IMG/VR virus record: IMGVR_UViG_3300032236_001858
DNA length: 64,000 nt
Strand: one strand, 5' to 3'
Source of the DNA: a virus
Taxonomy: Duplodnaviria > Heunggongvirae > Uroviricota > Caudoviricetes
Shown: in pieces, positions 1 to 64,000 of the stretch
Layout: the number at the start of each line of letters is the position of its first letter
Numbering within the stretch: position 1 is the stretch's first letter
Notes under the pieces: generated by a model
Seen by the model: only the letters and a program-made list of their open reading frames with translations
What the model was told of the DNA's origin: nothing
The model's database searches: none
Position numbers and translations under genes: made by a program

Positions 1-1
1 T

Positions 2-1027
2 TCACCAACCGGATTTGAATACGAGTTAGGTGGTCAAAAAGTTTGGATGGACTACGTTTCCAAATTTGTAAATAAAGTAGAAATTGATAACTACGGCACC
101 GCCTACGGTGTTATGGGTAATATGGACTCTAAGTTCAAAGTAGTTATTGAAGCTCACTCTGATGAAATTAGTTGGTTTGTAAACTATATTGATTCAAAAG
201 GCTACATCAAAGTAATCAAAAACGGTGGTTCTGATGCCCAAATTGCTCCTTCTATGAGAGTTAATCTTTGGGGAAGTAAAGGACCAGTTAGTGGTGTATT
301 TGGACACCCAGCAATTCACATTCATTATCGCAAAGACAAAGTAGATTTAGATTCTATCTTTATTGACGTTGGTGCTTCATCTAAAGAAGAAGTTTTAGAA
401 ATGGGTATCAATGTTGGTACCGTTGCTACTTTCCAAGACCAATTCATGAAGTTAGGTACAAGTTATTACACTGGTCGTGCTTTAGACAACCGTATTGGTG
501 GATTTATGATTGCTGAAGTAGCTCGTAGATTAAAAGAAAAAGGTAAAGAATTACCTTACCAATTATATGTTGTTAACTCAGTTCAAGAAGAAATTGGTTT
601 AAGAGGCGCTGAAATGATTGCTAACACAATCAAACCTAATGTGGCTATCGTAACGGATGTTTGTCATGAAACTTCTTCTCCTTGTTATACCGCTTCTAAA
701 GAAGGTGAACACGTTGCTGGTCAAGGTGGTGTTATCACAAGAGCACCGGCTGTTCATAACAAATTAAGACAATTAGTAATTGATACAGCAACTAAGAAAG
801 AAATTCCTTTCCAATTGGCGGCTTCTTCTCGTTCTACTGGAACCGATACAGATGCTTTTGCTTATTCAAATGGTGGAGTTCCTTCAGTTTTAATTTCACT
901 TCCTCTAAAATATATGCACACAACGTGTGAGACCGTCCACAAAGACGATGTTGAAAATGTGATTAAGTTAATCTACAATACTCTCTTAAAGATTGAAGAA
1001 AATCACAATTTTAAGTATAATGCTTAA
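2..1027 (+). CDS. M42 family metallo-aminopeptidase (5' partial)
   Basis: Frame open from base 2 (SPTGFE...); AHSDE, ALDNRIG, QEEIG, DVCH and GTDTDA metal-binding motifs. Confidence 0.88.
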   Translation, partial: SPTGFEYELGGQKVWMDYVSKFVNKVEIDNYGTAYGVMGNMDSKFKVVIEAHSDEISWFVNYIDSKGYIKVIKNGGSDAQIAPSMRVNLWGSKGPVSGVFGHPAIHIHYRKDKVDLDSIFIDVGASSKEEVLEMGINVGTVATFQDQFMKLGTSYYTGRALDNRIGGFMIAEVARRLKEKGKELPYQLYVVNSVQEEIGLRGAEMIANTIKPNVAIVTDVCHETSSPCYTASKEGEHVAGQGGVITRAPAVHNKLRQLVIDTATKKEIPFQLAASSRSTGTDTDAFAYSNGGVPSVLISLPLKYMHTTCETVHKDDVENVIKLIYNTLLKIEENHNFKYNA

Positions 1028-1031
1028 AAAG

Positions 1032-1060
1032 AAAAACCCACTCAACTGAGTGGGTTTTTT
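1032..1060. terminator. bidirectional intrinsic terminator
   Basis: AAAAACCCACTCA-AC-TGAGTGGGTTTTTT between convergent genes. Confidence 0.85.
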
Positions 1061-1061
1061 A

Positions 1062-1427
1062 TTAGTATTTAGGTATTTTCATATCTGTTGTAATTTCAAT
1101 TCTGAAACCAAATCCAGTATCATCATCTGAACTATATTTTACTTCAGAGTCGTAACCTCTATTACCATCAAAAGTCATAGGTTTTGGACCATTCATTCTA
1201 GCTTTTTTTCTCATTTCTTCTTCTCTCAACTTGGCTTCTTCTTGAGCAACCATTTCTTCAAATGTTAATCCAGGATTTGAAGGTTGTTGAGGTTCTTCTC
1301 TAGTTGAAAATTGTTGAGGTTGATGTCCATATTTACGAAGTAGTTGTTCAGCCTCCCAACTATCAATATTAACTGGTGAAGTTTGTTCTTCTTGACTTTG
1401 TATAATTCTTACTTCTGGTCTGTTCAT
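1062..1427 (-). CDS. hypothetical protein
   Basis: 121-aa ORF, Q/E-rich, no recognised motif. Confidence 0.7.
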   Translation of the reverse strand: MNRPEVRIIQSQEEQTSPVNIDSWEAEQLLRKYGHQPQQFSTREEPQQPSNPGLTFEEMVAQEEAKLREEEMRKKARMNGPKPMTFDGNRGYDSEVKYSSDDDTGFGFRIEITTDMKIPKY

Positions 1428-1431
1428 AAAA

Positions 1432-1863
1432 TTAATTTATTTTATCTAAATATATTTCATTTCCATATCTATCTAATTCCCAACCCTCTATTGGGTTGTT
1501 TTGTAAATATCGGTAATATATTTTTGTTCTTTGATGTAGTGCATCTTTTTCAGTTCCTTTACCTAAGCCTTTAATAGTTATCATCTGACACCAATCATTC
1601 TTACTAATAAAGTCGGGTAGAATACCATCAAAGATAGTTTTTAATAATCTGAATATATTTGTTTGTACTACTTTGAAAGTCCATTCTTCACCTTCTTTAA
1701 CACGATAAAGTATTTCTGCTTCACCTTCTGGTTTTCTATCTATTTCAACTCTGAATTCATTTTGACCATCTGAGAAAAAATAATAGTAGGTAGCACCTTC
1801 GTGACCACCGTATTCAAATGTGTAAAACTCAATAGATTCAAATATAGATTTGATGTATTTCAT
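1432..1863 (-). CDS. hypothetical protein with MKYIK..FE N-terminal tag
   Basis: Starts MKYIKSIFES; TAATATATA box 4 nt upstream. Confidence 0.75.
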   Translation of the reverse strand: MKYIKSIFESIEFYTFEYGGHEGATYYYFFSDGQNEFRVEIDRKPEGEAEILYRVKEGEEWTFKVVQTNIFRLLKTIFDGILPDFISKNDWCQMITIKGLGKGTEKDALHQRTKIYYRYLQNNPIEGWELDRYGNEIYLDKIN

Positions 1864-1919
1864 AGTGTATATATTAAAACTTTTGTTATTATTAAAGTAT
1901 AAAATAATAAAATATAATT

Positions 1920-2474
1920 ATGGCACATAAAGCACAACAAGATTTTTTTGAAAGCGTCAGAGTTAAATTTCCTGAGTATTTTACCGATGTTAAAGTTTTG
2001 GATATTGGTTCTTTAGATATAAATGGTAATACTAGACACTTTTTAAAACAACCTTACTACTACACTGGTTTGGATTTAGATAATGGTCCTAATGTTGATG
2101 TAGTTTGCCCAGCACATTTATATGATTGTGGATTTCAATTTGATTTAATTATGTCAGGTGAATGCTTTGAACATGATATGTTTTATCCAAAGTCAATAAA
2201 AAATCTTGTACGTCTTTTAAGAAGTGGAGGATTATTTGTTTTTACTTGTGCGTCCACAGATAGACCAGAACATGGAACTTTAAGAACATCACCAGAGAAT
2301 GCTCCATTTTTAGAAAAGTATGGAGAAGAGTGGTGTAGTTATTACAAAAACTTAACAGAGTCTGATATTAGAGAAGTGATTAATATTGAAGAAACTTTTA
2401 GTGATTTTTATTTTCAAGAATCATTTTCTGGATACATTGGTAATGACTTATACTTTTGGGGTATAAAAAAATAA
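1920..2474 (+). CDS. class I SAM-dependent methyltransferase
   Basis: VLDIGSLDING motif I, GLDL acidic motif II, ECFEH, LLRSGG. Confidence 0.85.
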   Translation: MAHKAQQDFFESVRVKFPEYFTDVKVLDIGSLDINGNTRHFLKQPYYYTGLDLDNGPNVDVVCPAHLYDCGFQFDLIMSGECFEHDMFYPKSIKNLVRLLRSGGLFVFTCASTDRPEHGTLRTSPENAPFLEKYGEEWCSYYKNLTESDIREVINIEETFSDFYFQESFSGYIGNDLYFWGIKK

Positions 2475-2482
2475 AATATTAA

Positions 2483-4171
2483 ATGATATCAGTATTAGTA
2501 GTAAACTTAAATAATTTAGAATTTACAAAAAATTGTGTTAATGATTTAATGTTACAAGATTGTGAATTCAATCTAACAATTATTGATCAAAATAGTTCAG
2601 AAGAAGGAACTAAAGAATACTTTTCAACACTACCTTCAAATATAGAATTTATACAGAATGGTCAAAACACACATCTAAATCAACTTTGGAATTGGTTTGT
2701 AATGAAATCAAATACACCATACATATGTTTATTAAACAATGATGTTAGAATTGCTCCTAATTTTTTATCATCAGCAATTCAAGTATTTGAGAAAGAACCA
2801 AATGTTGGTTTTGTTAACCATGTTTCAAATAATAAAGATTATCAAGAATGGTCTAATACGTTAGATTATAAAATAATTGAAACTCCTTATAGACAAGGAT
2901 GGGATCCAATTTTTAGAAAAGAGTGTTATAATCAAATACCTCAAGAGTTATCTTTCTTTTATGGAGATGACTACATTTATTCTAAATTATATTCATCAGG
3001 AATGAAAGGTGCTTATGTGTTAAATTCACCTATGATTCACTTTGAAAGAAGTACAACAGTTGGAAAAGGAGGACAAAGAGATGCTTCACCTGATAATTTA
3101 TATTTTCATCAATTAGATTTGGATTATAAAAATATGTCTTTTGTGGAAGAATTAAGTAAATGGAAACCTGAATTTTTAACTTTAAAAAGTAAAAACACAA
3201 GAACTTATATAACACACGTTACTAGAGATTACTTAGAAGTAGCTCTTAATTTAGCAAAATCAGTTAGATTATTTTCTAACTTACCTTTATTGGTTTATTG
3301 TATAAATTTACAAGAAGAAGATAAACAAAGATTTGATGAATATGAAAATGTTCAACTTAGAAATGTTGATTTGGATATTTCTGAACGAACATCTGAAGAT
3401 TACACATCTGTTGATTCTGGTAACTTTTATATAAATAGATATAGTGCTAGAATTTATAATATTTTATGTGCTAAGACTATTGCTATGGAAATGGCTTTAG
3501 AAGAAGGTTGGGATGAGGTTTGTTATTTAGACTCCGATTGTTTAGCAACGCCTTTAGTTGATGAATTATTTGACTGGATGTCTATTATAACTGACTATCC
3601 TATAGCTACACAGGGTATTCATGATTATATGATTTGGTTTGAAAATGGTATTGAACTTGGAAATCCTTTTGCTGGTGGATCTTGGCCTAATGTTGATAAT
3701 AAACTTTGCTTAGAATGGCCTTTGATGAGTTTCTTAGAAGTTGATGAAAATCAAAGAGGTTCTTATAGAACAACCGGTATAATGTTGATGAACCAGGACT
3801 GTTTACCTTTTATAAAAACTTGGAGAGAATTTTGTTTTATTTTACCTAAATTAGTTAATATAAGAAAGTATGCTACTTATCACGAAGAAACCATTTATAA
3901 TGTACTTTCTTGGAAAAAAACAAATCAAGGGTTTCCACTTTGTTATGTTAATATAGGCGAAGGCTTAGAAACTGTAAAACATTTTTATTCTGATGATGCG
4001 GTCGAGGGTAAATTAAGATGGGATGATAATGATAATTCAAAAAACTTTTATAAAATTCCAGATAATAAAAGAAACTCTAAAGTTTTACATGGTGAAAAAA
4101 GAACATCAGAAGTTGATTTAATTTTAGACTACCTAGTAGAATTAAAAAATAATAAATATTTTAATGATTAG
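2483..4171 (+). CDS. two-domain glycosyltransferase (GT2-like N-term plus second GT-A domain)
   Basis: ISVLVVNLN..IIDQNS..LLNND; later CYLDSD DxD motif. Confidence 0.8.
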   Translation: MISVLVVNLNNLEFTKNCVNDLMLQDCEFNLTIIDQNSSEEGTKEYFSTLPSNIEFIQNGQNTHLNQLWNWFVMKSNTPYICLLNNDVRIAPNFLSSAIQVFEKEPNVGFVNHVSNNKDYQEWSNTLDYKIIETPYRQGWDPIFRKECYNQIPQELSFFYGDDYIYSKLYSSGMKGAYVLNSPMIHFERSTTVGKGGQRDASPDNLYFHQLDLDYKNMSFVEELSKWKPEFLTLKSKNTRTYITHVTRDYLEVALNLAKSVRLFSNLPLLVYCINLQEEDKQRFDEYENVQLRNVDLDISERTSEDYTSVDSGNFYINRYSARIYNILCAKTIAMEMALEEGWDEVCYLDSDCLATPLVDELFDWMSIITDYPIATQGIHDYMIWFENGIELGNPFAGGSWPNVDNKLCLEWPLMSFLEVDENQRGSYRTTGIMLMNQDCLPFIKTWREFCFILPKLVNIRKYATYHEETIYNVLSWKKTNQGFPLCYVNIGEGLETVKHFYSDDAVEGKLRWDDNDNSKNFYKIPDNKRNSKVLHGEKRTSEVDLILDYLVELKNNKYFND

Positions 4172-5750
4172 ATTCGAGCAACCATCAAATGAAAATCCAT
4201 TTGGAAAAATCTTAGTAAATATAGATTCAAATTACGATCATTCTTTATTTAAACTACCTTTTACTTTTAAGGTGGTAAATGATATAGATAAACAAGTAAA
4301 ATGGCAGACTAATGATATGCAAAATGGTTGGTGGGCAACTTATGTAGAGCCTTGTAACTCAGAAGCCTTTTTACTTGACTCAATGGATAATATATTATAT
4401 AGTTGGAAGTGGGACACAGATAAACATGGTGATAAATCTCATAAATTCTTTTTAGATTGGTGTAAAAAAAATAAAGGGTCTAAAGGTATAGCTATTGGAA
4501 CACATAATGGTACAACAGGTGAATGGGTAGTTCCTGTTATGGATAATCTAATCGAGGCTTATTTAGTAGAAGCATCAGATAAACAATATAGCGAATTAGT
4601 TGAAAATTATAAAAGTAGTTCAAATGCTCATACTATAAAAAGCCTAATAACTTCTGATGGATCGGAAATTGAATTTTTTGAAAGTGAGGATGGATTTACA
4701 AATTCAACTTCAAAAGAACATGTTTTAAAATTTCATAATGATGTTAACTCAGTTATTAAAAAATCAATATCATTGAATGATTTAATAATTCAGTGCGGAT
4801 TACAAAATGATTTAAAATGGTTACATTTAGATGTTGAAGGTATTGATGATGAATTAATACTTAGTCTAGATGATACTAAAGTTAAATTGCCGGAAATAAT
4901 TATCTACGAAAGTCTTAATCTAAGTGATGAAAGGAAAAAGAATGTCATTGAGTGGTTAGAATCAAAAAATTACCAATGTGAAGAATCTGGATGGAATACA
5001 ATAGCTATTTTGAATAAATTAGATTTATCCTTATTAGTACATACTTGTGATTCTTATGAACAATTTTGGGGTGGTATGTTTTATACTTTAGATTCATACT
5101 GGGATTATAATATTCCTGTTTATTTTGCAAATGAAGAAAAAGAAATGTCTGATATAGTTATTGACTGCAAAGGAACACCATATAAACCAGATACAAGAAT
5201 AAAGCAAATATTAACTGGTAAAACTGATAAAAATGGATTCTCAACTAGATTTATTGAAGCAGTTAAACAAATACCAACTAAATATGTTCTTTATATACAA
5301 GAAGATATGTGGTTAAAAAGAGGAATAGATAATAAAGTATTTTCAGATATAATTTCTTTTATGGATGAAGTAAATGCTGACTCTGTTAAAATTCACGCAA
5401 AGTTATTTTATTATGATAATTATCTTTTAGAACCTACTGAACATTTTATTGATAATCAAAGACTTTTAAAATATTTAGATTGTGACGCTTTATTAACACA
5501 TAATGCTACAATATGGAGAAAAGATTATATTTTAGAACATCAAATACCCGGTGAGGATCCTTGGGTAAATGAAATATCAGGTAGTAGAAGAATGTGCTCG
5601 AAAAAACACAATCACTATCACTATAATATACATTGGTATTGTCAACCAGGAACAGTTGATAAAGGTGAACCATCTCAAGAATTTGTTGTCTATGCTCATA
5701 TAGTTGATGAAATGAAAAGTATGGAATTAAAATTAAATTTGAAAAAATAA
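4164..5750 (+). CDS. FkbM-like methyltransferase fused to a glycosyltransferase-like domain
   Basis: IAIGTHNG, VEAS, LHLDVEG (FkbM); C-terminal LVHTCDSY..YIQEDMW. Confidence 0.7.
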   Translation: MIRFEQPSNENPFGKILVNIDSNYDHSLFKLPFTFKVVNDIDKQVKWQTNDMQNGWWATYVEPCNSEAFLLDSMDNILYSWKWDTDKHGDKSHKFFLDWCKKNKGSKGIAIGTHNGTTGEWVVPVMDNLIEAYLVEASDKQYSELVENYKSSSNAHTIKSLITSDGSEIEFFESEDGFTNSTSKEHVLKFHNDVNSVIKKSISLNDLIIQCGLQNDLKWLHLDVEGIDDELILSLDDTKVKLPEIIIYESLNLSDERKKNVIEWLESKNYQCEESGWNTIAILNKLDLSLLVHTCDSYEQFWGGMFYTLDSYWDYNIPVYFANEEKEMSDIVIDCKGTPYKPDTRIKQILTGKTDKNGFSTRFIEAVKQIPTKYVLYIQEDMWLKRGIDNKVFSDIISFMDEVNADSVKIHAKLFYYDNYLLEPTEHFIDNQRLLKYLDCDALLTHNATIWRKDYILEHQIPGEDPWVNEISGSRRMCSKKHNHYHYNIHWYCQPGTVDKGEPSQEFVVYAHIVDEMKSMELKLNLKK

Positions 5751-6508
5751 TGAAACCCAAAGTTAGTGTAATAATACCTTGTTATAATTATGATAAGTAT
5801 ATTGAACAATGTCTTATGTCTGTTGTTTTGCAAAATCGAGATTTTAATATTGAGGTTTTAATAGGTGATGACAATTCAACAGATAAGAGTATTGAAATTA
5901 TTGAAAGATTTAGTAGGTATTATAGATATGATAATTTAAAATATAAAATATACTCACATGATAAAAATTTAGGTGAAATTAATAATACAAAATTTCTTTT
6001 AGATAATTGTGAAGGTGAATATATTGCTTATTTAGATGCTGATGATTACTGGACAGATCCAAATAAATTAAAAAATCAATTAGAGTTTTTAGATAATAAT
6101 AAAGACTACTCACTTTGTATAACAGGCTATATTCAATTAAAAAATGGTGTTGATTATAACCCAAATGTTAATTTTAAAAGCTGGCTTTGCCCTAAAGATA
6201 TAAATAATATGAATTCTGATGCTCTGTCTAAAGGTAATATAGTTGGTTCATCATCTTCTAGAGTATTCAGAAATTATAAAGATTTAGTTAAAGATTACTT
6301 TTATGATTTTCCTTATTCAGATTGGGTAATGAATTTTGAATTATCTCTAAAAGGTAAAATAGGTTATTTAAATTTTCCAAGTTATGTTTATCGAATGCAT
6401 GATAATTCTTTATCTACAAAAGATTTACAAGCTGAGAATAAAGAAGAACTATATAATAAAAGAGTTAGTATTTTAAAGTCTGAGCTAAATAAATATCTAA
6501 ATAATTAA
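5750..6508 (+). CDS. GT2 glycosyltransferase
   Basis: VSVIIPCYN, GDDNSTD, YIAYLDADDYW. Confidence 0.9.
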   Translation: MKPKVSVIIPCYNYDKYIEQCLMSVVLQNRDFNIEVLIGDDNSTDKSIEIIERFSRYYRYDNLKYKIYSHDKNLGEINNTKFLLDNCEGEYIAYLDADDYWTDPNKLKNQLEFLDNNKDYSLCITGYIQLKNGVDYNPNVNFKSWLCPKDINNMNSDALSKGNIVGSSSSRVFRNYKDLVKDYFYDFPYSDWVMNFELSLKGKIGYLNFPSYVYRMHDNSLSTKDLQAENKEELYNKRVSILKSELNKYLNN

Positions 6509-6519
6509 AAATTTTATTG

Positions 6520-6567
6520 TATATTTGTAAAAAATAAGAAAAGGGACTAAACTTTTTTAATATATAC
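6520..6567 (+). promoter_or_regulatory. tandem promoter block (TAnnTTTG + AAAAGGGAC..CTTTT + TAATATATA) upstream of tRNA-fMet
   Basis: Near-identical block recurs at 30967-31016 and 46548-46598. Confidence 0.7.
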
Positions 6568-6584
6568 ACATACAATAAAAACAT

Positions 6585-6656
6585 TGCGGGGTAGAGAAGA
6601 GGCATCTCGCCAGGCTCATAACCTGGAGGTCAGTGGTTCGAATCCACTCCCCGCTA
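6585..6656 (+). tRNA. tRNA-fMet (CAT)
   Basis: Cloverleaf, CCAGG-CT CAT AA-CCTGG, unpaired 1:72, A73. Confidence 0.9.
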
Positions 6657-6755
6657 CAAATAGAAAGACAGGACAAATATCTGATCAGCCCCAAGAAGGT
6701 AGGGTAGAGTACTCTGAACAAGTCTTTCTAAGGAATTAAAAAAATATTAAAAATA

Positions 6756-6787
6756 TTTGGTGAAATAAAAATTTCACCGTATATTTG
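6756..6787 (+). promoter_or_regulatory. Bacteroidota-type promoter for leader A
   Basis: TTTG at 6756, TATATTTG at 6780 (20-nt spacing). Confidence 0.7.
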
Positions 6788-6820
6788 TAAAACAATTAAG
6801 AAATTATAAAAACTAAAACA

Positions 6821-6898
6821 ATGACAACTATTACTAACATAGCGTATTATTATGAGGGAGAGCGTAGCTCAAACGTCAGACTAATGTCTATGTCGTAA
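6821..6898 (+). CDS. attenuator leader peptide A (Tyr/Glu): MTTITNIAYYYEGERSSNVRLMSMS
   Basis: TAT TAT TAT GAG GGA GAG run; GTCAGACT (6875-6882) is complementary to the terminator 5' arm. Confidence 0.85.
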   Translation: MTTITNIAYYYEGERSSNVRLMSMS

Positions 6899-6920
6899 TG
6901 GTTTCATTATGATATTTTCT

Positions 6921-6956
6921 AACCCAGTCTGACTTTCAGACTGGGTTTTTTGTTTT
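6921..6956 (+). terminator. attenuator terminator A
   Basis: AACCCAGTCTGA-CTT-TCAGACTGGGTT + T tract. Confidence 0.9.
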
Positions 6957-6966
6957 AAAATAAATT

Positions 6967-7051
6967 GGGAGTATAACGTCAGCGGTGTGTAAGCCGCCCC
7001 TAATCAAAGAGACGTATAGAGGTAACTTGTGTGCAAATCCAGGTACTCCCA
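6967..7051 (+). ncRNA. atypical tRNA-like element
   Basis: Perfect acceptor-like stem GGGAGTA/TACTCCC+A; interior does not fold as a normal cloverleaf. Confidence 0.4.
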
Positions 7052-7057
7052 CAAAAT

Positions 7058-7129
7058 GGTCCTGTCGACTAATGGTCAGGTTACAAGACTTTCAATCTTG
7101 AGATGCGGGTTCGATTCCCGTCAGGACTA
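7058..7129 (+). tRNA. tRNA-Glu (TTC)
   Basis: CAAGA-CT TTC AA-TCTTG. Confidence 0.9.
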
Positions 7130-7136
7130 CAAATAT

Positions 7137-7222
7137 GCTACGGTATGCAAACCGGAATAAGCGACCAGACTTTCAATCTGGACATCGAAAGATGTGTGCG
7201 GGTTCGAGCCCCGTCCGTAGTA
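7137..7222 (+). tRNA. tRNA with TTC anticodon and long variable arm (class II-like body)
   Basis: CCAGA-CT TTC AA-TCTGG; V-arm ACATC-GAAA-GATGT; A73. Confidence 0.75.
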
Positions 7223-7229
7223 CAAATAA

Positions 7230-7313
7230 GGGAGAGCGCCAACGTTGGAGAGTTGGGCTTGTCTGTAAAACAAGTGGCTTACGCCTGAGTGGGTTCGATT
7301 CCCACCTCTCCCA
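7230..7313 (+). tRNA. tRNA-Tyr (GTA)
   Basis: CTTGT-CT GTA AA-ACAAG, long V-arm. Confidence 0.88.
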
Positions 7314-7354
7314 CAAAAAATTAAACAAAAAAAATGAAAAGTTGAAAGTGAAAG

Positions 7355-7537
7355 ATGATAATTATGTTGGTAGTTATCTTTTTATCAAAACCAGTAATGT
7401 CACAGAACATTATTAAATACCAACAAAAAACAAAAATTGATTTGAGATTAAATAAGTCAATTGAAAACCAAAAGGTTCTTTTTAAGAAAACTAAATTAGA
7501 ATCTGATAACTTTGAAATTAAAATTAGTCACGATTAG
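7355..7537 (+). CDS. small hypothetical protein, possible signal peptide
   Basis: 60-aa ORF filling a gap in the tRNA array; hydrophobic N-terminus. Confidence 0.4.
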   Translation: MIIMLVVIFLSKPVMSQNIIKYQQKTKIDLRLNKSIENQKVLFKKTKLESDNFEIKISHD

Positions 7538-7614
7538 CTGATTAATAAAAAGTTTAGAATCAGGTTTACTTTATGTTTAGACATGAAAGAATTTTTTACC
7601 AAAGAGTAAAAAAT

Positions 7615-7687
7615 GATGCTATCGACTAATGGTTTAGGTCGCCATCCTCTCAAGGTGGAAATACGGGTTCGAATCCCGTTAGCATTA
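7615..7687 (+). tRNA. tRNA-Glu (CTC)
   Basis: CCATC-CT CTC AA-GGTGG. Confidence 0.9.
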
Positions 7688-7752
7688 CAAAAAATTAAAC
7701 AAATGTTTGGATATTAAAAAAGTATCCTTATCTTTGTAAAAGAATAAAAAAT

Positions 7753-7824
7753 GGTCCCGTCGTCTAATGGTTAGGACAATGCCCTTTCACGGCATAGATT
7801 TCGGTTCAAATCCGTGCGGGACTA
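7753..7824 (+). tRNA. tRNA-Glu (TTC)
   Basis: ATGCC-CT TTC AC-GGCAT; own TAnnTTTG promoter at 7729. Confidence 0.88.
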
Positions 7825-7913
7825 CAATAAAAACAGATAACTCCGGTATGGTCTCAATCATTACTTAGAACCGGGCTTTGGAAAGTTACAAGTTGAGATT
7901 CTGTTTTTTATAT

Positions 7914-7996
7914 TGGAAGGTGGCCGAGTGGTTAATGGCGCTTGACTGTAAATCAAGTCTCTTGCGAGTACGGGGGTTCGAATCCCTCCCTTCCAA
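7914..7996 (+). tRNA. tRNA-Tyr (GTA)
   Basis: CTTGA-CT GTA AA-TCAAG, long V-arm. Confidence 0.9.
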
Positions 7997-8061
7997 CAAA
8001 AATAAAAAAAATTAAAAGGGAAGACAAAACTTTTTATATATACATTAATATAATTAAAACG

Positions 8062-8142
8062 ATGAAAAATTTAACTAACATATCAACAGCAATCATAGGA
8101 GGCGGCGCGGGAGCGAATGTCACTGGCTGGACTATGTTATAA
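8062..8142 (+). CDS. attenuator leader peptide B (Gly/Ala/Ile): MKNLTNISTAIIGGGAGANVTGWTML
   Basis: ATC ATA GGA GGC GGC GCG GGA GCG run; TCACTGGCTGG (8120-8130) pairs 11 bp with the terminator 5' arm. Confidence 0.87.
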   Translation: MKNLTNISTAIIGGGAGANVTGWTML

Positions 8143-8166
8143 TCTTTCATCAAAAGAATTAAACGT

Positions 8167-8200
8167 AACCCAGTCAGTGAAAATTGACTGGGTTTTTTTA
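8167..8200 (+). terminator. attenuator terminator B
   Basis: AACCCAGTCA-GTGAAAAT-TGACTGGGTT + T tract. Confidence 0.9.
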
Positions 8201-8203
8201 TTT

Positions 8204-8287
8204 CGGCAGGTACCGATGGTGTCTTATACACACTATAACCGTAGCGGGAAGTTGAAAACGTGGGTTCGAATCCCACCCTGCCGACCA
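8204..8287 (+). ncRNA. D-armless tRNA-like RNA, anticodon TAT
   Basis: Acceptor CGGCAGG/CCTGCCG-A-CCA, canonical T arm, GGTGT-CT TAT AC-ACACT, only 7 nt where the D arm should be. Confidence 0.7.
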
Positions 8288-8347
8288 ACTGAGAAAACAG
8301 TAAATCGTGAGCCAACACTAAAACCATCCCACCAGGATGTAAAACTC

Positions 8348-8419
8348 GCGGGTATCGTATAGTGGCTATTACTCCTTCCTTCCAAGTAGGAGACGTCGGT
8401 TCGATTCCGGCTACCCGCT
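8348..8419 (+). tRNA. tRNA-Gly (TCC)
   Basis: CT TCC AA loop, GCGGGTA/TACCCGC, U73. Confidence 0.88.
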
Positions 8420-8427
8420 CAAATTTT

Positions 8428-8502
8428 GGGGTCACATGTACCAAGGCTAGGCGATGATGCTTTGCAAGCATCGTGTGGTGAGTTCGATTCTCACTGGCTC
8501 CA
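8428..8502 (+). tRNA. tRNA-Ala (TGC)
   Basis: GATGC-TT TGC AA-GCATC; G3:U70. Confidence 0.85.
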
Positions 8503-8521
8503 CAAAAAATGAATAGTAAAA

Positions 8522-8689
8522 ATGACTATATTCAAATATTTAGTAGATGGAAAACTTTACTTCTTGTACAATGGAGTAAATGGATATATTGCTATACCAT
8601 TTGAGCATAGTGGAAATACTATATCAAATCCAAATCTTGATGAATTTGTACCAGTGAAAATGGGCAATGGTTCTGATGGATTTGTATAA
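8522..8689 (+). CDS. small hypothetical protein (55 aa)
   Basis: ORF MTIFKYLVDG... fills the gap between tRNAs. Confidence 0.5.
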   Translation: MTIFKYLVDGKLYFLYNGVNGYIAIPFEHSGNTISNPNLDEFVPVKMGNGSDGFV

Positions 8690-8692
8690 AAT

Positions 8693-8767
8693 GCGAAAGT
8701 CGTATAGTGGCTATTATATCAGCTTGCCAAGCTGAGGACGGCAGTTCGATTCTGCTCTTTCGCTCCA
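8693..8767 (+). tRNA. tRNA-Gly (GCC)
   Basis: TCAGC-TT GCC AA-GCTGA, U73, encoded CCA. Confidence 0.9.
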
Positions 8768-8809
8768 ATATGCCGGATGATCCACCGTTGAATCGCGGTG
8801 CCGGCTCCA

Positions 8810-8883
8810 GGGGAATTAGCTCATTTGGCTAGAGCGCTTGTCTGGCAGACAAGAGGTGACGAGTTCAAATCTCGTATTCTCCA
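8810..8883 (+). tRNA. tRNA-Ala (GGC)
   Basis: CTTGT-CT GGC AG-ACAAG; G3:U70. Confidence 0.9.
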
Positions 8884-8890
8884 CTAATAA

Positions 8891-8970
8891 GCGGGTGTCG
8901 TATAGTGGCACGTAGTAGATTATGCCGGTCTTCCAAACCGGAGATGTGAGTTCGATTCTCATCACCCGCT
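8891..8970 (+). tRNA. tRNA-Gly (TCC), enlarged D loop
   Basis: CCGGT-CT TCC AA-ACCGG. Confidence 0.85.
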
Positions 8971-8977
8971 CAAAGAT

Positions 8978-9045
8978 AGTAGTAATGTACGAGTGTTACT
9001 TCGTATTTCCAACGACTAGTTCAGGTTCGAATCCTGGGTTCCGCT
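8978..9045 (+). pseudogene. degenerate tRNA-Gly (TCC)
   Basis: TT TCC AA loop, T arm and 3' GTTCCGCT kept; 5' acceptor strand lost. Confidence 0.5.
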
Positions 9046-9058
9046 CAAATGATAATAT

Positions 9059-9084
9059 GCGGGATTAGTGTAACGGTAGCACAG
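9059..9084 (+). pseudogene. 5' half of a tRNA-Gly
   Basis: GCGGGATTAGTGTAACGGTAGCACAG, then diverges. Confidence 0.5.
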
Positions 9085-9120
9085 TAAAAACACACTCAGC
9101 AAATTTTCTCTATCTTATTA

Positions 9121-9190
9121 GGGCCAGATGCCAACGGCAGGTCAACTCGCTTGCACCGAGATTGTTTGGGTTCGATTCCCACTGTGTCCA
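9121..9190 (+). tRNA. degenerate tRNA-Ala (TGC)
   Basis: CTCG-CT TGC AC-CGAG, G3:U70, bulged acceptor stem. Confidence 0.55.
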
Positions 9191-9346
9191 CTATATTTAT
9201 TTTTCATAGCTACCTAAACTTCAATATATTAATTATATATATACCATTAGATTAGATTAAAGAAAGGTTTTTAGACAGTTTAGTATTTTTAGATTAAAGA
9301 ATGACTTGAAGTTAGACAATTAACTAAAAAATAACTATGCTAAAAA

Positions 9347-12310
9347 ATGAAAAAGATCCTAAAGTTCTTACTAGTGTCATTGACTCTAGTATTTTTTGTG
9401 CCTAAACAAGCACAAGCCTCTCATTGCGCTGGAGCTGAATTATTATTCCAATGGCTTCATGACTCAACTTATCAACTTTATTACAAGTTTTACCGTGATT
9501 GTGCCGGTATTAATGAGCCAACAAATGTTACAGTTTGTTGTAGTAACAATTGTAATTCAACTACAATCAACGTAATTTTAAACAAAGTTACTACACTTAT
9601 TCCTCCTGGTGTAAATAATGGAAATGAAGTTGCTAGAGTTTGTCCTGGTATACATACCACTTGTGGTAATCCAGCCGGAACAACACCTGGCTACAGAGAA
9701 TGGTGGTATGCTAATACTGTAACTCTACCATCAAGATGTAACCACTGGACTTTTTCAGTAAGTCAGTCAGCTAGAAACTCTGGTATTACTAATTTATCTA
9801 ATCCAGGTTCTCAAAATCTTTATACAGAAGCCACACTTGATAATAGAGATGCTCAAGGTGATACCTCACCTTTCTTTTCTGTTAAGCCGGTCCCGTATAT
9901 CTGTGCTAATATACCATACACTTATAACAATGGAGCTTATGACTTAAATAACGACTCTATGGTGTTTAAAATTGTTCAACCAAATGGTGGCTCAGGTTGT
10001 CCTCCAACCACGTCAGCCATTGCTTTTGCTAATACAACACCAAGTTTAAATCTAACTGATAATCCTTTACAAACAAACAATACTTTTTCTATAAATGCTC
10101 AAAATGGATTGATGAGTTTTACTCCAGCTGGAACACAAATTGCAGTTGTAACTATTCAAGTAGATGAATATAGAAATGGTAGAAAAATTGGTTCTGTAAT
10201 GCGTGATATTCAAATTATTGTTTTGTCTTGTAATGTTCAGCAACCAGAAGTAAATATATCTGCTGCTTCTTTAAATAATGCAACTCTTGATAATAATGGA
10301 AACATTACAGCTTGTGCTGGAACACCTTTTAGTTTTTGTTTTGATGCTACAACACCAGATTCAAATGGTATTTTACTCGCATCTGATAACTCAAATATTG
10401 TAATGCCTAATTCAGTAGTATCATATACTAATCAAACTACAGATACGGTTACTGGTTGTTTTTCTTGGTGGCCTTCTGTGTATGATACAGGTTATAAAAT
10501 TTTTACAATAACTATAATGGATTCATCTTGTCGTCCTCCTGGCTTAATGTTTTCACAAACATTTACCTTACCAATTTATGTTTGGCCTGCGACTAATATT
10601 CTAAGTGATACCACAATCTGTAGAGGTGGTGCTGCAAATTTACTTGCTGTTGGTGGTGGAAATTTTATTTGGTCGGTTTTACCAGGAGGTTCTGCTTTAT
10701 CAACTTTAAACTGCACAAACTGCTCAAATCCAGTTGCTACTCCAATAATCACAACTCAGTATGTAGCTACATCTCAAATAACAAATGCTATTTGTAAAAA
10801 TAAAGATACGGTAACAGTAGCGGTTATTCAACCATTTCAGATTATACTACCTGATACAACAACATGTGTTAATAATTCTTTACAATTAAATGCAGTAGTT
10901 AATACAACAAATAATTATACTATATCCTGGACACCAAATACTTATTTAAGTAATGCTGGTATTAATAATCCAATTGTAACACCACCATCTGGTCAATCAT
11001 TGATAACTTACTATGTTAAAGTTTCTTCAATTGGTTCATCAGCTTGTTCAGTTACAGATACATTCAAATTAAAAGTTTTACAAGGATTTACTATCTATAA
11101 TCATGATACAACAATTTGTCTTGGTAAATCAGTAAATATAGCCGGCTCTGGTGATGCTTTATATAATTATACTTGGACACCAACCAGTGGTATAAGTACA
11201 ATACTTACACCATCAATAACACCAAATGTAGTTACAACAACAACGTATATTTTAACAGGTAAATATCCTGGTTGTAAAGATTCTACTAATAAAATTAAAA
11301 TCACAACAGAACCTGTACCAACTGTAGTAGCTGGTGCTGATAGACAAATATGTAGTGGTGATACTATTCATCTTACACCTTTAGTTACTCCAAGTTATCC
11401 ATATGTTTACACTTGGACACCAGGATCTTCATTAGATAATCCAAATTCTGAATTTGCTATCTTTTCAGGATTAATCACAACTCATTTATCACTAACTGTT
11501 AAATCACCAGTTGCTAATTGTTCATCAGCTGATAGTTTAATTATTAATGTAGTTAAACAATCTTTCTTAAAGGTTTCACCACAAGACACTTCAATTTGTC
11601 CATCTGATACAGTTATGATTAAATTAACCACACCTAATGATAAGTTAGTTATTTTTAATTGGAGCCCTCATAATTTTATCAGTGATTATAATTCAGTTAA
11701 TCCTTATTTATACCCACCAACATCAATGGTTTATACTGCTTGGGCTACTGATACAGCTGGTTGTAATGATACTATATCAGCTTATATTGAAATTAGACCA
11801 GGTGCTGTAATTGACATGCCTACATCAATTGGTTTATATCCTGGTGATTCTTATCAAATAACACCTCAAACTAACTGTACTAAATTTATTTGGTTTCCAT
11901 CAAGTGGTTTAAATTATGACTCATTATCAAATCCAACAGTGACCAACTTAGGAGTTAATACTAAGTATATAGTTATTGGTCAAACAGAATGGGGATGTAA
12001 AGTATCTGATTCAATAAATGTAATGGTTATTAATGATTCTTATATTGATATACCTAATGCTTTTTCACCTACAGGTGATCACAATAAAACACTAAAAGTA
12101 ATTCATTTAGGTTCTGCTACTCTTGAATATTTTAGAATATACAATAGATGGGGTAATAAAGTTTTTGAAACAAATGATATTAATGTTGGATGGGATGGTA
12201 CTTATAATGGTCAAGCTCAATCACAAGGTGTTTATGTTTATGAAGTAAAAGCAATAACATATAAAGGTAGGGTCTTTATTAAACAAGGCAATATAACTTT
12301 GATGAAATAA
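9347..12310 (+). CDS. secreted protein with T9SS type-B (gliding-motility-associated) C-terminal domain
   Basis: Signal peptide ..AQA-SHCAGAEL; Ig/PKD-like repeats; IPNAFSP..IYNRWGNKVF..GWDG..GVYVY..GNITL. Confidence 0.88.
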   Translation: MKKILKFLLVSLTLVFFVPKQAQASHCAGAELLFQWLHDSTYQLYYKFYRDCAGINEPTNVTVCCSNNCNSTTINVILNKVTTLIPPGVNNGNEVARVCPGIHTTCGNPAGTTPGYREWWYANTVTLPSRCNHWTFSVSQSARNSGITNLSNPGSQNLYTEATLDNRDAQGDTSPFFSVKPVPYICANIPYTYNNGAYDLNNDSMVFKIVQPNGGSGCPPTTSAIAFANTTPSLNLTDNPLQTNNTFSINAQNGLMSFTPAGTQIAVVTIQVDEYRNGRKIGSVMRDIQIIVLSCNVQQPEVNISAASLNNATLDNNGNITACAGTPFSFCFDATTPDSNGILLASDNSNIVMPNSVVSYTNQTTDTVTGCFSWWPSVYDTGYKIFTITIMDSSCRPPGLMFSQTFTLPIYVWPATNILSDTTICRGGAANLLAVGGGNFIWSVLPGGSALSTLNCTNCSNPVATPIITTQYVATSQITNAICKNKDTVTVAVIQPFQIILPDTTTCVNNSLQLNAVVNTTNNYTISWTPNTYLSNAGINNPIVTPPSGQSLITYYVKVSSIGSSACSVTDTFKLKVLQGFTIYNHDTTICLGKSVNIAGSGDALYNYTWTPTSGISTILTPSITPNVVTTTTYILTGKYPGCKDSTNKIKITTEPVPTVVAGADRQICSGDTIHLTPLVTPSYPYVYTWTPGSSLDNPNSEFAIFSGLITTHLSLTVKSPVANCSSADSLIINVVKQSFLKVSPQDTSICPSDTVMIKLTTPNDKLVIFNWSPHNFISDYNSVNPYLYPPTSMVYTAWATDTAGCNDTISAYIEIRPGAVIDMPTSIGLYPGDSYQITPQTNCTKFIWFPSSGLNYDSLSNPTVTNLGVNTKYIVIGQTEWGCKVSDSINVMVINDSYIDIPNAFSPTGDHNKTLKVIHLGSATLEYFRIYNRWGNKVFETNDINVGWDGTYNGQAQSQGVYVYEVKAITYKGRVFIKQGNITLMK

Positions 12311-12314
12311 AAAT

Positions 12315-12343
12315 AAAACCCATCTTAAAAAGATGGGTTTTTT
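12315..12343. terminator. bidirectional intrinsic terminator
   Basis: AAAACCCATCT-TAAAA-AGATGGGTTTTTT. Confidence 0.85.
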
Positions 12344-12374
12344 ATTTTAAAACTTTTCCAGTAATAATAATTGT

Positions 12375-12578
12375 CTATTTGTTTAAAACATAATTTTGGT
12401 ACATTGATTCGATGTCAATATCTTCTGTACCTCCAACACTAGTAACATCAAAAAAATCAAGTTCATATTTCTCTCTTTCAGCAGTAGTTAATCCATTCCA
12501 CCATTTTAGTGCCTTATCTCTAATTTTTTCAGAGTTATCACTTTTTGAAAAAAATTCAAACAATTTAATATATTTCAT
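12375..12578 (-). CDS. hypothetical protein with MKYIK..FE tag
   Basis: Starts MKYIKLFEF. Confidence 0.7.
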   Translation of the reverse strand: MKYIKLFEFFSKSDNSEKIRDKALKWWNGLTTAEREKYELDFFDVTSVGGTEDIDIESMYQNYVLNK

Positions 12579-12726
12579 AAGATAGATTTTATTTTATTTA
12601 TATATAAAATTTGTAGAATTAGAATCTTTATCGTATATTTGTAATATAATATCAACTATCATTTTTCTTTGTCAAAAGGTGGTGAAAAAATTTCAAAGAA
12701 ATTTGAATTAAAAAGAAAAATGTAGT

Positions 12727-13545
12727 ATGAAAAACAAAGACTTCGGTGATCGTATGAAAATGTACGAAAACCAAACCTGCGGAATCAGATTGATTCCCAG
12801 AATTCCGGTAATTGCTCGCCTTGATGGAAAAGGCTTTTCCAAATTCACTAAAGGTCTTAAAAGACCGTATGATGAAAGATTATCACGTTTGATGGCTGAA
12901 ACAACTAAGTATTTAGTTAAAGAAACTAATGCTAATTGTGGATATACTCAATCAGATGAAATTACTTTAATGTGGTACACTGATAAGATTGATGCTTCAA
13001 TTTACTTTGATGGTCGTCTTTTCAAAATGTTATCTGATCTTTCAGCAATGGCTTCTGTATTTTTTAACAGAAAACTTAGTGAATATCTTCCAGAAAAGTC
13101 TGACAAGATGCCAAGGTTTGACTGTAGAGTTTACAATGTACCTACTTTAGATGAGGCTATGAATTCATTCCTTTGGAGAGAACAAGATGCTACTAAGAAC
13201 TCAATTACTATGGCGGCTTCTGCTTATTACTCTCACAAAGAGTTAATGAATAAGAATGGATCTGAAAAACAAGAAATGCTTTTTCAAAAAGGTGTTAATT
13301 GGAATGATTATCCAACTTTTTTCAAAAGAGGTTCTTATGTACAAAGAAAAAGAGTTTTAACTCCTTTCACTGCTGAAGAAATTGAAAGATTACCAGCTAA
13401 ACACAATGCTAGAAAAGACCCTAGTATGTTAATTGAAAGATGGGTTATTGATGTAGTTGAACTACCTAAATTATCAAGTATTGAAAACTCAGTTGAAGTT
13501 ATTGTATTTGGTGAAGAACCTAAACTAAAAAGTCCAGTTATTTAA
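12727..13545 (+). CDS. thg1: tRNA-His guanylyltransferase Thg1-like protein
   Basis: ARLDGKGFSKFT, YTQSDEITL, PRFDCR, WREQDATKNS. Confidence 0.92.
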   Translation: MKNKDFGDRMKMYENQTCGIRLIPRIPVIARLDGKGFSKFTKGLKRPYDERLSRLMAETTKYLVKETNANCGYTQSDEITLMWYTDKIDASIYFDGRLFKMLSDLSAMASVFFNRKLSEYLPEKSDKMPRFDCRVYNVPTLDEAMNSFLWREQDATKNSITMAASAYYSHKELMNKNGSEKQEMLFQKGVNWNDYPTFFKRGSYVQRKRVLTPFTAEEIERLPAKHNARKDPSMLIERWVIDVVELPKLSSIENSVEVIVFGEEPKLKSPVI

Positions 13546-13552
13546 CTGGACT

Positions 13553-14224
13553 TTATTTTAAATCAAAGACTATAATTTCCGACTCTTCTTTTGGTGAAAT
13601 ATCTATTAAATTCTCTTCTATGTAACTTAAACCATCACCTTCGATTAGTTCTAATCCATTTATAGTAACTGAACCAGTTACAATGTATAAATAGTATTTT
13701 CTATTATTATTAATTTCAAAAGTAAAATCTTCAGTAAAAATACCTGCTAATAGTTTAGCATCTTGTTTAATTGGTAACTTTTCTGTTATATCACAGAATT
13801 TATTTAATTTATCTTCTCTTGTGAATTGATACCAATCGTGATAAGAATCTGTATTAAATTCATTTGGTCTAATCCATAGTTGTAAATAACGATTTGGTTT
13901 ATCAGAAGCATTACCTTCAGTGTGCCAGATACTTTTACCAGCGCTCATTCTTTGTACAGCACCTGCCGGTATATCTAAAACTTTACCATGACTATCTGTG
14001 TGACGACAAGTTCCTTCCACAACATATCCAAATATTTCCATATTTTGGTGTTCGTGCCAAGGAACGTGTCCATTAGGTTGAACTCTATCATCGTTGATAG
14101 TTTGAAGGTCACTAAAGTTCATATAACGAGCATCATAATAAGCTGGAAAACTAAAAGTTCTATATGAATTAATCCAACTAGCTCTAGGGTTACCTCTTGT
14201 ATTATATGGTCTATGTACTATCAT
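13553..14224 (-). CDS. pirin family protein
   Basis: HEHQNMEI, HTDSHG, QRMSAGKSIWHTE, YLQLWI. Confidence 0.92.
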   Translation of the reverse strand: MIVHRPYNTRGNPRASWINSYRTFSFPAYYDARYMNFSDLQTINDDRVQPNGHVPWHEHQNMEIFGYVVEGTCRHTDSHGKVLDIPAGAVQRMSAGKSIWHTEGNASDKPNRYLQLWIRPNEFNTDSYHDWYQFTREDKLNKFCDITEKLPIKQDAKLLAGIFTEDFTFEINNNRKYYLYIVTGSVTINGLELIEGDGLSYIEENLIDISPKEESEIIVFDLK

Positions 14225-14234
14225 AAATTATATA

Positions 14235-15044
14235 TTAACACCAGTTATTACCCTCTGATGATACTAAAGGTGTGTAAATTGTAAATGTAGCAGGGAAGTA
14301 AAATGTTCCGGCTAAACTAGGGTTTACCGGATAACCTGGTCCACTATTTAAGTACCAATCATTATAAGCGGTATCAACCGCGCTAATAAGAAATTGATTA
14401 TAACTAGAATTTACTCCAATTCTAACAAGTCCAGTACTTATAGAACTACCAGCACCCCAAGTTACGTTAAATATATAACCATCAGCATTTGTTCCTAAAC
14501 TATTAGTGTTAAATATATTTGTAATTTCTGATAATTTTTGAGATGTTAATGCGTAATTAACAATTTGAAATATTATATTATCATTACCAGCTGAAATATA
14601 TCCTAATAATCCATTAGTAGTAATTCCGCTACCAGTACCCAAAAGATTTGCGATGTCTGCTGTAGCTATTGTAAATGTAACTAAACCCCAAGAAGTCCAG
14701 TAACCATTATTATTTAACCAAGTTTTAGCATCATCACCAGTTGTGAAATTTTGACCAGTAAGGTTATTTGCTTCTTCAAGAAAAGAAGCTTCTGTTAAAG
14801 TTGCTGATCTGCGAAAAGCAACATAAGCAAAAACACCATAAACCGGTGTGTGTTGGTCACCATTTAAATTAGGCTTAGCGATTACATATCCTATTGATTC
14901 ATCTGGTCCATTCCACCATTGTAATCCGGTTGAATCAAATCCAGCAATTGGTGTTCCAATTGCTAAACTTCCAACTTGGTCAGTTCCGGATATTGGCGCA
15001 CCGGTGTTATATGCGAAGGGTCTACTTACTTGAGGTCTTGACAT
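14235..15044 (-). CDS. hypothetical (possibly virion) protein
   Basis: N-terminal PFAYNTGAPISGTDQVGSLAIG domain resembles the N-terminus of 35880-38111. Confidence 0.65.
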   Translation of the reverse strand: MSRPQVSRPFAYNTGAPISGTDQVGSLAIGTPIAGFDSTGLQWWNGPDESIGYVIAKPNLNGDQHTPVYGVFAYVAFRRSATLTEASFLEEANNLTGQNFTTGDDAKTWLNNNGYWTSWGLVTFTIATADIANLLGTGSGITTNGLLGYISAGNDNIIFQIVNYALTSQKLSEITNIFNTNSLGTNADGYIFNVTWGAGSSISTGLVRIGVNSSYNQFLISAVDTAYNDWYLNSGPGYPVNPSLAGTFYFPATFTIYTPLVSSEGNNWC

Positions 15045-15660
15045 CTTTATTAAATATTTTTTCTAAATACAAGTAAATGTATTTTTTGTATCTATTAATT
15101 GTTTTTTCATCACAGAAACGTTTAATATCAGCCCAAAGGTGACCAGCTTGTCCACCAACACCTCTTTGTAATTTCTCCATACCTTTTTCCACACTTTTTG
15201 TAACTTTAGCAAGTTCATTAGCAATTGTAAAAGAGAAAGCCATAACTTCTTCTTTATTAGAAAAATAAGATTTTCTATCAAGAGGGCTTGGTAGATTATA
15301 ATCTATTTTACCTTTTCTTAAACTTTGTTCAGCGTGAACTCTTTCGTGACTAATGATATCTAACATAATTTCCTTGAAGTTAGGAATAAATCTAGCAGCA
15401 TTTACATCTACTAAAACAAACATAGGTTTTTTTCTAACTGGATTGAAAAGAGCAAAGAAAGGAACACCCATTCTTGGCGGTGCTGATTTTTTATTTTCTT
15501 CACTTAATGAATTAAAGAACTCATCATAACCAACAACATCAAAGCCATTTCTTTCACCGAATTCTTTAGCTGATTCAAAAGAATTAACAGGTGCTTTATC
15601 CTCAATTGGTGTTGGCATAATAACTGCTTCAAATATGTTAAAAGGTTTTAGATGTTTCAT
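15022..15660 (-). CDS. hypothetical protein with MKHLK..FE tag
   Basis: Start moved to MKHLKPFNIFEA, 5 nt below a TAATATATA box; HERVH resembles HExxH. Confidence 0.7.
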   Translation of the reverse strand: MKHLKPFNIFEAVIMPTPIEDKAPVNSFESAKEFGERNGFDVVGYDEFFNSLSEENKKSAPPRMGVPFFALFNPVRKKPMFVLVDVNAARFIPNFKEIMLDIISHERVHAEQSLRKGKIDYNLPSPLDRKSYFSNKEEVMAFSFTIANELAKVTKSVEKGMEKLQRGVGGQAGHLWADIKRFCDEKTINRYKKYIYLYLEKIFNKDVKTSSK

Positions 15661-15710
15661 AAAAGTATATATTAAAATAAACAAGTTGATAATTTTAAAT
15701 TATAAGATTT

Positions 15711-16370
15711 ATGGAATTATTTCACTTTGATATTGAAACTGCGGGAAATTATAAAGATTATGATTCCTTCTTAGATAATGATGAAAGAGGAGCTAAACTC
15801 TTTGCTGGTAAGTATGAAAAAATGAACTGGTCAGAAAAATACACTGATATCAATGAGGCTTATCTCGAAAATGCTGGTATCATTTCTACTTATGGTAGAA
15901 TCGTTTGTATTTCTTTTGGGTATATTGATAATGAAGGTAATAATAAAATATCATCTTTTTATGGAGATGATGAAGAGGATATTGTTAATTCATTTAACAA
16001 CTTGTTGAAGAAGATTGAAACTAAGAGTTTTAATCTTAGTGGGTTCAGAATCAATTATTTCGACCTGCCTTGGTTGCTCCACAAACTACATAAATACGGC
16101 ATTGAACCAGCAAATATGATTTACTTATATGATAAAAAGCCTTGGGACTTGCGTGTTGTTGATATGTCGGATGATTGGAAAGGTAAGTTTGCTTGGGCAT
16201 TCTCGTTTGACGAAATGTGTTATGAATTAGGCGTGGTATCACCAAAAGATATTATCAATGGTTCTGATGTTCATAAGTATTACTGGTCTGGTAAGATTGA
16301 ACAAATTAAGACTTACTGTGAGAAAGACGTTCATTCATCAATTGAAGTTTCTAAAAAATTGTATAAGTAG
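15711..16370 (+). CDS. PolB-type 3'-5' exonuclease-like protein
   Basis: FDIET (ExoI), FDLPWL (ExoII), YCEKD (ExoIII). Confidence 0.85.
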   Translation: MELFHFDIETAGNYKDYDSFLDNDERGAKLFAGKYEKMNWSEKYTDINEAYLENAGIISTYGRIVCISFGYIDNEGNNKISSFYGDDEEDIVNSFNNLLKKIETKSFNLSGFRINYFDLPWLLHKLHKYGIEPANMIYLYDKKPWDLRVVDMSDDWKGKFAWAFSFDEMCYELGVVSPKDIINGSDVHKYYWSGKIEQIKTYCEKDVHSSIEVSKKLYK

Positions 16371-16735
16371 TGAATAGAATAATACTATACATTGACCGTG
16401 ATTGGAATTATATAGATTTAATAATATCAGATAGAGACTTTGAGACTCTTAAAGAATTACATACGATTAATTTTGATGTAGAGTTTGATATTTCATTTGA
16501 TAATAAAACTCTTGATGAATCGTTAAATCATGAAAATCTTAAATATAGAAGAGATTATTTATTTGATAGTCTTTTACAAAATGGAGTTGATAAAATATTT
16601 ATTGAAAAATCACTTAGTTTAGGTTTGCCAATACCTGGTCATCTTTATAGAAACAATCATCCATTTGATATTGATAAAGCTTGGAGAGTTTCTTATAATA
16701 GAGACCAAAAAATAAATAAAATATTAAAAAATTAA
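16370..16735 (+). CDS. hypothetical protein with C-terminal RDxKI motif
   Basis: Ends NRDQKINKILKN. Confidence 0.65.
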   Translation: MNRIILYIDRDWNYIDLIISDRDFETLKELHTINFDVEFDISFDNKTLDESLNHENLKYRRDYLFDSLLQNGVDKIFIEKSLSLGLPIPGHLYRNNHPFDIDKAWRVSYNRDQKINKILKN

Positions 16736-16810
16736 TTTTTTTCAGATATTTATGATTTTGAACATTGTTAAGTCAATTAACTTCCTTATCTTTGTAAAAA
16801 TAAACACCAA

Positions 16811-19800
16811 ATGAAGGAAATCATATACGTCTATACAACAGATACTTACAAAAGTAAAAATTGGTTTAAAATTGGAATGACTAATCAAGAGTCAGGCTCA
16901 GTTCGTATTTCTCAACAGGATGGAACATCAAATCCAGAGAGATTAGAAAAAAAATATGAAATGGACATTTCGGGAGAAACCGAATTATCTGCTTATGAGG
17001 TTGAACAAAAAATTCACAGGTATTATGATAGACTTGGTAAAAGAGTTCGTGATAATCGTGAATGGTTTGAGGTTGAAGGTGGTGTTGATGAAATTAAAAA
17101 AGTTATTGAATCTATTTTAGATAATTCGGACTTACATAAATCTCAAATTAAATTAAAGCCACATCAAATTGAAGCAAACATTAAAATTAATGAATGTTTT
17201 AATTCTGATGATAAAAAATGTCTCTTGGCGCACAAACCAAGATCTGGTAAAACATTTACAACAATCTTTAATATTAAAGAAAATAACTACAAAAATGTTG
17301 TTATTTTAACTTCATATCCTATCTTAAATTATCAATGGGAGGAAGTTATAACTAGTTTTAAAGGATTTTCTAATACTGAAATTATTATTGGATCTGGCTT
17401 ATCTAAAATTGAATTAAATTCAGAAAAAAATTCTATTGTTCTTCTTTCATTACAAGATGTTAAAGGTGGTGAAGAAGTTTTTGAAAAAGAAAAGTTTGAC
17501 CTAATTAAGGATATTGAGTTTGATTTACTCGTTATTGATGAGGTTCACTATGGAGTTGAGACGGAGAAAACACAAAATTTCCTTAACAAGATTAAATTTA
17601 CAAGAATGTTGGGTTTATCAGCAACACCAACAAGAAATCTATTATGTGGTAGATTCTCTAAAGATCAAATTCACAATTATACATTAGTTGAAGAGGTTCA
17701 ATTAAAGAAACAATATCCAGATTTATATCCTTATGCTGATATTAATTTTCTTATTTGGAATTTATCTAATAATGAAAAGTCCGAGTTGAAATATTTTTCA
17801 GATGAAGAGCAATTCAAGTTTGATAAGTTTTTCAGAATTGAAGGTGGTGAATTCTATTACAAATCAGATATTATATTTCTATTTAAGAAATTAATTGGTG
17901 ATAAGGATATTTGTCGTAGAGATAAGCTAGGAACATCATATCCATTTAAAAATAATGGCGAGTTTTCTGTTATAAAGTCAATTTTATTATTTGTTCCGGG
18001 TATAGATGTTCAATATAAATTGAAATCACTTCTGGAAGAATTAGAATCATATGATGATTTTAATATTCATATTACAAATAGTAATGAGTATTCCTCCAAG
18101 AAATTAATAAGTAAGATTAAGAGAGACTTCAAGTCCGGTGATAAAAGAAGTCTAATTTTAGCAGTAGACCAATTAACAACAGGCATCACTTTGGATGATT
18201 GTGATATGTCAGCTTTAATGAATGATTGGAGATCAGTTGATAAATATGTTCAATCATCATTTAGGTGCCAATCACCAAGAGAAGGTAAGAATAATTGTTT
18301 TGTATTGGACTTCAATGCTGCTAGAAGTTTTGAATTGATGTGGGAATATCAAAATATCATTTCAAAAAATAATGGTAAACAATTGACTGAAAATATTTTG
18401 GACTGGGTGGAATGTGTCAATATTTTCAATAGAGTTGACGGTGAACTTAAAAGAGTTGATTTTGATGGTTTTAATAGTGAGTACAACAAGGCTGTTTTAG
18501 AGAGACCAAGGTTTAATTATCAATCTGTTATTTTATCTGAGAAATTATCAGATGTTGAAGTTGGAAAGGCTTTACAAGCAATTGGTGTAAAAGGTGGTTC
18601 ATCTTCTTCTGATGAATATTTAAATGATGATGGTATTGAACGTGGTAAGAGTAAGGAAGGTGTCAAAGGTGGTAGTAAAAAGACTGATAAGAAAGACGAA
18701 ATAAGTCAAGTTAAATTAATGGAGATTGCTAAAGCATTAGTTGATAAAACTATGTTGTTAAGTATATTTACTTACTTTAAACATGATAATGTTGATGATT
18801 GCTTTAAGGCATTGTTGGAAGATAATACGATAGTTGAAGGAATTGGAGAATTGGGAAGAAAGATGTATTTAGAGACATTATTACTAGGAATGAATGATGT
18901 TGACAATATTAATTTAGGTGTTATTAAGTTCATTTATGATAATATTTTTGACAAGGATGTAATCAATAAAAAGTTATATCTATTCAACCAAAACGTAAAT
19001 TTAATATATAATAGTATCGGGGAAAATCCTGGTGATATTAGTACTATGTTAGTAAATTTAATGGAATTGGTGGATAGTTATTTGAAGCCCTCAAATACAG
19101 AGAAGAAAATGCTTGGTGAAGTTTTCACCAGTTTAGAATTAGTTGAAGAAATGTTGAATAAACTTCCAGTTGAAGTTTGGTCTAATCCTGATTTAAAATT
19201 TTTGGATCCATCAAATGGAATTGGAAATTTTCCAGTTATTCTTGTTAAGAAGTTAATGGTTGGATTGAAAGAATGGCAACCTGACTCAGAATTGAGATTA
19301 AAACATATCTTAGAAAATCAAATTTATGTTTGTGAATTACAATCTAAGAATATGTTTATTTACTTACAATTATTTGATTCAGAAAATCAATATAAGCTAA
19401 ATTTTCATAGAGGATCTTTCCTAGATGAAAATTTTACAGAAGTTATGAAGAAATGGGGAGTTGATAAATTTGATGTTGTTGTCGGTAATCCTCCTTATAA
19501 CAATGACCAAAAAGCGGAAGGTAAAAGAGGCGGTGGTGATACTTTGTGGGATAAATTTGTTATAAAAATCATTAATTCATTTTTAAAGGAAAATGGATAT
19601 TTGGTTTTTGTTCACCCTACTCTTTGGAGAAAACCTCAATCTGATAGAAGTACATCAAAAGATGTAAGTGAATTAATGATGAAAAAACAAATTCATTATT
19701 TAGAGTGCCATGACTCAAATGATGGAATGAAAGTTTTCAATGCTGGAACAAGATATGATTTTTACGTTTTGGAAAATTGTTCTATATATAAAGAAACATT

Positions 19801-20320
19801 AATAAATGGTGAGGATAGAAAAGATGTTTTAGTTAATCTTAAAAATTATGATTTTATTCCAAATTATAATCTTCAACTATTTGATAAAATAATAGCCAAA
19901 GATGGTGATGAAAAATGTCCTATACTTTTCAATGTTTCAAATTATGAGACTCGTAAATCATGGGTATCTGATGAAAAAAATGAAGAGTATAAATATACAC
20001 TGATACACTCTACTCCAAAAGGAGGAACAAGGTATAAATATTCATCAAAAAATGATAATGGTCATTTTGGTATATCAAAGGTTATATTTGGTGAGAGTGG
20101 AATAGGAGATGTTATAATTGATATGAATGGTGATTATGGTATGACGCAAGGTGCTATGTCAATAATAATATCTTCATTAGAAGAGGCCAACAATATTAAA
20201 AAAGCATTGATGAGTGGTAAATTTAATGAATTTTTAAAGACAGTAATGTGGTCAAACTTTCGTATAGACTGGAGATTATTTAGTTATCTTAAAAAAGACT
20301 TTTGGAAGGAATTTATATGA
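16811..20320 (+). CDS. single-chain nuclease-helicase-methyltransferase (Type ISP/IIG-like R-M)
   Basis: GIY-YIG/T5orf172-like N-term (KIGMT..REWF), RSGKT, DEVH, SATP, then GEVFT, FLDPSNGIG, GNPPY. Confidence 0.82.
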   Translation: MKEIIYVYTTDTYKSKNWFKIGMTNQESGSVRISQQDGTSNPERLEKKYEMDISGETELSAYEVEQKIHRYYDRLGKRVRDNREWFEVEGGVDEIKKVIESILDNSDLHKSQIKLKPHQIEANIKINECFNSDDKKCLLAHKPRSGKTFTTIFNIKENNYKNVVILTSYPILNYQWEEVITSFKGFSNTEIIIGSGLSKIELNSEKNSIVLLSLQDVKGGEEVFEKEKFDLIKDIEFDLLVIDEVHYGVETEKTQNFLNKIKFTRMLGLSATPTRNLLCGRFSKDQIHNYTLVEEVQLKKQYPDLYPYADINFLIWNLSNNEKSELKYFSDEEQFKFDKFFRIEGGEFYYKSDIIFLFKKLIGDKDICRRDKLGTSYPFKNNGEFSVIKSILLFVPGIDVQYKLKSLLEELESYDDFNIHITNSNEYSSKKLISKIKRDFKSGDKRSLILAVDQLTTGITLDDCDMSALMNDWRSVDKYVQSSFRCQSPREGKNNCFVLDFNAARSFELMWEYQNIISKNNGKQLTENILDWVECVNIFNRVDGELKRVDFDGFNSEYNKAVLERPRFNYQSVILSEKLSDVEVGKALQAIGVKGGSSSSDEYLNDDGIERGKSKEGVKGGSKKTDKKDEISQVKLMEIAKALVDKTMLLSIFTYFKHDNVDDCFKALLEDNTIVEGIGELGRKMYLETLLLGMNDVDNINLGVIKFIYDNIFDKDVINKKLYLFNQNVNLIYNSIGENPGDISTMLVNLMELVDSYLKPSNTEKKMLGEVFTSLELVEEMLNKLPVEVWSNPDLKFLDPSNGIGNFPVILVKKLMVGLKEWQPDSELRLKHILENQIYVCELQSKNMFIYLQLFDSENQYKLNFHRGSFLDENFTEVMKKWGVDKFDVVVGNPPYNNDQKAEGKRGGGDTLWDKFVIKIINSFLKENGYLVFVHPTLWRKPQSDRSTSKDVSELMMKKQIHYLECHDSNDGMKVFNAGTRYDFYVLENCSIYKETLINGEDRKDVLVNLKNYDFIPNYNLQLFDKIIAKDGDEKCPILFNVSNYETRKSWVSDEKNEEYKYTLIHSTPKGGTRYKYSSKNDNGHFGISKVIFGESGIGDVIIDMNGDYGMTQGAMSIIISSLEEANNIKKALMSGKFNEFLKTVMWSNFRIDWRLFSYLKKDFWKEFI

Positions 20321-20889
20321 TACTAACTAATATTGAGTATAAAATAAGATTAGATGATAATCTAATAGTTATAGATAAATTAGATGGTAATACTTATATA
20401 AGTATTTCACTTCCTTTATATTGGACACAACATGTTGATGATTGTGATGATTGTAAATCATTTTATTCTAAATTAAAAAATGAATCAAAGGATGACTGGT
20501 TTGTAAATTACAATGATGAATATTATAAATTGGAATTTTTAGACAACCAATATATTGGAAATGGACATAATACTATTATGGATTCTAAAATAGACTTAAA
20601 AAAAGTTGACATATCAAATATTAACCATACTGAGTATTATAAAATACAAAATATTAAATTAATAAGTGTTAATAAATATGAAAGTATTGAAATTAATAGA
20701 AATGATAAGTTGGATCACTTAATTCCATCAGAATATAATGATACAGATAAAGTTATTTATAAAAATATGTTCTTCACTCCTATATCAAAAGAATTTTCAG
20801 AAGATATTACAAATAATGAACAAACTATTAAAATAGAATTAGATAAATTAGAATCATTTGATTTTAAAATCCTAATTTCTAAAAAATAA
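20317..20889 (+). CDS. hypothetical protein
   Basis: ORF; ATGA overlap with the upstream gene favours the 20317 start. Confidence 0.65.
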   Translation: MILTNIEYKIRLDDNLIVIDKLDGNTYISISLPLYWTQHVDDCDDCKSFYSKLKNESKDDWFVNYNDEYYKLEFLDNQYIGNGHNTIMDSKIDLKKVDISNINHTEYYKIQNIKLISVNKYESIEINRNDKLDHLIPSEYNDTDKVIYKNMFFTPISKEFSEDITNNEQTIKIELDKLESFDFKILISKK

Positions 20890-20898
20890 CCCTATGAA

Positions 20899-21168
20899 AT
20901 GGATATCCAACAATATTACCTAATAATTAAACAAAAGCTAGAATCGGGCGACTACACAACAACCAATCAAAGAGAAATAAATACTCATTTAGAAGCGATA
21001 AACTATCTACAATGGGAATTTATGTCTGATAGAAAAGATCCAAGAATAAATAGAGTTTTCTCAGATATTTGTATTCCAAATAATATCAATCAGGGAGAAC
21101 TTGATGTTGATTTTTCTAAATATTCTGTTGAGGAATTTCTAAGAGATATCATGACCTTGAAAGATTAA
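20899..21168 (+). CDS. hypothetical protein
   Basis: 89-aa ORF. Confidence 0.65.
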   Translation: MDIQQYYLIIKQKLESGDYTTTNQREINTHLEAINYLQWEFMSDRKDPRINRVFSDICIPNNINQGELDVDFSKYSVEEFLRDIMTLKD

Positions 21169-21218
21169 TTTCTAATTCAAATTATTTTCCTTATCTTTGT
21201 ATTCTAAACAAAATCACT

Positions 21219-21356
21219 ATGGGAAGAGTAAAAGAAATCTATATGGAAATCCAAGAAAAACTTGGAGAAGACGTTGAAGTAACTGAAGAAGTATTTACTC
21301 AACATCTAATTGAAAAAGGAATTTACAAAGAAGACAATTCCGACGAAGAAGAATAA
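21219..21356 (+). CDS. small acidic protein (45 aa)
   Basis: MGRVKEIYMEIQEK...DEEE between a TATCTTTG promoter (21192) and a terminator. Confidence 0.65.
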   Translation: MGRVKEIYMEIQEKLGEDVEVTEEVFTQHLIEKGIYKEDNSDEEE

Positions 21357-21378
21357 ATTTGTTAGACATAAAATAAAG

Positions 21379-21410
21379 AAACCCATCTAATTTTTTAGAT
21401 GGGTTTTTTT
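21379..21410 (+). terminator. intrinsic terminator
   Basis: AAACCCATCTAA-TTTT-TTAGATGGGTTTTTTT. Confidence 0.85.
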
Positions 21411-21422
21411 ATATATAGTATA

Positions 21423-21884
21423 ATGAAATATTTAAAAACATATAAAATATTTGAGGCTAAGTTAAAAACTATTCAGTATAAAGATATGACTGACTGGGGA
21501 AGTACTGAACCACAAAAGGTTAATAAGCAAATAGAACCTGAATATTTTAATTTAGTATTTGCTGATTTTATTGATGATGGCGCTGAAGTTGAATCTAATA
21601 CAACCGAAGACCATATAGAAGATTATTGGGAAATAATTATTAAAGAGCCAGTATTAAGAGGTTCAAGAGCAGTATCAAGAGATTCAATAGATATTGATAA
21701 TCATATTAAAACTATTGAAAAGTTAAATGAGTTATACTTAGATATTAAATCTTGTATAAATAAAATAAAGGATGAATACCCTAATATCAATGTAGAATTT
21801 TCTATTGAAGAATTTGGAGAGAATAATGCTTGGGAAAATAAAATTGAAAGAAATATACACTTAATATTTAATTACAAACAATGA
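21423..21884 (+). CDS. tagged hypothetical protein
   Basis: MKYLKTYKIFEA. Confidence 0.78.
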   Translation: MKYLKTYKIFEAKLKTIQYKDMTDWGSTEPQKVNKQIEPEYFNLVFADFIDDGAEVESNTTEDHIEDYWEIIIKEPVLRGSRAVSRDSIDIDNHIKTIEKLNELYLDIKSCINKIKDEYPNINVEFSIEEFGENNAWENKIERNIHLIFNYKQ

Positions 21885-22390
21885 GATATTTAAAAACATA
21901 TAAAATATTTGAATCTTCAGATGATATACAATCTGAGATTATAGATATATTTCAACCGCTTATAGATATAAGTAATGTGAAGATGAGACATCATCCGAGC
22001 TTACCAGAACTTGGTAATAAGAAAACTTTAGAAATATCTATTAACTTCGACCGTTTAGCTGAACCTACTTCAATAAAAAGTGAGTATGATGTAGATTACA
22101 GACCGGTTAAAGATGGTAATTCTATAGCTACTGAGTTAGCAGATGCCATTGATAGATGTGTTAATATTTTAGGAATAGAATTAAAAAGAGCCGAAGTTGG
22201 TTGGATAAATGCTGGCGAATGGTCTCAATGTGCTAATAACGGATCACTAGGTAAGATATTTACATCTGATGGTGTAGTTGGACCTTTAGATAAATTAACT
22301 AAAGGCGAATATTCTACTGATTTATTACCGGAGTTTATTGTTCAGAAAGGTGATAGAATAAGAAATATTAAATTAACATTTAGATACTAA
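21881..22390 (+). CDS. tagged hypothetical protein
   Basis: MRYLKTYKIFES. Confidence 0.78.
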   Translation: MRYLKTYKIFESSDDIQSEIIDIFQPLIDISNVKMRHHPSLPELGNKKTLEISINFDRLAEPTSIKSEYDVDYRPVKDGNSIATELADAIDRCVNILGIELKRAEVGWINAGEWSQCANNGSLGKIFTSDGVVGPLDKLTKGEYSTDLLPEFIVQKGDRIRNIKLTFRY

Positions 22391-23634
22391 TGAGACACTT
22401 AGAAACATATAAAATATTTGAATCACTAGTTGATAAAAAGATACAACTACTAAAGGACCTTGCTATTGAATTACAAGATGCTGGTCTTCAAGTAGAAGTG
22501 ATTAATGGTTCTCATTCTCATTTACTTAGAGACCCAAGGGTTTCTATTCACACCGGTTCAAGATATACTAATGATTATAAGAAGTTTATAGTTATGAAAG
22601 TAACTGACGATGATAATAAGTTTAATGCTGATTTATATTTTACTGATACTATACAAGATTTTATAGAAACATTGAAGTCATATGGTATGAATCCAAGAGG
22701 AATGTCTGGTGGTAATCATTTTACCGTATTCAAATTTGATAAACATGGTAGTATGACCAACTCACCAATTGTTAGAGAGTCAAAGATATTTGAGGCTAAG
22801 AAGTCTTTAGTAGATGATTATCTTTCTAAGATAGACGCAACTCGTCAAGATGTGATTGATGTCTTTCAAGGTATTATAGACTTAGGTTTTAATCCAAAGT
22901 TTAAGTTATCTTACATAGATAAGAATGGTAGAGCAAAAGAAGAGAAAACAAGTGGTCAAGAAACGCCATTATTGACTATTAAGTTTGAATCATCTCGTGA
23001 AAAGTATATTGGTGGCTCTGTTAGATTTGATAACTTAGATTACTTAGAAAATCTTTATCATAGTTTAGCTATGTTTATGTCAATGTATAAAGACAAGTGT
23101 AATATTGAATATGATTTAGATAATATGATTGAATTAAAATTAAGATTACAATTTGATACTGAGTATGATGAGAATAAATTATCTATAAGTAGAGATGATG
23201 TTTATGATGCTTTAGAATCGGCTCTTCAAATTATACCACAAGATTATTCAAATAGTCTAAGATCAGATTATCGTACAATTAGTTTAGATATAGAACCAAC
23301 TGATGATGTGACTGAAGAATTAGCTAAAGAATTAGAAAGTTCTAAGGATAAGAAAGAGGTTGATAATTCTACTGAGGTTAATAAGATAGCTAAAGATGTT
23401 GTTAATGAAGTGGCAAAGATAATGTCAGTTAATCTTAAAAAAGATATTAAATATGAATCCAAATATCGTGCCAAATCAGGTCTTTATTGTGGTGAGCAAC
23501 TACTTTGTAATGTATCTATAGATGAAAGTGATGATTCTAAGAAATATTCATATCATGTTAAAAGAGGATTTTTAAGAACTGATAAATGTTATATTAAGAT
23601 AGCCCCTATAAGAATAGAAATTCAATTAGCATAA
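22390..23634 (+). CDS. tagged hypothetical protein with an internal second tag
   Basis: MRHLETYKIFES and internal RESKIFEA. Confidence 0.78.
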   Translation: MRHLETYKIFESLVDKKIQLLKDLAIELQDAGLQVEVINGSHSHLLRDPRVSIHTGSRYTNDYKKFIVMKVTDDDNKFNADLYFTDTIQDFIETLKSYGMNPRGMSGGNHFTVFKFDKHGSMTNSPIVRESKIFEAKKSLVDDYLSKIDATRQDVIDVFQGIIDLGFNPKFKLSYIDKNGRAKEEKTSGQETPLLTIKFESSREKYIGGSVRFDNLDYLENLYHSLAMFMSMYKDKCNIEYDLDNMIELKLRLQFDTEYDENKLSISRDDVYDALESALQIIPQDYSNSLRSDYRTISLDIEPTDDVTEELAKELESSKDKKEVDNSTEVNKIAKDVVNEVAKIMSVNLKKDIKYESKYRAKSGLYCGEQLLCNVSIDESDDSKKYSYHVKRGFLRTDKCYIKIAPIRIEIQLA

Positions 23635-24158
23635 TGAAACATATAAAGACATATAAACTATTTGAAAGTATTGATACTGATAAAATTTATAATAACATAG
23701 ATACTTCTGATAATGATGTTTATTATCAAATACCATTCCAATGGTTTTATGACGGTAAAGAATTTGGTGATGACTTTAAGTTATTTCTTGGTGAAAGATT
23801 TATTTATGATTACATAAAAGATGAAGAAATAACAAAAGAATTAGAATCTGATTTAAGTAATGTTGATTTAAGTAAAGGGTGGGAATCTGATACATTTCAT
23901 TCTGGTGATAATAAAGATAACATACACACTAAAAGGATTGCTAAATTAGTTCAGTCATTACAAAATAATGAGCCACTAAGACCTATATCTTTTTGGGTAT
24001 CAGAAAATAGTTATATGCATGATTGTTATAATTTCATAGAAGATGGAAATCATAGGTTAAGAGCTTTACAGTATTTAGGTTATGATTATTTCCCAGCTTA
24101 TGTTTATGGTTCTCATGAGAAGTTTATTTTAGAAGAATTAAAAAAATTAAATAGTTAA
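23634..24158 (+). CDS. tagged protein with ParB/Srx-like domain
   Basis: MKHIKTYKLFES; IEDGNHRLRAL. Confidence 0.72.
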   Translation: MKHIKTYKLFESIDTDKIYNNIDTSDNDVYYQIPFQWFYDGKEFGDDFKLFLGERFIYDYIKDEEITKELESDLSNVDLSKGWESDTFHSGDNKDNIHTKRIAKLVQSLQNNEPLRPISFWVSENSYMHDCYNFIEDGNHRLRALQYLGYDYFPAYVYGSHEKFILEELKKLNS

Positions 24159-24169
24159 TATATACTATA

Positions 24170-24643
24170 ATGAAACATCTAAAGACATACAAGATATTTG
24201 AAAATATTGATACGATAATAAATGATCTTAAAGATATCTTATTAGAGTTACAAGATAAGAACTTTAACATACGAATTGCGAGTATTGAACATCATGCTGG
24301 TGAAAATGCCTTAGATATAACTATATCTAAAGATGGTGGTAATTTTGATTTCTGGACAGAAAGTAATATAGGTGAACTCACACCTTTCAATTTTATTGAG
24401 GTTAAAGAGGATCTAATAAGATTATTAGAATATGCTAATAGTGAAGGATGGTATGACTTTAACTTTGAAATTATTACACCATCAAACACATTAAATGGTA
24501 GTAAAAAATTTAATGATGGTACATACCAAGCTTCGGTGGAAGTTAAAGGTGATGAGATTGTAACTAATTACAGTTGGAATCAAGGTGAACCAATTAAAGA
24601 TGATGAAAAGATCCTTTGTGTTTATATTGGATTGTTGAAATAA
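24170..24643 (+). CDS. tagged hypothetical protein
   Basis: MKHLKTYKIFEN; TAATATATA at 24156. Confidence 0.78.
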   Translation: MKHLKTYKIFENIDTIINDLKDILLELQDKNFNIRIASIEHHAGENALDITISKDGGNFDFWTESNIGELTPFNFIEVKEDLIRLLEYANSEGWYDFNFEIITPSNTLNGSKKFNDGTYQASVEVKGDEIVTNYSWNQGEPIKDDEKILCVYIGLLK

Positions 24644-24654
24644 TATATACTCTA

Positions 24655-25047
24655 ATGAAACATCTAAAATCATATAAAGTATTTGAGTCAACTGAGACAG
24701 AGCAAGACTTAAAAGATATCCTACTTGAGCTACAAGATGAAGGATATAAAGTTATACATAATGATGATGTTATGTTAGGGGTTACTGGTGAACCAGGAAA
24801 TATTAAAGCTATCTGGGTAAGAGATGTTAATAATCCAAGTTATAGTGAAGGTAAAGATTGGGAAGAGTTAAGAGATTACGCTTTAAGAATTAAAGATTAC
24901 TTAGGTGATAAGTATTTGAGCTTTGCTTGGAGACCTATTCTTTTAGGAAGTCAAGGTAAAGAAAATCCTTATCATACTGTTAAGTTAAATGAAGATACCC
25001 AAATAGATGAAAAAATATACTCATTCGTAATAAAATACAAAGAATAA
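24655..25047 (+). CDS. tagged hypothetical protein
   Basis: MKHLKSYKVFES; TAATATATA at 24641. Confidence 0.78.
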   Translation: MKHLKSYKVFESTETEQDLKDILLELQDEGYKVIHNDDVMLGVTGEPGNIKAIWVRDVNNPSYSEGKDWEELRDYALRIKDYLGDKYLSFAWRPILLGSQGKENPYHTVKLNEDTQIDEKIYSFVIKYKE

Positions 25048-25077
25048 AAAAGCCCTCTTAATGAGGGCTTTCTTTTT
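25046..25077. terminator. bidirectional terminator
   Basis: AAAAAGCCCTC-TTAAT-GAGGGCTTT. Confidence 0.8.
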
Positions 25078-28012
25078 ATCTTAATAAAGTGATATTACCT
25101 TTCTTATAGAATCTCTTACCTTTATATGAATAAGCTTCTGCTTCATAAACATAAACACCAATCGGACAAGGCTCACCTTTAAATCTACCATCCCAGCCTT
25201 CATCTATATTCTTTGTTTCAAATACCATCTGACCCCATCTATTGAATATTCTAAAATGATCCAATGTAGCAATACCATGATGTTGTACTTTAATTATATC
25301 ATTAGGTGAAGAACCCGGTGAAAAAGCATTAGCCACATCAATATAAGAATCATCTTCTACAATCACAACAACTGTATCAGTTACTTCACAACCATATTCT
25401 GTTTTAGCATTGACAGTATAAATAATACTAGATTGTACTGAAGTAATAGGTGATGATATACAAGGATTACTTAAACCATTAAGCGGAAACCAATTAAAGT
25501 ATAAACAATTACCACCTGGTGTAAATTGATATGATTCACCTGGATATAATCTAATCGTATCTGGTAGATTAATACTTGCTAAGTTTTTAATCTCTACATT
25601 TACAAGAGTAGAATCTATACAACCTGTTACTTCTTGTGCCACGACTAAATAAGTAAAATTACCTGGAGGCCATACTGTTGGCTCTTGAGCCGTATCACTA
25701 CTAATATATAAATTAGGGTACCAATGAATCCAAGTTAAAGGAGCGGCAAAAGTACTTAATAACTTAGTAGAATCTCCAGGACACAATGGTTTTATTCCTA
25801 AAGGTTGGAAAAAATTACTTGCAATTACCGTATAAGTCGCATCATCACTTCCATTACATCCGATTGGTGTTGTTACCGTTAAGTTAACATTTTGACTCAA
25901 TACACTATTAAAGATTGGATTCGCTATTGATGGGTTATTAAACGCACCTGAAGGTGTCCAAGTGTAAGTGTAAAAAGGATATGTTCCTGGTGTTATTATT
26001 GGATCACATTGAATTGTATCACCATTACATATTGTTCTGTCCGCCCCAATAAACACAGTTGGATTTGGTTGAACATCAATATAGATTGTCTTAATTGAAT
26101 CTTTACATCCTGTCTTGGTTGCTTTGATTGTATATAACCTTGAGGTGTCAGGTGTAATCGTTGGTGACATTATGTTTGGATTACTCACAAATAAATTAGG
26201 TGTCCATTTATAAGTATAACGATTATCACCAGTTACATTTATGTTAACCGTATTACCCTTACAAATCGCAGTATCTTTATTGTTTAGTTTGAACCCTTGT
26301 AATACTTTTATTTTCAATGTATCATAACGAGCACATTGATTTAATCCATTTGGAGTTATCTTAACAATATAAGTCGTATCTTTTGTAGGAGTACAAATTG
26401 GATTATTAATAGTATCCTTATTCAAAAAAGTTGAAGGAAACCATTTAACACTAAAAATTGTGTTAGCACTTGGAATTAAATTAGTATTCAATAATAACGA
26501 GTTATTGATACAAGTTACAGTATCTGGTCCCAAATTGAATATCGGTATTGGTGATACTGTTACGGTAGTCGTATCTTTGTATTTATCACAAACACCCATC
26601 AAATTACTTGTAACCACATATTGAGTTGTTACAGTTGGATTAGCAAATGGAGCAGGACAATTAGTACAAGTTAATGAAGTCACAGGCGAACCACCAGGTA
26701 AAACTGACCAAGTGAATTGGGTACCACCAGCAACTTGCAACATAGCATAATCACCAATACATATTATTGGATATGTGGTGATATGAGTTTGTTGCCAAAT
26801 ATAAATTGGTACAATAAATGTTTGTGATACAGGAATACCAGGAGGTGTACAAGTAGAATCTTTAATAGTAAATGTTAATATCCTTAAACCTGTATCAATT
26901 AATGAAGGAGACCAATTAAAACAAGTTCTAACTGAATCTGTAAATGGATGAGTTGTAGTAAGTGTTGAACCAGGAGTGGTAATGCTATTATTAGATGATA
27001 CAACTAATATAGCATTTGAATTAGTTGATTTGGCATCAAAACAAAATGATATTGTATGACCACCACATCCTTCTATTCTACCATTGTTCCAAGTACCACC
27101 TACAATAGATACTGTATCTAAATTCAAGGTTGGTGGAGGGATGGTACAAGCTTTAACAATAATTTGTATATCTCTCATCACAGAACCTATTAACACACCA
27201 TTTCTCCATTCTTTTACAAAAACAGTAACAACTGCAACTTGTTGAATGTTAGGTGTAAATGATATCTGTCCTGTTGTTGGACTAATAGTAAATGTATTGT
27301 TTGTACTTAATGGGTTATTAGTTAAGTTATAGGTTACGGGTGGTGAAGTTGTGTTTGTAAATCCTATGTCTGAACCCGCAATAACATTACAACCGGCTGA
27401 ACTTGTTTTTGGTTGAATTATAGAAAATGACATTGAATCGTTATTAGGGTCAACAGCGCCATTATTATAGTTGTATGGCATATTAACACAAAGATAAGGT
27501 ACTGGTTTTACGGTAAAATAAGGTGATGAATTACCTTGAGCATATTGATTGTTAAGCATTGCTTCAACATACATATTCTGAGTACCAGGTTGATATAAAT
27601 TAGTAATGGCATTATTTCTAGCACCTTCAGAAATATAAAATTTCCATGAATTACATCTTGAAGGCAGTGTGATTGTGTTTTCATATATCCACTCTCTATA
27701 ACCAGGGAAGGTACCACCGTTACAAGTACTTGGGTAACCAGGACAACCGGTACTTACTTCTTGTCCATTGGTTGGACTTGTAATTTTACTGAGTGTTATG
27801 TTAGTACACCAATTAGTACAAGGATTAAAACAATAACATAAAACATCACTGGGTTCTGGAATACCAGTACAATCTCTATAAAATTTGAATGTAATTTTAT
27901 ATGTTGAATCTGATATCCAACTATAAAGTAGTTCACCGCCAGCGCAGTGAGATGCTTTGCTCACGTTAGCAAAGGAAAGTAGCATAATTAATGCTAAGAG
28001 TAATCGTTTCAT
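25076..28012 (-). CDS. second secreted protein with T9SS type-B C-terminal domain, paralog of 9347-12310
   Basis: SKA-SHCAGGEL; ends VANAFSP..IFNRWGQMVF..GWDG..GNITLLR. Confidence 0.88.
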   Translation of the reverse strand: MKRLLLALIMLLSFANVSKASHCAGGELLYSWISDSTYKITFKFYRDCTGIPEPSDVLCYCFNPCTNWCTNITLSKITSPTNGQEVSTGCPGYPSTCNGGTFPGYREWIYENTITLPSRCNSWKFYISEGARNNAITNLYQPGTQNMYVEAMLNNQYAQGNSSPYFTVKPVPYLCVNMPYNYNNGAVDPNNDSMSFSIIQPKTSSAGCNVIAGSDIGFTNTTSPPVTYNLTNNPLSTNNTFTISPTTGQISFTPNIQQVAVVTVFVKEWRNGVLIGSVMRDIQIIVKACTIPPPTLNLDTVSIVGGTWNNGRIEGCGGHTISFCFDAKSTNSNAILVVSSNNSITTPGSTLTTTHPFTDSVRTCFNWSPSLIDTGLRILTFTIKDSTCTPPGIPVSQTFIVPIYIWQQTHITTYPIICIGDYAMLQVAGGTQFTWSVLPGGSPVTSLTCTNCPAPFANPTVTTQYVVTSNLMGVCDKYKDTTTVTVSPIPIFNLGPDTVTCINNSLLLNTNLIPSANTIFSVKWFPSTFLNKDTINNPICTPTKDTTYIVKITPNGLNQCARYDTLKIKVLQGFKLNNKDTAICKGNTVNINVTGDNRYTYKWTPNLFVSNPNIMSPTITPDTSRLYTIKATKTGCKDSIKTIYIDVQPNPTVFIGADRTICNGDTIQCDPIITPGTYPFYTYTWTPSGAFNNPSIANPIFNSVLSQNVNLTVTTPIGCNGSDDATYTVIASNFFQPLGIKPLCPGDSTKLLSTFAAPLTWIHWYPNLYISSDTAQEPTVWPPGNFTYLVVAQEVTGCIDSTLVNVEIKNLASINLPDTIRLYPGESYQFTPGGNCLYFNWFPLNGLSNPCISSPITSVQSSIIYTVNAKTEYGCEVTDTVVVIVEDDSYIDVANAFSPGSSPNDIIKVQHHGIATLDHFRIFNRWGQMVFETKNIDEGWDGRFKGEPCPIGVYVYEAEAYSYKGKRFYKKGNITLLR

Positions 28013-28088
28013 ATTTAAGGTTTTACATAAAGTTATGACACTACCATGACAATTCCAAAAATTATTTTTTTATTTAATATATACTTTA

Positions 28089-28490
28089 ATGAAACACTTA
28101 AAGAAATATAATGAATCTGATCAAGAATTCACATTCATAGACATTATTGATATCCTACAAGATATCATTGATGAAGGTCATGATATTGTTATTTATTCAG
28201 CTACAGGTAATTATTATACACCTGAAGATATTAATAAAAGAGGTGTAGAAACTGAATTCAGGTTTCAGAGATATGCTAATGAAAATAAAAAGTCATTTAA
28301 GATTCAAATCAACTTCAAGATGAGTTTAGAGTATAGTTATCTTGTTGATTTCTTTGATGAGATGAAAGTACCTATCGCCAGATTTGAAGATACTGGATTT
28401 TATCTAAGCCATATGGAACCAAAAGTAACTGACGAATCGGATCTCTATCGTTGTTATGGGGTTTACTACAATTTTGAATCAGATAATTAA
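28089..28490 (+). CDS. tagged hypothetical protein
   Basis: MKHLKKYNES; TAATATATA at 28075. Confidence 0.75.
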   Translation: MKHLKKYNESDQEFTFIDIIDILQDIIDEGHDIVIYSATGNYYTPEDINKRGVETEFRFQRYANENKKSFKIQINFKMSLEYSYLVDFFDEMKVPIARFEDTGFYLSHMEPKVTDESDLYRCYGVYYNFESDN

Positions 28491-28494
28491 TAAG

Positions 28495-29088
28495 CTATAA
28501 TCCAGATTTTTCTAAACAATCCTTTAAGAAAACCTTTGCTTCTTCTGGTGTTAAATCATTAGCATCTTTTCCACTTGGTACGGTATAAGCAAAATCACCA
28601 GCTTTAATTAGTCTTCTACCAGCCGCATCATTATCATAAATAACAATCTTCTTTTGTATTAAAGTTTTTAACCAAGATTTTAGTGAATCACTTGGGTTAT
28701 TACAAAGAACAGCTATAGCCGGATAACCAGCTTCTTGAATTCTAGCCGCATCAAATATACCTTCAGTTATAAATACAAACTCATCACTCATAACATCTAA
28801 AGATTCTAATCCCCAAACAGCAATCTTTTTACCTTTACCTTCATCAGAAACCCAAGTGAAATATTTAGCCATTCTTGGATCTTCTAAATTGGATTGACCT
28901 GTTTTTTGATAATCAGGATTGTATTTTTGATAACCCACCATTTGACCAGACAGGTTGTAAAGAAAGAAATAAGAATCTCCAGTATCTTCATCCATAATGA
29001 CTCTAGTCTTCGTAGGATCAACGCCACGACCTTTTAGATGGTCTGTTAGACTACCTTCAAATTCTTCATATAGTTTTAAATATCTCAT
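28495..29088 (-). CDS. Toprim-domain (primase-like) protein with N-terminal tag
   Basis: FITEGIFDA, YDNDAAG, GKDAND; starts MRYLKLYEEFE. Confidence 0.8.
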   Translation of the reverse strand: MRYLKLYEEFEGSLTDHLKGRGVDPTKTRVIMDEDTGDSYFFLYNLSGQMVGYQKYNPDYQKTGQSNLEDPRMAKYFTWVSDEGKGKKIAVWGLESLDVMSDEFVFITEGIFDAARIQEAGYPAIAVLCNNPSDSLKSWLKTLIQKKIVIYDNDAAGRRLIKAGDFAYTVPSGKDANDLTPEEAKVFLKDCLEKSGL

Positions 29089-29165
29089 AGTGTATATATT
29101 AATTTTAAATTAATACAAACTGGATGTATATACATTTATATATACTAAAAATATAATCTTACGAT

Positions 29166-29360
29166 ATGGCAGCACCTAAAGACAAAATGTTCTCACTACG
29201 AATTCCTGAAAAACTCTTAAATGAATATAGAGAGTTTTGTGAAGAAAATTCTATTAACATTTCTATGAGATTAAGAAAATTTATTGAAAGAGACCTTGAG
29301 GGTTATAGGGCTAAAAAGCTTCAACAACAAATACAAAGAAAAAATAATAATCAATCTTAA
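29166..29360 (+). CDS. ribbon-helix-helix DNA-binding protein
   Basis: MFSLRIPEKLLNEY..C....INIS..LRKFIE pattern. Confidence 0.65.
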   Translation: MAAPKDKMFSLRIPEKLLNEYREFCEENSINISMRLRKFIERDLEGYRAKKLQQQIQRKNNNQS

Positions 29361-29370
29361 TATATAGATT

Positions 29371-30414
29371 ATGAGATATATTAAAACATACGAGTCATAT
29401 AAAACTAACAAACTTCTTCAAGAAGATTTTGACAGAAAGATAACTATTCTACATAATGTAGAATTAGATGGTACAGATGAAGAACTTTTTAGAAGAATTT
29501 TTGACAAAGTTGTTGAATCTATCAAAGATGAATCTATTAAACAAGAAATCAAGAATTATGTTTCTGAAAATCAATTACTAAATGAAGGATTTTTTGATAA
29601 ATTAAAAGAAAGATTTCCTAAAGCGGCTCAAGTTTCTAAATCACTTTCGGATAAAGCTGAAGGTATTTTAAGTAATATCTTACAAAAGGTTAAAGATGCT
29701 GTTTCTTTTGTTAAAAAGATTACTGAAGGTATATCAGAGTTTTTCAAAATGGCTATTGAAAAAGGTAAAGCTTTTTATATTGAGCAATTGAAAACTGGTC
29801 AGTTAAAATCAAAAGTAGATGAATTAGTTAAAACTAAAAAAGAAGGTCTGAAGACTGATTTATTTACAATTGAAAGTGTTCTTAATTTTTATAGAGTAGA
29901 TTTTATGGGTAAGATTAATAATACTATTACAACCAATCTTACTAACTTCTTAAATAAAGAACAAACTCCAATTGCAGAATCTATGTTAAATGAAGGTGGT
30001 AATGTTATTTCTACTTTAGTTCATGGTATTGAAGCTATTCCACCATTCTCTTGGTTGGAAGCCCTTGCTAAATCTGGTGAAAAGGGTGCTGCCGCAGTTA
30101 TTGCTGCTTTAAGCTCTTTAACTCAAAAATTAGGTGGTCATGCTTTTCAACTTCCAGTTGTTGCTATTTTAATTGGTTTACTTATAGAACAAATCATTAA
30201 AGGCCAAGCAGGTCACTGGTTATTAGAATTAGCTGGTCCTACTCCACTAGGAATGGCAATTAAAGGTATTAAAATGACAGCTTCTATAATAGCACTTATT
30301 GTTGCCATTGATTCTGTTGTTGGTGGTCAATTGGGTATTGTTAATAATCATCACGATGACCACACCGAACACGGTGAACATGCAGAAACTGAGACTACTG
30401 AAAACACAGCATAA
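29371..30414 (+). CDS. tagged protein with C-terminal hydrophobic helices
   Basis: MRYIKTYESY; LLQE/LLNE/MLNE sites; Gly/Ala-rich hydrophobic C-terminus. Confidence 0.7.
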   Translation: MRYIKTYESYKTNKLLQEDFDRKITILHNVELDGTDEELFRRIFDKVVESIKDESIKQEIKNYVSENQLLNEGFFDKLKERFPKAAQVSKSLSDKAEGILSNILQKVKDAVSFVKKITEGISEFFKMAIEKGKAFYIEQLKTGQLKSKVDELVKTKKEGLKTDLFTIESVLNFYRVDFMGKINNTITTNLTNFLNKEQTPIAESMLNEGGNVISTLVHGIEAIPPFSWLEALAKSGEKGAAAVIAALSSLTQKLGGHAFQLPVVAILIGLLIEQIIKGQAGHWLLELAGPTPLGMAIKGIKMTASIIALIVAIDSVVGGQLGIVNNHHDDHTEHGEHAETETTENTA

Positions 30415-30416
30415 AT

Positions 30417-30448
30417 AAAAAGAGGAAGTTAAAAACTTCCTCTTTTTT
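30417..30448. terminator. bidirectional terminator
   Basis: AAAAAGAGGAAGT-TAAAA-ACTTCCTCTTTTTT. Confidence 0.85.
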
Positions 30449-30782
30449 ATCTTATTAAAGTAACATAACCTTTTTGAGCCATCATAGTTCCATCACAATC
30501 ATATGTGATATACCAGTTATAAATTCCTAAATCTTGAACAACTCCATTAAAAGTTCCATCCCATCTTTTATCATTTAATTGAGATTCAAAAACGGTTTGA
30601 CCCCATTTATTTTTAATTATAAAATTTAATATTTTATAATGATTACCAATTGGTCCAAAGGAATCGTTTTTACCATCATTATTTGGTGTAAAAGCGGATG
30701 GTAATGATAAAACACAAGATTGAGATCTACCTAAATTAATAACACCTATTAAAAGCGCTATCATAAGCAATGTTTTTTTCAT
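30447..30782 (-). CDS. stand-alone T9SS type-B C-terminal domain with signal peptide
   Basis: Signal peptide followed directly by LPSAFTPNNDGKND..WGQTVF..WDG..GYVTLIR. Confidence 0.82.
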   Translation of the reverse strand: MKKTLLMIALLIGVINLGRSQSCVLSLPSAFTPNNDGKNDSFGPIGNHYKILNFIIKNKWGQTVFESQLNDKRWDGTFNGVVQDLGIYNWYITYDCDGTMMAQKGYVTLIR

Positions 30783-30966
30783 AAATTATAACGTTATTTT
30801 CTTTATATATAATACTGATAATCAAATGTTTTTATATTTTTTTAAAACAAATTAGGTTATTTAAAATAAACATCCTATCTTTGTATAACAAAACGAAAAA
30901 ATAAATTACAAATTAAAAAAAGATTAAAAAAGATTAAAAAAATTAGGTAGAATTAAAACTTTTTCT

Positions 30967-31016
30967 TAATTTTGTATAAAATAAGTCAAAAGGGACAAAA
31001 ACTTTTTAATATATAC
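30967..31016 (+). promoter_or_regulatory. tandem promoter block upstream of leader C
   Basis: TAATTTTG...AAAAGGGACAAAAACTTTTTAATATATAC. Confidence 0.7.
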
Positions 31017-31020
31017 AACA

Positions 31021-31128
31021 ATGACAACAATGAATTTAAATATGAATATGAATCTAACGGTGGTGCTTAATACATTATGTATTAGACGCTCTGAGGGCTT
31101 CGTCATATCTAAACGATTTGTTGACTAA
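31021..31128 (+). CDS. attenuator leader peptide C: MTTMNLNMNMNLTVVLNTLCIRRSEGFVISKRFVD
   Basis: First 21 codons are all M/T/N/L/V/C/I; TCTGAGGGCTTCG (31090-31102) is complementary to CGAAACCCTCAGA. Confidence 0.87.
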   Translation: MTTMNLNMNMNLTVVLNTLCIRRSEGFVISKRFVD

Positions 31129-31160
31129 ATGTATAACAAATTTTATAAAGGATAAAATCG

Positions 31161-31193
31161 AAACCCTCAGACAAAAAATCTGAGGGTTTTTTT
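31161..31193 (+). terminator. attenuator terminator C
   Basis: AAACCCTCAGA-CAAAAAA-TCTGAGGGTTT + T tract. Confidence 0.9.
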
Positions 31194-31208
31194 ATATGTA
31201 ATAAATTT

Positions 31209-31280
31209 GGGGTGGTAGCTTAATGGTGAAGCAATCGGCTGTTAACCGATAGATTATAGGTTCGAATCCTATCCACCCCG
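31209..31280 (+). tRNA. tRNA-Asn (GTT)
   Basis: ATCGG-CT GTT AA-CCGAT, G73. Confidence 0.9.
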
Positions 31281-31291
31281 CAAAAATAAAC

Positions 31292-31376
31292 TGGTAGGTA
31301 CCCGAGCGGTCTTCAGGGACTAGTCTGATATACTAGGTGAGAAATCACGACGTGGGTTCAAATCCCACCCTACCAA
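31292..31376 (+). tRNA. tRNA-Ile (GAT) with long variable arm
   Basis: CTAGT-CT GAT AT-ACTAG; V-arm GTGA-GAAA-TCAC. Confidence 0.8.
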
Positions 31377-31382
31377 CAACAT

Positions 31383-31454
31383 TCACTGGTAGCTCAGAGG
31401 CAGAGCAACCGCCTGTTAAGCGGTAGGTCGGGATATCGTAATTCACCCAGTGAG
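31383..31454 (+). tRNA. tRNA-Asn (GTT), weak T arm
   Basis: ACCGC-CT GTT AA-GCGGT; T loop ATCGTAA. Confidence 0.75.
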
Positions 31455-31460
31455 CAAAAC

Positions 31461-31539
31461 GCCTCAGTAGCCGAGGTCGCCTTCTAAGCGACTAATCGTA
31501 ACGGAACTGAAAATGTAGGTTCGAATCCTACCTGGGGTA
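31461..31539 (+). ncRNA. D-armless tRNA-like RNA, anticodon TCT
   Basis: GCCTCAG/CTGGGGT-A, GTCGC-CT TCT AA-GCGAC, canonical T arm, 8 nt in place of the D arm. Confidence 0.7.
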
Positions 31540-31594
31540 CAAAAAAAAGGGACACTAGTCTTATTAATATATAAGTAAAATGTAGGTTTGTATT

Positions 31595-32425
31595 ATGTTA
31601 GACTTTGAAAATATTCAAAAAGACTTTGAAAGTGGTCTTTTTTATCAAAAAGATATACTAATTAAGTATAGTATATCAATTAAAAAATTAAGAACTTTTG
31701 TAAAAAAAGGTTTATTGAATAAAGAAAATTGGAAATTAAAAAAATATGAAGTAAAAAGAGAAACAAAAAAGTTAATATCAGAAGGTAGAAAAAAATGGTT
31801 GAAAGAAAATACATCTAAACATCCTTGGAGAAATGGAAATAAATCTAAGCCTTGTGAGGAGTTTAAGAAATTCTTAAAAAGTAGGAATATTTTCTTTTTG
31901 GAAGAGGTTATGATTTCAAAAGAAAGATTCTATTCGGTTGATATTTTAATACCTGAGTTCACTTCGGTTGTAGAAATTAATGGTAATCAACATTATAAAT
32001 CTAATGGAGAACTTAAAGATTACTATAGTGAAAGAAATAGTTTTATAAAAAATAAAGGATGGTCGATATATGAAGTACACTACTCAATTGTTTATAATTT
32101 AGAAATGTGTGATTCTATTTTAGAAAATATTAAAAATAATAATAAAATCGATATACCATTTTATATAAAAAATAAGAAAGAAAAAAAATATAAGAATAGG
32201 GAAGAGTACTGGAATAAAAGAAAAATTAATAAATTGAATAGTTATAGTGAAAGATTAAATGAATTAAAAAACAGTAGTATAGATTTTAAAAAGATTGGAT
32301 GGGTTAAACTAGCATCTGAGATATTAAAAGTTAAAAATGTAAATAAACTATTAAAAGAAATCGATCCAGAATTTTATAAAAATTGTTATAAAAGAAAACA
32401 AAATGCCGAGGTGGTGGAATGGTAG
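31595..32425 (+). CDS. free-standing DUF559/Vsr-like endonuclease inserted in the tRNA array (probable homing endonuclease)
   Basis: YSVDILIPE..VVEINGNQHY; Lys-rich; stop codon lies inside the tRNA-Leu D loop. Confidence 0.75.
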   Translation: MLDFENIQKDFESGLFYQKDILIKYSISIKKLRTFVKKGLLNKENWKLKKYEVKRETKKLISEGRKKWLKENTSKHPWRNGNKSKPCEEFKKFLKSRNIFFLEEVMISKERFYSVDILIPEFTSVVEINGNQHYKSNGELKDYYSERNSFIKNKGWSIYEVHYSIVYNLEMCDSILENIKNNNKIDIPFYIKNKKEKKYKNREEYWNKRKINKLNSYSERLNELKNSSIDFKKIGWVKLASEILKVKNVNKLLKEIDPEFYKNCYKRKQNAEVVEW

Positions 32426-32487
32426 ACACGCTAGCCTTAGAAGCTAGTACCCGCAAGGGTGTGTGGGTTCGAGTCCCACCCTCGGTA
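32405..32487 (+). tRNA. tRNA-Leu (TAG)
   Basis: CTAGC-CT TAG AA-GCTAG, long V-arm. Confidence 0.92.
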
Positions 32488-32512
32488 CTGAAGTGAAACG
32501 AAAGTTCACTAC
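32487..32512 (+). repeat. 26-nt hairpin repeat after tRNA-Leu (copy 1)
   Basis: ACTGAAGTGAAACGAAAGTTCACTAC, identical at 33320. Confidence 0.8.
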
Positions 32513-32521
32513 AAAAAAAAT

Positions 32522-32607
32522 TGATAGGTTGCCGTAGTGGCCGAACGGTCCGGACTGTTAATCCGGTGACGAATAGTCCATCGTGGGTTCGAATCCCACC
32601 CTGTCAG
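32522..32607 (+). tRNA. tRNA-Asn (GTT) with long variable arm
   Basis: CCGGA-CT GTT AA-TCCGG; V-arm GAC-GAATA-GTC; U1:A72, G73. Confidence 0.82.
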
Positions 32608-32614
32608 CAAATAT

Positions 32615-32686
32615 AGTCCTGTAGCTTAATGGGAAAGCGCTTGCCTTACATGCAAGAGAGAGTCGGATCGTTACCGACCAGGACTA
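32615..32686 (+). tRNA. tRNA-Val (TAC)
   Basis: CTTGC-CT TAC AT-GCAAG; T loop ATCGTTA. Confidence 0.88.
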
Positions 32687-32692
32687 CAAAAT

Positions 32693-32766
32693 TGGACTGT
32701 AGCTCATTTGGTTAGAGCGCCACGCTGATACCGTGGAGGTGGTCGGATCGTAACCGACCAGTCCAA
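32693..32766 (+). tRNA. tRNA-Ile (GAT)
   Basis: CCACG-CT GAT AC-CGTGG; T loop ATCGTAA. Confidence 0.88.
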
Positions 32767-32772
32767 CAACAA

Positions 32773-32856
32773 GGTACTATGGCCGAGTGGAGTCTTTAAG
32801 ACGGGAGGCAGTGGTCTGCAAAACTTCTCACACTGGTTCGAATCCAGTTAGTACCT
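32773..32856 (+). tRNA. tRNA-Cys (GCA) with hairpin inserted in the D loop
   Basis: CT GCA AA loop, U73, D-loop insert GTCT-TTA-AGAC. Confidence 0.8.
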
Positions 32857-32861
32857 CAAAC

Positions 32862-32933
32862 GCTTCTTAAGCATTAATGGTGATGCACTAGTCTTGTAAA
32901 CTAGAGAAATCGGATCGTTACCGGTAAGAAGCT
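32862..32933 (+). tRNA. tRNA-Thr (TGT)
   Basis: CTAGT-CT TGT AA-ACTAG; T loop ATCGTTA. Confidence 0.88.
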
Positions 32934-32939
32934 CTAAAT

Positions 32940-33011
32940 TGTTCTGTAGCTCAATGGTAGAGCGCTTCTGTGACATGGAAGAGGTAGTCGGATCGTTACC
33001 GACCAGGACAA
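32940..33011 (+). tRNA. tRNA-Val (GAC)
   Basis: CTTCT-GT GAC AT-GGAAG; T loop ATCGTTA. Confidence 0.85.
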
Positions 33012-33025
33012 CAAAATAATGGATG

Positions 33026-33111
33026 GTGATTAAGAGTGTTACTTCGTGAAATGGTATACACATTTGTCTTAAAAACAAACTTTTGAGGGTTCAAGTCCCT
33101 CAGTAAAATCA
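33026..33111 (+). pseudogene. degenerate tRNA-Leu (TAA)-like element
   Basis: Leu-type D arm, TTTGT-CT TAA AA-ACAAA and T arm, but no V-arm and an interrupted acceptor stem. Confidence 0.5.
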
Positions 33112-33136
33112 CTCTTTGAACTTTCCTCCATTATAT

Positions 33137-33220
33137 GCCGATGTGGCTCAGTGGCGACAGCACTGGTTTTGTAAACCAGAGACGAATAGTCCAACGGGGG
33201 TTCGAGTCCCTCCATCGGCT
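33137..33220 (+). tRNA. tRNA-Thr (TGT) with long variable arm
   Basis: CTGGT-TT TGT AA-ACCAG; V-arm GAC-GAATA-GTC. Confidence 0.82.
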
Positions 33221-33235
33221 CAAAATAAATCACCT

Positions 33236-33320
33236 GCCTGGGTGGTGGAACGGTAGACACGCTGGACTTAAAATCCAGTGGGCAGTAATGCCCGTGAGGG
33301 TTCGAGTCCCTCTCCAGGTA
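33236..33320 (+). tRNA. tRNA-Leu (TAA)
   Basis: CTGGA-CT TAA AA-TCCAG, long V-arm. Confidence 0.92.
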
Positions 33321-33345
33321 CTGAAGTGAAACGAAAGTTCACTAC
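33320..33345 (+). repeat. 26-nt hairpin repeat after tRNA-Leu (copy 2)
   Basis: Identical to 32487-32512. Confidence 0.8.
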
Positions 33346-33351
33346 TAAATT

Positions 33352-33422
33352 ATTGGGATAGTTTAATGGTAAATCGTGGGCCTGATATGCCCGTGTTCTT
33401 GGTTCGATTCCAGGTCTCAATA
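33352..33422 (+). tRNA. tRNA-Ile (GAT)
   Basis: GGGC-CT GAT AT-GCCC. Confidence 0.8.
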
Positions 33423-33427
33423 CAAAC

Positions 33428-33499
33428 TTCGATATGGCCTATTGGTAGGGTGCAGGGGGACATGTTCCTGAGGACTTGGTTCGATTCCAGGTATCGATA
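33428..33499 (+). pseudogene. tRNA with aberrant 8-nt anticodon loop (Val GAC- or Met-derived)
   Basis: Intact acceptor and T arms; CAGGG-GGACATGT-TCCTG. Confidence 0.5.
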
Positions 33500-33506
33500 C
33501 AAACAT

Positions 33507-33593
33507 CGCGGGGTAGAGTAGAGGTCAAACTCACTGGGCTCATAACCCAGGGTTGCGCAAGTGACACGTCAGGTTCGAATCCTGCCCCCGCTA
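33507..33593 (+). tRNA. initiator-type tRNA-Met (CAT) with long variable arm
   Basis: C1:U72 mismatch, CTGGG-CT CAT AA-CCCAG with three G:C pairs, extended V region. Confidence 0.8.
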
Positions 33594-33599
33594 CAACAA

Positions 33600-33672
33600 G
33601 CAGTCATCGTATAGTAGGTGATTACACCACCTTGGTACGGTGGAGATTCCGGTTCGAATCCGGGTGATTGCT
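33600..33672 (+). tRNA. tRNA-Thr (GGT)
   Basis: CCACC-TT GGT AC-GGTGG. Confidence 0.88.
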
Positions 33673-33677
33673 CAAAT

Positions 33678-33758
33678 GCCCAGATGGTGGAATGGTATAC
33701 ACGCCAGTCTAAGAAGCTGGTTCCTTCGGGATTGAGAGTTCGAGTCTCTCTCTGGGCA
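33678..33758 (+). tRNA. tRNA-Leu (AAG)
   Basis: CCAGT-CT AAG AA-GCTGG, Leu-type D and V arms. Confidence 0.88.
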
Positions 33759-33766
33759 CAACATAC

Positions 33767-33851
33767 GCCGGTGTGATCCGATGTGGTAATGGAGTTCGGC
33801 TCATATCCGAATTGGTTTATCCTATTGCTGGTTCGACTCCAGCCACCGGTA
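33767..33851 (+). tRNA. tRNA-Met or Ile2 (CAT) with extended variable region
   Basis: TTCGG-CT CAT AT-CCGAA; identity not resolvable by eye. Confidence 0.72.
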
Positions 33852-33856
33852 CAAAT

Positions 33857-33937
33857 GTCAGAATGGTGGAATGGTATACACGCTAGTTTCAAAAACTAGT
33901 GCCGAAAGGTATGAGAGTTCAAATCTCTCTTCTGATA
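33857..33937 (+). tRNA. tRNA-Leu (CAA)
   Basis: CTAGT-TT CAA AA-ACTAG, V-arm GCC-GAAA-GGT. Confidence 0.9.
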
Positions 33938-33959
33938 CTCGATAAAATAAAAAATAAAA

Positions 33960-34241
33960 ATGGAAAAGATTATCGACATCGTTAGAGATAACGTTGCAAG
34001 ATTCGACTGGGCTTCTGAAGGAGTCCTCTACTACAAAGTAGAAACTGAAAAATATATCTATCACTTCCCAGTAGATATGAATAACAAAGAAGATGTGGGA
34101 ACAGCTAATTTTGAATCAGAACATAAGGCTATAAATCTTATGAGATATTTAAGAAAAGCATCAGAAAACTTAGAAAAAATTAAAAACGATTCAGGTACGC
34201 CTGATTGGAAAAAGACATTAAGAGTTACACAAAAAGTATGA
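33960..34241 (+). CDS. hypothetical protein
   Basis: 93-aa ORF coupled (ATGA) to LeuRS. Confidence 0.7.
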   Translation: MEKIIDIVRDNVARFDWASEGVLYYKVETEKYIYHFPVDMNNKEDVGTANFESEHKAINLMRYLRKASENLEKIKNDSGTPDWKKTLRVTQKV

Positions 34242-35503
34242 AAGATGAAAAGTATATATGCGTTATGTTTCCTTACCCAAGTGGTTCGGGATTGCATGTA
34301 GGTCACTTTTATAATTATGCTATAATTGATTCTTATTGTAGATACTTTAAATACAAAGGTCAACAAGTTTTTCAACCTTTTGGTTATGATGCCTTTGGTT
34401 TGCCGGCTGAAAACTATGCTAGAAAAGTAGGTCGTGATGCTAAAGATGTTACCTATGAAAACATCAGTCAATTTAGAAAACAGATGGAAAAGATGGATAC
34501 CAACTATCAAGAAATGTTGGTAACATCTGATCCTTCTTATCAAAAATGGACACAATGGTTGTTTTTGAAATTGAAAGAACATGGCTTGGCTTATAAAAAA
34601 GATGGTGAAGTAAATTGGTGTCCTTCTTGTGAAACCGTATTGGCTCGTGAACAAGTTAAATCTGATTGTTGTGAAAGATGTTCAACTAAGGTAGAAATGA
34701 AAACAATGAATCAGTGGTACTTTAAGATTACTGATTATAAAGAACGTTTGATTAAAAACTTGGATTGGATAGATTATCCAAAATCAACTATTAACGCGCA
34801 AAGAATGTGGTTGGAAAACTTGCACGATTGGTGTGTTTCTCGTCAAAGAAAATGGGGCTGTCCAATTCCAATAGAAGGTGAAACCGATACAATGGATACA
34901 TTTGTAGATTCTTCATTTTACTATGTTAGATATTGTGATGCTACTAATGATAATGAATTGTGTGCTAAAGATAAATATAAACAAGTAGATGTTTATGTTG
35001 GTGGTAATGAACACGCTTGTATGCACTTGATTTATGCTCGTTTTATTAATATGTTTTTGTATGATATTGGTGTTGTTTCAGAGGAAGAACCATTTAAGAA
35101 AGTTATACATCAAGGTATAATTTTGAACGAAGGTGAAAAAATGTCTAAAACAAAAGGTAATGTTATTAATCCAGATGATTATGACTCTGATGAATTGAGA
35201 TTTTATATGATGTTTATTGGTCATTATTTTGATGGTGGTTCTTGGTCTGACCAAAATATAGCTGGTATTAAAAGATTTATTAGTCGTTTTAAGGAGTGGA
35301 TGTCAAGAGAAGGTTCTGATACTTTTGATATTGAATCATTTAAGAAAAAAATATTTAACTACACTGAGAGTTTTAAGTTTAATAAAGTTGTTAGTGAGTT
35401 TATGACAATAGTTAATCAAAATAGAACTAAAAACATAACACCTGAGATAAAAAAAGAATTGATTGAATTGATTAAGGTGTATATGCCTGGAATTAAAATT
35501 TAA
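34238..35503 (+). CDS. leuS: minimal leucyl-tRNA synthetase (421 aa)
   Basis: MFPYPSG..LHVGH, GYDAFGLPAEN, Zn knuckle CPSC/CERC, DWCVSRQRKWG, MDTFVDSSFY, GGNEHA, KMSKT. Confidence 0.9.
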   Translation: MKDEKYICVMFPYPSGSGLHVGHFYNYAIIDSYCRYFKYKGQQVFQPFGYDAFGLPAENYARKVGRDAKDVTYENISQFRKQMEKMDTNYQEMLVTSDPSYQKWTQWLFLKLKEHGLAYKKDGEVNWCPSCETVLAREQVKSDCCERCSTKVEMKTMNQWYFKITDYKERLIKNLDWIDYPKSTINAQRMWLENLHDWCVSRQRKWGCPIPIEGETDTMDTFVDSSFYYVRYCDATNDNELCAKDKYKQVDVYVGGNEHACMHLIYARFINMFLYDIGVVSEEEPFKKVIHQGIILNEGEKMSKTKGNVINPDDYDSDELRFYMMFIGHYFDGGSWSDQNIAGIKRFISRFKEWMSREGSDTFDIESFKKKIFNYTESFKFNKVVSEFMTIVNQNRTKNITPEIKKELIELIKVYMPGIKI

Positions 35504-35506
35504 ATT

Positions 35507-35535
35507 AAAAAAGTCCTCTATTTTAGAGGACTTTT
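35507..35535. terminator. bidirectional terminator
   Basis: AAAAAAGTCCTCTA-TTT-TAGAGGACTTTT. Confidence 0.85.
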
Positions 35536-35588
35536 AATTTATTTAAGATTTTAAATATACACAATAAATGTTTATCACTATCATATCT

Positions 35589-35858
35589 TTATTTATCAGC
35601 TATAGTTAGTTTTAATCTTATTGTTGTATTTTCATCTGTGATATTACCAGTAGTTACTCTAACACCTTTTACCCAAACTTCTGACTCATTTACTTTAAAA
35701 GCATTAGTAAGATTTAATCTACTAATTGATTGAGTTAAAAAATCGGCTACTGATAAGTCAGTATCTAACTTCATATCAAATGAAGGTGATGGGTAAGAAC
35801 TTTTATTGCTCTTTGAATCTACATAAGTAATATCTGATTTAACGTGAAATAGTTTCAT
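35589..35858 (-). CDS. hypothetical protein
   Basis: 89-aa ORF. Confidence 0.6.
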   Translation of the reverse strand: MKLFHVKSDITYVDSKSNKSSYPSPSFDMKLDTDLSVADFLTQSISRLNLTNAFKVNESEVWVKGVRVTTGNITDENTTIRLKLTIADK

Positions 35859-35879
35859 ATTTATTTTTATTATTTTTTA

Positions 35880-38111
35880 TTACCAAGTTATATCATTAAT
35901 TTGATAATTAATACTACCTAAGCCAGAACCTGTAGTAAATGTTTTAAGGGTATTACCTGAACCAAGAACATAAGTGTAGTTATTTGAATTATCGTGGAAT
36001 GATGCAATTAAACGACCATTGTAATAATCATAACTATCATTGTGTTCAAATCCATTAATAATATCTAAAGTGTTACCACTAAAGTCTAAAAGTTTAACAC
36101 TCCAACTACCAGAATATGTTCCACTTGTATTGCTATATATACCCATAATCCTATCCAAACCAATTATAAAATAACTAGAGTTCATTGAATCACTACTTAC
36201 TTCAAACTTACTAGACATGCTATTTTTATTAACAAGTCTGTAATAAGGACTACCTGAGTTATAAATAATAGTAGTATTATCAGTGTAATCAAAATCTGAA
36301 CCTTGTTGTGTTTCGGTCCAACCATAAGCAACATTGTCAAAAGTACTAAATGATCCACTTAATTTATTACTATACCAATCATTACCATCACCATCGGTGA
36401 ACATAAATACATCCCCAAGAGAATAGCCTATATTACTTGGTGATGTTCCATTCATAGTTTGTTCATCTAATTTAGTACCACTTGAATTAAAAGTTAAAGC
36501 AGTTGTACCACCTGAGTTATTAACATAAACAGCATAGTATTTATCATCACCACCTGATAGATATTGAAAAGAAGAAAAATCTGTTAATGCAAAGTCTATA
36601 TTACTTGTGCGTGATAAATACTTAATACTATAAACATCACCAGAACCATCATTAGTTCTAACTGATAAATATATACCATCTTTAGTTATTCTATTACTCC
36701 ACTCATAATAGTTATTGTTACCACTATTAGAAAGTGCAACCGTTGTAAAATCATGACCTGGATATTTCATTAATGCTGTCCAGTTGGCTGAATAATCTGT
36801 TAATAAAATAAATAAGTTTTCAGTAGATACCGGATCATCAGGATCGGTAGCATCTATATAATCCGCAAAAGCATATTGATCATTAAATAAAGAACTATCA
36901 TAGGTATGATAATCAAAAGTATCTGCATCACCATCATACACAACATAAGTATTTTGACTACCTGTATATGGACTATATAATTTGTAATAAAATTTATTAT
37001 TACCATAAAAGTCGAAATTATGATTACCATATTGATAATCTGATGTTGATCCTAAATCAGCATAAACATTTATTCTTCTAATAGATGTACCACTAGTACT
37101 ATAAACATCAATATAATCTAAATAGCTATATGTAGTATCATAGTTAAAGAAAGCGATAACGTTTGATCTATAACCAACAACATAAGAACCGTGTCTATCT
37201 GATGTGTAAACTAAACTCACAGCACCTGTATTAGTGTCAATTAAATAAGTATCATGATAACTAGATTGATAAACTCTAAAAAGAACGACATTACCGCTTC
37301 TTGAATAGTAATCATAAGAGCCACCAAACCAATAAGTTTGAGAGTTAGGAACATTAAAAGTAGTTTTTTCTGACAAACCTGTATAAGTTATATAATCATA
37401 ACCACCAGATAAATCATCTACAACAAATGTTATACCTTTTTTATAATTATGATAATCCCAACTGGCTACATTACTATCATAAGTATCTGAATATTGAATC
37501 ACCCCATCAGGACCAACAAATACCATTTTATACATATTACTATCACTATCATTAGTAAAGGTATACATTATATATCTTCCATCAACGGTATCATAGTATT
37601 GATAATTCCAGTCACTAGATGATAATCCAGAATCAATATCAGATATTAAAGTATCAGTTGTATAATTCATAACTGAAAATCCAAAATTTCCACTATTCAT
37701 TACATAGTTAAAGAAAATTGCATCTCCTGAATTAAAATTACTAATGATGGTTCCATAGTTAGGAGAACTATTAAGCCAAGTTTTAGCATCATCAACATTT
37801 GAAAAAGTACCAGGACTTCCAGGTAATCTATTAATTAAGTGTAAAAGATCTGAATTTGTTTTTGTTGGAGTTTTCCAAAATGTCGGTTTATTAGGATCTG
37901 CGATACCTTTACCACCAGCAGTTGTTCTACCTGCTAAGTTTGTTGAAGTTGTATCTGAATAAATAACATACCCTGATACATCATCAAGACCTGCTATCCA
38001 ACCACCTGTTGTGTAATCAACTGCACCAGTTGCAACTGCTAAATTTCCTATTTGAGTAGCACCAGTAATTGGTGTTTTACTTGGATTGTACTTTACATCA
38101 TATTTTGCCAT
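35880..38111 (-). CDS. large beta-rich hypothetical (possibly virion) protein
   Basis: Y/S/N/D-rich 743 aa; N-terminal domain shared with 14235-15044. Confidence 0.65.
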   Translation of the reverse strand: MAKYDVKYNPSKTPITGATQIGNLAVATGAVDYTTGGWIAGLDDVSGYVIYSDTTSTNLAGRTTAGGKGIADPNKPTFWKTPTKTNSDLLHLINRLPGSPGTFSNVDDAKTWLNSSPNYGTIISNFNSGDAIFFNYVMNSGNFGFSVMNYTTDTLISDIDSGLSSSDWNYQYYDTVDGRYIMYTFTNDSDSNMYKMVFVGPDGVIQYSDTYDSNVASWDYHNYKKGITFVVDDLSGGYDYITYTGLSEKTTFNVPNSQTYWFGGSYDYYSRSGNVVLFRVYQSSYHDTYLIDTNTGAVSLVYTSDRHGSYVVGYRSNVIAFFNYDTTYSYLDYIDVYSTSGTSIRRINVYADLGSTSDYQYGNHNFDFYGNNKFYYKLYSPYTGSQNTYVVYDGDADTFDYHTYDSSLFNDQYAFADYIDATDPDDPVSTENLFILLTDYSANWTALMKYPGHDFTTVALSNSGNNNYYEWSNRITKDGIYLSVRTNDGSGDVYSIKYLSRTSNIDFALTDFSSFQYLSGGDDKYYAVYVNNSGGTTALTFNSSGTKLDEQTMNGTSPSNIGYSLGDVFMFTDGDGNDWYSNKLSGSFSTFDNVAYGWTETQQGSDFDYTDNTTIIYNSGSPYYRLVNKNSMSSKFEVSSDSMNSSYFIIGLDRIMGIYSNTSGTYSGSWSVKLLDFSGNTLDIINGFEHNDSYDYYNGRLIASFHDNSNNYTYVLGSGNTLKTFTTGSGLGSINYQINDITW

Positions 38112-38207
38112 AGTGATTAAAATTTTTTATTTTATAGATTATATATTAAAATACCAAATAAACATTTTACAATCTCAGTTTTTTTCCATAAATTTGTAAT
38201 CTAATTA

Positions 38208-38345
38208 ATGAGTATTTGTACAAAACTACAAACAATAACAGGTATACATAGATATCTTTTCAGACTACTATTTGTGATATGGTTCATCAATAGCGCATGG
38301 GCTTTATTTTGGTATATAGTGATTGGATTAATTATAGAAGATTAA
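38208..38345 (+). CDS. small membrane protein (45 aa)
   Basis: Follows a TAAATTTG promoter at 38189; long hydrophobic stretch. Confidence 0.5.
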   Translation: MSICTKLQTITGIHRYLFRLLFVIWFINSAWALFWYIVIGLIIED

Positions 38346-38377
38346 TAAATTTATATTAAAAAATAATATATATGGAC

Positions 38378-39997
38378 ATGAAATACATTAAAACTAGAAA
38401 TAGATTTCTTGCTGAATCAAAAGGTGAAATGAGCGACAACGCTCTTCATACACTTGCGACTCATGATGATGGACAATCTCCTGATGTTCAAAAAAGTTTG
38501 GATGCACTTGACGAGGTTTCTCCTAAAGGTAAAGTGGTAACTCGTTTTGCTCCTTCACCAACAGGATTTTTACATATCGGAGGTGTTCGTACAGCTCTTT
38601 ACAACTACTTGTTTGCTAAAAAACACGGTGGTATCTTTTATGTTCGTATTGAAGATACTGACCAAAAACGTTTTGTAGGCGATGCTGAAAAATATATTCA
38701 AGACGCTTTAGAATGGTGTGGTATTGACCCAGATTATGCACCTTGGAAAGGTGGTCCTAATGGACCTTACCGCCAATCGGAAAGAGATTATTCTGGTCAT
38801 ATTCAAACTCTTTTAGATAAGGGTATGGCTTACTATGCTTTTGATACAGAAGATGATATGGTTAAAGTAAGAGCTGAAAATGCTCACTTTGCTTACGATA
38901 CTAAAACTCGTATGTCAATGAAGAACTCACTCTCTTTATCTAAAGAAGAAGTTGATGCACTTCTTGCTGCTAATACTCCATTTGTAATTCGCTTCAAAAC
39001 ACCAGAAAATAGAACTATCACCGTTAATGATGTAATTCGTGGTGAAGTTAGTTTGAATACAAATCAAACTGATGATAAAGTTTTGGTTAAATCAAATGGT
39101 ATTCCTACATATCATATGGCTAACGTATGTGACGACCACGATATGGGAACTACTCACGTTATTCGTGGTGAAGAATGGTTGCCTTCAACTCCACTTCACT
39201 TAATGTTATATGAAGCATTTGGTTGGGAAGCTCCTACATTTGCTCACCTACCTCTAATTTTGAATCCTGATGGTAAAGGTAAGTTGTCTAAACGTAAAGC
39301 TTTAGCTTTAGGTATTCCAGCTTTCCCAATGGGTGGTGAAGGTGAAGATGATAAAGGTCAAAAAGTAAAGTATCTTGGTTTCAAAGATGAAGGTTTTGAA
39401 CCACAAGCTATGTTGAATTTCTTGGTGCTTTTAGGTTGGTCCCCAACAGATACTCAAGAACTTATGACTATGGCTGACATGATTTCTAAATTTGACTTAG
39501 CTCATGTTCATAAGGCTGGTGCTCGTTTTGATGTTGAAAAAGCTAAACACTTTAATGCTCAACACTTGAACACTTATAGAAGTGATGAAGAAATTCTTTC
39601 ACATATTGATATGGGTGATACCTATCATTACTCACCAGAAAATCTTTCTAAGATTGTGGATATCTGTAAAAAGAGAGCAGTCTTTACTAAAGATTTACAA
39701 GCTGTTGCTGATATCTTCTTTAAGCCAATTGTGATTAAAGAAACAGATGTTAAGTTATTAACTGATGATTACAAAAAAGTATTCTCAGTTTTTGTAACTA
39801 AGTCAATTGATTGGACGGCTGAAACTATTAAACAAACAATTCACGACATTTGTCAAGAAATAGGTGTTAAAATGGGTAAGATAATGCCTGCTTTAAGATT
39901 GGCTATTGCTGGTGGATTACCAGGTCCAGATTTGGCAACAACAATGGAAATAATTGGTAGGGATGAAACCTTAATAAGAATTAAAAACACTTTATAA
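38378..39997 (+). CDS. gltX: glutamyl-tRNA synthetase with N-terminal tag extension
   Basis: TRFAPSPTGFLHIGG, RIEDTD, PTYH, HVIRGEEW, KLSKR; start at MKYIKT is 5 nt after a TAATATATA box. Confidence 0.93.
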   Translation: MKYIKTRNRFLAESKGEMSDNALHTLATHDDGQSPDVQKSLDALDEVSPKGKVVTRFAPSPTGFLHIGGVRTALYNYLFAKKHGGIFYVRIEDTDQKRFVGDAEKYIQDALEWCGIDPDYAPWKGGPNGPYRQSERDYSGHIQTLLDKGMAYYAFDTEDDMVKVRAENAHFAYDTKTRMSMKNSLSLSKEEVDALLAANTPFVIRFKTPENRTITVNDVIRGEVSLNTNQTDDKVLVKSNGIPTYHMANVCDDHDMGTTHVIRGEEWLPSTPLHLMLYEAFGWEAPTFAHLPLILNPDGKGKLSKRKALALGIPAFPMGGEGEDDKGQKVKYLGFKDEGFEPQAMLNFLVLLGWSPTDTQELMTMADMISKFDLAHVHKAGARFDVEKAKHFNAQHLNTYRSDEEILSHIDMGDTYHYSPENLSKIVDICKKRAVFTKDLQAVADIFFKPIVIKETDVKLLTDDYKKVFSVFVTKSIDWTAETIKQTIHDICQEIGVKMGKIMPALRLAIAGGLPGPDLATTMEIIGRDETLIRIKNTL

Positions 39998-40028
39998 AAA
40001 AAGCCTCTGATTTTTCAGAGGCTTTTTT
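39996..40028. terminator. bidirectional terminator
   Basis: AAAAAAGCCTCTGA-TTTT-TCAGAGGCTTTTTT. Confidence 0.85.
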
Positions 40029-40029
40029 A

Positions 40030-42309
40030 CTATTCAAATAGTGGGAATTTTGGCAAATATAGTCTCGTAGTGGCGTTATCTGCAAATATCATATATTTAG
40101 AATCATCTCTAATAACATATTGATTAAGTATTTTATTATGAACATCAGATGGTATAATATCTGTAAACATTCTAATATTAGTTATTCTCATATCAGAAGC
40201 AAGTATATCAAGATTTGTATTTTCAAGTTGATATTCAATTGGTATAATATTTTGAGTACTATTATACTCTAATCTAAGTATAGTTGATGTTAAATTAGGA
40301 GCATCACTTTCCTCTTCTACATTTCTCTTATAGATGAATTGACTCATAGTTCTTTGTCTTTGGTCTATATTAAGAACATAACAATACCAAACATCTTCTT
40401 GAAGTGCTGTATTATCACTTGATGCATGTCCTAATAGATCATAGTTATAAGTATTTGAATTTAAAGTAACTTGTATAGCATCATTTACCAAATTAACTTT
40501 CCAACCTAGTGAGTTAGTAACATCATAATAGTTCATAAAGTTATAAACCTCATCTGTTATATAATTATTAATCTTAAACCAAAGCATATATCCAATATTA
40601 TCAGATACTTTAAGAATTGGATCAAAGTTTTGATAGGTAACTGCAACTTGCTGATAATTTACGGTAGACAAGTCATAATTAGCCTTACTAATAATAGTTG
40701 AAGAGTTTTCAATTAATTCTTTATCAATTGTTGCATTATAACTTAATCTAATAGGATCGGATGATAATGGTGTAAATTGTTGCTTATTAGCAATTGAAGC
40801 TTTATCTTGAGCATTCTCAATGCCAAATAACTCATCAATAGTAGAGTTCTTGGTAAGTTGTTGTAACTTGTCTTTGATTTCCTGAGTACCAGCTTTGACA
40901 TTTGCTTTTTGAGTGTATTTCTTCAATATCAATTTATAGTAAATAGCTGAGTTATTGAAGTTTCTAAATTGCTGAGCATGGTCAACTTGAAACATTCTAT
41001 TAACATCACAGAAATACAAGAAATCTTCTTTTGAAGGTCTTCTTTGAGGTCCAAAAATTTCTTTGAATTGCTTTTTAGTTATATGAACCGTCATGTTTTC
41101 AAATAAACTTAAATCAAATTGATTCATTACTATTTGAGAATCTGGGAAATTATTACCATCAACTGCTACTTTTAAGTTACCTTCACATACTACATTATAT
41201 AATTGATACTCATGCATTGTATGGTCTTGACCTCTTTTATCTGGATCAGTAACAAAGTAAATAACTCTATGTCCAAACATTTGCTCAGAATCAGCACTTA
41301 ATTTATTCAATAAATCCATAGCAGTGTTTTGCTTGTAAGGATTAAATAAGTTAGCTTTATCTTGAGAATTCAATTGTGGTAAAGTTGAACCATTACCAGT
41401 TGTATCACAAGCACCAGAAGAATTTGAAATACCACCACCAACACCAGTACCTGAACCATTTGTATTATCAGCAGGTATAAAATTACCACTTGGATCCACA
41501 TAACCTACTAAGTTAGATTGACAACACTCTCTAATACCATAAAGATTAGTTTTGAAATAATCTTGACTGACATTTTGAAAATCACCAATTAAATTAATAT
41601 CTTGAATACTTTTAACTGATTGAGAGTTATTTGTTATTGAGTATTCTATTTGGAAAAATCTAATAGGATTAATTCTAACCGTTGTTATATTTTCTTTAGT
41701 AAATGGTTCCCAATTAGACCAAGTTCTTGAATTATCTTGTGAGAATCTATATTTAATATCAACATCAACCGTTCCTGTTGCTGATATAATTTCTAAGTCA
41801 CTTATATTAAAAACTTTATAAATAAATGGAGCTTTCCAAATAATATTATCACCAGGCACTAAACTAATAGTACTAACACCATCACCAGCATTTTCAGCAA
41901 CAACTCTTTCGAGTTTACCGCCAATTGAGTATTCTAAAATTCTAATAGCACCAACAGCAGATGAACCAGATCTAACCCATTTAATATCTAAATAAAGTGG
42001 GTCTTTGGTATCAATAGTTGGGAAGTTATCAATAGCTCTTTTTAGATCAAACCAATCAGTCCAAGCATTACCATCTCTTGATATGCGATAATAGTTTTTC
42101 AAAAATCTAGTATCAGTCATACCTAAAGTATCATACTTAAATGTTGTTAATTCTTTAACATTTTGTAAATTAACAAAACTTATTGTATATTCGGATCCGA
42201 TTGAATTGAAATATGGCGTCGCATCAACTGAATTGACTTGAGCATTTATATCAAATTTATCAGATATATCAATGGTGCCGTTTTCTAAGTTTGAAACTAT
42301 TTGTTGCAT
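40030..42309 (-). CDS. T4 gp14-like neck/head-completion domain within a larger virion protein
   Basis: Central segment EQMFGH.V.YF..HEY..F......ITK..F..FG..RP...D.LYF..MF.V.H resembles T4-like gp14; LamG-like C-terminus. Confidence 0.6.
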   Translation of the reverse strand: MQQIVSNLENGTIDISDKFDINAQVNSVDATPYFNSIGSEYTISFVNLQNVKELTTFKYDTLGMTDTRFLKNYYRISRDGNAWTDWFDLKRAIDNFPTIDTKDPLYLDIKWVRSGSSAVGAIRILEYSIGGKLERVVAENAGDGVSTISLVPGDNIIWKAPFIYKVFNISDLEIISATGTVDVDIKYRFSQDNSRTWSNWEPFTKENITTVRINPIRFFQIEYSITNNSQSVKSIQDINLIGDFQNVSQDYFKTNLYGIRECCQSNLVGYVDPSGNFIPADNTNGSGTGVGGGISNSSGACDTTGNGSTLPQLNSQDKANLFNPYKQNTAMDLLNKLSADSEQMFGHRVIYFVTDPDKRGQDHTMHEYQLYNVVCEGNLKVAVDGNNFPDSQIVMNQFDLSLFENMTVHITKKQFKEIFGPQRRPSKEDFLYFCDVNRMFQVDHAQQFRNFNNSAIYYKLILKKYTQKANVKAGTQEIKDKLQQLTKNSTIDELFGIENAQDKASIANKQQFTPLSSDPIRLSYNATIDKELIENSSTIISKANYDLSTVNYQQVAVTYQNFDPILKVSDNIGYMLWFKINNYITDEVYNFMNYYDVTNSLGWKVNLVNDAIQVTLNSNTYNYDLLGHASSDNTALQEDVWYCYVLNIDQRQRTMSQFIYKRNVEEESDAPNLTSTILRLEYNSTQNIIPIEYQLENTNLDILASDMRITNIRMFTDIIPSDVHNKILNQYVIRDDSKYMIFADNATTRLYLPKFPLFE

Positions 42310-42421
42310 GACTTATATATTAAAAAAGCAATTCCGGATATTAATTAAAATAATTCTATATAAATTTGGATATTGTGGATAAGTAATGTATATTTGTATT
42401 TAGAAAAATCATAACCCTAAA

Positions 42422-43657
42422 ATGATGAATATAAAAGACAAGTTTATTGAGTTAACAAGTAGAACATATCCTCACGGAACTGAGGAAGATGTTTTTCCTT
42501 TGTTAAACCCTGAACTACAAAAAGATGAGTTTAATAACCTTTTTATTAAAATTGGTGAAAGTGATGTTATGTTTACATCGCACTTAGATACTGCAACATC
42601 TGCACTTACCTCTGTTAGTCACGTTTTTGATGGTAACATAATTAAGACAGATGGTAAATCTATTTTAGGTGCTGATGATAAAGCAGGTGTTACTATTATG
42701 CTTTATATGATTGAAAATAAAATCCCAGGACTTTATTACTTTTTCTTAGGTGAAGAAGTAGGTTGTATTGGTTCTAAGAAAGTTTCTAATAAATATAAAA
42801 CTGAAAAACTTGAAGGTATCAATAAAGTAATTTCATTTGACCGTAGAGGTACCGACTCTGTTATTACTTTTCAATCTAGTCAAAGATGTTGCTCTGATAA
42901 ATTTGGTGAAGAATTATCTAAACAATTAAATTTAGCAAATGATACTTTTTCATATAAGAATGACCCAACTGGTATCTTAACTGACTCTATTCAATTTATT
43001 AGCATTTATCCAGAGTGTACTAACATTTCTGTTGGTTATCGTTCAGAACACACATTTGCTGAACAACAAGATATTGAACACTTGACTAAATTAGCTGAGG
43101 CTTGTTTGAAAGTAGATTGGAATGGTTTACCTGTTGAAAGAGATCCTTCTAAAACTGAATACAAATCATACGGTGGTTACGGTGGATATGGTTGGAGTGA
43201 TTGGGATGATTATGACTACGGTTATAAAACAACTACCAATAACACTTCAAAGTGGAATTGGAATAAAAATGTAACACCAAAGACTGATAAAATTTGGTTC
43301 CACGATAAGAAATATAACTATGTTTCTAATGTAGAACTTGATTCTTTAACTAAAAAAGTTATATCAGTTGATTTGTGTAAAGAACGTGTTGAGTATGAAA
43401 AGATGATAGTTGAAGATTTATTAATGTCATTGGATTTAAGTTATAAAGATTTTACTTGGGATGGTTTTAAGTTGAAAGTATTCTATAAGCAAAATGCTGG
43501 TGACCACACAACAGAGTGTGATCGTAATGACTTGTTAGAATATTTACCTGAACTTGACTATTCAAATGGTGATGATTTAGGTGATTATAAGAGTAACACA
43601 AATGAATTTGATGATTTTACTGATTCTTCAGAATTTAATTACTCAGAATTTGACTAA
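42422..43657 (+). CDS. M28/M20-like metallopeptidase
   Basis: SHLDT, GADDKAG, GEEVG, SFDR, HT. Confidence 0.82.
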   Translation: MMNIKDKFIELTSRTYPHGTEEDVFPLLNPELQKDEFNNLFIKIGESDVMFTSHLDTATSALTSVSHVFDGNIIKTDGKSILGADDKAGVTIMLYMIENKIPGLYYFFLGEEVGCIGSKKVSNKYKTEKLEGINKVISFDRRGTDSVITFQSSQRCCSDKFGEELSKQLNLANDTFSYKNDPTGILTDSIQFISIYPECTNISVGYRSEHTFAEQQDIEHLTKLAEACLKVDWNGLPVERDPSKTEYKSYGGYGGYGWSDWDDYDYGYKTTTNNTSKWNWNKNVTPKTDKIWFHDKKYNYVSNVELDSLTKKVISVDLCKERVEYEKMIVEDLLMSLDLSYKDFTWDGFKLKVFYKQNAGDHTTECDRNDLLEYLPELDYSNGDDLGDYKSNTNEFDDFTDSSEFNYSEFD

Positions 43658-43658
43658 T

Positions 43659-43684
43659 AAAGAGCCAGAAAACTGGCTCTTTTT
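43659..43684 (+). terminator. intrinsic terminator
   Basis: AAAGAGCCAG-AAAA-CTGGCTCTTTTT. Confidence 0.8.
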
Positions 43685-43696
43685 AAATATTATATT

Positions 43697-44146
43697 ATGA
43701 AAACAATAGCAATCTACGCTGGAAGTTTTAACCCATTTCACATCGGACATCTTAATATAGTTGAGAAAGCCGAAAAAATATTTGGTAGTGGTAATGTTGT
43801 TATCGCTATAGGAGTTAACCCAGAAAAGCCAAAATCTGATATTGAAATCAGATGTCAAGAAATCAGTAAAAAGATTAATCGTCAAGTTATTTACTATACT
43901 AAATTTCTTCATGAACTAATTGAAGATTATGAAAAATCTGGTTATAGTGTTGTACTTATAAGAGGTTTAAGAAATGGTGACGACTTAGCTTATGAAGATA
44001 ACCAACTTAAATTTATCAATGATTTCAAAAAAGATATCAATGTTGTTTTCTTTCGCTGTGATGAAGAATTTAAACACATTAGTTCTTCTGCTATTAGAAA
44101 TCTACAATCTTTCCGACCAGGTTCCGGTGATAAATATTTAGTATAA
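43697..44146 (+). CDS. coaD: phosphopantetheine adenylyltransferase-like nucleotidyltransferase
   Basis: AIYAGSFNPFHIGH, IRGLRN..D..YE, ISSSAIR. Confidence 0.8.
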   Translation: MKTIAIYAGSFNPFHIGHLNIVEKAEKIFGSGNVVIAIGVNPEKPKSDIEIRCQEISKKINRQVIYYTKFLHELIEDYEKSGYSVVLIRGLRNGDDLAYEDNQLKFINDFKKDINVVFFRCDEEFKHISSSAIRNLQSFRPGSGDKYLV

Positions 44147-44394
44147 TGAGGGATATTGAGGGTAGATATTTATCTGATAATGAAATTGAAGCAATTAATT
44201 CTTATTTATTACAAAATGGTTGCTCAACTATTAATGGCACACCAAATATAACAAATATACACTTTACTAATGGTTTTTATAAAACCGAATTTTCAGAGGC
44301 TAACAAAGCAACATTAAGTTACCTTGAAGTACCTGAAAACTGGGTTAAGTCATTTATAAGAGATAAGAAAATAAATAAAATAATAAATGGATAA
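44146..44394 (+). CDS. hypothetical protein with C-terminal RDxKI motif
   Basis: Ends IRDKKINKIING. Confidence 0.65.
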   Translation: MRDIEGRYLSDNEIEAINSYLLQNGCSTINGTPNITNIHFTNGFYKTEFSEANKATLSYLEVPENWVKSFIRDKKINKIING

Positions 44395-44797
44395 GCAAAG
44401 ATACTTCAATGTAATAAAAAACTATAAGAAAATGTGTTCAAACCTTATAGCAAGTATTTCATCATATAATTGGTCTGACGAATTTTGTAGAAAAGAAGTT
44501 AAAGAACTTTATGCAAAACTAATTAAAGAATTTGAAAATGTTGACTTCACTCAATTCACACTTGAAGAACTAAAGCAACTTGATTTTAATATGTTGGATG
44601 ATGATACAATCTTAATGCCAGTTTGGGCAATTGATTGTTTACCAGATGGTGCTATTGTAATGAGTATTAATGGTGATGAAATCACTTTTGATAAATCTAA
44701 AGGTTTAGATAAAGATGTAAGATTTGGATGTACCGCCTATGGATTTTCTAAATCTCAATTAAGAGATTCTGCTATTGAGCAAGTTTTAGGTAAGTAG
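44387..44797 (+). CDS. hypothetical protein with C-terminal RD motif
   Basis: Ends LRDSAIEQVLGK. Confidence 0.7.
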   Translation: MDKQRYFNVIKNYKKMCSNLIASISSYNWSDEFCRKEVKELYAKLIKEFENVDFTQFTLEELKQLDFNMLDDDTILMPVWAIDCLPDGAIVMSINGDEITFDKSKGLDKDVRFGCTAYGFSKSQLRDSAIEQVLGK

Positions 44798-44798
44798 T

Positions 44799-45203
44799 AT
44801 GAAAGAAGTAGAATTGCTAAAATTAGGGTACATAGTACATGCCGTTAGACAAGATAAAAAAAATCTTATAATGGTTGCTTTCAATGGTGGTCCATTATTT
44901 GACTATTATATTTCAATTTTAACTAGTCAATGTGATGATTACGAATATCTAAAAACTGATAAGTCTATTATTGGTGGTATAAATTTAAACTTGATGAATC
45001 GAAAAGATTTAGAAACATTCAAGTGTGTACCAGATGATAATCCAATTGTAGGTAAAAACTTTACAGTAAATAATCATTATTGGAGTACATCAGAAGTTAA
45101 AAAGATAATAAATAATAATATTATAATAACTAAAAACTCAGTCTATGCCATTCATGATATTTCTGAGTTAAGAGATAAAAAAATAAATGATTTAGGTATA
45201 TGA
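44799..45203 (+). CDS. hypothetical protein with C-terminal RDxKI motif
   Basis: Ends LRDKKINDLGI. Confidence 0.7.
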   Translation: MKEVELLKLGYIVHAVRQDKKNLIMVAFNGGPLFDYYISILTSQCDDYEYLKTDKSIIGGINLNLMNRKDLETFKCVPDDNPIVGKNFTVNNHYWSTSEVKKIINNNIIITKNSVYAIHDISELRDKKINDLGI

Positions 45204-45754
45204 TTAATTATATTCCAACAAATAGAAACAATCCAAGATTAGCAAATGTAGGTAGTGCTTGGGGTAATATTCCTACAATAATAAAAGACATAATTGATAG
45301 GTTTAATTTAAAACAAGATTTAGCTCTTGAATTTGGCGTTGAGTATGGTTATTCAACTTCAGCGTTAGCTAACTATTTTAATAATGTAATTGGTGTTGAT
45401 ACTTTTGAAGGAGATCCACACTCTGGATTTAAAATAAATCATCTTGAAACAACTACTGAAAATCTTAAAGATTTTAGTAATATTCAATTAGTTAAATCAG
45501 ATTACAGAGATTATATTAAAGATAATAATAATATGTATGATATGATTCATATTGATATTATACACACTTACAATGAAACATTTGAATGCGGTGAGTGGGC
45601 AATAAATCACTCAAAGTGTGTTGTTTTTCATGATACACTTTCATTTTATGAAATAATGAGAGTTTGTGAAGATCTATCAGCAAAACACAACCTTGATTTT
45701 TACAATTATGAGGAATCTTATGGTTTAGGTATTTTAATTAATAATAATCTATAA
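45200..45754 (+). CDS. class I SAM-dependent methyltransferase
   Basis: ALEFGVEYGYST, GVDTF, YDMIHID, VVFHD. Confidence 0.82.
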   Translation: MINYIPTNRNNPRLANVGSAWGNIPTIIKDIIDRFNLKQDLALEFGVEYGYSTSALANYFNNVIGVDTFEGDPHSGFKINHLETTTENLKDFSNIQLVKSDYRDYIKDNNNMYDMIHIDIIHTYNETFECGEWAINHSKCVVFHDTLSFYEIMRVCEDLSAKHNLDFYNYEESYGLGILINNNL

Positions 45755-45821
45755 ACTAAATAAAGAATAAAAGTATAACAAATGGCAATAATGCCATAAT
45801 TAAAAATAAACAAGAATAAAA

Positions 45822-46013
45822 ATGAAAACAGGAACAGTAAAGTTCTACAATGAGGCTAAAGGATTTGGTTTCATCACAGACGAAAACGGAACTGACGTGT
45901 TTGTACACGCTACAGGACTAAAAGATGAAATCAGAGAAAATGATTCAGTTAGCTTTGAAGTAACAGAAGGTAAAAAAGGATTAAATGCAATTAATGTAAC
46001 AGTTAATGCTTAA
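45822..46013 (+). CDS. cold-shock domain protein
   Basis: GTVKFYNEAKGFGFI (RNP1), VFVH (RNP2). Confidence 0.95.
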   Translation: MKTGTVKFYNEAKGFGFITDENGTDVFVHATGLKDEIRENDSVSFEVTEGKKGLNAINVTVNA

Positions 46014-46032
46014 TATATTTTTAGTACTAATT

Positions 46033-46062
46033 AAAACCCTTAGATTTATCTGAGGGTTTTTT
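46033..46062 (+). terminator. intrinsic terminator
   Basis: AAAACCCTTAGA-TTTA-TCTGAGGGTTTTTT. Confidence 0.85.
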
Positions 46063-46087
46063 GTTTATAAAAATTAATATATAATGT

Positions 46088-46462
46088 ATGAAATATTTAC
46101 AAACAATAAACGAATATCAAAGAACTGTAGGTTTTAGATATTCTGAACCAAAAGAAAAATATAAAGTATCTTTATTATGTAAAGGTCAAGATATCAATGA
46201 AGATAAGATAAATGAAGGTTTATCAAAAGTTAGTGAATTGACTTATGACTCAAAGTCTATTGAAGTAAATTTACTTGATGAAGGTATGATTGCTGAACTA
46301 CCAGAAATTGGATCTGTAGAGATTAGCGCAATTGTTAGTTTTAATGTAACTCTTTACAATGAGAAAGAAGTAAATGGTGTTGTTAGTGAATTAGGTCAAA
46401 AGTTATCAAAATTTGATATTGAAATATTAGATTTTAAATCAAAAGAAAATTTGGAAGATTAA
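46088..46462 (+). CDS. tagged hypothetical protein
   Basis: MKYLQTINEY; TAATATATA at 46075. Confidence 0.72.
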   Translation: MKYLQTINEYQRTVGFRYSEPKEKYKVSLLCKGQDINEDKINEGLSKVSELTYDSKSIEVNLLDEGMIAELPEIGSVEISAIVSFNVTLYNEKEVNGVVSELGQKLSKFDIEILDFKSKENLED

Positions 46463-46547
46463 AATATTATTTCTATCTTTGTATTCACAAAACAAAAAAG
46501 AATTAAAAAAAAATTAAAAAAATATTTGACAAATTAAAACTTTGTTG

Positions 46548-46598
46548 TATATTTGTATAAAATAAGAACAAAAGGAACAAAAACTTTTTAATATATAC
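46548..46598 (+). promoter_or_regulatory. tandem promoter block upstream of leader D
   Basis: TTTG(46525)..TATATTTG...AAAAGGAACAAAAACTTTTTAATATATAC. Confidence 0.72.
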
Positions 46599-46602
46599 AG
46601 AA

Positions 46603-46701
46603 ATGAAAAACTTAAACTTAAATATCGTTAACCCTCAACCGCAAGTTGTAATCGATCAGGATCCTGGTTCGAAAGGGGCTAACTATGTGGTTTTAAGTTA
46701 A
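46603..46701 (+). CDS. attenuator leader peptide D (Pro/Gln/Asp): MKNLNLNIVNPQPQVVIDQDPGSKGANYVVLS
   Basis: CCT CAA CCG CAA .. GAT CAG GAT CCT; GGCTAACT (46677-46684) pairs with AGTTAGTC of the terminator. Confidence 0.83.
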   Translation: MKNLNLNIVNPQPQVVIDQDPGSKGANYVVLS

Positions 46702-46724
46702 AGATATTATAACTATGAAACATT

Positions 46725-46757
46725 ACCCAGTTAGTCGAAAGATTAACTGGGTTTTTT
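46725..46757 (+). terminator. attenuator terminator D
   Basis: ACCCAGTTAGTC-GAAA-GATTAACTGGGT + T tract. Confidence 0.9.
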
Positions 46758-46768
46758 GTTTTAGATAC

Positions 46769-46840
46769 AGTCCGTGGGTATGTTGGTATGAATAACCTCC
46801 TGTCACGGGGAAGAAGCCGGTTCGATTCCGGTACGGACTG
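46769..46840 (+). tRNA. tRNA-Asp (GTC)
   Basis: CT GTC AC loop, G73. Confidence 0.85.
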
Positions 46841-46845
46841 CAAAA

Positions 46846-46919
46846 CGAGAAGTGACTAAGGTTTTAAGCACGCGCCGTCTGGAGCGGTGAGTTAGCAGGT
46901 TCGATTCCTGTCTTCTCGA
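46846..46919 (+). tRNA. tRNA-Pro (TGG) with C33
   Basis: CGCCG-TC TGG AG-CGGTG; C1:G72, A73. Confidence 0.72.
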
Positions 46920-46982
46920 CAACAAGTAGCTTTTGAGGCGAAAAATACTCTTTAGAGAATAGAGTAAAACAATTCTCAAAAT

Positions 46983-47055
46983 GGTCTCGTGGTTGAATGG
47001 TTACAATACCACCCTGTCACGGTGCGAGATGCCGGTTCGATTCCGGTCGAGACCG
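46983..47055 (+). tRNA. tRNA-Asp (GTC)
   Basis: CACC-CT GTC AC-GGTG, G73. Confidence 0.88.
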
Positions 47056-47060
47056 CAAAA

Positions 47061-47131
47061 GGACATATAGCTTAAAAGGAAAGAGTACCTCCAGTGGGAG
47101 GGGAGTCTTGGTTCAAGTCCAGGTATGTCCG
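47061..47131 (+). ncRNA. tRNA body with non-canonical anticodon arm
   Basis: GGACATA/TATGTCC-G and normal T arm; arm CCTCC-AGTG-GGAGG (4-nt loop) or AG TGG GA in a weaker register. Confidence 0.55.
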
Positions 47132-47137
47132 CAAAAA

Positions 47138-47209
47138 GGTCTATTAGGGTAGTGGTTATCCTTCCCGACTGTCTATCGGGAGACACCGGTTCGAATCCGG
47201 TATAGACCG
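47138..47209 (+). tRNA. tRNA-Asp (GTC)
   Basis: CCCGA-CT GTC TA-TCGGG. Confidence 0.9.
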
Positions 47210-47256
47210 CAAATGGGCTTTTCAAGACAAAAAGTTTGTAGATTACTTAATGAAAC

Positions 47257-47331
47257 GGTCTAGTGGTGAAGTGGCTATCATATCTGCCTGTCACGCAGAA
47301 GTAGAGGGATCGAAACCCTTCTAGACCGCCA
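47257..47331 (+). tRNA. tRNA-Asp (GTC)
   Basis: TCTGC-CT GTC AC-GCAGA; T loop ATCGAAA; encoded CCA. Confidence 0.88.
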
Positions 47332-47337
47332 AAAATT

Positions 47338-47412
47338 CGGGGTGTAGCGTAGTCCGGTTATCGCGCATGCTTTGGGAGCATGAAATCGTAGGTTCGAATC
47401 CTGCCACCCCGA
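47338..47412 (+). tRNA. tRNA-Pro (TGG)
   Basis: CATGC-TT TGG GA-GCATG; C1:G72. Confidence 0.92.
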
Positions 47413-47443
47413 CAAAGAAACAAAATATTAATAAATAGAAATT

Positions 47444-47497
47444 ATGAGAACAACAACACAATACCAGCAACAACAACAAATTAATCCAACGGATTGA
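47444..47497 (+). CDS. attenuator leader peptide E (Gln): MRTTTQYQQQQQINPTD
   Basis: CAA TAC CAG CAA CAA CAA CAA; GGATTGA over the stop codon pairs with TCAATCT of the terminator. Confidence 0.88.
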   Translation: MRTTTQYQQQQQINPTD

Positions 47498-47525
47498 TAA
47501 CGGTATCGTATTGTCTAAACTTTAC

Positions 47526-47559
47526 AAACCCTATTCAATCTGATTGAGTAGGGTTTTTT
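47526..47559 (+). terminator. attenuator terminator E
   Basis: AAACCCTATTCAAT-CTG-ATTGAGTAGGGTTT + T tract. Confidence 0.9.
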
Positions 47560-47561
47560 AT

Positions 47562-47632
47562 TGTCTGATGGTGTAGTGGTAGCACAAGGGTCTTTGATCC
47601 CCTTAGTTCAGGTCCGATTCCTGATCAGACAA
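47562..47632 (+). tRNA. tRNA-Gln (TTG)
   Basis: CT TTG AT loop, U1:A72. Confidence 0.85.
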
Positions 47633-47639
47633 CAAATAT

Positions 47640-47721
47640 TGAGGAATAGAATAATGGCAGTTCACCCGCCTTTGAAGCGGAGAGAGAAATCTCAGTGTAG
47701 GTTCGAGTCCTACTTCCTCAA
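47640..47721 (+). tRNA. tRNA-Gln (TTG) with long variable arm
   Basis: CCGC-CT TTG AA-GCGG; V-arm GAGA-GAAA-TCTC. Confidence 0.82.
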
Positions 47722-47727
47722 CAAAAT

Positions 47728-47799
47728 TGCTTTATAGTATATGGGTTAACATATCTGTCTTTGAAACAGATGAACTTGGTTCGAGTCCAAGTGGAGCAA
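47728..47799 (+). tRNA. tRNA-Gln (TTG)
   Basis: TCTGT-CT TTG AA-ACAGA. Confidence 0.88.
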
Positions 47800-47817
47800 C
47801 AAAAAATAATAACTACT

Positions 47818-49422
47818 ATGAATTTCATTGAAGAAAAAATAATTGAAAAAGGTAATCTTGATAAACTAACATTGAGATTTCCACCAGAACCAAATGGCTA
47901 TTTACATATTGGTCACGCTAAATCCATTATCTTAAATTTTGGTTTAGCTGAAAAATATAATAGACCTTGTAACTTGAGATTTGATGATACTAACCCAACT
48001 ACCGAAGATACTCACTTTGTTGAGTCAATTATAAAAGATATAGAATGGTTAGGTTACAAACCCGCCAATATTTTCTATACATCTGATTATTTTGATTTTC
48101 TTTATGAATGTGCTATTACTTTAATTAAAAAAGGATTAGCTTATGTTGATGATTCAACATCAGAAGAAATTGCTAACTTAAAAGGAACACCAACTTCACC
48201 TGGTAAAGATTCACCTTATAAGTCAAGAAGTGTTGATGAAAATTTAGACCTATTTAATAGAATGAGATTAGGTGAATTTGTAGAAGGTTCTAAAATTCTT
48301 AGAGCTAATATTGATATGACTTCTCCTAATATGATTTTAAGAGATCCAGTTCTTTATAGAATAATATCTAAGTCACACCACAGAACTGGTGATACTTGGA
48401 AGATTTATCCAATGTATGACTTTGCTCATCCACTTTCAGATTATAAAGAAGGTATTACCGATTCTTTATGTACTTTAGAATTTGAAGTTCACAGACCTTT
48501 ATATATGTGGGTTTTAGAAAATTGTGATTTAGAAAATCCGCTTCCAGAAGAAACTGAGTTTGCTCGTTTGAACATTGACTATACGGTTATGTCAAAGAGA
48601 AAATTAAAAAGATTAGTTGAAGAAGGATTTGTAGATGGTTGGGATGATCCAAGAATGCCAACTATTTCTGGTTTAAGAAGAAGAGGTTTTACTCCAAATG
48701 CTATTAAAGATTTTTGTGATAGAATTTCTGTTACAAGAAAAGATGGTATTGTTTCTTATTTACTTTTAGAAGAATGTTTAAGAACTGATTTGAACATAGT
48801 TACCAATAGATTAATGGGTGTTATGGATCCAGTTAAGTTAGTTATTACTAATTGGGATAGCGGAACTGAAATGGTTGAAGTTGAAAATAATCCTGGTGAT
48901 GAAAGTGCTGGTACAAGAATGATTCCTTTTAGTGGTGAACTATTTATTGAAAGAGAAGATTTCAGAGAAGAAGCTAATAATAAATTTCATAGATTGAAAT
49001 TAGGTGGTGAAGTAAGATTAAAAGGCGCTTATGTTATTATGGCTAACGAAGTTATCAAAGATGAATTTGGAGAAATCACTGAGATTAGATGTACTTACGA
49101 TCCTTTAACAAGATCAGGTATGTCTATTGAAAGAAAGATTAAAGGAACTATTCACTGGGTATCTGCTGAACACGGAGTTAGAATGAATGTAAATGAATAT
49201 GATAGATTATTTAATGATGGATCACCAGATAAAAATGAAGATGATTTTATCAATTATATCAACCCAGATTCACTTATAATTAATGATAAGGCAATCTTTG
49301 AACCTCACGTTTTAAACGTCAAGGAACCAGTTCAAATGATGAGAAAAGGGTATTATATTTTAGATACTGATGGTAAAAGTTTCAATAAAACGGTAAGTTT
49401 AAAAGAAGGTTGGGTAGGTTAA
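47818..49422 (+). CDS. glnS: glutaminyl-tRNA synthetase (534 aa)
   Basis: RFPPEPNGYLHIGHAK, RFDDTNP, YPMYDFAH, CTLEF, MSKRKL, GWDDPRMPT. Confidence 0.95.
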   Translation: MNFIEEKIIEKGNLDKLTLRFPPEPNGYLHIGHAKSIILNFGLAEKYNRPCNLRFDDTNPTTEDTHFVESIIKDIEWLGYKPANIFYTSDYFDFLYECAITLIKKGLAYVDDSTSEEIANLKGTPTSPGKDSPYKSRSVDENLDLFNRMRLGEFVEGSKILRANIDMTSPNMILRDPVLYRIISKSHHRTGDTWKIYPMYDFAHPLSDYKEGITDSLCTLEFEVHRPLYMWVLENCDLENPLPEETEFARLNIDYTVMSKRKLKRLVEEGFVDGWDDPRMPTISGLRRRGFTPNAIKDFCDRISVTRKDGIVSYLLLEECLRTDLNIVTNRLMGVMDPVKLVITNWDSGTEMVEVENNPGDESAGTRMIPFSGELFIEREDFREEANNKFHRLKLGGEVRLKGAYVIMANEVIKDEFGEITEIRCTYDPLTRSGMSIERKIKGTIHWVSAEHGVRMNVNEYDRLFNDGSPDKNEDDFINYINPDSLIINDKAIFEPHVLNVKEPVQMMRKGYYILDTDGKSFNKTVSLKEGWVG

Positions 49423-49799
49423 ACTGCCTCCCATCTACCATCTGATAAAAATCTATATGAACCAATAAACTCAAATTTTGCCCATTGTTCCGGTGATATT
49501 AAAGAAAGAAATTCTTCTCCATTTTTGGAGTAAAGATGATAAACTTCACCAGATATTGGTTCAAAATTATGCTTTGCTTTATAAAGTCTTTCATTTATTT
49601 TAATTTCAAGCATTAGTGATTCGTATTCTTTAGCCATTTCTTCAAAACGAGCAGAGTAATATTTTTTTACTTTGCTTGTTTTTTCCAGCCTAAAAAGGTC
49701 GATGTTATCCGGTGAAAATTTTTGCGAGCCGATTTCCGTTGGATAGGTTTTAACCATTCTATCCACAACATAACTCATTGGTAATTTCTTATCTTGCAT
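49419..49799 (-). CDS. DUF2452-like protein
   Basis: FEPISGEVYHLY..FLSLISPEQW pattern. Confidence 0.6.
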   Translation of the reverse strand: MQDKKLPMSYVVDRMVKTYPTEIGSQKFSPDNIDLFRLEKTSKVKKYYSARFEEMAKEYESLMLEIKINERLYKAKHNFEPISGEVYHLYSKNGEEFLSLISPEQWAKFEFIGSYRFLSDGRWEAV

Positions 49800-49908
49800 A
49801 CAATTATATTAATAATAACTATAATGTTTTTATAAGGTTATCATGATGTTTCATGAATTTAAATTTCCTATATTGTAAAATTATTATTATATTTGTGAAT
49901 ATATACAA

Positions 49909-50364
49909 TTGATGCTCTGCGTTTATAAAATTAAATTTAATAAGTCACCTTTTGACCTTAATGATGACTATGAAAGACTTTCTGACATAGATAAGGAAAA
50001 GATTGCTGATATGGAAGCAGAGTCATTTTTGGATTACGAGGAAGATGGTAGATATGCTTTCTTTATCATTGCTGAGCCAACTGAAGTTAAAAAATATACA
50101 AATGTTCTTAGTGAAAATTTAGTTCAATTTGAATTAAATAATATGTCTGATGATATATTAAAGGGAAATTTTAATATTGAAGACTCGGTTGGAAGTAAAG
50201 TAAAAACAATCAACTCGATGAAATATTCATTTTTTGTTGACGATTTGAAAGATTGGATATACAACAATTTAGATATTGATACTATATTAGATAGAATATC
50301 TTCTGTTGGAATGGCATCTTTAACAGACGTAGAAAAGAAATTTTTAAAGAATTATAACTTATGA
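49909..50364 (+). CDS. hypothetical protein
   Basis: 151-aa ORF after promoter at 49888. Confidence 0.7.
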   Translation: MMLCVYKIKFNKSPFDLNDDYERLSDIDKEKIADMEAESFLDYEEDGRYAFFIIAEPTEVKKYTNVLSENLVQFELNNMSDDILKGNFNIEDSVGSKVKTINSMKYSFFVDDLKDWIYNNLDIDTILDRISSVGMASLTDVEKKFLKNYNL

Positions 50365-50774
50365 ACTTATTTTTAGATGATATTAGAATTCCTGGAATGG
50401 CACACAATGCTAAGAAAGGATTAGGTCTTGACTATCTACCTACTAATAAATGGGTTATTGCTCGTGATTATTTTGAATTTGTTAATATAGTTGATAAACA
50501 CTTTGACGAAATTGAATTAGTTTCATTTGACCATGATTTGGCTTGTGTTAAAGATGGTATAGAATATACTGGTAAAACTGCTGTTGATTATTTAATCAAC
50601 TATTGCTTAGAACATAGTAAACAATTTCCTGATTGGTATGCTCATACTGATAACACTTCTGGTCGTCAAAACATCATTGGTGCTATTACCAACTATTTAA
50701 AAGTAGTTGAAGGCAAAGACCTTTCAGATTTTAGATATTATCATAATGGTATTGTTAATGGAAAATTTGTATGA
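50361..50774 (+). CDS. cyclic-phosphate-processing receiver-like domain protein
   Basis: LFLDDIR, VSFDHDL, GKTAVDYL, HTDN..G. Confidence 0.7.
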   Translation: MNLFLDDIRIPGMAHNAKKGLGLDYLPTNKWVIARDYFEFVNIVDKHFDEIELVSFDHDLACVKDGIEYTGKTAVDYLINYCLEHSKQFPDWYAHTDNTSGRQNIIGAITNYLKVVEGKDLSDFRYYHNGIVNGKFV

Positions 50775-51082
50775 ACTTTATCACAAAACACTTAATTGAA
50801 AAAATTGGCGAACAGATTAGACAAAAACAATCTATTCTAAAACATAACCACTTTTATTACTTTGATGAACCTATTAAAGATGGTAAAAAGCATAAAAGAG
50901 TTATAGATAGAGTTGATAGGTCTTATCCTTACGTTAAGAATGAAATTTTACCAATTACTTGGTATGCTTTAGATGCTTCTTCTTTAAGAGAGCTTTACAT
51001 GAAATTAAAATATAACCAGTTTTACATCTATAAAAAATTAGAAGATGGTAAAAGCTATAAAACAAGAATTAAAAACAAATGA
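50771..51082 (+). CDS. hypothetical protein
   Basis: 103-aa basic ORF. Confidence 0.65.
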   Translation: MNFITKHLIEKIGEQIRQKQSILKHNHFYYFDEPIKDGKKHKRVIDRVDRSYPYVKNEILPITWYALDASSLRELYMKLKYNQFYIYKKLEDGKSYKTRIKNK

Positions 51083-51789
51083 TAGTAGGAAAAAGCTTTA
51101 AATATTGCACTGATTATGATTACAACACATATCGTGATTGTAGTAATCATGGGTGTGATGATGAAGGAATTTGTCGTTGTGGAACTATTGAAAATGCTCA
51201 TATCATTTCAGTAAACATACCTTCAATGGTTGATGAAATATATTCAGAATATTTTGATAATAGTTTAGCTTCTAAAAGAAACTCTACTATCAATAATATA
51301 TTAGGTGGTGTTTCTAAAGAAATTGATATTTATACCATTGATAGGATTTTAAGAATCAATGGTGCCTATGAACCATCTAATTGGGATATTCAAATTTGTG
51401 GTGGATATTATGGTCAAGAAATTGACGATATTCTTTTAGAAGATAGTATTGCTAGAAAAGTTGAGGACCAAATCAATGAAGCTTTTTCAATTATTGATTT
51501 AACATCAAGAGTTGAATATCTTTTAACTTTGGAATATGGAGAGGTTTTACCTGCTTTAAAAGGTCGTCAATATTCAATTGAAATGGTTGAAAGAGATAGT
51601 ATCATTTTTGGTTCAGATGAACATTATAGAAAAGTAAATACTAAAAACCTTGACCATTATTCTGATAAGAATTATGAAGGTATTAGAGGTATTGCTTTAG
51701 TTAAAGACAATAAATTCAGATTGATTGATGGTTATCACCGTTGTTCAACATCTGAGAACATTAAGATTAAACTTTTAATCGCAAAATAA
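51079..51789 (+). CDS. hypothetical protein with C-terminal ParB/Srx-like motif
   Basis: FRLIDGYHR; Cys cluster near the N-terminus. Confidence 0.6.
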   Translation: MIVGKSFKYCTDYDYNTYRDCSNHGCDDEGICRCGTIENAHIISVNIPSMVDEIYSEYFDNSLASKRNSTINNILGGVSKEIDIYTIDRILRINGAYEPSNWDIQICGGYYGQEIDDILLEDSIARKVEDQINEAFSIIDLTSRVEYLLTLEYGEVLPALKGRQYSIEMVERDSIIFGSDEHYRKVNTKNLDHYSDKNYEGIRGIALVKDNKFRLIDGYHRCSTSENIKIKLLIAK

Positions 51790-52232
51790 TGATTGATTTT
51801 TTTCATAGTGGAAGTCAAGTAGGATTTGTAATCAACGGTGTTGGTGGTGCAATCCTACTTTTTTATATATTGATAGAACTATCTATGGTGGTTGTAACTG
51901 GTACATTTTTATGGCGTAAGTTATTAATTGCTTTTAATGTTCATAGACAAGTAAAGTCAACTATCCCAAGGTGGTGGAAGATTGATAGAATATCAATTAT
52001 AACAATTGTTAAGAAAAAGAATAATCTTTTATCTTGGGATTACGAATGTTATGTTCATGTTAGTTCTAATTATATTGAGGGAGTTTGGACAAATGACCAT
52101 GTAAAAACTAATAGTTGGGGAAAAATTTTAAAGTGTGACCTTTTTGATGATATTAAAACTATTGATTCAAGACACGGTGATAAAGTAAAACAGTATAATA
52201 GAGATAATACATTAGATAAACTTGGAATTTAG
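51789..52232 (+). CDS. membrane protein with C-terminal RD motif
   Basis: N-terminal transmembrane segment; ends NRDNTLDKLGI. Confidence 0.65.
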   Translation: MIDFFHSGSQVGFVINGVGGAILLFYILIELSMVVVTGTFLWRKLLIAFNVHRQVKSTIPRWWKIDRISIITIVKKKNNLLSWDYECYVHVSSNYIEGVWTNDHVKTNSWGKILKCDLFDDIKTIDSRHGDKVKQYNRDNTLDKLGI

Positions 52233-54124
52233 TTCCAAGTTTCATTATCTAAGTCTTCTTTTCTATCTTCACACTTAGCTCTTAACATAGAAATTCTATC
52301 TCTATATTCTTGTTCTTCTTTATTGTCAAACTTGATTCTTAACTGACCTTTATCATTTAAGATATCGTCATACTTATTATATAATTTATCAACTCTTTCA
52401 ATAAGAACATCTAAGAACTCACTAATACTTTCAGTATAAGTAAACCAATCAATTACTCTTTTCTCTTCACCATCAACAGATTGTTCTATTAAAGCATAAC
52501 CTAAAGCTTTAGCATCTATTTCAGTTAGATATTCAACTCCTGTTATATCAACAGCATTACTATCTTTAGCTTCTTCTATCTTATAAACCTCAGTTGCGAA
52601 TTTCTTAGGAATGTAATTACCTTTATAATCAACAACTAATAAATCTTGACTTATGTAACTATAGCTAGACCAGTCGCTAAATTTATCAGATATTTTATCA
52701 AACCAAAACCAATCAGTGTCTATTAGAGTAATATTGTTATCACCTTCATACATATATTTATCACCAGGACTTGGTACATCACCATCACTATAAATCTCAG
52801 TAACTACTCTTACAGCGGTTTGATCGTATAACATTCTACGTTCAATATCAGACCAAACACCATCATCTACATGGAAATATTCATCATGATCTTCATCATA
52901 GAATATATCATCATAGTCTTCTGGGTACCAACCTTGTCTTCTTCTACTACTTGCTCTTCTAACTTCAACCGATCTATCCAGGATTAAATAATCATCAAGA
53001 GGGTCTGACCAAATAGCATCATCTTCAGAAATTCTTCTATCATACCATTCAGAGTAAACACCACCTTCAATTTCTTGATATCCACCACCAGTATCTTCTA
53101 AAATATACTGACCTTCATAGTCTTTATCTTGTTCATCATCATTGTGTAAAATGCCATTACTAACATCATATCTTCTAAAAGTATCCATATAAGGGTATCT
53201 GTTGTAATCTTTATCTTTAACCTTAACCGTCATCTGAACATTTTTAACTTCATCATTTATAGTAACCGTTGAATAACTATGATGGTTATTATATGATTTA
53301 TAACACCAACCTTGTTCTTTAGCATAGTTTTTGAATTTTTGAACATCAGAGTCTTTAATAGTATATTGTCTATCCATAAAATACTCAACACCTTCAATAA
53401 CATCACTACCTCTTTTTATAGATGATAATTTCCAAACCAAAGCTCTGCCTAATATTTTATCATCTTCTTTAAGTATTAATAATTTACAAACATCTTGGTT
53501 TTGAGTATAGATTCCAAATAAACCTCTTTTTTTAGCCATACAAGATGAACCTAATGTACCACCTTCTTCTTTATAATTCTCATACCAGTACCAATATTCA
53601 ATATCTTCGCCTTCAACTAAATCAAAATGCTCTCCAGTTTTTTCTAAAGAAGCTTTAAATGAATTTACAAAATCTTGTCTTTGTTTATCATTATATTTTC
53701 CGGGAAATAGTTTATTAACAAACTTACCTAATGCTACTTCGTTTCTTGATTTAGTAAATACTCCAGAAGCGTCAGGTGTTTTATTCATATCAAACTCATG
53801 TAAGTCATTTGAATAAGTCTGAGGATCTGGCATTGCCTTGTTATCAATGTTTATAGACCAATCTATATCAGGATATTTAGCATTAATCAACGGCTTAGCA
53901 TTTCTCATTGTTATAAAAGAAAGATAACCTTCTTTACCTAAATCAATAAAAGTCATATCAGGCTTTACATCGGTACCTTCTGAATTTAATAATTCAGCCG
54001 CAATATCATTATTCTTTATTCTACTAAGAGCTTTTCTAACATTTGGTGAGTAATACAAAAAAGACTCATTGATAGCCTTTTCTAATAATAAATCTTCAAT
54101 AAAACTATTATAATTTGAAATCAT
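52229..54124 (-). CDS. large hypothetical protein
   Basis: 631 aa; GTLGSSCM, GRALVW, YFMDRQY, YPYMDTF; TAATATATA box upstream. Confidence 0.7.
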   Translation of the reverse strand: MISNYNSFIEDLLLEKAINESFLYYSPNVRKALSRIKNNDIAAELLNSEGTDVKPDMTFIDLGKEGYLSFITMRNAKPLINAKYPDIDWSINIDNKAMPDPQTYSNDLHEFDMNKTPDASGVFTKSRNEVALGKFVNKLFPGKYNDKQRQDFVNSFKASLEKTGEHFDLVEGEDIEYWYWYENYKEEGGTLGSSCMAKKRGLFGIYTQNQDVCKLLILKEDDKILGRALVWKLSSIKRGSDVIEGVEYFMDRQYTIKDSDVQKFKNYAKEQGWCYKSYNNHHSYSTVTINDEVKNVQMTVKVKDKDYNRYPYMDTFRRYDVSNGILHNDDEQDKDYEGQYILEDTGGGYQEIEGGVYSEWYDRRISEDDAIWSDPLDDYLILDRSVEVRRASSRRRQGWYPEDYDDIFYDEDHDEYFHVDDGVWSDIERRMLYDQTAVRVVTEIYSDGDVPSPGDKYMYEGDNNITLIDTDWFWFDKISDKFSDWSSYSYISQDLLVVDYKGNYIPKKFATEVYKIEEAKDSNAVDITGVEYLTEIDAKALGYALIEQSVDGEEKRVIDWFTYTESISEFLDVLIERVDKLYNKYDDILNDKGQLRIKFDNKEEQEYRDRISMLRAKCEDRKEDLDNETWN

Positions 54125-54203
54125 ACAAACTATATATTAATTTTATATTGGTAAATTAATAAATATATCATATCTTTGTAAGACAAAAAATTATACACAA
54201 TTA

Positions 54204-54809
54204 ATGGCAACTATAAAAAAGTTCAACCAATTTAACACATCTGAATGGATAGGACCTTTAACAATCCTCGATATTAAGGATAATATCGTTTATACTAACT
54301 TTGGTAATTTCTCTAATAAGTCAGAAAATAAATTAACTATAGGCTACTCTTATATTTTAAGAGTTGTAGGTAATGATATTGTTGATACAGGAATGTCCTG
54401 TGTTGACTTAGTTGTTTTAGTAGATACTGGAACAAATTATAAAATTCTTTCTATTAAGCGTGGTAAAGAACCATTCAAAGGAATGTGGGCTAATCCAGGT
54501 GGTAACATTGATGAAGGTGAGATACCTTTAGATGCCGCAATCCGTGAGTTAGAAGAAGAAACAGGACTTCTTATACATCCTAGAGACTTTACTTACGTTG
54601 GTGCCTTTGATAAGCCTTATCGTGACCCTAGAAATAAAAACTGTGTTAGTCATGCTTTTGCTACTGTCTTAGATGAAATCCCAGAAGTTGTAGCTGGTGA
54701 TGATGCTACAGAATGTACTTGGAATGATGTTAGTTATGACGGTGATGTAACCGTTGATATGGCATTTGACCACGCAGAAATAATTAAAAAATCAATTCAA
54801 TCAATTTAA
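54204..54809 (+). CDS. NUDIX hydrolase
   Basis: GGNIDEGE...AAIRELEEETG Nudix box; RDPR, AGDDA. Confidence 0.9.
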   Translation: MATIKKFNQFNTSEWIGPLTILDIKDNIVYTNFGNFSNKSENKLTIGYSYILRVVGNDIVDTGMSCVDLVVLVDTGTNYKILSIKRGKEPFKGMWANPGGNIDEGEIPLDAAIRELEEETGLLIHPRDFTYVGAFDKPYRDPRNKNCVSHAFATVLDEIPEVVAGDDATECTWNDVSYDGDVTVDMAFDHAEIIKKSIQSI

Positions 54810-54810
54810 T

Positions 54811-55299
54811 ATGAATTTAAAATACTTAAAAGAACCATTTGTTATTATCCTTATCGGACCACCTCTTTCGGGTAAATCAACTTGGATTAGAGAAAACTTT
54901 CCAACGACTGAAGTAATTAGTCGTGATGAAACCGTTATGGAAGTATATGGTTCAAGAAACTATACAGAAGCATTTAACAATGTTGATCAAAAAGAAGTAG
55001 ATAGAGTTTTAACTCAAAAGTTTATTGATGCTAATGAGGCTAAGAAAAATGTGATTGTTGATATGACTCATATGGCTTCTAAACGTAGAAAGCAAAATCT
55101 AAACTATTTTTCTGATGATTACTATAAGTTGGGTGTTATCTTTCCTATTTTATCAGATGAAGAATATGAAAGAAGAAACAAAAAAAGAATTGAAGAGGAA
55201 AACAAAGATCTTCCAATGAGAATTGTAAAGAATATGATTTCTTCTTATCAACCAATTCAACCAGATGAAGATTTTAACAAAGTAATAACATTAAAATAA
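54811..55299 (+). CDS. P-loop polynucleotide-kinase-like protein (AAA_33)
   Basis: IGPPLSGKSTW, ISRD, VIVDMTH..KRR. Confidence 0.8.
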   Translation: MNLKYLKEPFVIILIGPPLSGKSTWIRENFPTTEVISRDETVMEVYGSRNYTEAFNNVDQKEVDRVLTQKFIDANEAKKNVIVDMTHMASKRRKQNLNYFSDDYYKLGVIFPILSDEEYERRNKKRIEEENKDLPMRIVKNMISSYQPIQPDEDFNKVITLK

Positions 55300-55304
55300 A
55301 ATAT

Positions 55305-55631
55305 ATGTCAAGTACATTCGACGCATTGGTAGAAGCTATACAGGCTTCTGGTAAAAAATTTAACGAGATTGGTAAAGAATCTATTTTTGCTTATCTTCAA
55401 AAACAAGGTGAACCTAAAAGCACATGGGATTCTACTTATCAAAAACTAAATGATATGTTTACTCCAACTAAAAAGAAATCTAACTTATCAAGTGCTGGAA
55501 ATTCTGGAACTTCTATGATGGTAGATACACATGTGTCTGTTGTTGATTATTCAGACTCATCACACAATGATGTTAAGACTAGACAACCAAGGAAGTCAAT
55601 TTTTTCTGAGATAAAGAAAGTAGCTGGGTAA
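55305..55631 (+). CDS. hypothetical protein
   Basis: 108-aa ORF. Confidence 0.65.
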   Translation: MSSTFDALVEAIQASGKKFNEIGKESIFAYLQKQGEPKSTWDSTYQKLNDMFTPTKKKSNLSSAGNSGTSMMVDTHVSVVDYSDSSHNDVKTRQPRKSIFSEIKKVAG

Positions 55632-55643
55632 AAGAAATTATTT

Positions 55644-55679
55644 AATCATAGGCATACTATAAGTGTGCCTATGATTTTG
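55644..55679 (+). terminator. hairpin/terminator
   Basis: AATCATAGGCATAC-TATAA-GTGTGCCTATGATT. Confidence 0.7.
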
Positions 55680-55727
55680 TATTTTAAAAAGTATTTATTA
55701 TATTTGTATTTCAAATAAAATATATAC

Positions 55728-56090
55728 ATGACTGATTTTATCTCTACATACTCTCTGAACACTAATGAAATTAACAAATTGGTTGATTTTGATTGTGTAA
55801 AATCAGATAGATGGATTGATTTAGTACTTGAAAATGAAGGTCAATTTAGTAGAACTGGTGAGTTCATGGCATTCGATATAGATGGTGTGGAATTAGTTAT
55901 ATTTTATAATTTATCTGTATATGGTAAAATAGAATATGATAGAGGTGATTATTGGACACCACCATATTGTGATGTTGATATCACTGGTGAATCTATTGAT
56001 GTGAATCAAGTTATCTTAGATAACTATGATATTGAGTTAACAAAAGAACTCAAAGATTCATTTTCAAAAGTAATTAAAAATAATTTATAA
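55728..56090 (+). CDS. hypothetical protein
   Basis: Acidic 120-aa ORF after promoter at 55699. Confidence 0.7.
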   Translation: MTDFISTYSLNTNEINKLVDFDCVKSDRWIDLVLENEGQFSRTGEFMAFDIDGVELVIFYNLSVYGKIEYDRGDYWTPPYCDVDITGESIDVNQVILDNYDIELTKELKDSFSKVIKNNL

Positions 56091-56092
56091 TT

Positions 56093-56419
56093 ATGGCAAA
56101 TGTTTATTTTGATAAGGAAAATTACGGTAACTGGGTAGTTTATGAATTAGAAGACTACTATAATTTTAAAGCCGTTAACTATCAAACAAATGAAGAATCA
56201 AATCATATTTTATCTTGGTCTAGAAATTATGATGAATCTGATTTAAGTGATAATGTAGATAGAATCTATGATGTAGAAATAGATGAAGTAAAATATTATT
56301 TTCTTTTTTGTAAAAATAATAAAGGCTGGGATTTAATCTCAGAAGATCCAAGTAAATTAGAACTACTTATAAAAGAAAAAGGTTTATTTTTTACTGGTGA
56401 GACTAAGATAGTTGAGTAA
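56093..56419 (+). CDS. hypothetical protein
   Basis: 108-aa ORF. Confidence 0.65.
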   Translation: MANVYFDKENYGNWVVYELEDYYNFKAVNYQTNEESNHILSWSRNYDESDLSDNVDRIYDVEIDEVKYYFLFCKNNKGWDLISEDPSKLELLIKEKGLFFTGETKIVE

Positions 56420-57241
56420 GTTATCCATCAATTGGTCAGCTCTTTCAAAAAATTCTTTATTCTTTAATACTTTTATATTCGCTGTATAATAGTCAACTCC
56501 TTTATTTACATAAAATGATTGTACCAATTCATCAGGTACATAAACACCGGAATACTTTAATTGATTTATAAAAGGCATAACAACATTTTTAGGATTGTGT
56601 GAAAAGCCATCATCCATAATATCATATGAATCCGGTAATTCTCTATCGTGATAATCATCGGCACCATCATCACCATGTACATAAAACCCCGCAACTTTAC
56701 CTTCTAAATGATTTCTTAAAAGACTATCAAATTTTCTAGACTTTGATAGTTTACCAGTCACCTCGGCATTTTTAATATTCTCTCTACCCAATACATTAAT
56801 AGCATCCCAAACATTCATAGTTAAGTTAGAACAAACTAAACGATCAAACATTGTTTTAACTTGAGCTGATAAAGAATGCCAATGAACAGGTGAAACAATT
56901 ATAAAAGCATCACATTCTTGTAATAGATTATAAACATCTAATTCGTGTAGTAAGTCAGGTACTTTTTGGTCACCTTTGTTATAACAAGAACAAGGAAAGT
57001 GACAATGATAACCACCCGCAGTTGAAACACAACCTTTACAAGGTTGAATAGTTGGCTTCTTATATTGATTAACAGAAAGGTCTATAAGTTTGAAGTTAAT
57101 AAAAGGAGACCACTCTTCTAAAATATAATCAACAATAACATGACTTTTAGAGTCCATGCCAGGACAAGTATCTTTATCTCTTGGAGAACCTTGAAATAAA
57201 ACGACATTTGGTTTTTTGTCACCGAGCTTTCTAATAATCAT
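56384..57241 (-). CDS. iron-sulfur flavoprotein / NADPH-dependent FMN reductase family
   Basis: QGSPR, PCKGC..CH.PCSC, SPVHW, MFDRL. Confidence 0.8.
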   Translation of the reverse strand: MIIRKLGDKKPNVVLFQGSPRDKDTCPGMDSKSHVIVDYILEEWSPFINFKLIDLSVNQYKKPTIQPCKGCVSTAGGYHCHFPCSCYNKGDQKVPDLLHELDVYNLLQECDAFIIVSPVHWHSLSAQVKTMFDRLVCSNLTMNVWDAINVLGRENIKNAEVTGKLSKSRKFDSLLRNHLEGKVAGFYVHGDDGADDYHDRELPDSYDIMDDGFSHNPKNVVMPFINQLKYSGVYVPDELVQSFYVNKGVDYYTANIKVLKNKEFFERADQLMDNLLNYLSLTSKK

Positions 57242-57278
57242 ATTTGTATATATTAATTATTTTTACTATCTTTGCCTT

Positions 57279-57707
57279 ATGAAAGTTAGTTTTGATTTTG
57301 ATAATACGTTATCTCGAAAGGATGTTCAAGAGTTTGCCAAAGAGTTGGTGAATGAAGGGCACGAAGTTTGGATTGTTACTTCTAGGTTTGATGATGAAAC
57401 TGCTGAAAAAAACCTTAATAAATCTGGTCTTTTTGCCGGTGTTGTTAATCAAAACCAAAAACTTTTTAAGGTTGCTGAACAATGTGGCATTAAAAAAGAG
57501 AATATTCAATTTACTTGTATGGAATCTAAATCTTTATTTTTAGAAGGTAAAGGATTTATATTTCATTTAGATGATGATGATATTGAGTTGATGGATATTC
57601 ATGAAAATAATAAATTTACTGGTTATAAATGTTTTCCAGTTCATGTTGACCATTTTGAGTGGAAAGAAACTTGTAAAGATATTTTGAAAAAAAGTTTGGC
57701 GGAATAA
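57279..57707 (+). CDS. HAD-superfamily phosphatase
   Basis: SFDFDNTL (DxDxT), IVTSR, HLDDD. Confidence 0.8.
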   Translation: MKVSFDFDNTLSRKDVQEFAKELVNEGHEVWIVTSRFDDETAEKNLNKSGLFAGVVNQNQKLFKVAEQCGIKKENIQFTCMESKSLFLEGKGFIFHLDDDDIELMDIHENNKFTGYKCFPVHVDHFEWKETCKDILKKSLAE

Positions 57708-57967
57708 AAAATTGTTGTATCTTTGTGTAACAAAAAGAGAACACAATGATTAAATAATAAATGAAAACAATTTTCGTAATTAAATTATTTGTAATTCTAG
57801 GAATTACAAGTATGGGTCCGAAAAACTATTCTTACTCTATAACATTGGCGACACGGTGCCGATAATGGAAGAAAAACAAATTAGAGTGGATATTTATCCA
57901 AATTCTAAAAAGTGATAAAAATTTGCGGTTTTTTACAACTTTTGAAAATCGTAAAGTATAACATAAA

Positions 57968-58118
57968 GAGTTTTCGTAGTGGTTAACTCTTAATTCCTCC
58001 AACTGAGGGGTCTGTTTTTACAGGGTGGGTACTAAACCCCACGCAAAGTTTTCGTAGTGGTTAACTTACCTCTGAACAGAGGGGTCTGTTTTTACAGGGT
58101 GGATACCTAACTCCACAC
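57968..58118 (+). ncRNA. tandem pair of about 75-nt four-hairpin structured elements
   Basis: Two copies (57968-58043, 58046-58118) with compensatory stem changes. Confidence 0.65.
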
Positions 58119-58131
58119 TAAAATTAATTCT

Positions 58132-58242
58132 ATGAATGACACGGAAATGTATGCTTTAATAGCAACTCCTGTTATATTGTTTGGTTCAATAGCAATCGCA
58201 GTGTATAAGGAAAAGAGAGCCAAGAGAAAGAAAGGCGTTTAA
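58132..58242 (+). CDS. small single-pass membrane protein (36 aa)
   Basis: Hydrophobic helix with basic tail KRAKRKK, followed by a terminator. Confidence 0.55.
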   Translation: MNDTEMYALIATPVILFGSIAIAVYKEKRAKRKKGV

Positions 58243-58267
58243 TCCCATCTAAGATGGGATTTTTTTT
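58241..58267 (+). terminator. intrinsic terminator
   Basis: AATCCCATCT-A-AGATGGGATT + T tract. Confidence 0.75.
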
Positions 58268-58302
58268 GTAAAACTTTTTAATAATTTTTAATATTAACAT
58301 TA

Positions 58303-58752
58303 ATGGATTTACTAACATCAGAAATAGATATTTTACTTCTTATATTACCTAGAATTTTAGTAGCCACAATATGTGGATTTCTTGTAGGTTGGGATAGAGA
58401 AAAGAAAAAGAAAGTAGCCGGTTTAAGAACAATGGTTCTTATTAGCGTTGGTACTTGTATATTTGTTTTATCAGCTCTTGTTTGTTCAAAAATGTATAAT
58501 ATATCAGACCCATCCAGAATTATATCAACTATTATAACTGGTATAGGATTTTTAGGTGCTGGTGTTATTATGAAACATGATGATAAAATTGTTGGTGTAA
58601 CAACCGCTTCTTTTATATGGGTAATCGCGGGTATAGGTATTATGGCTGGTCTTGGAATAATTATTATGCCAATTGTTTTGACTTTTGGACTTTTATTCAT
58701 ATCTTCGTATTTCGAAAAATTAGAAAAGTACATACAAAGAAAAAATCAATAG
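58303..58752 (+). CDS. MgtC/SapB family membrane protein
   Basis: GWDRE..AGLRT, DPSRIISTIITGIGFLGAG, GVTTAS. Confidence 0.9.
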   Translation: MDLLTSEIDILLLILPRILVATICGFLVGWDREKKKKVAGLRTMVLISVGTCIFVLSALVCSKMYNISDPSRIISTIITGIGFLGAGVIMKHDDKIVGVTTASFIWVIAGIGIMAGLGIIIMPIVLTFGLLFISSYFEKLEKYIQRKNQ

Positions 58753-59241
58753 ATGAAATTAGAAATCGAACGCAAATTTCTATTGAAGGCTATGCCTGAT
58801 ATAGATCCTACCGAGGTTGTTAAAATTGACCAATACTATTTTAAAAATTCAAAAGGTGTTTGGGAACGAGCTCGATCATGGGAGTCTAATAAGAATGGTA
58901 AAAAATATATTCACACGGTTAAAAAAAGCATTTCTAAAGGTGTAAACCTTGAAGATGAAAAAGCATTAACTGATGTTGAGTTTGTTGATTTTAAAAATAA
59001 GTGTTTATCAAAAACACTTGAGTCTAAATTCATTTCCAAAGAAAGATGGATTTATCCAGATGGTAAACTTTATTGGGAAGTTGATATTTTTAATAGTGGT
59101 CACCATTTAATTGTAGCAGAGATTGAAATACCTACAAAAAGCTATAAATTGACTATTCCGGATTTTATTAAAGATAAAATGCTGTTAGAAGTAACAGGAT
59201 TAAAACAATTCAGTAATAGAAACCTTTCTAATAAAATCTAA
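58753..59241 (+). CDS. CYTH-domain protein
   Basis: EIERKFL, KERW, WEVDIF, VAEIE. Confidence 0.88.
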   Translation: MKLEIERKFLLKAMPDIDPTEVVKIDQYYFKNSKGVWERARSWESNKNGKKYIHTVKKSISKGVNLEDEKALTDVEFVDFKNKCLSKTLESKFISKERWIYPDGKLYWEVDIFNSGHHLIVAEIEIPTKSYKLTIPDFIKDKMLLEVTGLKQFSNRNLSNKI

Positions 59242-59251
59242 TATAAAAAAC

Positions 59252-59785
59252 ATGAGTAATAAATTAGAATTAAGAATGTATGGTCTTGTACCATATAATA
59301 TTTCACCAATTCAACAAGCTATCCAATTTGGACACGCTGTTGTTGAGTATGGTCAAAAAATGAAATACTTAGGTGAACATAAGCAGTCACTGAATACTCA
59401 GTACAATGATTGGGCTGATAACTGGAAAACATTTATCATCTTAAATGGTGGTACGACAAATCATAAAACTTCCTTAGAAAATGGATTACCATTTGGTAGT
59501 CTGAATAACCACTTACTTACTTTATCTGAAAATGATGTTGAGCTTGCTCATTTTAGTGAGCCAGATTTGGGTGACCAATTAACTGCGGTTGTTTTCATTG
59601 TTGATGAAAGAGTATTTAATAAAAAGAAATATCCGGATTTTGGATTTGACTATGATGAAATAAATGAATGCTTTGTTAGAAATACTAATTTTGGTCTAAA
59701 GCCAGACTCTGCTTGGAAAGAAAGTATAGGTGGTGCTAAAAATGTCTTCCTAAGAGACTTTTTGAAAAACTTTAGATTAGCTTAA
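59252..59785 (+). CDS. Pth2-like peptidyl-tRNA hydrolase fold protein
   Basis: ISPIQQAIQFGHA, FIILNGG, FSEPDLGDQLTAV. Confidence 0.6.
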   Translation: MSNKLELRMYGLVPYNISPIQQAIQFGHAVVEYGQKMKYLGEHKQSLNTQYNDWADNWKTFIILNGGTTNHKTSLENGLPFGSLNNHLLTLSENDVELAHFSEPDLGDQLTAVVFIVDERVFNKKKYPDFGFDYDEINECFVRNTNFGLKPDSAWKESIGGAKNVFLRDFLKNFRLA

Positions 59786-59787
59786 CT

Positions 59788-60135
59788 ATGGCTGAAAGTT
59801 GGATAAAGATTAATGATGAAATATTTTACACTAAAGATATATCAATTCAATTAAGTATTGGATCACATGCTTCTTTATCATTGACATTTGATATTAATAA
59901 ATATCCAAGCTATTCAAATATATTTTTTACTAAATATGATGGTCGTGAAAAATTTAATATTGTAGGTAAAGATTTTGAAGCAAAAGGAACTATAATTAAA
60001 ACAATTGATATTGATAAAAGTACAATGATTGTATCTGTTAGATGTGATTTGCTTAATCATAAAGATATTTCAGAAAGAAGAGAAGAAATTCTTGATAAAG
60101 TACTAAACAACCCTGAAAATAATAATATAAAATAA
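59788..60135 (+). CDS. hypothetical protein with RREE variant of the C-terminal motif
   Basis: ERREEILDKVLN near the C-terminus. Confidence 0.65.
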   Translation: MAESWIKINDEIFYTKDISIQLSIGSHASLSLTFDINKYPSYSNIFFTKYDGREKFNIVGKDFEAKGTIIKTIDIDKSTMIVSVRCDLLNHKDISERREEILDKVLNNPENNNIK

Positions 60136-60153
60136 ACAAGTAAAATTTAAAAT

Positions 60154-62286
<2,133 letters not shown>

Positions 62287-62311
62287 ACTTCCTTCTGTTC
62301 ATATCAAAGAT

Positions 62312-62340
62312 AAGAGAGAGTTGAAAAACTCTCTCTTTTT
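62312..62340 (+). terminator. intrinsic terminator
   Basis: AAGAGAGAGT-TGAAAA-ACTCTCTCTTTTT. Confidence 0.85.
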
Positions 62341-62377
62341 ATTTTAAACAATTATTATAATAATCAGTATAAACAAT

Positions 62378-62962
62378 ATGGTACTTTACATTTTTATAAC
62401 ACATCAGAAAAACATAAATAACTGCTATAATAGAATCTTTAATATGATGAAGGATGATTTTATAGTCGTTCAGGGTGGATTTGCTAAAGATGAATATGAT
62501 GAGGACAAAAAAATACTGAAATTGAATTGTAATGATTTATATGTAGGTCTGCCGGAAAAAGTTATGAAAACATTTCATTATTTAATTAGTGATGATAGAT
62601 TTAGTAAATATACACACTTTTGTAAATTGGATGATGATATGATAGTTACTAAAAGATTTGAAAATTTAACTGATGATTATTTAGGTAATGTTTCTTATCA
62701 AGAGGGTAATAGAAATTGGCACATTGGTAGATGTGGTAATTTTTGGGATAAGATTCCATATTTAGGTAAATTTGTACCTTGGTGTATGGGTGGGTTTGGT
62801 TATGTTGTTTCAAGAAAAGCTTTGCAAAAAGTATTACCAAATTTTAACTATTTAGATCATATTTATGAAGATCTATACATGGGTATTATTTTAAATAATT
62901 CAGGCATACTACCTAAAATGATAAATACAAAAGAATATCTGATAAGCCCAGACCATAAATAA
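62378..62962 (+). CDS. galactosyltransferase-like (GT31-type) protein
   Basis: YVGLPEKV, FCKLDDD, GGFGYVVSR, YEDLYMG. Confidence 0.72.
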   Translation: MVLYIFITHQKNINNCYNRIFNMMKDDFIVVQGGFAKDEYDEDKKILKLNCNDLYVGLPEKVMKTFHYLISDDRFSKYTHFCKLDDDMIVTKRFENLTDDYLGNVSYQEGNRNWHIGRCGNFWDKIPYLGKFVPWCMGGFGYVVSRKALQKVLPNFNYLDHIYEDLYMGIILNNSGILPKMINTKEYLISPDHK

Positions 62963-62973
62963 GTAAAATAGTA

Positions 62974-63996
62974 ATGATTAAAATTTATACCTATGCTCAT
63001 AAAAGACCAGATTTTATCGCAATTCAATTTGACTCTATTTCTAAATACCTTAAAGACGACTATGAATATGTTGTTTTTAACAACGCTATAGATGATGAAA
63101 ATTTAAGTTCTCAAATAGAAAAAGAATGTCAAAAGATTAATATAAAATGTATAAAAGTACAGCTACAAGAAGATATTAATAATCAAAATTTTATTGATGG
63201 TTCTGAGATACAATTTATAAATAACAATGGTAATTACAAATACGCTAATCCAAATGTTGCTTGTTCTTACCCTCTTATTTGGTCTTTTAAAAATATTATA
63301 TCTAAAGATGATAATGAAAATATAATTGTTATCATTGATTCTGATATGTTTTTTAGTAGAGATATCTCTATTAAAGATTTAATGACCGGTTATGATATAG
63401 CCTTTATTCCTCAATATAGAAATAATGATGTTCACTATATGTGGAATGGGTTTGTTATTATAGATGGTAGTAAAAATAATTTAAATGAAATAAACTGGTT
63501 TTGTGGAAGAGTTAATGGCCAACCTGTTGATGTTGGTGGACAAACTCATTTTTATCTTAAAAATAATCCTCAATTAAAAATAATGTATTTAGAGTTTTGG
63601 AATCTAAATGAATTTAATAATGATGAATATAGATCACATCTAAATGGTAATATGTGCGTTCTTTTTTCTTTGAAAGACAATGAAGTTGTAGATTTTACTC
63701 CAATAGATAGTAGGTTTACTGATAATAATAAATTATTTGATTACGAAATAGATAAAGATAGTTTTGATGAGTATATAAAATACTATACAGATAATATTAA
63801 ATATATTAAAAACTCTGTAGAATCATTTAACTTTCCAAAACCAGAGCATATAGATTTTATAAAATGTTATAATAAAAAAATAGAAGACTCTTTTATTTTT
63901 CATTACAAGAGTGGTAGTAACTATCTAAACTTCCAAGATAATAATTATAATAAGTTAAAGACTAATGCTCTTAAAAAATTAATTGAATCACTATGA
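62974..63996 (+). CDS. glycosyltransferase-like protein
   Basis: RPDFI..Q, IIDSDMFF DxD motif, DVGG, FHYKSGSNY. Confidence 0.65.
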   Translation: MIKIYTYAHKRPDFIAIQFDSISKYLKDDYEYVVFNNAIDDENLSSQIEKECQKINIKCIKVQLQEDINNQNFIDGSEIQFINNNGNYKYANPNVACSYPLIWSFKNIISKDDNENIIVIIDSDMFFSRDISIKDLMTGYDIAFIPQYRNNDVHYMWNGFVIIDGSKNNLNEINWFCGRVNGQPVDVGGQTHFYLKNNPQLKIMYLEFWNLNEFNNDEYRSHLNGNMCVLFSLKDNEVVDFTPIDSRFTDNNKLFDYEIDKDSFDEYIKYYTDNIKYIKNSVESFNFPKPEHIDFIKCYNKKIEDSFIFHYKSGSNYLNFQDNNYNKLKTNALKKLIESL

Positions 63997-64000
63997 TATT

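Follow-up and report, generated by a model that had tools for sequence, protein, structure and literature searches.

The trpL, hisL, leuL, pheL, thrL and ilvL leaders of Escherichia coli and Salmonella are leader-peptide attenuators of amino-acid biosynthetic operons. Some leaders are composite, with threonine and isoleucine codons in thr, and isoleucine, valine and leucine codons in ilv, and the leu leader contains rare codons (CUA). A component of the translation apparatus is regulated in the same manner in the pheST operon of E. coli, where the pheM leader attenuates expression of phenylalanyl-tRNA synthetase according to how much charged cognate tRNA is available. The textbook control of tRNA genes is exerted at the promoter (growth-rate and stringent control). 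In mycobacteria, leaderless short ORFs containing polycysteine sequences are reported to act as cysteine-responsive attenuators (bioRxiv 10.1101/834739).

We have analyzed computationally a window of 64,000 nucleotides from the genome of a huge phage of Bacteroidota (476 kb, 29.9% G+C). The phage has a gene of the sigma-70 family, and no match to the RNA polymerase beta subunit was found in it. A pattern scan of bacterial genomes returned a single match, a chance occurrence within a Flavobacteriaceae gene of ~300 amino acids that provides no clue to the host. The phage genome contains seven units comprising a leader, a terminator and an array; the unit described here is unit B. From its sequence we conclude that positions 8014–9190 probably form one self-regulating tRNA operon, in which genes for isoleucine, glycine and alanine tRNAs lie behind a leader-peptide attenuator that is relieved by slow decoding of the cognate codons (all coordinates refer to the plus strand). 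A preliminary description had proposed such an attenuator, and, apart from the upstream pause hairpin, every prediction that could be tested at the level of sequence was borne out by computation, which demonstrates the anatomy of the unit, its conservation in orthologs, the covariation of the two helices of the switch, the co-variation of leader codons with the array, and the geometry.

The leader ORF (8062–8142) comprises 26 codons plus a stop codon, and encodes MKNLTNISTAIIGGGAGANVTGWTML. A promoter-like motif, AAAAGGGAAG..AACTTTTTATATATACA (8014–8044), is located 17 nt 5′ of its ATG. The motif is kept in orthologs and also stands before tRNA-Met and the leaders of units C, D and F; genome-wide, there are 34 near-copies just 5′ of ATG codons. 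It presumably acts as the promoter.

Codons 10–18 of the leader (8089–8115), GCA ATC ATA GGA GGC GGC GCG GGA GCG (A I I G G G A G A), constitute an unbroken, in-frame row of nine alanine, isoleucine and glycine codons that we call the regulatory run. Its last eight codons had been singled out beforehand as a GC-rich sequence within an AT-rich genome, and indeed 16/18 nucleotides of 8098–8115 are G or C, compared with 29.9% for the genome. The three amino acids account for 11/25 leader residues, where 4.5 would be expected from the frequencies in the phage's own proteome (A+G+I = 0.181; binomial P = 0.0025). By arithmetic from the same frequencies, the chance of a nine-residue I/G/A run is ~4 × 10−6 over the 17 possible starts. 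The anticodons of the array can read 11/25 leader codons (P about 5 × 10−4). Codon choice in the run is the inverse of genome usage. Thus in B leaders GGC makes up 55% of glycine codons (6.6% in phage genes), GCG 79% of alanine codons (5.5%) and ATA 71% of isoleucine codons (33%). The correspondence is incomplete: the leader contains no GCC or GCU codon to match tRNA-Ala(GGC), and valine and threonine occur in the run of some orthologs with no matching tRNAs.

The end of the ORF overlaps a terminator/antiterminator switch. The 5′ strand of the antiterminator (region 2; 8120–8130) lies within the last seven codons. The preliminary description had identified this 11-bp element correctly, pairing it with 8169–8180; the partner is corrected here to 8170–8180 (region 3), giving a duplex of ten Watson-Crick pairs and one G-U pair. 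Its calculated free energy is −20.1 kcal mol-1, compared with −9.8 kcal mol-1 for dinucleotide shuffles (z = −4.8; 0/200 shuffles). When 8062–8181 or 8116–8205 is folded, the antiterminator stem-loop is extended by an inner hairpin at 8133–8166. The intrinsic terminator (8167–8199) has a 12-bp stem formed by 8167–8178 with 8183–8194, and a T run at 8193–8199. Region 3 is common to terminator and antiterminator, and the two structures are therefore mutually exclusive. The 1:2 (pause or anti-antiterminator) helix is conserved, with only 4 bp and no covariation.

When just the RNA that lies 3′ of the run is considered, the terminator (−21.4 kcal mol-1) is less stable than the antiterminator (−25.6 kcal mol-1). 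With the full terminator present, equilibrium folding favors the terminator in most orthologs and in five of the seven units, and consequently the switch must be kinetic. The same holds for E. coli trp. The minimum free energy structure of the full-length RNA sequesters 8120–8130, whereas a model of the nascent RNA does not; in the latter the untranslated B leader forms the antiterminator with a probability of 0.90. In this model both unit B and unit C form the antiterminator even when the nascent RNA is untranslated, and the default state of the switch may therefore be ON rather than OFF.

We scanned the position of a stalled ribosome along each leader, using a model in which the ribosome masks the nascent RNA and its leading edge is assumed to lie +12 nt from the A site. 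In unit B the probability of forming the antiterminator is 0.90 with the A site at any position up to codon 16, 0.80 at codon 17, 0.49 at codon 18 and 0.07 at the stop codon. Across the scan, the probability is 0.66–0.99 for A-site positions within the cognate run, and in all seven units it collapses 0–2 codons past the run, reaching 0.01–0.34 at the stop codon. The boundary of collapse falls between −1 and +1 codon from the end of the run in 24/25 B orthologs, the remaining one being unscorable because it has no run of three I/G/A/V residues; at the stop codon the probability is 0.00–0.22 in B orthologs. In terms of this model, the cognate run appears to be positioned exactly at the boundary of antitermination. 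A masked ribosome was also combined with equilibrium folding of the complete terminator; this discriminated only in units B and C, and was replaced by the nascent-transcript model.

Orthologs were sought using only the first 24 nt of the ORF as query. B leaders were found in two published huge-phage genomes, one IMG/VR contig and about 30 metagenome contigs, yielding 25 distinct sequences. All 25 keep the ORF, the switch, the I/G/A run and the Ile(TAT), Gly and Ala tRNAs, in none of them is the reading frame interrupted between the ATG and the end of the regulatory run, and an N-terminal MKNLxNIS is kept among the leaders. In these 25 orthologs 97.5% of cells are paired in the terminator. Covariation of the antiterminator in homologs, which the preliminary description had put forward as a check, is present: 83.5% of cells pair, compared with 18–44% when the strands are slid, and both partners have changed in four pairs. 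For about one in four B orthologs the duplex does not improve on shuffled sequence (z near 0). A broader set comprised 47 units, in which 23 different terminator cores occur. In 81% of these units the antiterminator is better than shuffles, and cognate duplexes have a mean of −12.6 kcal mol-1, compared with −7.9 kcal mol-1 for non-cognate ones, the cognate being better in 46/47 units. A covariance model of unit B (R1) was run against 24 IMG/VR records. It found two merged A+B units and mostly sister leaders, with no further separate B ortholog among these records; the gains were few because most of the records are fragments.

If the run senses the decoding of particular codons, leader and array should correspond. 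For the seven units, the true leader-to-array pairing is the single best of 5040 permutations, at the level of both amino acids and codons. For 16/18 amino acids, an array that contains the corresponding tRNA goes with a 1.8- to 16-fold enrichment of that amino acid in the leader. A leader with the same MKNLxNIS start and a V/L/F/R run precedes an array of Phe, Val, Leu and Arg tRNAs. In two remote relatives a single operon contains Glu, Tyr and Gly tRNAs (in one of them Ile also), and Y, E, G, A and I residues occur together in the leaders.

This correspondence bears on the possibility that the switch depends on translation, yet senses general translation capacity or the timing of infection (for example through ribosome loading), the codon bias being a by-product of structural G+C. 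The core GGCGCGGG is near-invariant, and in the RNAalifold structure its partner is the antiterminator strand; it could be kept for RNA structure rather than decoding. Formation of the antiterminator by the untranslated nascent RNA of units B and C also favors this possibility. However, structure does not explain why each of seven leaders matches the amino acids of its own array, nor why leaders change when arrays merge or differ, and other units function with AT-rich runs of Asn, Lys, Gln, Tyr and Phe codons. We consider this explanation unlikely, and favor a sensor of cognate decoding.

The array begins 4 nt beyond the terminator, the T tract ending at 8199 and the first tRNA-like gene starting at 8204. 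This gene (8204–8288; 34.8 bits with the Rfam tRNA model over 8204–8284, and supported by folding) is non-canonical; its anticodon UAU (Ile) reads AUA. It has no D arm, a 7-bp anticodon stem, a long variable region and an encoded CCA. The preliminary description had matched this element to the ATA codons of the leader, and in other relatives a canonical tRNA-Ile(TAT) does come first after the terminator. Compensatory changes in relatives preserve both its acceptor stem and its anticodon stem; to judge from sequence, it looks like a conserved, functional RNA and not a relic. It is followed by tRNA-Gly(UCC) (8348–8420) and a non-canonical tRNA-Ala(UGC)-like gene with a G3:U70 pair (8428–8505), whose acceptor stem and T arm were located with the tmRNA model and by folding, and its anticodon loop from the sequence. 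Next is an ORF of 55 amino acids (8522–8689), 35–84% identical in 16 related B arrays by tblastn, with no match in Pfam, PHROG or the ESM Atlas. Then come tRNA-Gly(GCC) (8693–8767), tRNA-Ala(GGC) (8810–8884) and a tRNA-Gly(UCC) whose D loop carries an 11-nt insert (8891–8970; 54 bits with Rfam). A degenerate piece with a T arm only (about 8990–9050) precedes the last member, a borderline tRNA-Ala(UGC)-like gene whose score of 29.0 bits equals the Rfam cut-off (9122–9190). The glycine (TCC, GCC, TCC) and alanine (TGC, GGC, TGC) genes listed in the preliminary description are therefore essentially right, now that they have been located with Rfam, but the array is not confined to glycine and alanine as had been stated, since it starts with the Ile(UAU) gene and holds the conserved ORF.

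No Bacteroidota −7 box or phage motif was found within the array. With no space for a promoter ahead of it and no such motif inside it, the array can be expressed only by read-through of the terminator. This argues against an arrangement in which the hairpin is the ordinary terminator of the Glu/Tyr tRNA operon upstream, with the small ORF fortuitous or unrelated and the Gly/Ala array transcribed from a promoter of its own. Terminators are common after tRNA operons, the hairpin is located 170 nt past tRNA-Tyr (7914–7997), and we estimate that an open frame of 26 codons would arise by chance about one time in ten at this base composition. Against this must be set the gap of just 4 nt and the lack of a promoter motif in the array, the promoter-like motif between tRNA-Tyr and the ORF, the retention of the ORF, I/G/A run and antiterminator in 25 orthologs, and the recurrence of the layout at all seven arrays with matching composition. 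We regard an ordinary terminator as very improbable here.

Two further explanations are each given very little credence. T-box riboswitches (RF00230) also sense tRNA charging through a choice between terminator and antiterminator 5′ of translation-related genes, and in principle the leader codons could be specifiers that bind anticodons directly in the absence of ribosomes, as T-boxes bind tRNA through Stem I and the T-box sequence. Yet the cognate codons are many, contiguous and in frame with a conserved ATG and then a stop codon, the stall geometry fits the footprint of a ribosome, and the window yields no match to the T-box or other cis-regulatory families at the Rfam gathering score, just as positions 8000–9300 yield none at E values of up to 1; we find a T-box-like element hardly plausible. 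It is no more credible that the ORF encodes a functional small peptide (such as a glycine-rich secreted or modified one) with the hairpin as its own terminator: MKNLxNIS is conserved and glycine-rich cores are present in some peptide precursors, but the C-terminal third is not kept as peptide, the same N-terminus carries very different cores in other units, there are no adjoining genes for modification or export, and the conserved nucleotides TGGCTGnnTTATG of the antiterminator strand are read in three different ways among orthologs, differing in frame or stop position, so that the constraint there is on RNA and not on peptide.

We infer that the leader is translated, that ribosomes stall within it and that read-through changes as a result. 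On the attenuation mechanism that we propose, host RNA polymerase would transcribe the 26-codon leader with a ribosome trailing behind it, the coupling of transcription and translation in the host being an assumption of the model. When charged tRNA-Ile(AUA), tRNA-Gly and tRNA-Ala are ample, the ribosome would cover 8120–8130 as it heads to the stop codon at 8140. With this strand unable to pair, the hairpin of 8167–8194 would form and the T tract would bring transcription to a halt, 4 nt short of the first tRNA gene. Should any of these tRNAs be scarce, the ribosome would stall with its A site on codons 10–17 (8089–8112), leaving 8120–8130 free to pair with 8170–8180 once that has been made; no terminator would then form and the polymerase would continue. 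Read-through would yield the 55-amino-acid protein and tRNA-Ile(UAU), together with two or three each of tRNA-Gly and tRNA-Ala. The new tRNAs would quicken translation of the leader and turn the operon off again, a negative feedback.

Full-text literature searches, whose coverage leaves out most subscription journals, turned up no account of tRNA genes under attenuation, and the huge-phage paper PMC7162821, searched by term, contains neither 'attenuat' nor 'leader'. As far as could be found, no system is described in which decoding of a codon feeds back directly on transcription of its cognate tRNA. More tentatively, the seven attenuators could together form a genome-wide, codon-resolved network of 'tRNA demand', in which each operon acts as an OR gate, switched on by a shortage of any single one of its cognate charged tRNAs, and host tRNAs are replaced only when depleted, for example by host anticodon nucleases or tRNA-degrading defenses in the course of infection. 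If this possibility proved correct, these would be the first tRNA genes known to be governed through decoding of the codons that they read, as well as a counter-defense coupled to a sensor. Real attenuation of this kind would also indicate how huge phages carry 50 or more tRNA genes without a constant cost, and would give phage tRNAs a testable role in topping up specific limiting or attacked species. It would extend classic attenuation to viruses of the phylum Bacteroidota, in which such control has received little study. It could furthermore provide synthetic biology with compact, modular, codon-specific sensors, having a shared N-terminal scaffold, swappable runs and matched terminator/antiterminator pairs.

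How, then, does the phage unit compare with the described systems? The mycobacterial polycysteine ORFs, as reported, resemble it in having a very short or absent 5′ UTR and a small ORF of cognate codons that governs a downstream operon, but they differ in mechanism and their targets are in cysteine metabolism (10.1101/834739). The E. coli pheV gene was considered as a precedent for an attenuator of a tRNA gene, and rejected since there is no leader ORF there. The resemblance to pheST is that a component of the translation apparatus is under control, and sister unit E of the same phage lies upstream of GlnRS; pheST, however, is cellular, concerns the synthetase for one amino acid, and controls no tRNA gene. 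The phage unit shares with attenuators of the trpL and hisL type a short ORF with a cognate run, an antiterminator that overlaps the end of the ORF, a terminator, and a kinetic choice set by the position of the ribosome. It differs from them in that its 1:2 helix is weak or absent, and in being viral and controlling tRNA genes rather than biosynthetic enzymes. Moreover, it belongs to a set of seven units that between them account for nearly all amino acids, and its output, tRNA, would feed straight back on the sensor.

A mechanical search of the genome for a short ORF followed by a terminator and a tRNA array returned seven such units, one of them unit B, the leader, switch and tRNA array beginning at 8062. 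Leaders rich in Y/E precede tRNAs for Glu and Tyr; I/G/A (unit B), for Ile(UAU), Gly and Ala; N/L/M/T/V/I, for Asn, Ile, Leu, Val, Thr and Met; D/P/Q, for Asp and Pro; Q, for Gln, followed by GlnRS; H/K/F/W, for Phe, His, Trp and Lys; and S/R, for Arg and Ser. Each leader was scored against each array. The true pairing ranked first among 5040 permutations by amino acid, and again first of 5040 by the codons that the array anticodons can read. Over 46 units, 16 of 18 amino acids were enriched 1.8- to 16-fold in leaders whose array holds the corresponding tRNA, with P values that are descriptive because orthologs are not independent.

This matching bears on each of the other explanations. If the switch sensed translation in general, the agreement between leader and array would be left without explanation, and the same failing applies to the hairpin as an ordinary terminator and to a T-box-like element. 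An ORF selected for a functional peptide likewise fails to account for it. Chance arrangement leaves the matching unexplained as well.

The leader ORF of unit B (8062-8142) is a 26-codon frame that opens with ATG; its codons 10-18 are GCA ATC ATA GGA GGC GGC GCG GGA GCG. The run from ATC to the final GCG, to which the preliminary description drew attention, is present as codons 11-18, in frame with the ATG. Ile, Gly and Ala make up 11 of the 25 leader residues, nine of them consecutive, against 4.5 expected from the phage's own amino-acid frequencies (P = 0.0025). B leaders use the rare synonymous codons of the phage: GGC (Gly) stands at 55% in B leaders versus 6.6% in phage genes, GCG (Ala) at 79% versus 5.5% and ATA (Ile) at 71% versus 33%. 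The array tRNAs Gly-GCC, Ala-UGC and Ile-UAU read these codons. Slowly read codons in the leader would make a more sensitive sensor; an alternative reason for the choice may be the G+C needed for structure.

Among database entries, the closest relatives are two uncultured phage genomes, 642 and 635 kb long. In two published genomes and one IMG/VR contig the B unit follows the same Glu/Tyr array, with a canonical tRNA-Ile(TAT) directly after the terminator. A metagenome scan yielded about 30 more contigs with the B leader; its key was the first 24 nt of the ORF alone, so that neither the codon run nor the switch could bias it. There are 25 distinct B sequences in all, and all 25 have the I/G/A run, the terminator and Ile(TAT)/Gly/Ala tRNAs.

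The terminator (8167-8194), a 12-bp hairpin followed by seven T's, is the top terminator-like site of the region. The 11-bp antiterminator proposed at 8120-8130 does pair with 8170-8180, the 5′ arm of this hairpin; the duplex scores -20.1 against -9.8 for dinucleotide shuffles, and 0 of 200 shuffles were as good. With the terminator transcribed only as far as its 5′ arm, the fold of lowest energy is the antiterminator together with an inner hairpin; for RNA downstream of the codon run, the antiterminator fold has -25.6 kcal/mol, compared with -21.4 kcal/mol for the terminator. The terminator shows 97.5% pairing across the 25 B orthologs. Covariation, suggested at the outset as a check on 8120-8130, bears the pairing out: the antiterminator is 83.5% paired, compared with 18-44% when the partner is slid, and four pairs have both sides changed. 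Since the six core pairs hardly vary within B, the stronger test is across units, where 47 distinct units provide 23 terminator cores that differ from one another. In 81% of these units the tail of the leader exceeds shuffles in its complementarity to its own terminator arm (median z = -2.8), and the cognate duplex beats non-cognate arms in 46 of the 47 (-12.6 vs -7.9 kcal/mol). B orthologs read the conserved nucleotides TGGCTGnnTTATG in one of three frames or stop positions; selection at these nucleotides is on the RNA and not on the peptide. In a quarter of B orthologs the antiterminator duplexes are no better than shuffles. In most B orthologs thermodynamics favours the terminator, so the choice between the two structures must be kinetic. 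The 1:2 helix of the B leader is weak, and the untranslated leader may therefore default to read-through.

Stalling was modelled by folding nascent RNA that ended at the terminator loop, with everything 5′ of the ribosome leading edge (A site +12 nt) masked. With the A site on the cognate run, the model gives 0.66-0.99 for pre-pairing of the terminator arm with the antiterminator strand in all seven units; this is lost 0-2 codons past the run in all seven, and stands at 0.01-0.34 with the ribosome at the stop. For B the modelled values are 0.90 to codon 16, 0.80 at 17, 0.49 at 18, 0.26 at 19 and 0.07 at the stop. The predicted boundary lies within one codon of the run end in 24 of 25 B orthologs, the other having no three-residue I/G/A/V run against which to score it. 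The modelled geometry is what attenuation requires, and we see no other reason for it.

Leader composition changes along with array content in relatives. Two remote huge-phage relatives have Glu, Tyr and Gly tRNAs in one operon, with Ile added in locus L044, and a single leader mixing Y, E, G, A and I codons (L044 1501-1596; L048 1501-1596, minus strand). The merged unit looks like a natural fusion of B with A, the Glu/Tyr unit upstream. Another leader (L088 520-681, minus strand; also L112 and L082) has the same MKNLxNIS start, a V/L/F/R run and a different terminator/antiterminator pair (AATCCCGAT...), and precedes a Phe/Val/Leu/Arg array. In the model the boundary of this V/L/F leader falls at the end of its longer run. 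The MKNLxNIS N-terminal scaffold seems reusable.

The array after the terminator had been accurately described, as judged by tRNA searches and folds. Four nt past the T tract begins a tRNA-like gene with anticodon TAT (8204-8288; 34.8 bits); its RNA has no D arm, its variable region is long and its CCA is encoded. The gene is followed by Gly-TCC, a non-canonical Ala-TGC with G3:U70, a 55-aa ORF, Gly-GCC, Ala-GGC, a second Gly-TCC with a D-loop insert, a degenerate piece and a borderline Ala-TGC. In relatives four double changes keep the 7-bp anticodon stem of the TAT element intact, and further ones do so for the acceptor stem; these compensatory changes, preserving both stems, rule out a relic. 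This observation on the TAT element also takes in loci L096, L098 and L078; elsewhere among the relatives its place is taken by a canonical tRNA-Ile(TAT). Many tRNAs of the genome occur in canonical and non-canonical form (85-87 nt Glu, Asn, Ile, Thr, Met and Gln genes). The 55-aa ORF (8522-8689), inside the tRNA operon, is kept in 16 related B arrays at 35-84% identity, matched no known family in Pfam, PHROG or Atlas, and would share its regulation with the Gly/Ala tRNAs. A stable hairpin at 8768-8809 between tRNA-Gly and tRNA-Ala (-16.4 kcal/mol) ends ...GGCUCCA; it may be a minihelix whose end resembles CCA. ARAGORN calls tRNAs with a four-base (acat) and a two-base (gt) anticodon at 33428-33500 and 47061-47132, each within an array.

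The virus record comprises 476,236 bp at 29.9% G+C, with at least 53 tRNA genes. By eye, two tRNA-like genes with long insertions between D arm and anticodon arm lie outside the window (genome 220260-220410 and 221075-221215), flanking an ORF that, also by eye, resembles a class II synthetase-like protein. The ORF after the B array (9347-12310; 987 aa) starts in the manner of a signal peptide and carries a CHU_C type IX secretion sorting domain (53 bits), a Bacteroidota export signal on a phage protein. This domain and the -7 boxes of TAnnTTTG type upstream of several units both point to a Bacteroidota host. The motif TTTTTAATATATA, at 8031-8044 and 33 other genome places, precedes many ATGs on both strands by 3-30 nt; it is probably a promoter specific to the phage. 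No RNA polymerase beta family match was obtained in the genome, which does encode a sigma-70 family protein (genome 209692-209898), making transcription by host core polymerase plausible. Host core polymerase obeys intrinsic terminators.

We found no description of attenuation of tRNA genes in the literature searched. Attenuation and leaders are both absent from the text of the huge-phage study PMC7162821, and E. coli pheV, checked as a possible precedent, is without a leader. In the attenuator model, scarcity of a tRNA is indistinguishable from that of the amino acid or the synthetase. The best reading of unit B, from sequence and folding models, is a classic ribosome-mediated attenuator whose output would be tRNA, and through that output it would exert direct negative feedback.

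What the first reader, a model, noticed from the sequence alone, without database searches (positions are those of the whole stretch)
8204..8287. D-armless tRNA-like RNA with a UAU anticodon
It has a perfect acceptor stem with encoded CCA, a canonical T arm and a 7-nt anticodon loop. Only TACCGAT sits where the D arm should be, and the variable region is 25 nt. Bacteria normally read AUA with lysidine-modified CAU, so UAU is itself unusual. D-armless tRNAs are known mainly from mitochondria. It is the first gene after terminator B, whose leader uses ATA.
Basis: partly seen in the sequence, partly recalled or inferred. Interest (0 to 1): 0.75.

Follow-up and report, generated by a model that had tools for sequence, protein, structure and literature searches.

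The report
Phage isoleucine tRNA with rewired core
This giant-phage gene looks D-armless but most likely is a working tRNA for the isoleucine codon AUA whose D-stem strand and D-loop come after the anticodon arm instead of before it, a layout found in over a hundred phage and bacterial contigs and in no paper I could search, and in close relatives an ordinary tRNA with the same anticodon fills the very same slot.

Summary
The gene at 8204-8287 is real, but 'D-armless' is the wrong reading. Its 7-nt linker is the 3' D-stem strand, and its 25-nt 'variable region' holds the 5' D-stem strand and a D-loop. I found 157 distinct genes of this layout on 119 contigs (Ile, Arg, Met anticodons). The linker pairs with the downstream strand by compensatory changes (134/135 and 124/135; shuffled about 58 and 54). 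The 15:48 Levitt pair covaries (153/157). Position 20 follows the amino acid as in ordinary tRNAs: A in 36/36 Arg, U in 108/121 Ile/Met. In 13 of 14 related operons behind the same ATA-containing leader the first tRNA has UAU: 8 ordinary, 5 rewired. Two near-identical operons differ in just this. So it is probably an AUA-reading tRNA-Ile, charged by host IleRS (the phage has no IleRS or TilS). Not shown: expression, charging, decoding, 3D fold. This copy has one D-stem mismatch. UAU alone is known. The scan noted this class before on other DNA; one check of that claim fell in part, and I could not see which part.

The parts
8204..8287 (+). whole rewired tRNA-Ile(UAU) gene with encoded CCA
8204..8210 (+). 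acceptor stem 5' strand (pairs with 8277-8283; has C4-G69)
8211..8217 (+). 7-nt linker read as U8, A21-like, and positions 22-26; 8214-8216 are the 3' D-stem strand (23-25)
   Evidence: covariation with 8239-8241; the numbering of the A and of 22 is inference
8218..8234 (+). anticodon arm, anticodon TAT at 8225-8227, A37 at 8228
   Evidence: stem replaced wholesale in the closest orthologue L418
8235..8238 (+). connector (44, 45 and on) leading back to the D-stem strand
   Evidence: 3-5 nt in most homologues
8239..8243 (+). displaced 5' D-stem strand (10-12) plus U13 A14; G12-C23 and C11-G24 pair, C10-A25 is a mismatch in this copy
8244..8248 (+). displaced D-loop: G15, C16, G18 G19, G20
8249..8259 (+). 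tail from D-loop to T stem with a GNRA-like turn (GAAA), ending in C48, the Levitt partner of G15
   Evidence: 15:48 covariation; GNRA-like in 58 of 69 short tails
8260..8276 (+). T arm
8277..8287 (+). acceptor 3' strand, A73, CCA
8062..8142 (+). 26-codon leader ORF with ATA at codons 7 and 12 and a Gly/Ala run; conserved in 15 related operons
8120..8130 (+). antiterminator strand, can pair with the terminator's 5' arm
   Evidence: predicted
8167..8200 (+). intrinsic terminator directly ahead of the gene
31461..31542 (+). second gene of the same rewired layout in this genome, anticodon UCU (Arg), A20
   Evidence: 62.8 bits with a model built from Ile-type genes only

Best explanation
It is a working elongator tRNA-Ile for the codon AUA, built with two internal blocks in swapped order. 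Chain order: acceptor 5' strand and U8, then the 3' D-stem strand (21-26), anticodon arm, a short connector, the 5' D-stem strand (10-13), the D-loop (14-20), a short turn, position 48, T arm, acceptor 3' strand. The D stem is thus a helix that encloses the anticodon arm rather than a hairpin, while the core contacts (U8-A14, 15:48, G18/G19 with the T loop) are kept, so the L shape should be ordinary. Shown by comparison: the stems, D-stem pairs 11:24 and 10:25, pair 15:48, the link of position 20 to the amino acid, and exchange with an ordinary tRNA(UAU) at this slot. Inferred: transcription when ribosomes stall on the leader's ATA/Gly/Ala codons and the terminator is read through; 5' cutting by host RNase P; charging by host IleRS; reading of AUA by U34 without TilS; L-shaped fold; U8-A14 and G18/G19 contacts.
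For: Family: 157 distinct genes on 119 contigs; 157 of 164 short-linker tRNA-like genes have the core although the parse did not ask for it. Pairing 11:24 in 134/135 (shuffled mean 58, max 77), 10:25 in 124/135 (54, max 74). 15:48 is A-T or G-C in 133/136 (shuffled 79.9) and 153/157. Between nearest neighbours both partners change together: 15:48 14 times against 2 single changes, 11:24 15 against 1, 10:25 16 against 6. Position 20: A in 36/36 Arg-type, U in 108/121 Ile/Met-type; ordinary tRNAs of the same loci give A in 113/114 Arg and U in 86/93 Ile/Met; A20 is the main ArgRS determinant (PMC9976931). A73 in 101/101 UAU genes. Same slot: first tRNA behind this leader is UAU in 13 of 14 operons, 8 ordinary and 5 rewired; L416 (rewired) and L417 (ordinary) have nearly identical flanks. 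ATA is 34% of Ile codons in this phage. [quoted passage not shown]
Against: No expression, charging or decoding data were obtained. In this copy C10-A25 is mismatched (the orthologue L418 has U10-A25), position 20 is G, and the E. coli determinants A38, C29-G41 and U12-A23 are absent. The energy model gives the swapped D pairs only 0.02 probability in this sequence and prefers a local hairpin (0.5); it ignores tertiary contacts. E. coli IleRS charges UAU-tRNA 360-fold worse than lysidine-tRNA and UAU binds AUG on E. coli ribosomes (PMC3575796); IleRS2 reads the anticodon more strictly than IleRS1, and Bacteroidota carriers have long, probably type 2, enzymes (1122-1163-aa frames; type inferred from length). 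The sample is biased to UAU and UCU by my search patterns, homologues are related, and the 13 operons reduce to about nine distinct ones. L111 carries both forms in one cluster.
Confidence: 0.74

Rival explanations
1. Same rewired fold, but the RNA is a non-decoding mimic: a decoy for host tRNA-cutting defence nucleases or a ligand for synthetases or other tRNA-binding proteins.
For: This genome holds many odd tRNA-like RNAs; UAU is a poor substrate for E. coli IleRS; L111 keeps both forms.
Against: It stands in for an ordinary tRNA(UAU) at the same slot; A73, a 7-nt loop with U33 and A37, the 12-bp acceptor-T helix and amino-acid-specific position 20 are all kept; anticodons are limited to sense Ile, Met and Arg codons.
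Confidence: 0.12
2. The family is functional but this copy is decaying.
For: C10-A25 mismatch and G20; weak predicted D stem.
Against: All other stems perfect; the same mismatch occurs in L274; G20 is shared with orthologues L418/L419 and others; it is the only UAU gene found in the genome.
Confidence: 0.06
3. A truly D-armless tRNA as in animal mitochondria: the linker is an unstructured replacement loop and the 25 nt form a variable arm.
For: No D hairpin exists; minimum-energy fold shows a 3-bp hairpin in the 25-nt region.
Against: The linker covaries with the downstream strand and 15 with 48. The local hairpin needs position 11 to pair with invariant G18, impossible in the 53 of 135 homologues with G or A there.
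Confidence: 0.04
4. The gene is a scrambled precursor that is cut and re-ligated into a normal cloverleaf, like permuted tRNA genes of Cyanidioschyzon (from my own knowledge).
For: Reordering the two blocks in silico gives a tRNA-Ile(UAU) that ARAGORN accepts.
Against: Swapping two internal blocks needs three cuts and three ligations and is not a circular permutation; acceptor 5' and 3' ends are already in normal order; connector and tail lengths vary freely, which fits a fold used as transcribed.
Confidence: 0.03
5. A tRNA gene fragment, integration relic or tmRNA piece.
For: Weak Rfam tmRNA match, 21.5 bits against a cut-off of 47; tRNA fragments are common (PMC9897764, abstract only).
Against: Complete acceptor, anticodon and T arms with compensatory changes across 119 contigs; no G3-U70 and no tag frame.
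Confidence: 0.01

Closest known systems
Ordinary bacterial and phage elongator tRNA (Rfam RF00005), in particular tRNA-Ile(UAU) at the same slot in LR745206.1, LR756502.1, L409 and L417
   Same: 7-bp acceptor, 5-bp T and anticodon stems, 7-nt loops, U8, A14, R15:Y48, G18G19, A73, amino-acid-linked position 20, anticodon, genomic slot
   Different: D stem is not a hairpin; blocks 9-20 and 21-45 are in swapped order; not called by ARAGORN (0 of 135 with the right anticodon); Rfam misses this copy and scores some others weakly (31-37 bits)
tRNA-Ile2(UAU) of Mycoplasma mobile (PMC3575796) and the U34 suppressor tRNA of tilS-less Bacillus subtilis (PMC3919564)
   Same: UAU anticodon, AUA decoding without lysidine
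   Different: Those are cloverleaves in tilS-less cells; here the gene is phage-borne, and four Bacteroidota genomes carrying the rewired UAU gene all keep tilS
D-armless mitochondrial tRNA-Ser(AGY) of animals
   Same: short linker between acceptor and anticodon arms, no D hairpin
   Different: those lose the D-domain contacts and are short (own knowledge; PMC10424219 lists them as the exceptions); here D stem, D-loop motif and Levitt pair are kept and the T arm is canonical
Permuted tRNA genes (Cyanidioschyzon) and allo-tRNAs / 8-4 tRNAs (Mukai et al., PMC5389517)
   Same: non-standard tRNA gene layouts; some 8/4 forms are phage-borne
   Different: permuted genes swap whole halves and mature into cloverleaves (own knowledge); allo-tRNAs change stem lengths and keep the cloverleaf order; this gene is 7/5 with changed internal order
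tmRNA tRNA-like domain and YrlA Y RNAs
   Same: tRNA elbow made with a non-cloverleaf chain path
   Different: tmRNA has no D stem or anticodon and has G3-U70; YrlA lacks a free CCA acceptor end (own knowledge); this gene has anticodon, D-stem pairs and CCA

Membership tests
Canonical cloverleaf tRNA (RF00005) | 7-bp acceptor, discriminator, CCA | tested here: met
Canonical cloverleaf tRNA (RF00005) | 5-bp T stem with 7-nt TTCRANY loop | tested here: met
Canonical cloverleaf tRNA (RF00005) | 5-bp anticodon stem, 7-nt loop with Y32 U33 R37 | tested here: met
Canonical cloverleaf tRNA (RF00005) | D hairpin between acceptor and anticodon arms | tested here: not met
   7-nt linker only; no ARAGORN or RF00005 call
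Canonical cloverleaf tRNA (RF00005) | core contacts 15:48 and D-stem pairs | tested here: met
   covariation in the family; this copy has G15-C48 and two of three D pairs
Canonical cloverleaf tRNA (RF00005) | L-shaped fold, aminoacylation, ribosomal decoding | not testable with these tools
   needs structure and biochemistry
Bacterial tRNA-Ile identity set (PMC9976931 Table 1) | A73, C4-G69, A35, U36, A37 | tested here: met
   sequence
Bacterial tRNA-Ile identity set (PMC9976931 Table 1) | G34 or modified C34, A38, C29-G41, U12-A23, U20 | tested here: not met
   U34, C38, U29-A41, G12-C23, G20 here; ordinary phage Ile tRNAs also often lack A38 and C29-G41
Mitochondrial D-armless tRNA | loss of D stem and of D-loop tertiary partners | tested here: not met
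Permuted tRNA genes | 3' half encoded ahead of 5' half | tested here: not met
   acceptor 5' strand first, CCA last
Permuted tRNA genes | maturation by cutting and re-ligation | not testable with these tools
   no RNA reads cover the gene
allo-tRNA / 8-4 tRNA (PMC5389517) | 8/4 or 9/3 acceptor/T stems | tested here: not met
   7/5
tmRNA (RF00023) | G3-U70, tag reading frame, score over 47 bits | tested here: not met
   G3-C70, 21.5 bits

The most novel reading that the evidence does not exclude
A second, unannotated backbone topology for working tRNAs on ordinary bacterial ribosomes, interchangeable with the cloverleaf at the same gene slot, spread over phages of several phyla and some bacterial tRNA arrays, here supplying TilS-independent AUA decoding under control of an AUA-sensing leader.
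Probability: 0.68. Interest if true: 0.9.

Novelty: new variant of a known kind. Interest (0 to 1): 0.8.

Why it matters
Reviews name only mitochondrial and a few eukaryotic tRNAs as exceptions to the cloverleaf (PMC10424219; PMC7609411 has no such form). If these RNAs decode, synthetases, EF-Tu, RNase P and the ribosome read the tRNA's shape and not its chain path, which becomes testable with a natural molecule. Phage tRNA counts and codon analyses are then short of Ile and Arg genes, including in laboratory phages (phiCbK, Streptomyces Jay2Jay, Kehishuvirus tikkala, Vibrio D260) where GenBank shows nothing at these places. A changed core may also avoid host tRNA nucleases or modification needs (inference) and offers a new scaffold for engineered tRNAs. 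The UAU form bears on how AUA is told from AUG without lysidine.

Tried and rejected
Expression: one run search gave a single near-complete holder, probably the source sample; laying four runs gave contigs only. The one recorded RNA run covers a relative's leader (8026-8203) but not the gene; two runs that are probably DNA hold a close relative to 8237-8268. No evidence either way. In-silico reordering: 133/135 are then called by ARAGORN with the right anticodon, but 436/675 controls with the moved block shuffled are called too, so this test is weak. One search used a mis-indexed structure; one search is the corrected one. The first 14-mer scan was mostly chance hits, as was most of the genome scan (10 real genes among 120). 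Regex counts are lower bounds (one known gene in L111 was missed). Phage T5, whose tRNAs were tested as suppressors, has no gene of this layout in its tRNA region, so no old experiment could be borrowed. The C1-G72/A73 acceptor suggested tRNA-Pro identity; rejected because pair 1-72 varies freely in homologues. No promoter stood out above chance. The genome search gives no relatives for a virus record. Ten literature searches found no description; the library lacks most subscription papers. I could not check backbone geometry on a crystal structure.

Full report
Setting. The window lies in a 476,236-base virus record, 29.9% G+C, with 53 ARAGORN tRNAs in arrays, a Gp23-type capsid gene and a protein with a type IX secretion signal, which points to a Bacteroidota host (inference). 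The best public matches to this region are the huge phages LR745206.1 and LR756502.1.

Observation. ARAGORN and Rfam tRNA models do not call it. A pattern for this layout finds two genes in the genome, this one and a UCU gene at 31461-31542, and none in shuffles. A covariance model built from 18 Ile-type genes gives the UCU gene, which was not in the model, 62.8 bits, and no other tRNA of the genome more than 40.5.

Family. Pattern scans of viral contigs, genomes and metagenomes and a structural parse gave 157 distinct genes on 119 contigs: 101 UAU, 21 UCU, 15 GAU, 8 UCG, 5 ACG, 5 CAU, 2 CCU. UAU and UCU are inflated by my patterns; the others were met in passing. Cultured carriers, unannotated at these places in GenBank, are Streptomyces phage Jay2Jay and Kehishuvirus tikkala (Ile GAU), Vibrio phage D260 and Caulobacter phage phiCbK (Arg ACG). 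Ten bacterial contigs carry the UAU form, among them the isolates Chryseolinea sp. H1M3-3 and Chryseosolibacter histidini, in tRNA arrays; the four genomes tested keep tilS. Rfam RF00005 catches a few members weakly (31-37 bits), so they are not invisible to every tool.

The D domain is moved, not lost. Three bases of the linker pair with the three bases ahead of a fixed TA in the long region. Numbered as a D stem: 12:23 pairs in 134/135 (nearly invariant, so of little weight), 11:24 in 134/135 with four Watson-Crick types (shuffled mean 58, maximum 77), 10:25 in 124/135 (mean 54, maximum 74). After the TA come a purine, one to four bases and GG, the D-loop signature. That purine covaries with the last base before the T stem: A-T or G-C in 133/136 (shuffled 79.9, 0 of 10,000) and 153/157 in a parse that did not constrain the last base; this is the 15:48 Levitt pair. 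Relatedness inflates such counts, so I compared nearest neighbours: both partners changed together 14 times against 2 single changes for 15:48, 15 against 1 for 11:24, 16 against 6 for 10:25. On an 18-sequence alignment of this subtype 99.2% of cells pair and slid controls give 34-45%. The base after GG follows the amino acid: A in 36/36 Arg-type, U in 108/121 Ile/Met-type genes; ordinary tRNAs from the same loci give A in 113/114 and U in 86/93. A20 is the main ArgRS determinant and U20 is listed for Ile (PMC9976931). So the moved loop appears to sit where a synthetase meets a D-loop. The chain order is acceptor-U8, 21-26, anticodon arm, connector, 10-13, D-loop, turn, 48, T arm. Invariance of TA and GG was partly imposed by my patterns and is not counted; the 3D contacts of U8-A14 and G18/G19 are inferred.

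This copy. It has G12-C23, C11-G24, G15-C48 and a C10-A25 mismatch; the closest orthologue (L418/L419) shares acceptor, D-loop and T arm, has U10-A25, and has a fully replaced anticodon stem around the same loop. Position 20 is G in both. The energy model does not favour the swapped D pairs here (0.02) and prefers a small local hairpin (0.5); that hairpin cannot form in 53 of 135 homologues. It has A73, C4-G69, A35, U36, A37 but lacks A38, C29-G41 and U12-A23, which ordinary phage Ile tRNAs also often lack (A38 and C29-G41 tested).

Slot test. The gene follows a 26-codon leader with two ATA codons and a Gly/Ala run, an antiterminator and a terminator. I collected 15 operons with this leader. 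In 13 of the 14 that extend far enough the first tRNA has UAU: eight ordinary cloverleaves (four of them behind a protein gene) and five rewired; one starts with Gly. Near-duplicates reduce the 13 to about nine. L416 and L417 are almost identical through leader, terminator and the next Gly tRNA, yet carry the rewired and the ordinary form. One ATA was part of my search pattern; every leader has at least one more. This is the strongest sign that the two forms do the same job. L111 holds both forms in one cluster.

How it probably works. Stalling on the leader when AUA, Gly or Ala decoding is slow lets the antiterminator form (inference from known leader-peptide attenuators). Host RNase P cuts the 5' end; CCA is encoded. 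The genome has no IleRS or TilS match, so host IleRS must charge it. ATA makes up 34% of the phage's Ile codons (27.7 per thousand), and this is its only UAU gene. U34 tRNAs read AUA in M. mobile (PMC3575796) and in tilS-less B. subtilis with little AUG misreading (PMC3919564). Against easy acceptance: E. coli IleRS disfavours UAU 360-fold and E. coli ribosomes let UAU bind AUG; IleRS2 reads anticodons more strictly, though D-loop contacts are dispensable (PMC13752280). Some AUG misreading is possible. Why the rewired form is kept is open; escape from host tRNA-cutting enzymes is my best guess, untested.

Comparison and novelty. It works like an elongator tRNA but fails the cloverleaf test, and it is neither a mitochondrial D-armless tRNA, a permuted gene, an allo-tRNA nor tmRNA (membership table). 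Ten searches and look-ups in two reviews and the allo-tRNA paper found no description; the library is incomplete. I noted the swapped-core reading before consulting earlier scan notes; these report the same class on other DNA, mostly Arg, once Ile-UAU. They are not independent support, and one carries a remark that a check of the same claim fell in part, which I could not read. What this locus adds is the slot exchange behind an AUA-containing leader.

Verdict. Real and conserved rewired RNA: about 0.93. Working AUA-reading tRNA-Ile: about 0.74. New variant of a known kind. Interest 0.8.

Noticed in passing
window 31461-31542 +: Second rewired tRNA gene, anticodon UCU with A20; AGA is 79% of the phage's Arg codons.
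   Followed up: partly
window 34205-35503 +: 432-aa LeuRS-like protein (TIGR00396 399 bits, about half the normal length, apparently without the editing domain) right behind the Leu/Ile/Met/Val/Thr tRNA array.
   Followed up: partly
window 38372-39997 + and 12727-13545 +: Full GluRS (over TIGR00464 cut-off) and a Thg1-family tRNA-His guanylyltransferase.
   Followed up: no
window 8772-8810 +: Short element with acceptor-like stem, an inner hairpin and CCA, like a minihelix relic, inside the Gly/Ala array.
   Followed up: no
window 8428-8503 + and 9122-9190 +: Two UGC (Ala) tRNA-like genes with weak D arms, missed by ARAGORN in normal mode, Rfam 24 and 29 bits.
   Followed up: no
window 6821-6960 +: A second leader (Tyr/Glu-rich) plus terminator ahead of the Tyr/Glu tRNAs; same plan as the leader at 8062.
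   Followed up: no
window 31292-31377, 7137-7223, 32522-32608 +: Ile(GAU), Glu(UUC) and Asn(GUU) tRNAs with long variable arms, unusual for these amino acids.
   Followed up: no
L410, L414, L415, L420 (behind the leader terminator): A protein gene of about 250 codons sits between terminator and the first tRNA(UAU); a similar start is seen further down the L110 operon.
   Followed up: no
L181 2656-2753, L264 20-116, L401: GUA (Tyr) tRNA-like genes with short linker and long downstream region, possibly another rewired subtype.
   Followed up: no
L063 ~12880-12980 +: Truncated relative of the rewired gene that lacks the anticodon loop but keeps linker, tail and T arm.
   Followed up: no
L404 3525-3940 +: GOLLD RNA (177 bits) in Vibrio phage D260, overlapped by tiny hypothetical ORFs in the record.
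   Followed up: no
L417 and L409 first tRNA: The ordinary UAU tRNA has an unusual T loop (ATCGTTA) and an anticodon arm almost identical to that of the rewired gene in the window, suggesting arms are exchanged between bodies.
   Followed up: partly

Follow-up and report, generated by a model that had tools for sequence, protein, structure and literature searches.

Leader-peptide attenuation is the bacterial textbook tie between amino-acid biosynthesis and tRNA charging, and the E. coli ilvGMEDA (Ile/Leu/Val), ilvBN and thr (Thr/Ile) operons carry multivalent attenuators of this kind. The mechanism can also govern a component of translation, as in E. coli pheM-pheST, where the attenuator controls the synthetase for the same amino acid. 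T-box riboswitches sense tRNA status and choose between terminator and antiterminator ahead of translation-related genes, binding uncharged tRNA directly and requiring no ORF. Co-transcription of tRNA genes with a distal protein gene of the translation apparatus is found in the E. coli tufB operon (thrU-tyrU-glyT-thrT-tufB), and the tRNA cluster of phage T4 carries the segB homing endonuclease; neither is known to have a leader-peptide attenuator upstream. In bacilli, a His leader precedes hisS paralogues and subjects an aminoacyl-tRNA synthetase to leader-peptide attenuation (PMC2965389). Our literature search found no earlier description of leader-peptide attenuation of tRNA genes, and inspection upstream of the E. 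coli tRNA-Phe genes pheU and pheV for a leader attenuator found promoters only, directly upstream.

Judging from its sequence, a huge Bacteroidota phage probably keeps some 21 spare tRNA genes off until ribosomes stall at codons read by these tRNAs. In the 64,000-nt stretch that we analyzed (the window), a short ORF termed leader C is likely to belong to a transcription attenuator of the trp/his/ilv type, which works through a leader peptide and the ribosome and here stands ahead of a phage tRNA operon. Like ilvGMEDA, ilvBN and thr, it combines a short ORF of mixed regulatory codons, alternative 1:2, 2:3 and 3:4 helices, and an intrinsic terminator ahead of the first regulated gene, so that the stall site would decide the outcome. 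Unlike them, it appears to target tRNA genes (and perhaps an aminoacyl-tRNA synthetase) rather than biosynthetic enzymes, it presents seven or eight codon families as opposed to two or three, and it is borne by a phage and preceded by a Bacteroidota-type promoter. Leader-peptide attenuation would thereby extend to Bacteroidota phages in an unusually multivalent form. The features of the leader region are as follows.

30967-31018, + strand: promoter region of leader C, a TAnnTTTG box plus a composite motif
31021-31128, + strand: leader C ORF, 35 codons plus TAA
31024-31086, + strand: run of regulatory codons (2-22) for T, M, N, L, V, C and I, closed by AGA
31049-31064, + strand: region 1, pairing with region 2 in ribosome-free RNA (MFE folds)
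31067-31085, + strand: 8-bp A/U hairpin at the centre, spanning codons 16-22 (NTLCIR), at which polymerase may pause
31090-31102, + strand: region 2 (codons 24-28), which supplies the antiterminator's 5' strand
31159-31171, + strand: region 3, common to the antiterminator and the 5' arm of the terminator
31160-31196, + strand: intrinsic terminator, 12-bp stem, 7-nt loop and T7 tract

The Bacteroidota-type TAnnTTTG box lies at 30967-30974, and the composite motif AAAGGGAC..TTTTTAATATATA at 30989-31015 ends 3 nt 5' of the leader C ATG. This start context is shared with real genes, since the TTTTTAATATATA(C)A core stands 2-3 nt before the ATG in about 25 ordinary protein genes of the phage genome. 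The composite motif is also found 5' of an ORF-less tRNA-Met (6540-6585) and is kept upstream of orthologous leaders.

Translation of the ORF bore out the original prediction that the first 21 codons are confined to M, T, N, L, V, C and I, followed by R; codons 22 and 23 are AGA and CGC. Each of codons 2-22 can be decoded by some anticodon of the array downstream, and the run stops 4 nt 5' of region 2. Before region 2, 21 of 22 codons are cognate to the array, as opposed to 9 expected (binomial 7e-8; the tRNAs were called independently). Across the 476-kb genome, some 952,000 six-frame windows contain only two runs of at least 21 residues from this seven-letter set, and the second is an off-frame stretch without a start codon. 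The array itself consists of 21 tRNA-like genes between 31209 and 33938, in two blocks.

31209-31540, + strand: first four tRNA-like genes, namely Asn GTT, Ile GAT (86 nt), an Asn GTT variant and a TCT element
32405-33938, + strand: seventeen further tRNA-like genes, distal to a 276-aa ORF

The distal genes are arranged in the order Leu, Asn, Val, Ile, Cys, Thr, Val, Leu, Thr, Leu, Ile, a CAT-like element, Met, Thr, Leu, Met and Leu. ARAGORN and Rfam called Asn x3, Ile x3, Leu x5, Val x2, Thr x3, Met x2, the CAT-like element and the TCT element. The TCT element (31461-31540) is without a normal D arm, and the CAT-like element, present besides the two Met tRNAs, has an 8-nt loop. The Cys element at 32771-32858 was overlooked by standard callers; alignment to its positional counterparts in relatives identified it as a tRNA-Cys(GCA) with an extra D-loop hairpin and one U.U mismatch in the anticodon stem. 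With it, the array holds all of the Asn, Ile, Leu, Val, Cys, Thr and Met tRNAs, plus the TCT element, that had been proposed from the sequence. The Leu anticodons are TAG, TAA (twice), AAG and CAA, and the leader codons TTA, CTA and CTT accordingly have the cognate anticodons claimed for them.

The antiterminator had been predicted to match at 12 of 13 nt, and 31090-31102 does pair with 31159-31171 at 12 of 13 positions; the same segment resembles the 3' arm of the terminator, also at 12 of 13. The 1:2 helix is worth -14 to -17 kcal/mol (-14.4 to -17.0 in MFE folds), the 2:3 helix -27.2 kcal/mol and the 3:4 helix -17.2 kcal/mol. In ribosome-free leader C, the combination of 1:2 and 3:4 (-42.6) is favoured over the antiterminator fold (-37.1), and 83% of region 2 is sequestered by leader nt 29-40 in the predicted fold. 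In a scan of stall positions, an A site anywhere from codon 1 to codon 20 left 2:3 available (P >= 0.9); the probability dropped to 0.65 for codon 21, 0.26 for codon 22 and 0 for codons 24-30. The limit set by geometry therefore falls precisely where the run of cognate codons stops. By the same geometry, a ribosome stalled at codons 7-21 would open 1:2 yet keep region 2 free. At equilibrium, RNA without region 4 forms 2:3 even when ribosome free (P 0.95), whereas with region 4 included the terminator mostly prevails even in the presence of a stalled ribosome (0.55-0.95). Thus, the choice between the terminator and the antiterminator must be kinetic, as in the classical cases.

The classical three-hairpin model fits leader C. 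From this model we infer that the leader is translated, that ribosome and polymerase are coupled, in which direction the switch responds and what its physiological trigger may be. The promoter motif just 5' would start transcription, and a ribosome would immediately enter the 35-codon leader. An unhindered ribosome would cover region 2 or leave it to re-pair with region 1 behind it, upon which the 3:4 terminator would form and RNA polymerase would halt at the T7 tract, with the terminator ending at 31196 and the first tRNA beginning at 31209, a stop point 13 nt before the tRNA. Since leader C runs 8 codons past region 2, basal termination must come from the re-forming of 1:2, not from a ribosome parked at the stop codon. 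Stalling at about codons 7-21 (Asn, Met, Leu, Thr, Val, Cys, Ile), when the matching charged tRNA is scarce, would mask region 1, and the freed region 2 would pair with region 3, leaving no terminator and allowing transcription of the tRNA genes. Read-through would probably continue into a 93-codon ORF and a mini-LeuRS gene. The switch would then act as a feedback on decoding capacity, in which slow reading of the phage's commonest codons leads it to make its own tRNAs. The useful trigger is uncertain, because extra tRNA gives no help if amino-acid starvation causes the stalling.

In the classical systems the regulated genes supply the sensed amino acid, through biosynthesis or transport, or charge it; here tRNA genes lie 3' of the terminator, and only the distal leuS answers to that description. 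The choice of tRNA genes as targets is the point of novelty and no argument against the mechanism.

Thirteen related leaders of the same kind, with compensatory changes in the antiterminator, were found on other huge-phage contigs. In an alignment of 10 orthologous leaders, 6 of the 12 antiterminator pairs were altered on both sides, and the covariation score was 0.248 as opposed to 0.103 in shuffled alignments, the observed score being reached in 0 of 500 shuffles. The terminator stem was paired in 93.9% of cells across these 10 orthologues, and where its sequence varied (CCCGAAC in relative L127, CCCCTAA in L121 and CCCTTAG in L128), region 2 co-varied. We also folded 14 leaders, including three of more distant relatives whose discovery did not involve the leader sequence. 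The MFE structure of the RNA without region 4 was the antiterminator in 14 of 14 leaders, and that of the full-length RNA was the terminator in 13 of 14. The predicted 1:2 helix covered 50-88% of region 2 in 11 of them; coverage was 0-19% in the other three, partly from stray pairs widening the range scored as region 2. The TLC(x)IR element recurs in the distant relatives, which were not chosen for it. The DNA itself shows the leader ORF, three alternative helices that are conserved and covary, and the match of codons to anticodons.

The failure of equilibrium folds alone to separate two states would be expected of a plain, partly leaky terminator or insulator that does no switching, and short ORFs are abundant in AT-rich genomes, where a small ORF and its complementarity might arise by chance. 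We find this scarcely credible in view of the genome-wide rarity of the residue run, the covariation, the recurrence in independent contigs, the permutation test given below, and the lack of a convergent gene at the site that would need a terminator.

It is also very improbable that the ORF is incidental and that the RNA is a non-ribosomal operator addressed by a phage antiterminator protein, a tRNA in the manner of a T-box, or a small molecule. The conserved NTLCIR hairpin could bind a protein or RNA, and translation of the leader ORF is a prediction. However, no Rfam cis-regulatory family, T-box included, matches leader C, and the T-box model RF00230 has no match in the window at the gathering threshold, nor at E <= 1 in 31196-33950. 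In addition, leader C is too short for a T-box and is built around an ORF. This ORF stays open in 13 orthologues despite divergence downstream of region 2, and three of the four ORF substitutions that separate leader C from its closest relative, L129, are synonymous; such synonymous third-position changes and the start context common to real genes count against an incidental ORF. Finally, the composition of the leaders follows the tRNAs 3' of them in the seven units of this genome and in more than 25 units of relatives.

The seven leader/terminator units of the genome correspond to FHWK, SR, YE, GA, NILVTMC plus AGA, DP, and Q. Each leader matches its own tRNA array, jointly they cover all 20 amino acids, and the true assignment of leaders to arrays is the single best among 5040 permutations. 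The residue set of leader C makes up 44% of the six sister leaders, near the 40% expected. The N-terminal T/N/L/I-rich motif of leader C is also present in sister leaders with non-cognate arrays, so its composition may be partly generic.

A general sensor of translation speed, in place of a seven-input one, would report overall ribosome progress and serve as a timer for the largest tRNA block late in infection, triggered by shortage of ribosomes, EF-Tu or tRNA globally or by host shut-off. The seven amino acids comprise 38% of the phage proteome, most leader codons are the phage's own major codons (AAT, TTA, ACA, TGT, ATT, AGA), tandem repeats of a codon never exceed two, and Cys and Ile have one codon each, all of which would suit such a sensor. 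We nevertheless regard it as unlikely, since the sister leaders are clearly codon specific (QQQQQ, SSSSRSS, YYYEGE, GGGAGA), no residue outside the seven-letter set falls within the sensing window of leader C, and leader content tracks array content across lineages. Two relatives have neither internal Met codons in the leader nor a Met tRNA in that unit, and one of these has a second unit carrying both Met codons and a Met tRNA; against this pattern, the leader in L128 has Met codons but no Met tRNA was detected in that unit. The predicted number of about seven inputs stands in that codons 7-21, which include all seven amino acids, fit the stall geometry, but the weight of the Cys and Ile inputs is doubtful because each has just one leader codon, and the mismatched anticodon stem of the Cys tRNA also counts against the Cys input.

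More tentatively, the seven attenuated tRNA operons could form a complete, codon-resolved regulon of decoding capacity, a reading we consider possible rather than probable. In such a regulon, each leader would report a failing host tRNA family, lost to decay after host shut-off or to cleavage by anticodon-nuclease defence, and would switch on the matching replacement tRNAs with the cognate synthetase (LeuRS here, GlnRS in unit E). Many of the tRNAs are unusually shaped and might be missed by host nucleases, and unit C would be the largest sensor, with seven or eight codon families. The GlnRS gene is located behind unit E.

If attenuation of tRNA genes in a virus holds true, tRNA supply would be a directly sensed, feedback-controlled quantity, offering a candidate answer to two open questions, namely the reason for the dozens of tRNAs in huge phages and the time of their use. 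It would tie in with current studies of defence systems that target tRNAs and of the decay of host tRNAs in infection. Each amino-acid group would have its own compact and modular sensor, about 180 nt long and codon specific, and these sensors might be of use as reporters of decoding capacity.

Control may extend beyond the array to the following features.

33960-34241, + strand: 93-aa ORF, function not assigned (phrog_20427 at 5.6e-10)
34238-35503, + strand: half-size LeuRS, 421 aa (NCBIfam leuS_bact 8.6e-119)
35509-35535, + strand: strong + strand terminator, the first beyond the array, where the putative transcription unit would end

The LeuRS has the class Ia core with its HIGH and KMSKS motifs, and its match to leuS_bact is far above those to the ValRS, IleRS and MetRS models, although at 398 bits it does not reach the cut-off of 548 for full-length proteins. 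When the protein is aligned to T. thermophilus LeuRS (1h3n; 421 versus 878 aa), residues ~259-486 and ~580-636 of the latter are skipped, so that the CP1 editing domain and the Leu-specific insertion are missing; the C-terminal domain is absent as well. No + strand intrinsic terminators other than tRNA anticodon stems were found between 31196 and 35509, in agreement with the claim that none separates the array from the end of leuS. At this locus leuS has no leader of its own, and its ATG overlaps the stop of the 93-aa ORF (ATGA). Its homologues in three relatives (L111, L112 and L002) each have their own Leu-rich leader plus terminator, the same arrangement as in pheM-pheST and bacillar hisS. 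Together, these features make co-control of leuS by leader C plausible. Unlike pheST, this leuS would be governed from behind 21 tRNA genes by a shared multivalent leader, with the tRNAs also being targets.

Two further features after the fourth tRNA of the array bear on the reach of this control.

31546-31573, + strand: internal promoter-like composite motif, one of five copies in the window
31595-32425, + strand: 276-aa ORF inserted in the array, a candidate homing-type nuclease with weak family matches

The other four copies of the motif precede leaders B, C and D and the leaderless tRNA-Met. From the inserted copy, the last 17 tRNAs and leuS are probably also transcribed independently of the attenuator; because it follows the fourth tRNA, only four tRNAs would be strictly gated by the attenuator, and the rest, with leuS, could have a second, ungated source of transcript. 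This weakens the claim of control over about 20 tRNAs and LeuRS, of which the attenuator and the lack of a terminator before 35509 stood. The interpretation as a multivalent attenuator of that reach is partly supported, whereas support for the leader-peptide attenuator at its core is strong and comes from anatomy and energetics, from covariation, and from its recurrence both in relatives and in the six sister units.

The internal motif is absent from the corresponding spacer in L010, L122 and L124, and no homologue of the 276-aa ORF was found in related loci. From its weak matches to Pfam RAP (E 0.0013) and phrog_503 (E 0.0007), we infer that the ORF probably encodes a homing-type nuclease, which would place a gene of this type among phage tRNA genes, as in the T4 cluster. 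The end of the ORF overlaps the start of tRNA-Leu(TAG) by 21 nt.

Leader C, the leader ORF that precedes the tRNA array and leuS (the whole being unit C), is probably a ribosome-mediated attenuator placed before tRNA genes. This reading of the original prediction is well supported computationally, through the anatomy of the leader, its folds, covariation and the match between codons and tRNAs. The items on which it was built (the leader codon run, the antiterminator match and the tRNA array) are each present in the sequence:

31021-31128, leader ORF of 35 codons
31160-31196, terminator with a 12-bp stem, a 7-nt loop and a T7 tract
31209-33938, 21 tRNA-like genes (ARAGORN and Rfam combined)
31546-31573, composite motif AAAGGGAC..TTAATATATA, after the fourth tRNA
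31546-32425, inserted segment comprising this motif and an ORF

Codons 1 to 21 of the leader encode only M, T, N, L, V, C and I, and codon 22 is AGA. The predicted 12-of-13-nt antiterminator match was seen at 31090-31102, which repeats the 3' arm of the terminator and is therefore able to pair with 31159-31171. Unit C thus has the structure by which leader-peptide attenuators are recognized; its targets, however, are tRNA genes.

Runs of at least 21 residues drawn from the seven-letter set occur only twice among approximately 952,000 six-frame windows of the whole genome, and the second lies off frame, is hydrophobic and lacks a start codon. When the residue set was defined by the tRNAs, without reference to the leader, the array had cognate tRNAs for 21 of the 22 codons that precede region 2, as opposed to 9 expected (P = 7e-8). 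The same set made up 44% of the six sister leaders, near the 40% expected.

The architecture occurs seven times in the genome, with five of the units inside the window. In every leader, the amino acids carried by its own downstream tRNAs are overrepresented, and the seven sets jointly cover all 20 amino acids. They are H, K, F, W; S, R; Y, E; G, A; N, I, L, V, T, M, C plus AGA (unit C); D, P; and Q. The true assignment of leaders to arrays gave the top score among all 5040 permutations. The Q set belongs to unit E, in which three tRNA-Gln genes are followed by the GlnRS gene. The sister units are as follows:

6821-6947, 8062-8194, 46603-46752 and 47444-47556, sister units in the window
218458-218617 and 221282-221412 (genome coordinates), sister units elsewhere in the genome

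In the predicted fold of the ribosome-free leader, region 2 is sequestered by pairing with region 1 (31049-31064), and an 8-bp hairpin (31067-31085) lies at the center. The 1:2 helix was assigned -14.4 to -17.0 kcal/mol, the 2:3 antiterminator fold -27.2 kcal/mol and the terminator -17.2 kcal/mol; over the whole leader, 1:2 plus 3:4 (-42.6) was preferred over the antiterminator fold (-37.1). We then masked the ribosome footprint codon by codon. Region 2 was free to pair with region 3 (P ≥ 0.9) for A-site codons up to 20, and its availability fell to 0.65 at codon 21, 0.26 at codon 22 and 0 at codons 24 to 30. Since the 1:2 helix begins to open only once the ribosome reaches approximately codon 7, and region 2 is largely unavailable after codon 21, the sensing window spans codons 7 to 21. 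It includes all seven amino acids, and the run of cognate codons stops right at the point beyond which sensing is no longer possible. The leader stop codon lies 24 nt past region 2 and 31 nt ahead of region 3. Basal termination would therefore need region 2 to be covered by a ribosome or the 1:2 helix to re-form behind it.

Equilibrium folding alone did not tell the two states apart. When region 4 was absent, 2:3 formed even without a ribosome; when it was present, the terminator mostly prevailed. When the full leader was folded with the ribosome footprint masked, there was no clean switch to the antiterminator, and this calculation was kept for geometry only. On this analysis, the choice between structures must be kinetic, as with classical attenuators.

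To find orthologues in IMG/VR, we used a 19-nt pattern over the central (NTLCIR) hairpin; a degenerate 18-nt pattern from the leader start had returned more than 100 chance matches because the sequence is of low complexity. Orthologous leaders were found in 11 IMG/VR contigs and in LR756502.1. All are followed by a terminator and then by an array of Asn, Ile, Leu, Val, Thr, Met, Cys and Arg(TCT) tRNAs. Since the hairpin-based pattern biases this set toward hairpin retention, three more distant genomes chosen by their tRNA genes alone were added. They carry the same system, and their C-type leaders also end in TLC(x)IR. The antiterminator was the minimum free energy (MFE) structure without region 4 in 14 of the 14 leaders examined, and the terminator was present in the full-length MFE structure in 13 of the 14.

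In a 10-sequence alignment, both sides had changed in 6 of the 12 antiterminator pairs, and antiterminator covariation was 0.248 as opposed to 0.103 for shuffled alignments (0 of 500). Antiterminator cells were paired in 82.5% of cases, compared with 21 to 54% when the partner was slid; for the terminator, the figure was 93.9%. Where terminator stems have diverged (loci L127, L121 and L128 of related contigs), region 2 is altered in step, and the peptide there varies freely. The leader ORF carries four substitutions relative to the window's closest relative, and three of them are synonymous.

Leader content mirrors array content in the relatives, two of which lack both an internal Met codon in the leader and a Met tRNA in that unit. 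One exception is L128, whose leader has Met codons and in which no Met tRNA was detected. In one of the two relatives without them, L140 (G004:C1:113300-116500, minus strand), the C-type unit takes the form of two separate attenuated units (306-456 and 1942-2058 of the reverse complement). The first has neither Met codons nor a Met tRNA; the second has a Leu/Met-rich leader before Leu (three copies), Met and Arg(CCT) tRNAs. No leader/terminator units were seen in two examined stretches of a related complete genome of 451,956 bp with direct terminal repeats and 42 tRNA matches, and the attenuated-tRNA system may be confined to one clade.

The array contains all the predicted specificities (Asn, Ile, Leu, Val, Cys, Thr and Met, plus a TCT element), and the TAA, TAG and AAG anticodons proposed as cognates of the leader Leu codons are present:

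Asn (three), Ile (three), Leu (five: TAG, TAA twice, AAG, CAA), Val (two), Thr (three), Met (two)
CAT-like element with an 8-nt anticodon loop
TCT element without a normal D arm
32771-32858, tRNA-Cys(GCA) with an additional D-loop hairpin
31292-31377, 32522-32608, 33137-33221, 33508-33592, 33767-33852, 33037-33110, 31383-31454, 31461-31540, 32771-32858 and 33428-33500, odd-shaped tRNAs

The tRNA callers gave no reading of the Cys element, which was identified by alignment with the element at the equivalent position in relatives, in several of which that place is taken by an ordinary Cys(GCA) tRNA. In the window's copy, a single U.U mismatch interrupts the anticodon stem. Nonstandard shapes, alongside a standard copy, are common in the array. 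They include 85- to 87-nt forms with a long extra arm among the Asn, Ile, Thr and Met tRNAs, a 74-nt Leu(TAA) tRNA without the long arm and an Asn tRNA with an odd T arm.

How far control by leader C reaches is less certain. The original prediction extended it to about 20 tRNA genes and LeuRS, adding the latter on the ground that no terminator was seen between the array and the end of leuS. That ground held, since no intrinsic terminator was found on the positive strand between 31196 and 35509, and leuS has no leader of its own in the window; the promoter-like motif after the fourth tRNA counts against exclusive control. The same AAAGGGAC..TTAATATATA motif also stands ahead of leaders B, C and D and of a leaderless tRNA-Met. 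That the motif also stands before a tRNA gene without a leader and before approximately 25 protein genes suggests that the copy at 31546-31573 is a promoter. If so, leader C would strictly gate only four tRNAs, and a second input would serve the other 17 and leuS. The 276-codon ORF 3' of the motif has weak nuclease-type matches and overlaps tRNA-Leu(TAG) by 21 nt. Both motif and ORF are absent from the equivalent spacer in relatives, so the insertion is recent; a nuclease-like ORF among tRNA genes recalls segB in the T4 tRNA cluster.

Genome-wide, the motif TTTTTAATATATA(C)A is found 2 to 3 nt ahead of the ATG in approximately 25 protein genes and 15 nt ahead of tRNA-Met, which suggests a phage promoter giving leaderless or nearly leaderless mRNAs. 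Examples are as follows:

30989-31015, 6540-6566, 8015-8042 and 46571-46597, motif examples

A TAnnTTTG match that adjoins the first tRNA, at 31202, was deemed a chance occurrence: it is not conserved in relatives, and the start would fall within the tRNA.

Beyond the array, a 93-codon ORF begins 21 nt past the last tRNA, and its stop codon overlaps the leuS ATG. Because leuS lacks a leader, its mRNA would most simply come from read-through of the array, and we consider cotranscription somewhat favored; that leuS is under attenuator C only is unlikely. In three relatives, a leuS homologue lies elsewhere behind its own Leu-rich leader, so leuS attenuation is a family habit and a phage counterpart of pheST-type synthetase control:

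L111:5875-5976, L112:5867-5990 and L002:4725-4825, leuS leaders with runs of 3 to 6 Leu codons and a terminator

The window's LeuRS (34238-35503) is half size, at 421 aa: the CP1 editing domain is missing, as are the Leu-specific insertion and the C-terminal tRNA-binding domain. The Mycoplasma mobile enzyme (PDB 3ziu), which also lacks the editing domain, is longer, at 637 aa. The phage LeuRS may suit the unusual tRNA-Leu forms encoded alongside it.

The leader codons are mostly the phage's major ones (AAT, TTA, ACA, TGT, ATT and AGA), with the rare ACG and GTG confined to where region 1 must pair. Since these major codons are read by the array anticodons, the switch would sample the phage's own decoding demand. 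Extra tRNA is useful when tRNA, rather than amino acid, is limiting; thus, the likely trigger is that host tRNAs are lost or become insufficient in the course of infection.

In its mode of action, unit C resembles the multivalent ilvGMEDA and thr attenuators and also the pheST attenuator, which serves a synthetase, whereas the targets of unit C are tRNA genes. No match to the T-box or to any other Rfam cis-regulatory family was obtained, which rules out a T-box identity for leader C. A leader before the Escherichia coli tRNA-Phe genes pheU and pheV, considered as a precedent, proved absent when checked. In the openly accessible literature searched, no account was found of tRNA genes controlled by a leader peptide, and relative to that literature the variant appears new: a textbook-type mechanism acting on new targets.

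The window belongs to a 476,236-bp single-contig virus record. The named relatives closest to it are LR745206.1 and LR756502.1, both uncultured huge phages (635 and 642 kb). TAnnTTTG promoter boxes and a neighboring protein with a type IX secretion sorting domain suggested a host among the Bacteroidota. This small protein (30447-30782, minus strand) carries a CHU_C domain (2.4e-14), a phage-borne Bacteroidota hallmark.

What the first reader, a model, noticed from the sequence alone, without database searches (positions are those of the whole stretch)
31461..31539. Second D-armless element (UCU) shares a conserved variable-region signature with the first
Same fold as 8204-8287. The short connector contains CCGA in both. 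Variable regions align: TAACCGTAGCGGGAAGTTGAAAAC vs TAATCGTAACGGAACTGAAAAT. Acceptor and anticodon stems differ entirely yet stay paired, which indicates a selected RNA family rather than two decayed tRNAs. Leader C has an AGA codon just before its antiterminator. Possible roles (inference): non-standard adaptor, nuclease decoy or ligand for a repair protein.
Basis: partly seen in the sequence, partly recalled or inferred. Interest (0 to 1): 0.75.

Follow-up and report, generated by a model that had tools for sequence, protein, structure and literature searches.

The report
Two rewired phage tRNAs (Ile, Arg)
The two "D-armless" elements are very probably working isoleucine (AUA) and arginine (AGA) tRNAs of a 476-kb phage; their D-arm is not lost but rebuilt in a different chain order, a non-cloverleaf design shared by many phages that ARAGORN did not call here.

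Summary
Elements at 8204-8284 (anticodon UAU) and 31461-31539 (UCU) share one unusual fold and belong to a real family.

A covariance model built from phage homologues scores them 87.9 and 83.1 bits. Every ordinary tRNA of this genome scores below 40 bits.

I collected 60 distinct members from 38 phage loci. Cultured Vibrio and Microbacterium phages carry model-confirmed members, and a Streptomyces phage carries a divergent one read by eye; none is annotated as a tRNA. Anticodons are only Arg (UCU, UCG, ACG, CCU) or Ile (UAU, GAU).

"D-armless with a variable-region hairpin" is wrong. Three connector bases pair with three bases just 3' of the anticodon arm (60/60, 60/60 and 52/60 paired, with compensatory changes).

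That strand is followed by a D-loop-like U-A-R-Y-G-G-N. Its R covaries with the base before the T stem as the 15:48 Levitt pair does. N is A in 34/34 Arg members, matching the bacterial ArgRS determinant A20.

So half of the D-arm has moved behind the anticodon arm.

Specific to this window: the Ile element is the first gene behind a leader-peptide attenuator. In five related phages the leader's Ile codons are mostly AUA.

This scan met the family earlier on other DNA. I found no paper describing it. No RNA or charging data exist.

The parts
8204..8287 (+). Rewired tRNA-Ile(UAU), element 1. Acceptor 8204-8210 pairs with 8277-8283. U8 A9 are 8211-8212. A73 is 8284 and the encoded CCA is 8285-8287.
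   Evidence: RF00005 34.8 bits with the D-arm deleted. Family model R1 87.9 bits. Not called by ARAGORN.
8214..8216 (+). Element 1, 5' strand of the long-range D-stem (C-G-A).
   Evidence: It pairs with 8239-8241: C8214-G8241 and G8215-C8240, with A8216 opposite C8239 as a mismatch. This is one of only 4 A-C cells among 60 members.
8218..8234 (+). Element 1 anticodon arm. The 5-bp stem is extended by U8217-A8235. The loop is CUUAUAC, with anticodon UAU at 8225-8227.
   Evidence: U33 and A37 are invariant in the family.
8239..8259 (+). Element 1, 3' strand of the D-stem (8239-8241), then the invariant U (8242). The displaced D-loop follows: A14 at 8243, G15 at 8244, C at 8245, G18 G19 at 8246-8247, G20 at 8248. 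The linker is 8249-8258 and C48 is 8259.
   Evidence: U-A-R-Y-G-G-N is present in all 60 members. G15 with C48 fits the Levitt-pair covariation.
8260..8276 (+). Element 1 T arm (GUGGG / UUCGAAU / CCCAC).
31461..31539 (+). Rewired tRNA-Arg(UCU), element 2. Acceptor 31461-31467 pairs with 31532-31538. U8 A9 are 31468-31469. A73 is 31539. No CCA is encoded.
   Evidence: RF00005 36.6 bits with the D-arm deleted. R1 83.1 bits. Not called by ARAGORN. An identical copy lies on another phage contig (L037).
31472..31474 (+). Element 2, 5' strand of the long-range D-stem (C-G-A).
   Evidence: It pairs with 31496-31498 (U-C-G) as three Watson-Crick pairs. The single-sequence minimum-energy fold also contains this helix.
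31476..31492 (+). Element 2 anticodon arm. The loop is CUUCUAA, with anticodon UCU at 31483-31485. G31475 pairs with U31493 as a 26:44 wobble.
31496..31514 (+). Element 2, 3' strand of the D-stem (31496-31498), then the invariant U (31499). The displaced D-loop follows: A14 at 31500, A15 at 31501, C at 31502, G18 G19 at 31503-31504, A20 at 31505. The linker is 31506-31513 and U48 is 31514.
   Evidence: A15 with U48 fits the Levitt covariation. A20 is present, as in 34/34 Arg members.
31515..31531 (+). Element 2 T arm (GUAGG / UUCGAAU / CCUAC).
8062..8142 (+). Leader peptide B (MKNLTNISTAIIGGGAGANVTGWTML). Its Ile codons are ATA at 8080-8082, ATC at 8092-8094 and ATA at 8095-8097.
   Evidence: The same leader-plus-terminator-plus-rewired-tRNA-Ile(UAU) layout occurs in four related phage contigs, with 12 of 16 leader Ile codons being AUA.
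8167..8199 (+). Terminator hairpin and T-run of attenuator B, ending 4 nt before element 1.
   Evidence: Read from the sequence. It is conserved in L015, L016, L052 and L066.
31021..31193 (+). Leader peptide C (31021-31128, with AGA at 31084-31086) and its terminator (about 31162-31193), upstream of the array that contains element 2.

Best explanation
Both elements are tRNA genes of a phage-borne class in which the D-arm is rewired, not lost. After U8-A9, a 3-nt strand runs straight into the anticodon arm. Its partner strand lies just 3' of the anticodon arm, so the D-stem forms as a long-range helix that encloses that arm. A D-loop-like segment (U, A14, R15, one or two Y, G18 G19, N20) follows the partner strand. 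An 8-12 nt linker ending in Y48 then leads into a normal T arm. Inferred: the usual tertiary contacts (U8:A14, R15:Y48, G18G19 with the T loop) rebuild a normal L-shape. Also inferred: host IleRS and ArgRS charge the two RNAs, since the phage encodes neither enzyme, and they decode AUA and AGA, two of this AT-rich phage's commonest codons. Element 1 lies behind a leader-peptide attenuator with AUA codons in its leader, so its output would rise when AUA decoding is slow. Shown here: family membership, the helix and 15:48 covariation, the identity-element pattern, and the gene context. Inferred: expression, folding, charging and use on the ribosome.
For: 1. Family: model R1 finds 60 distinct members in 38 phage loci. 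They span 39-65% GC. Cultured Vibrio phage D260 and Microbacterium phage Pumpernickel carry model-confirmed members at unannotated sites. Streptomyces phage LilMartin carries a divergent one (37 bits, below my cut-off) that I assigned by reading its sequence.
2. Long-range helix: the three pairs are 60/60, 60/60 and 52/60 paired, with GC 47 / AU 8 / CG 5 and AU 21 / GC 19 / CG 6 / UA 4 exchanges. No shuffle of 5000 reaches the observed pairing, and slid partners pair at 54% or less. The model had no pairs there, so the alignment was not fitted to this helix. RNAalifold predicts the helix de novo.
3. Tertiary core: U8, A9, the U after the helix, A14, G19, U33, A37 and the T loop are invariant or nearly so. 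R15/Y48 are A-U 37, G-C 21, G-G 2, with no A-C or G-U, and this holds within each amino-acid class.
4. Identity: anticodons are only Arg (34) or Ile (26). N20 is A in 34/34 Arg members and U or G in 25/26 Ile members. A73 is present in 26/26 Ile members and A/G/U73 in Arg members. This matches the bacterial sets in Giege and Eriani 2023 (PMC9976931).
5. Demand: AUA is 32.8% of Ile codons and AGA is 79.8% of Arg codons in this phage. ARAGORN finds no cloverleaf tRNA-Ile(UAU) in the genome.
6. Regulatory logic: in five related phages the rewired tRNA-Ile(UAU) directly follows a leader-peptide attenuator. Leader Ile codons are AUA 12/16, against 0.328 genome-wide (binomial p = 6.7e-4).
7. No ArgRS or IleRS gene is present in the phage. 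That fits the retention of host-type identity elements.
Against: No RNA-level evidence exists: there is no expression, processing, modification, charging or ribosome data. The L-shape is inferred from sequence and covariation only, because no 3D model could be built here. Element 1 has an A-C mismatch in the third helix pair, leaving two Watson-Crick pairs. The phage also has a cloverleaf tRNA-Arg(UCU) at genome position 385735-385807, so element 2 is not strictly needed. The Ile determinants U12-A23, G16 and U20/U21 are only partly mirrored; element 1 has G at position 20. The members are related sequences, so counts of cells overstate the number of independent events. The leader-codon test uses five related phages that are not independent.
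Confidence: 0.8

Rival explanations
1. They are tRNA mimics that are not used in translation. They would act as decoys or sponges for host tRNA-targeting nucleases, or as ligands for a phage RNA-repair or modification enzyme.
For: They occur in phages, which are known targets of anticodon nucleases (general knowledge). The family is limited to two amino-acid classes. In Pumpernickel, an RtcB-like ligase gene lies about 2 kb upstream of the element.
Against: A decoy would not need A20 in 34/34 Arg members, A73 in 26/26 Ile members, a complete 12-bp acceptor/T branch, U33, A37, or six different sense anticodons. The AUA codons in the leaders upstream of the Ile(UAU) member argue for decoding. 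I tested no co-occurrence with a nuclease or ligase gene.
Confidence: 0.1
2. One reading: a truly D-armless tRNA-like RNA, with a short unpaired connector and a small hairpin (YCG-UAR-CGG) in an enlarged variable region.
For: The single-sequence minimum-energy fold of element 1 draws that hairpin. In both window copies the hairpin can form.
Against: Across 60 members the hairpin pairs are broken in 14, 14 and 4 sequences and show 0, 1 and 1 compensatory changes. The competing long-range helix is 60/60, 60/60 and 52/60 paired with many compensatory changes. Members with UAAUUGG, UAAUGG or UAAAGG cannot form the hairpin at all.
Confidence: 0.03
3. They are decaying tRNA pseudogenes that lost the D-arm by deletion.
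For: Low RF00005 scores (35-37 bits), and no call by ARAGORN.
Against: The same architecture is conserved in 60 distinct sequences from phages of at least three host phyla. All four helices show compensatory changes and the tertiary positions are invariant. Synteny with an attenuator is conserved.
Confidence: 0.02

Closest known systems
Canonical class I bacterial and phage tRNA-Ile and tRNA-Arg (Rfam RF00005 cloverleaf), for example this phage's own tRNA-Arg(UCU) at genome position 385735-385807
   Same: They share a 7-bp acceptor stem, a 5-bp T arm with GGUUCGAAUCC, and a 5-bp anticodon stem with a 7-nt loop holding U33 and A37. They also share U8, A14, R15:Y48 and G18G19. A20 is present in Arg members, with A/G/U73 in Arg and A73 in Ile. 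Both window elements exceed the RF00005 gathering score.
   Different: There is no D hairpin between positions 9 and 26. One D-stem strand and the D-loop lie after the anticodon arm, so the D-stem encloses that arm and the secondary structure is not a cloverleaf. The stretch between the anticodon arm and the T arm is 21-25 nt instead of 4-5 nt. The stems of element 2 show no resemblance to those of the phage's cloverleaf tRNA-Arg(UCU).
Metazoan mitochondrial D-armless tRNAs (mammalian mt-tRNA-Ser(AGY), Ascaris mt-tRNA-Ser(UCU)), as reviewed in PMC7609411
   Same: A short connector replaces the D hairpin, and the anticodon helix is effectively lengthened. One of them even has the anticodon UCU.
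   Different: The mitochondrial species lack the D-stem, G18G19 and the D-loop/T-loop contact, and they need adapted mitochondrial factors (PMC7609411). The phage family keeps a covarying D-stem, a D-loop-like motif, a canonical T loop and bacterial identity elements.
Allo-tRNAs and other (8/4) or (9/3) non-canonical bacterial and phage tRNAs (Mukai et al. 2017, PMC5389517)
   Same: They are natural non-standard tRNAs found in bacteria and phages. UAU is also a frequent anticodon among allo-tRNAs.
   Different: Allo-tRNAs change the acceptor/T-stem lengths and carry a long variable arm, but they remain cloverleaves with a D hairpin. Here the branch is a standard 7/5 and it is the D-arm topology that changes.
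Leader-peptide attenuators of amino-acid operons (trpL, hisL, ilvL), as context for element 1
   Same: There is a short ORF rich in the relevant codons, an alternative antiterminator pairing, and an intrinsic terminator directly before the regulated genes.
   Different: The regulated genes are tRNA genes. The first of them is the rewired tRNA-Ile(UAU), and the leader uses its cognate AUA codon. Earlier reports of this scan covered the attenuator itself.

Membership tests
tRNA (Rfam RF00005) | Score at or above the curated gathering threshold (29 bits) | tested here: met
   The scores are 36.6 bits (31461-31539) and 34.8 bits (8204-8284). Both alignments skip the D-arm through a local deletion.
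tRNA (Rfam RF00005) | Acceptor stem of 7 bp, T arm of 5 bp with a GTTCRANYC loop, and anticodon stem of 5 bp with a 7-nt loop holding U33 and purine 37 | tested here: met
   All are present in both elements. Across the family, helices are 85-99% paired with compensatory changes, and U33 and A37 are 60/60.
tRNA (Rfam RF00005) | D hairpin (stem 10-13/22-25 closing the D-loop) between position 9 and position 26, that is, the cloverleaf topology | tested here: not met
   Only 4-6 nt lie between A9 and the anticodon stem.
tRNA (Rfam RF00005) | Conserved tertiary set: U8:A14, R15:Y48, and G18G19 facing the T loop | tested here: met
   All residues are present, but A14 to N20 lie after the anticodon arm. 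R15/Y48 are A-U 37, G-C 21 and G-G 2. Whether these contacts form in 3D was not testable.
tRNA (functional adaptor) | Processed, aminoacylated and used on the ribosome | not testable with these tools
   Support is indirect only: the identity elements, codon demand and AUA-rich leaders.
Rewired-D-arm phage tRNA-Arg/Ile class (unpublished; defined here and in earlier reports of this scan) | A 3-bp helix between the post-A9 connector and the strand just 3' of the anticodon arm | tested here: met
   Element 2 has three Watson-Crick pairs. Element 1 has two Watson-Crick pairs plus an A-C mismatch.
Rewired-D-arm phage tRNA-Arg/Ile class | U-A-R-Y(1-2)-G-G-N directly after that strand, and Y48 before the T stem | tested here: met
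   Element 1 reads U-A-G-C-G-G-G ... C48. Element 2 reads U-A-A-C-G-G-A ... U48.
Rewired-D-arm phage tRNA-Arg/Ile class | Arg or Ile anticodon, with A20 in Arg members and A73 in Ile members | tested here: met
   Element 1 has UAU with A73. Element 2 has UCU with A20.
Rewired-D-arm phage tRNA-Arg/Ile class | High score with the family covariance model, separated from cloverleaf tRNAs | tested here: met
   The scores are 87.9 and 83.1 bits, against 38.8 or less for all other tRNAs of the genome. Both elements were in the seed alignment, so part of their score is by construction.
Mitochondrial-type D-armless tRNA | Loss of the D-stem and of the G18G19/T-loop interaction | tested here: not met
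   A covarying replacement D-stem, an invariant GG and a canonical T loop are all present.

The most novel reading that the evidence does not exclude
The rewired topology is adaptive and not a neutral oddity. It would let phage Ile and Arg tRNAs keep host synthetase, EF-Tu and ribosome compatibility while escaping something that reads the normal D-arm. Candidates are a host tRNA-targeting defence nuclease, a host modification dependency, or the phage's own attack on host tRNAs. In this huge phage, production would also be tuned by leader-peptide attenuators that sense AUA (and perhaps AGA) decoding. Together this would form a self-regulating, defence-proof supply of adaptors for the phage's commonest rare codons. 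It would also be the first natural non-cloverleaf tRNA class working with bacterial ribosomes.
Probability: 0.25. Interest if true: 0.92.

Novelty: new variant of a known kind. Interest (0 to 1): 0.8.

Why it matters
The cloverleaf is treated as universal outside organelles. [quoted passage not shown] A conserved phage class that rebuilds the same tertiary core from a different chain order would show otherwise. It would mean that bacterial synthetases, EF-Tu and ribosomes accept another topology.

It would give ready-made scaffolds for orthogonal tRNA engineering. It would also mean phage tRNA repertoires are undercounted, especially the AUA and AGA decoders used in codon-usage arguments. ARAGORN missed both elements in this genome. 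Curated cultured-phage records leave the slot empty or place a CDS over it.

This window adds a regulatory link, an AUA-rich attenuator leader directly in front of the rewired tRNA-Ile(UAU). That link makes the decoding role testable genetically.

Tried and rejected
1. I rejected it on covariation.

2. Connector pairing with the second CGG. It shows 9-11 broken cells per pair and little compensation, so I rejected it.

3. A fourth pair between N10 and the invariant U. Only 9/60 cells pair, so this is not a Watson-Crick pair.

4. Pseudogenes. I rejected this reading because of conservation and covariation.

5. More copies in this genome. There are none above 40 bits beyond the two.

6. Bacterial genomes. 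The pattern that gave about 45 family members among 74 viral hits gave 80 inspected bacterial loci with no R1 score of 48 bits or more. The best hit, 43.5 bits in L122, is a cloverleaf class II tRNA-Leu.

7. Phage-encoded ArgRS or IleRS that might be co-adapted. None was found. The only class Ia enzyme is a 432-aa LeuRS-like protein.

8. Recent derivation of element 2 from the phage's cloverleaf tRNA-Arg(UCU). The stems show no similarity.

9. Literature. Seven full-text searches and reads of two reviews of non-canonical tRNAs found no description of such phage tRNAs. The library lacks most subscription journals.

10. The neighbouring ORF 31595-32425 gave only a sub-threshold RAP-domain hit, and I did not pursue it.

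11. I built no 3D model, because no RNA tertiary-structure tool was available.

Full report
**1. What is in the window**

The window is bases 224490-288489 of a 476-kb phage record that CheckV rates 97% complete. The sequence is about 30% GC. It carries several dense tRNA arrays. ARAGORN tRNA genes in the window and 53 in the genome, and RF00005 gives 59 matches genome-wide.

The flagged element (31461-31539, "element 2") and its twin (8204-8284, "element 1") both lie inside such arrays, on the same strand as their neighbours.

Rfam's tRNA model matches both elements (36.6 and 34.8 bits against a threshold of 29). It does so only by skipping the 15-position D-arm, which is replaced by 5 and 4 nt, and by inserting 19-22 nt before the T arm. 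ARAGORN finds neither.

Acceptor, anticodon and T helices are intact. The anticodon loops are CUUAUAC (UAU, Ile codon AUA) and CUUCUAA (UCU, Arg codon AGA). Element 1 also has an encoded CCA at 8285-8287.

**2. The family is real and widespread in phages**

I scanned IMG/VR for the shared motif plus the T loop (CGTARCGG, a gap of 8-20, GGTTCGAATCC). This gave 74 loci, and about 45 showed the same architecture.

I aligned 35 of them and built a covariance model, R1. It has pairs only in the acceptor, anticodon and T helices, and none in the disputed region.

In this genome R1 scores the two elements 87.9 and 83.1 bits, and all other tRNAs score 38.8 or less. The two elements were in the seed alignment, so part of their score is by construction.

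R1 was then run on the records behind the loci. It found further members that lack the exact motif, with up to five above about 48 bits in one phage contig.

After de-replication there are 60 distinct members from 38 loci, at 39-65% GC and 73-91 nt long.

Cultured carriers, each at a position with no tRNA annotation:
- Vibrio phage D260. The element sits in an unannotated 95-nt slot inside its tRNA array, has anticodon ACG, and has an encoded CCA.
- Microbacterium phage Pumpernickel, with anticodon UCU.
- Streptomyces phage LilMartin, with anticodon GAU and a CCC:GGG version of the helix. R1 scores this copy only 37 bits, below the cut-off I used elsewhere, and I assigned it to the family by reading its sequence. 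BLAST hits in the related phages MulchMansion, Angela and Coruscant were not inspected.

The published 642-kb metagenomic phage LR756502 has three members in one 24-kb stretch.

The same DNA pattern in bacterial genomes returned 80 loci for inspection. None reaches 48 bits with R1, and they are cloverleaf class II tRNAs.

**3. The fold is not D-armless**

The extra members provide the variation needed to choose between pairings.

- **The long-range helix.** Connector positions 11-13 pair with the three bases immediately 5' of an invariant U-A. The counts are 60/60 (CG 57, UA 3), 60/60 (GC 47, AU 8, CG 5) and 52/60 (AU 21, GC 19, CG 6, UA 4, plus wobbles).
- **Controls.** No shuffle of 5000 reaches the observed 172/180 paired cells (shuffle mean 131). 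Sliding the partner by 1-3 columns gives 54% or less. The alignment came from a model with no pairs in this region, so it was not fitted to the helix. RNAalifold predicts the helix on its own.
YCG-UAR-CGG breaks in 14, 14 and 4 of 60 sequences and shows 0, 1 and 1 compensatory changes. Members with UAAUUGG, UAAUGG or UAAAGG cannot form it at all.
- **Connector with the second CGG.** This pairing fails in the same way.

**4. What follows the helix is a D-loop**

In all 60 members the 3' helix strand is followed by U, A, R, one or two (rarely three) bases, G, G, N. This is the pattern A14 R15 Y16 (Y17) G18 G19 N20 of a normal D-loop.

Three observations support that reading.
- U8, the A at "14" and the GG are invariant, and the T loop keeps its canonical sequence.
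- The R at "15" covaries with the last base before the T stem ("48"): A-U 37, G-C 21, G-G 2, and never A-C or G-U. The rule holds inside each class: Arg has A-U 29 and G-C 3, and Ile has G-C 18 and A-U 7. This is the signature of the 15:48 Levitt pair (named in PMC10424219).
- N "20" is A in 34/34 Arg members and U or G in 25/26 Ile members.

A20 is the main determinant for bacterial ArgRS. U20 (D20) is among the Ile determinants (Giege and Eriani 2023, PMC9976931). The discriminator is A in 26/26 Ile members and A, G or U in Arg members, which again fits the bacterial sets.

So every part of a D-arm is present. The strand equivalent to 10-13 and the D-loop now lie after the anticodon arm. The strand after A9 plays the part of 22-25.

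That this rebuilds the normal L-shape is an inference from these conserved contacts. I could not model it in 3D.

**5. The two window copies**

Element 2 has all three helix pairs (31472-31474 with 31496-31498), A15 with U48, A20 and A73. Its single-sequence minimum-energy fold already contains the helix.

Element 1 has two Watson-Crick pairs plus an A-C mismatch (8216 opposite 8239), G15 with C48, G at position 20, A73 and CCA. It is a slightly weaker but high-scoring member.

**6. Function**

The anticodons of the family are restricted to Arg (UCU 22, UCG 8, ACG 3, CCU 1) and Ile (UAU 18, GAU 8).

In this phage AUA makes up 32.8% of Ile codons (26.7 per thousand). AGA makes up 79.8% of Arg codons (25.6 per thousand). 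ARAGORN finds no cloverleaf tRNA-Ile(UAU) in the genome. A cloverleaf tRNA-Arg(UCU) exists far away, at 385735-385807, and its stems do not resemble those of element 2.

The phage has no ArgRS and no IleRS. Its only class Ia enzyme is a 432-aa LeuRS-like protein. Charging would therefore fall to the host enzymes, which fits the retained host-type identity elements.

**7. Evidence specific to this window**

Element 1 starts 4 nt after the terminator of a leader-peptide attenuator. The leader runs 8062-8142 and the terminator about 8167-8199.

The same layout (leader, terminator, rewired tRNA-Ile(UAU)) is found in four related phage contigs: L015, L016, L052 and L066. The leaders' Ile codons are AUA in 12 of 16 cases, including a conserved N-I(AUA)-S and an I(AUA) at the head of the Gly/Ala-rich block. 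The genome-wide AUA share is 0.328, giving a binomial p of 6.7e-4. The five phages are related, so this p-value overstates the independence of the data.

The operon behind this leader has no other Ile tRNA. The Ile codons in the leader make regulatory sense only if element 1 decodes them.

For element 2, leader C does have AGA (31084-31086) just before its antiterminator. AGA is the default Arg codon here, so that says little.

**8. Rivals**

- A decoy or ligand role is possible. It does not explain the synthetase determinants, the full acceptor/T branch, or the AUA-rich leaders.
- Pseudogenes and the literal D-armless fold are contradicted by covariation.
- Why the topology changed is unknown. 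Escape from something that reads the normal D-arm is an attractive guess, and I did not test it.

**9. Known or new**

My full-text searches and two reviews of non-canonical tRNAs give no phage or bacterial tRNA of this kind. A 2024 paper states that all known bacterial tRNAs are cloverleaves.

I reached the rewired-D-arm reading. I then looked up this scan's own notes. At least a dozen earlier follow-up reports on other phage DNA describe the same class, and a related Tyr class, and also found no paper. One early report carries the mark "part of it fell", without saying which part.

Those notes agree with my result, but they are not independent experimental evidence.

This report adds two new members, an independent covariation test, and the attenuator/AUA link. 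It also adds the absence of phage ArgRS and IleRS, and codon-demand figures for this genome.

**10. Verdict**

The best explanation is that these are functional tRNA-Ile(UAU) and tRNA-Arg(UCU) with a transposed D-loop and a long-range D-stem (confidence 0.8). This is a new variant of a known kind, of high interest to tRNA and phage specialists, and it awaits RNA-level proof.

Noticed in passing
window 7137-7223 (Glu), 31292-31377 (Ile GAU), 32522-32608 (Asn), 33137-33221 (Thr), 33508-33592 and 33767-33852 (Met), 47640-47722 (Gln); genome 219872-220138 (three Lys): Many tRNAs with anticodons of class I amino acids are 83-88 nt long and carry a long variable arm, beside normal-length twins. The Asn and Thr copies share almost the same arm (GAC-GAAUA-GUC-CA). 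In bacteria, long variable arms normally mark Leu, Ser and Tyr tRNAs only.
   Followed up: no
window 31595-32425 (+): A 276-aa ORF lies between element 2 and the next tRNA genes. It has only a sub-threshold RAP-domain hit (E 0.0013) and no NCBIfam match. It may be a nuclease-like insert in the array.
   Followed up: partly
window 34205-35503 (+): A 432-aa class Ia synthetase is closest to bacterial LeuRS (TIGR00396, 399 bits against a cut-off of 548) but is only about half its length. It is the only PF00133 protein in the phage. No ArgRS is present.
   Followed up: partly
window 31383-31454 (+): This cloverleaf tRNA (anticodon GUU) has an unusual T loop (AUCGUAA) and is missed by ARAGORN. In related phages (L037 11181-11259 and L228 11997-12075) the slot just upstream of the rewired Arg(UCU) holds a rewired tRNA-Ile(GAU) instead.
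   Followed up: partly
L071 4580-4670 and L063 6559-6648: These two sequences (the first a borderline 38.8-bit hit) carry about 10 extra nt in the linker between the displaced D-loop and the T arm (…GGUAUCUUGCGAUAACUUCAAAU…). The insert may form an additional small hairpin.
   Followed up: no
Streptomyces phage Coruscant MT711976 73031-73094; LilMartin L227 2995-3072: In Coruscant the BLAST match to a rewired tRNA-Ile lies under the annotated start of an 'FtsK-like DNA translocase' CDS. In LilMartin the element sits in the unannotated gap just before that gene and just after a nucleotidyltransferase gene.
   Followed up: partly
window 9122-9190, 46846-46919 and 7246-7313 (+): These are further weak tRNA-like matches (27.8-29.6 bits with RF00005). 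They may be other atypical tRNAs or decayed copies.
   Followed up: no
L035 5811-5893 and L054 1839-1920: These Arg(UCU) members have a GCG connector and a 12-14 nt stretch, instead of 4-6 nt, between the anticodon stem and the 3' helix strand. They appear to be a longer-bulge subtype.
   Followed up: no
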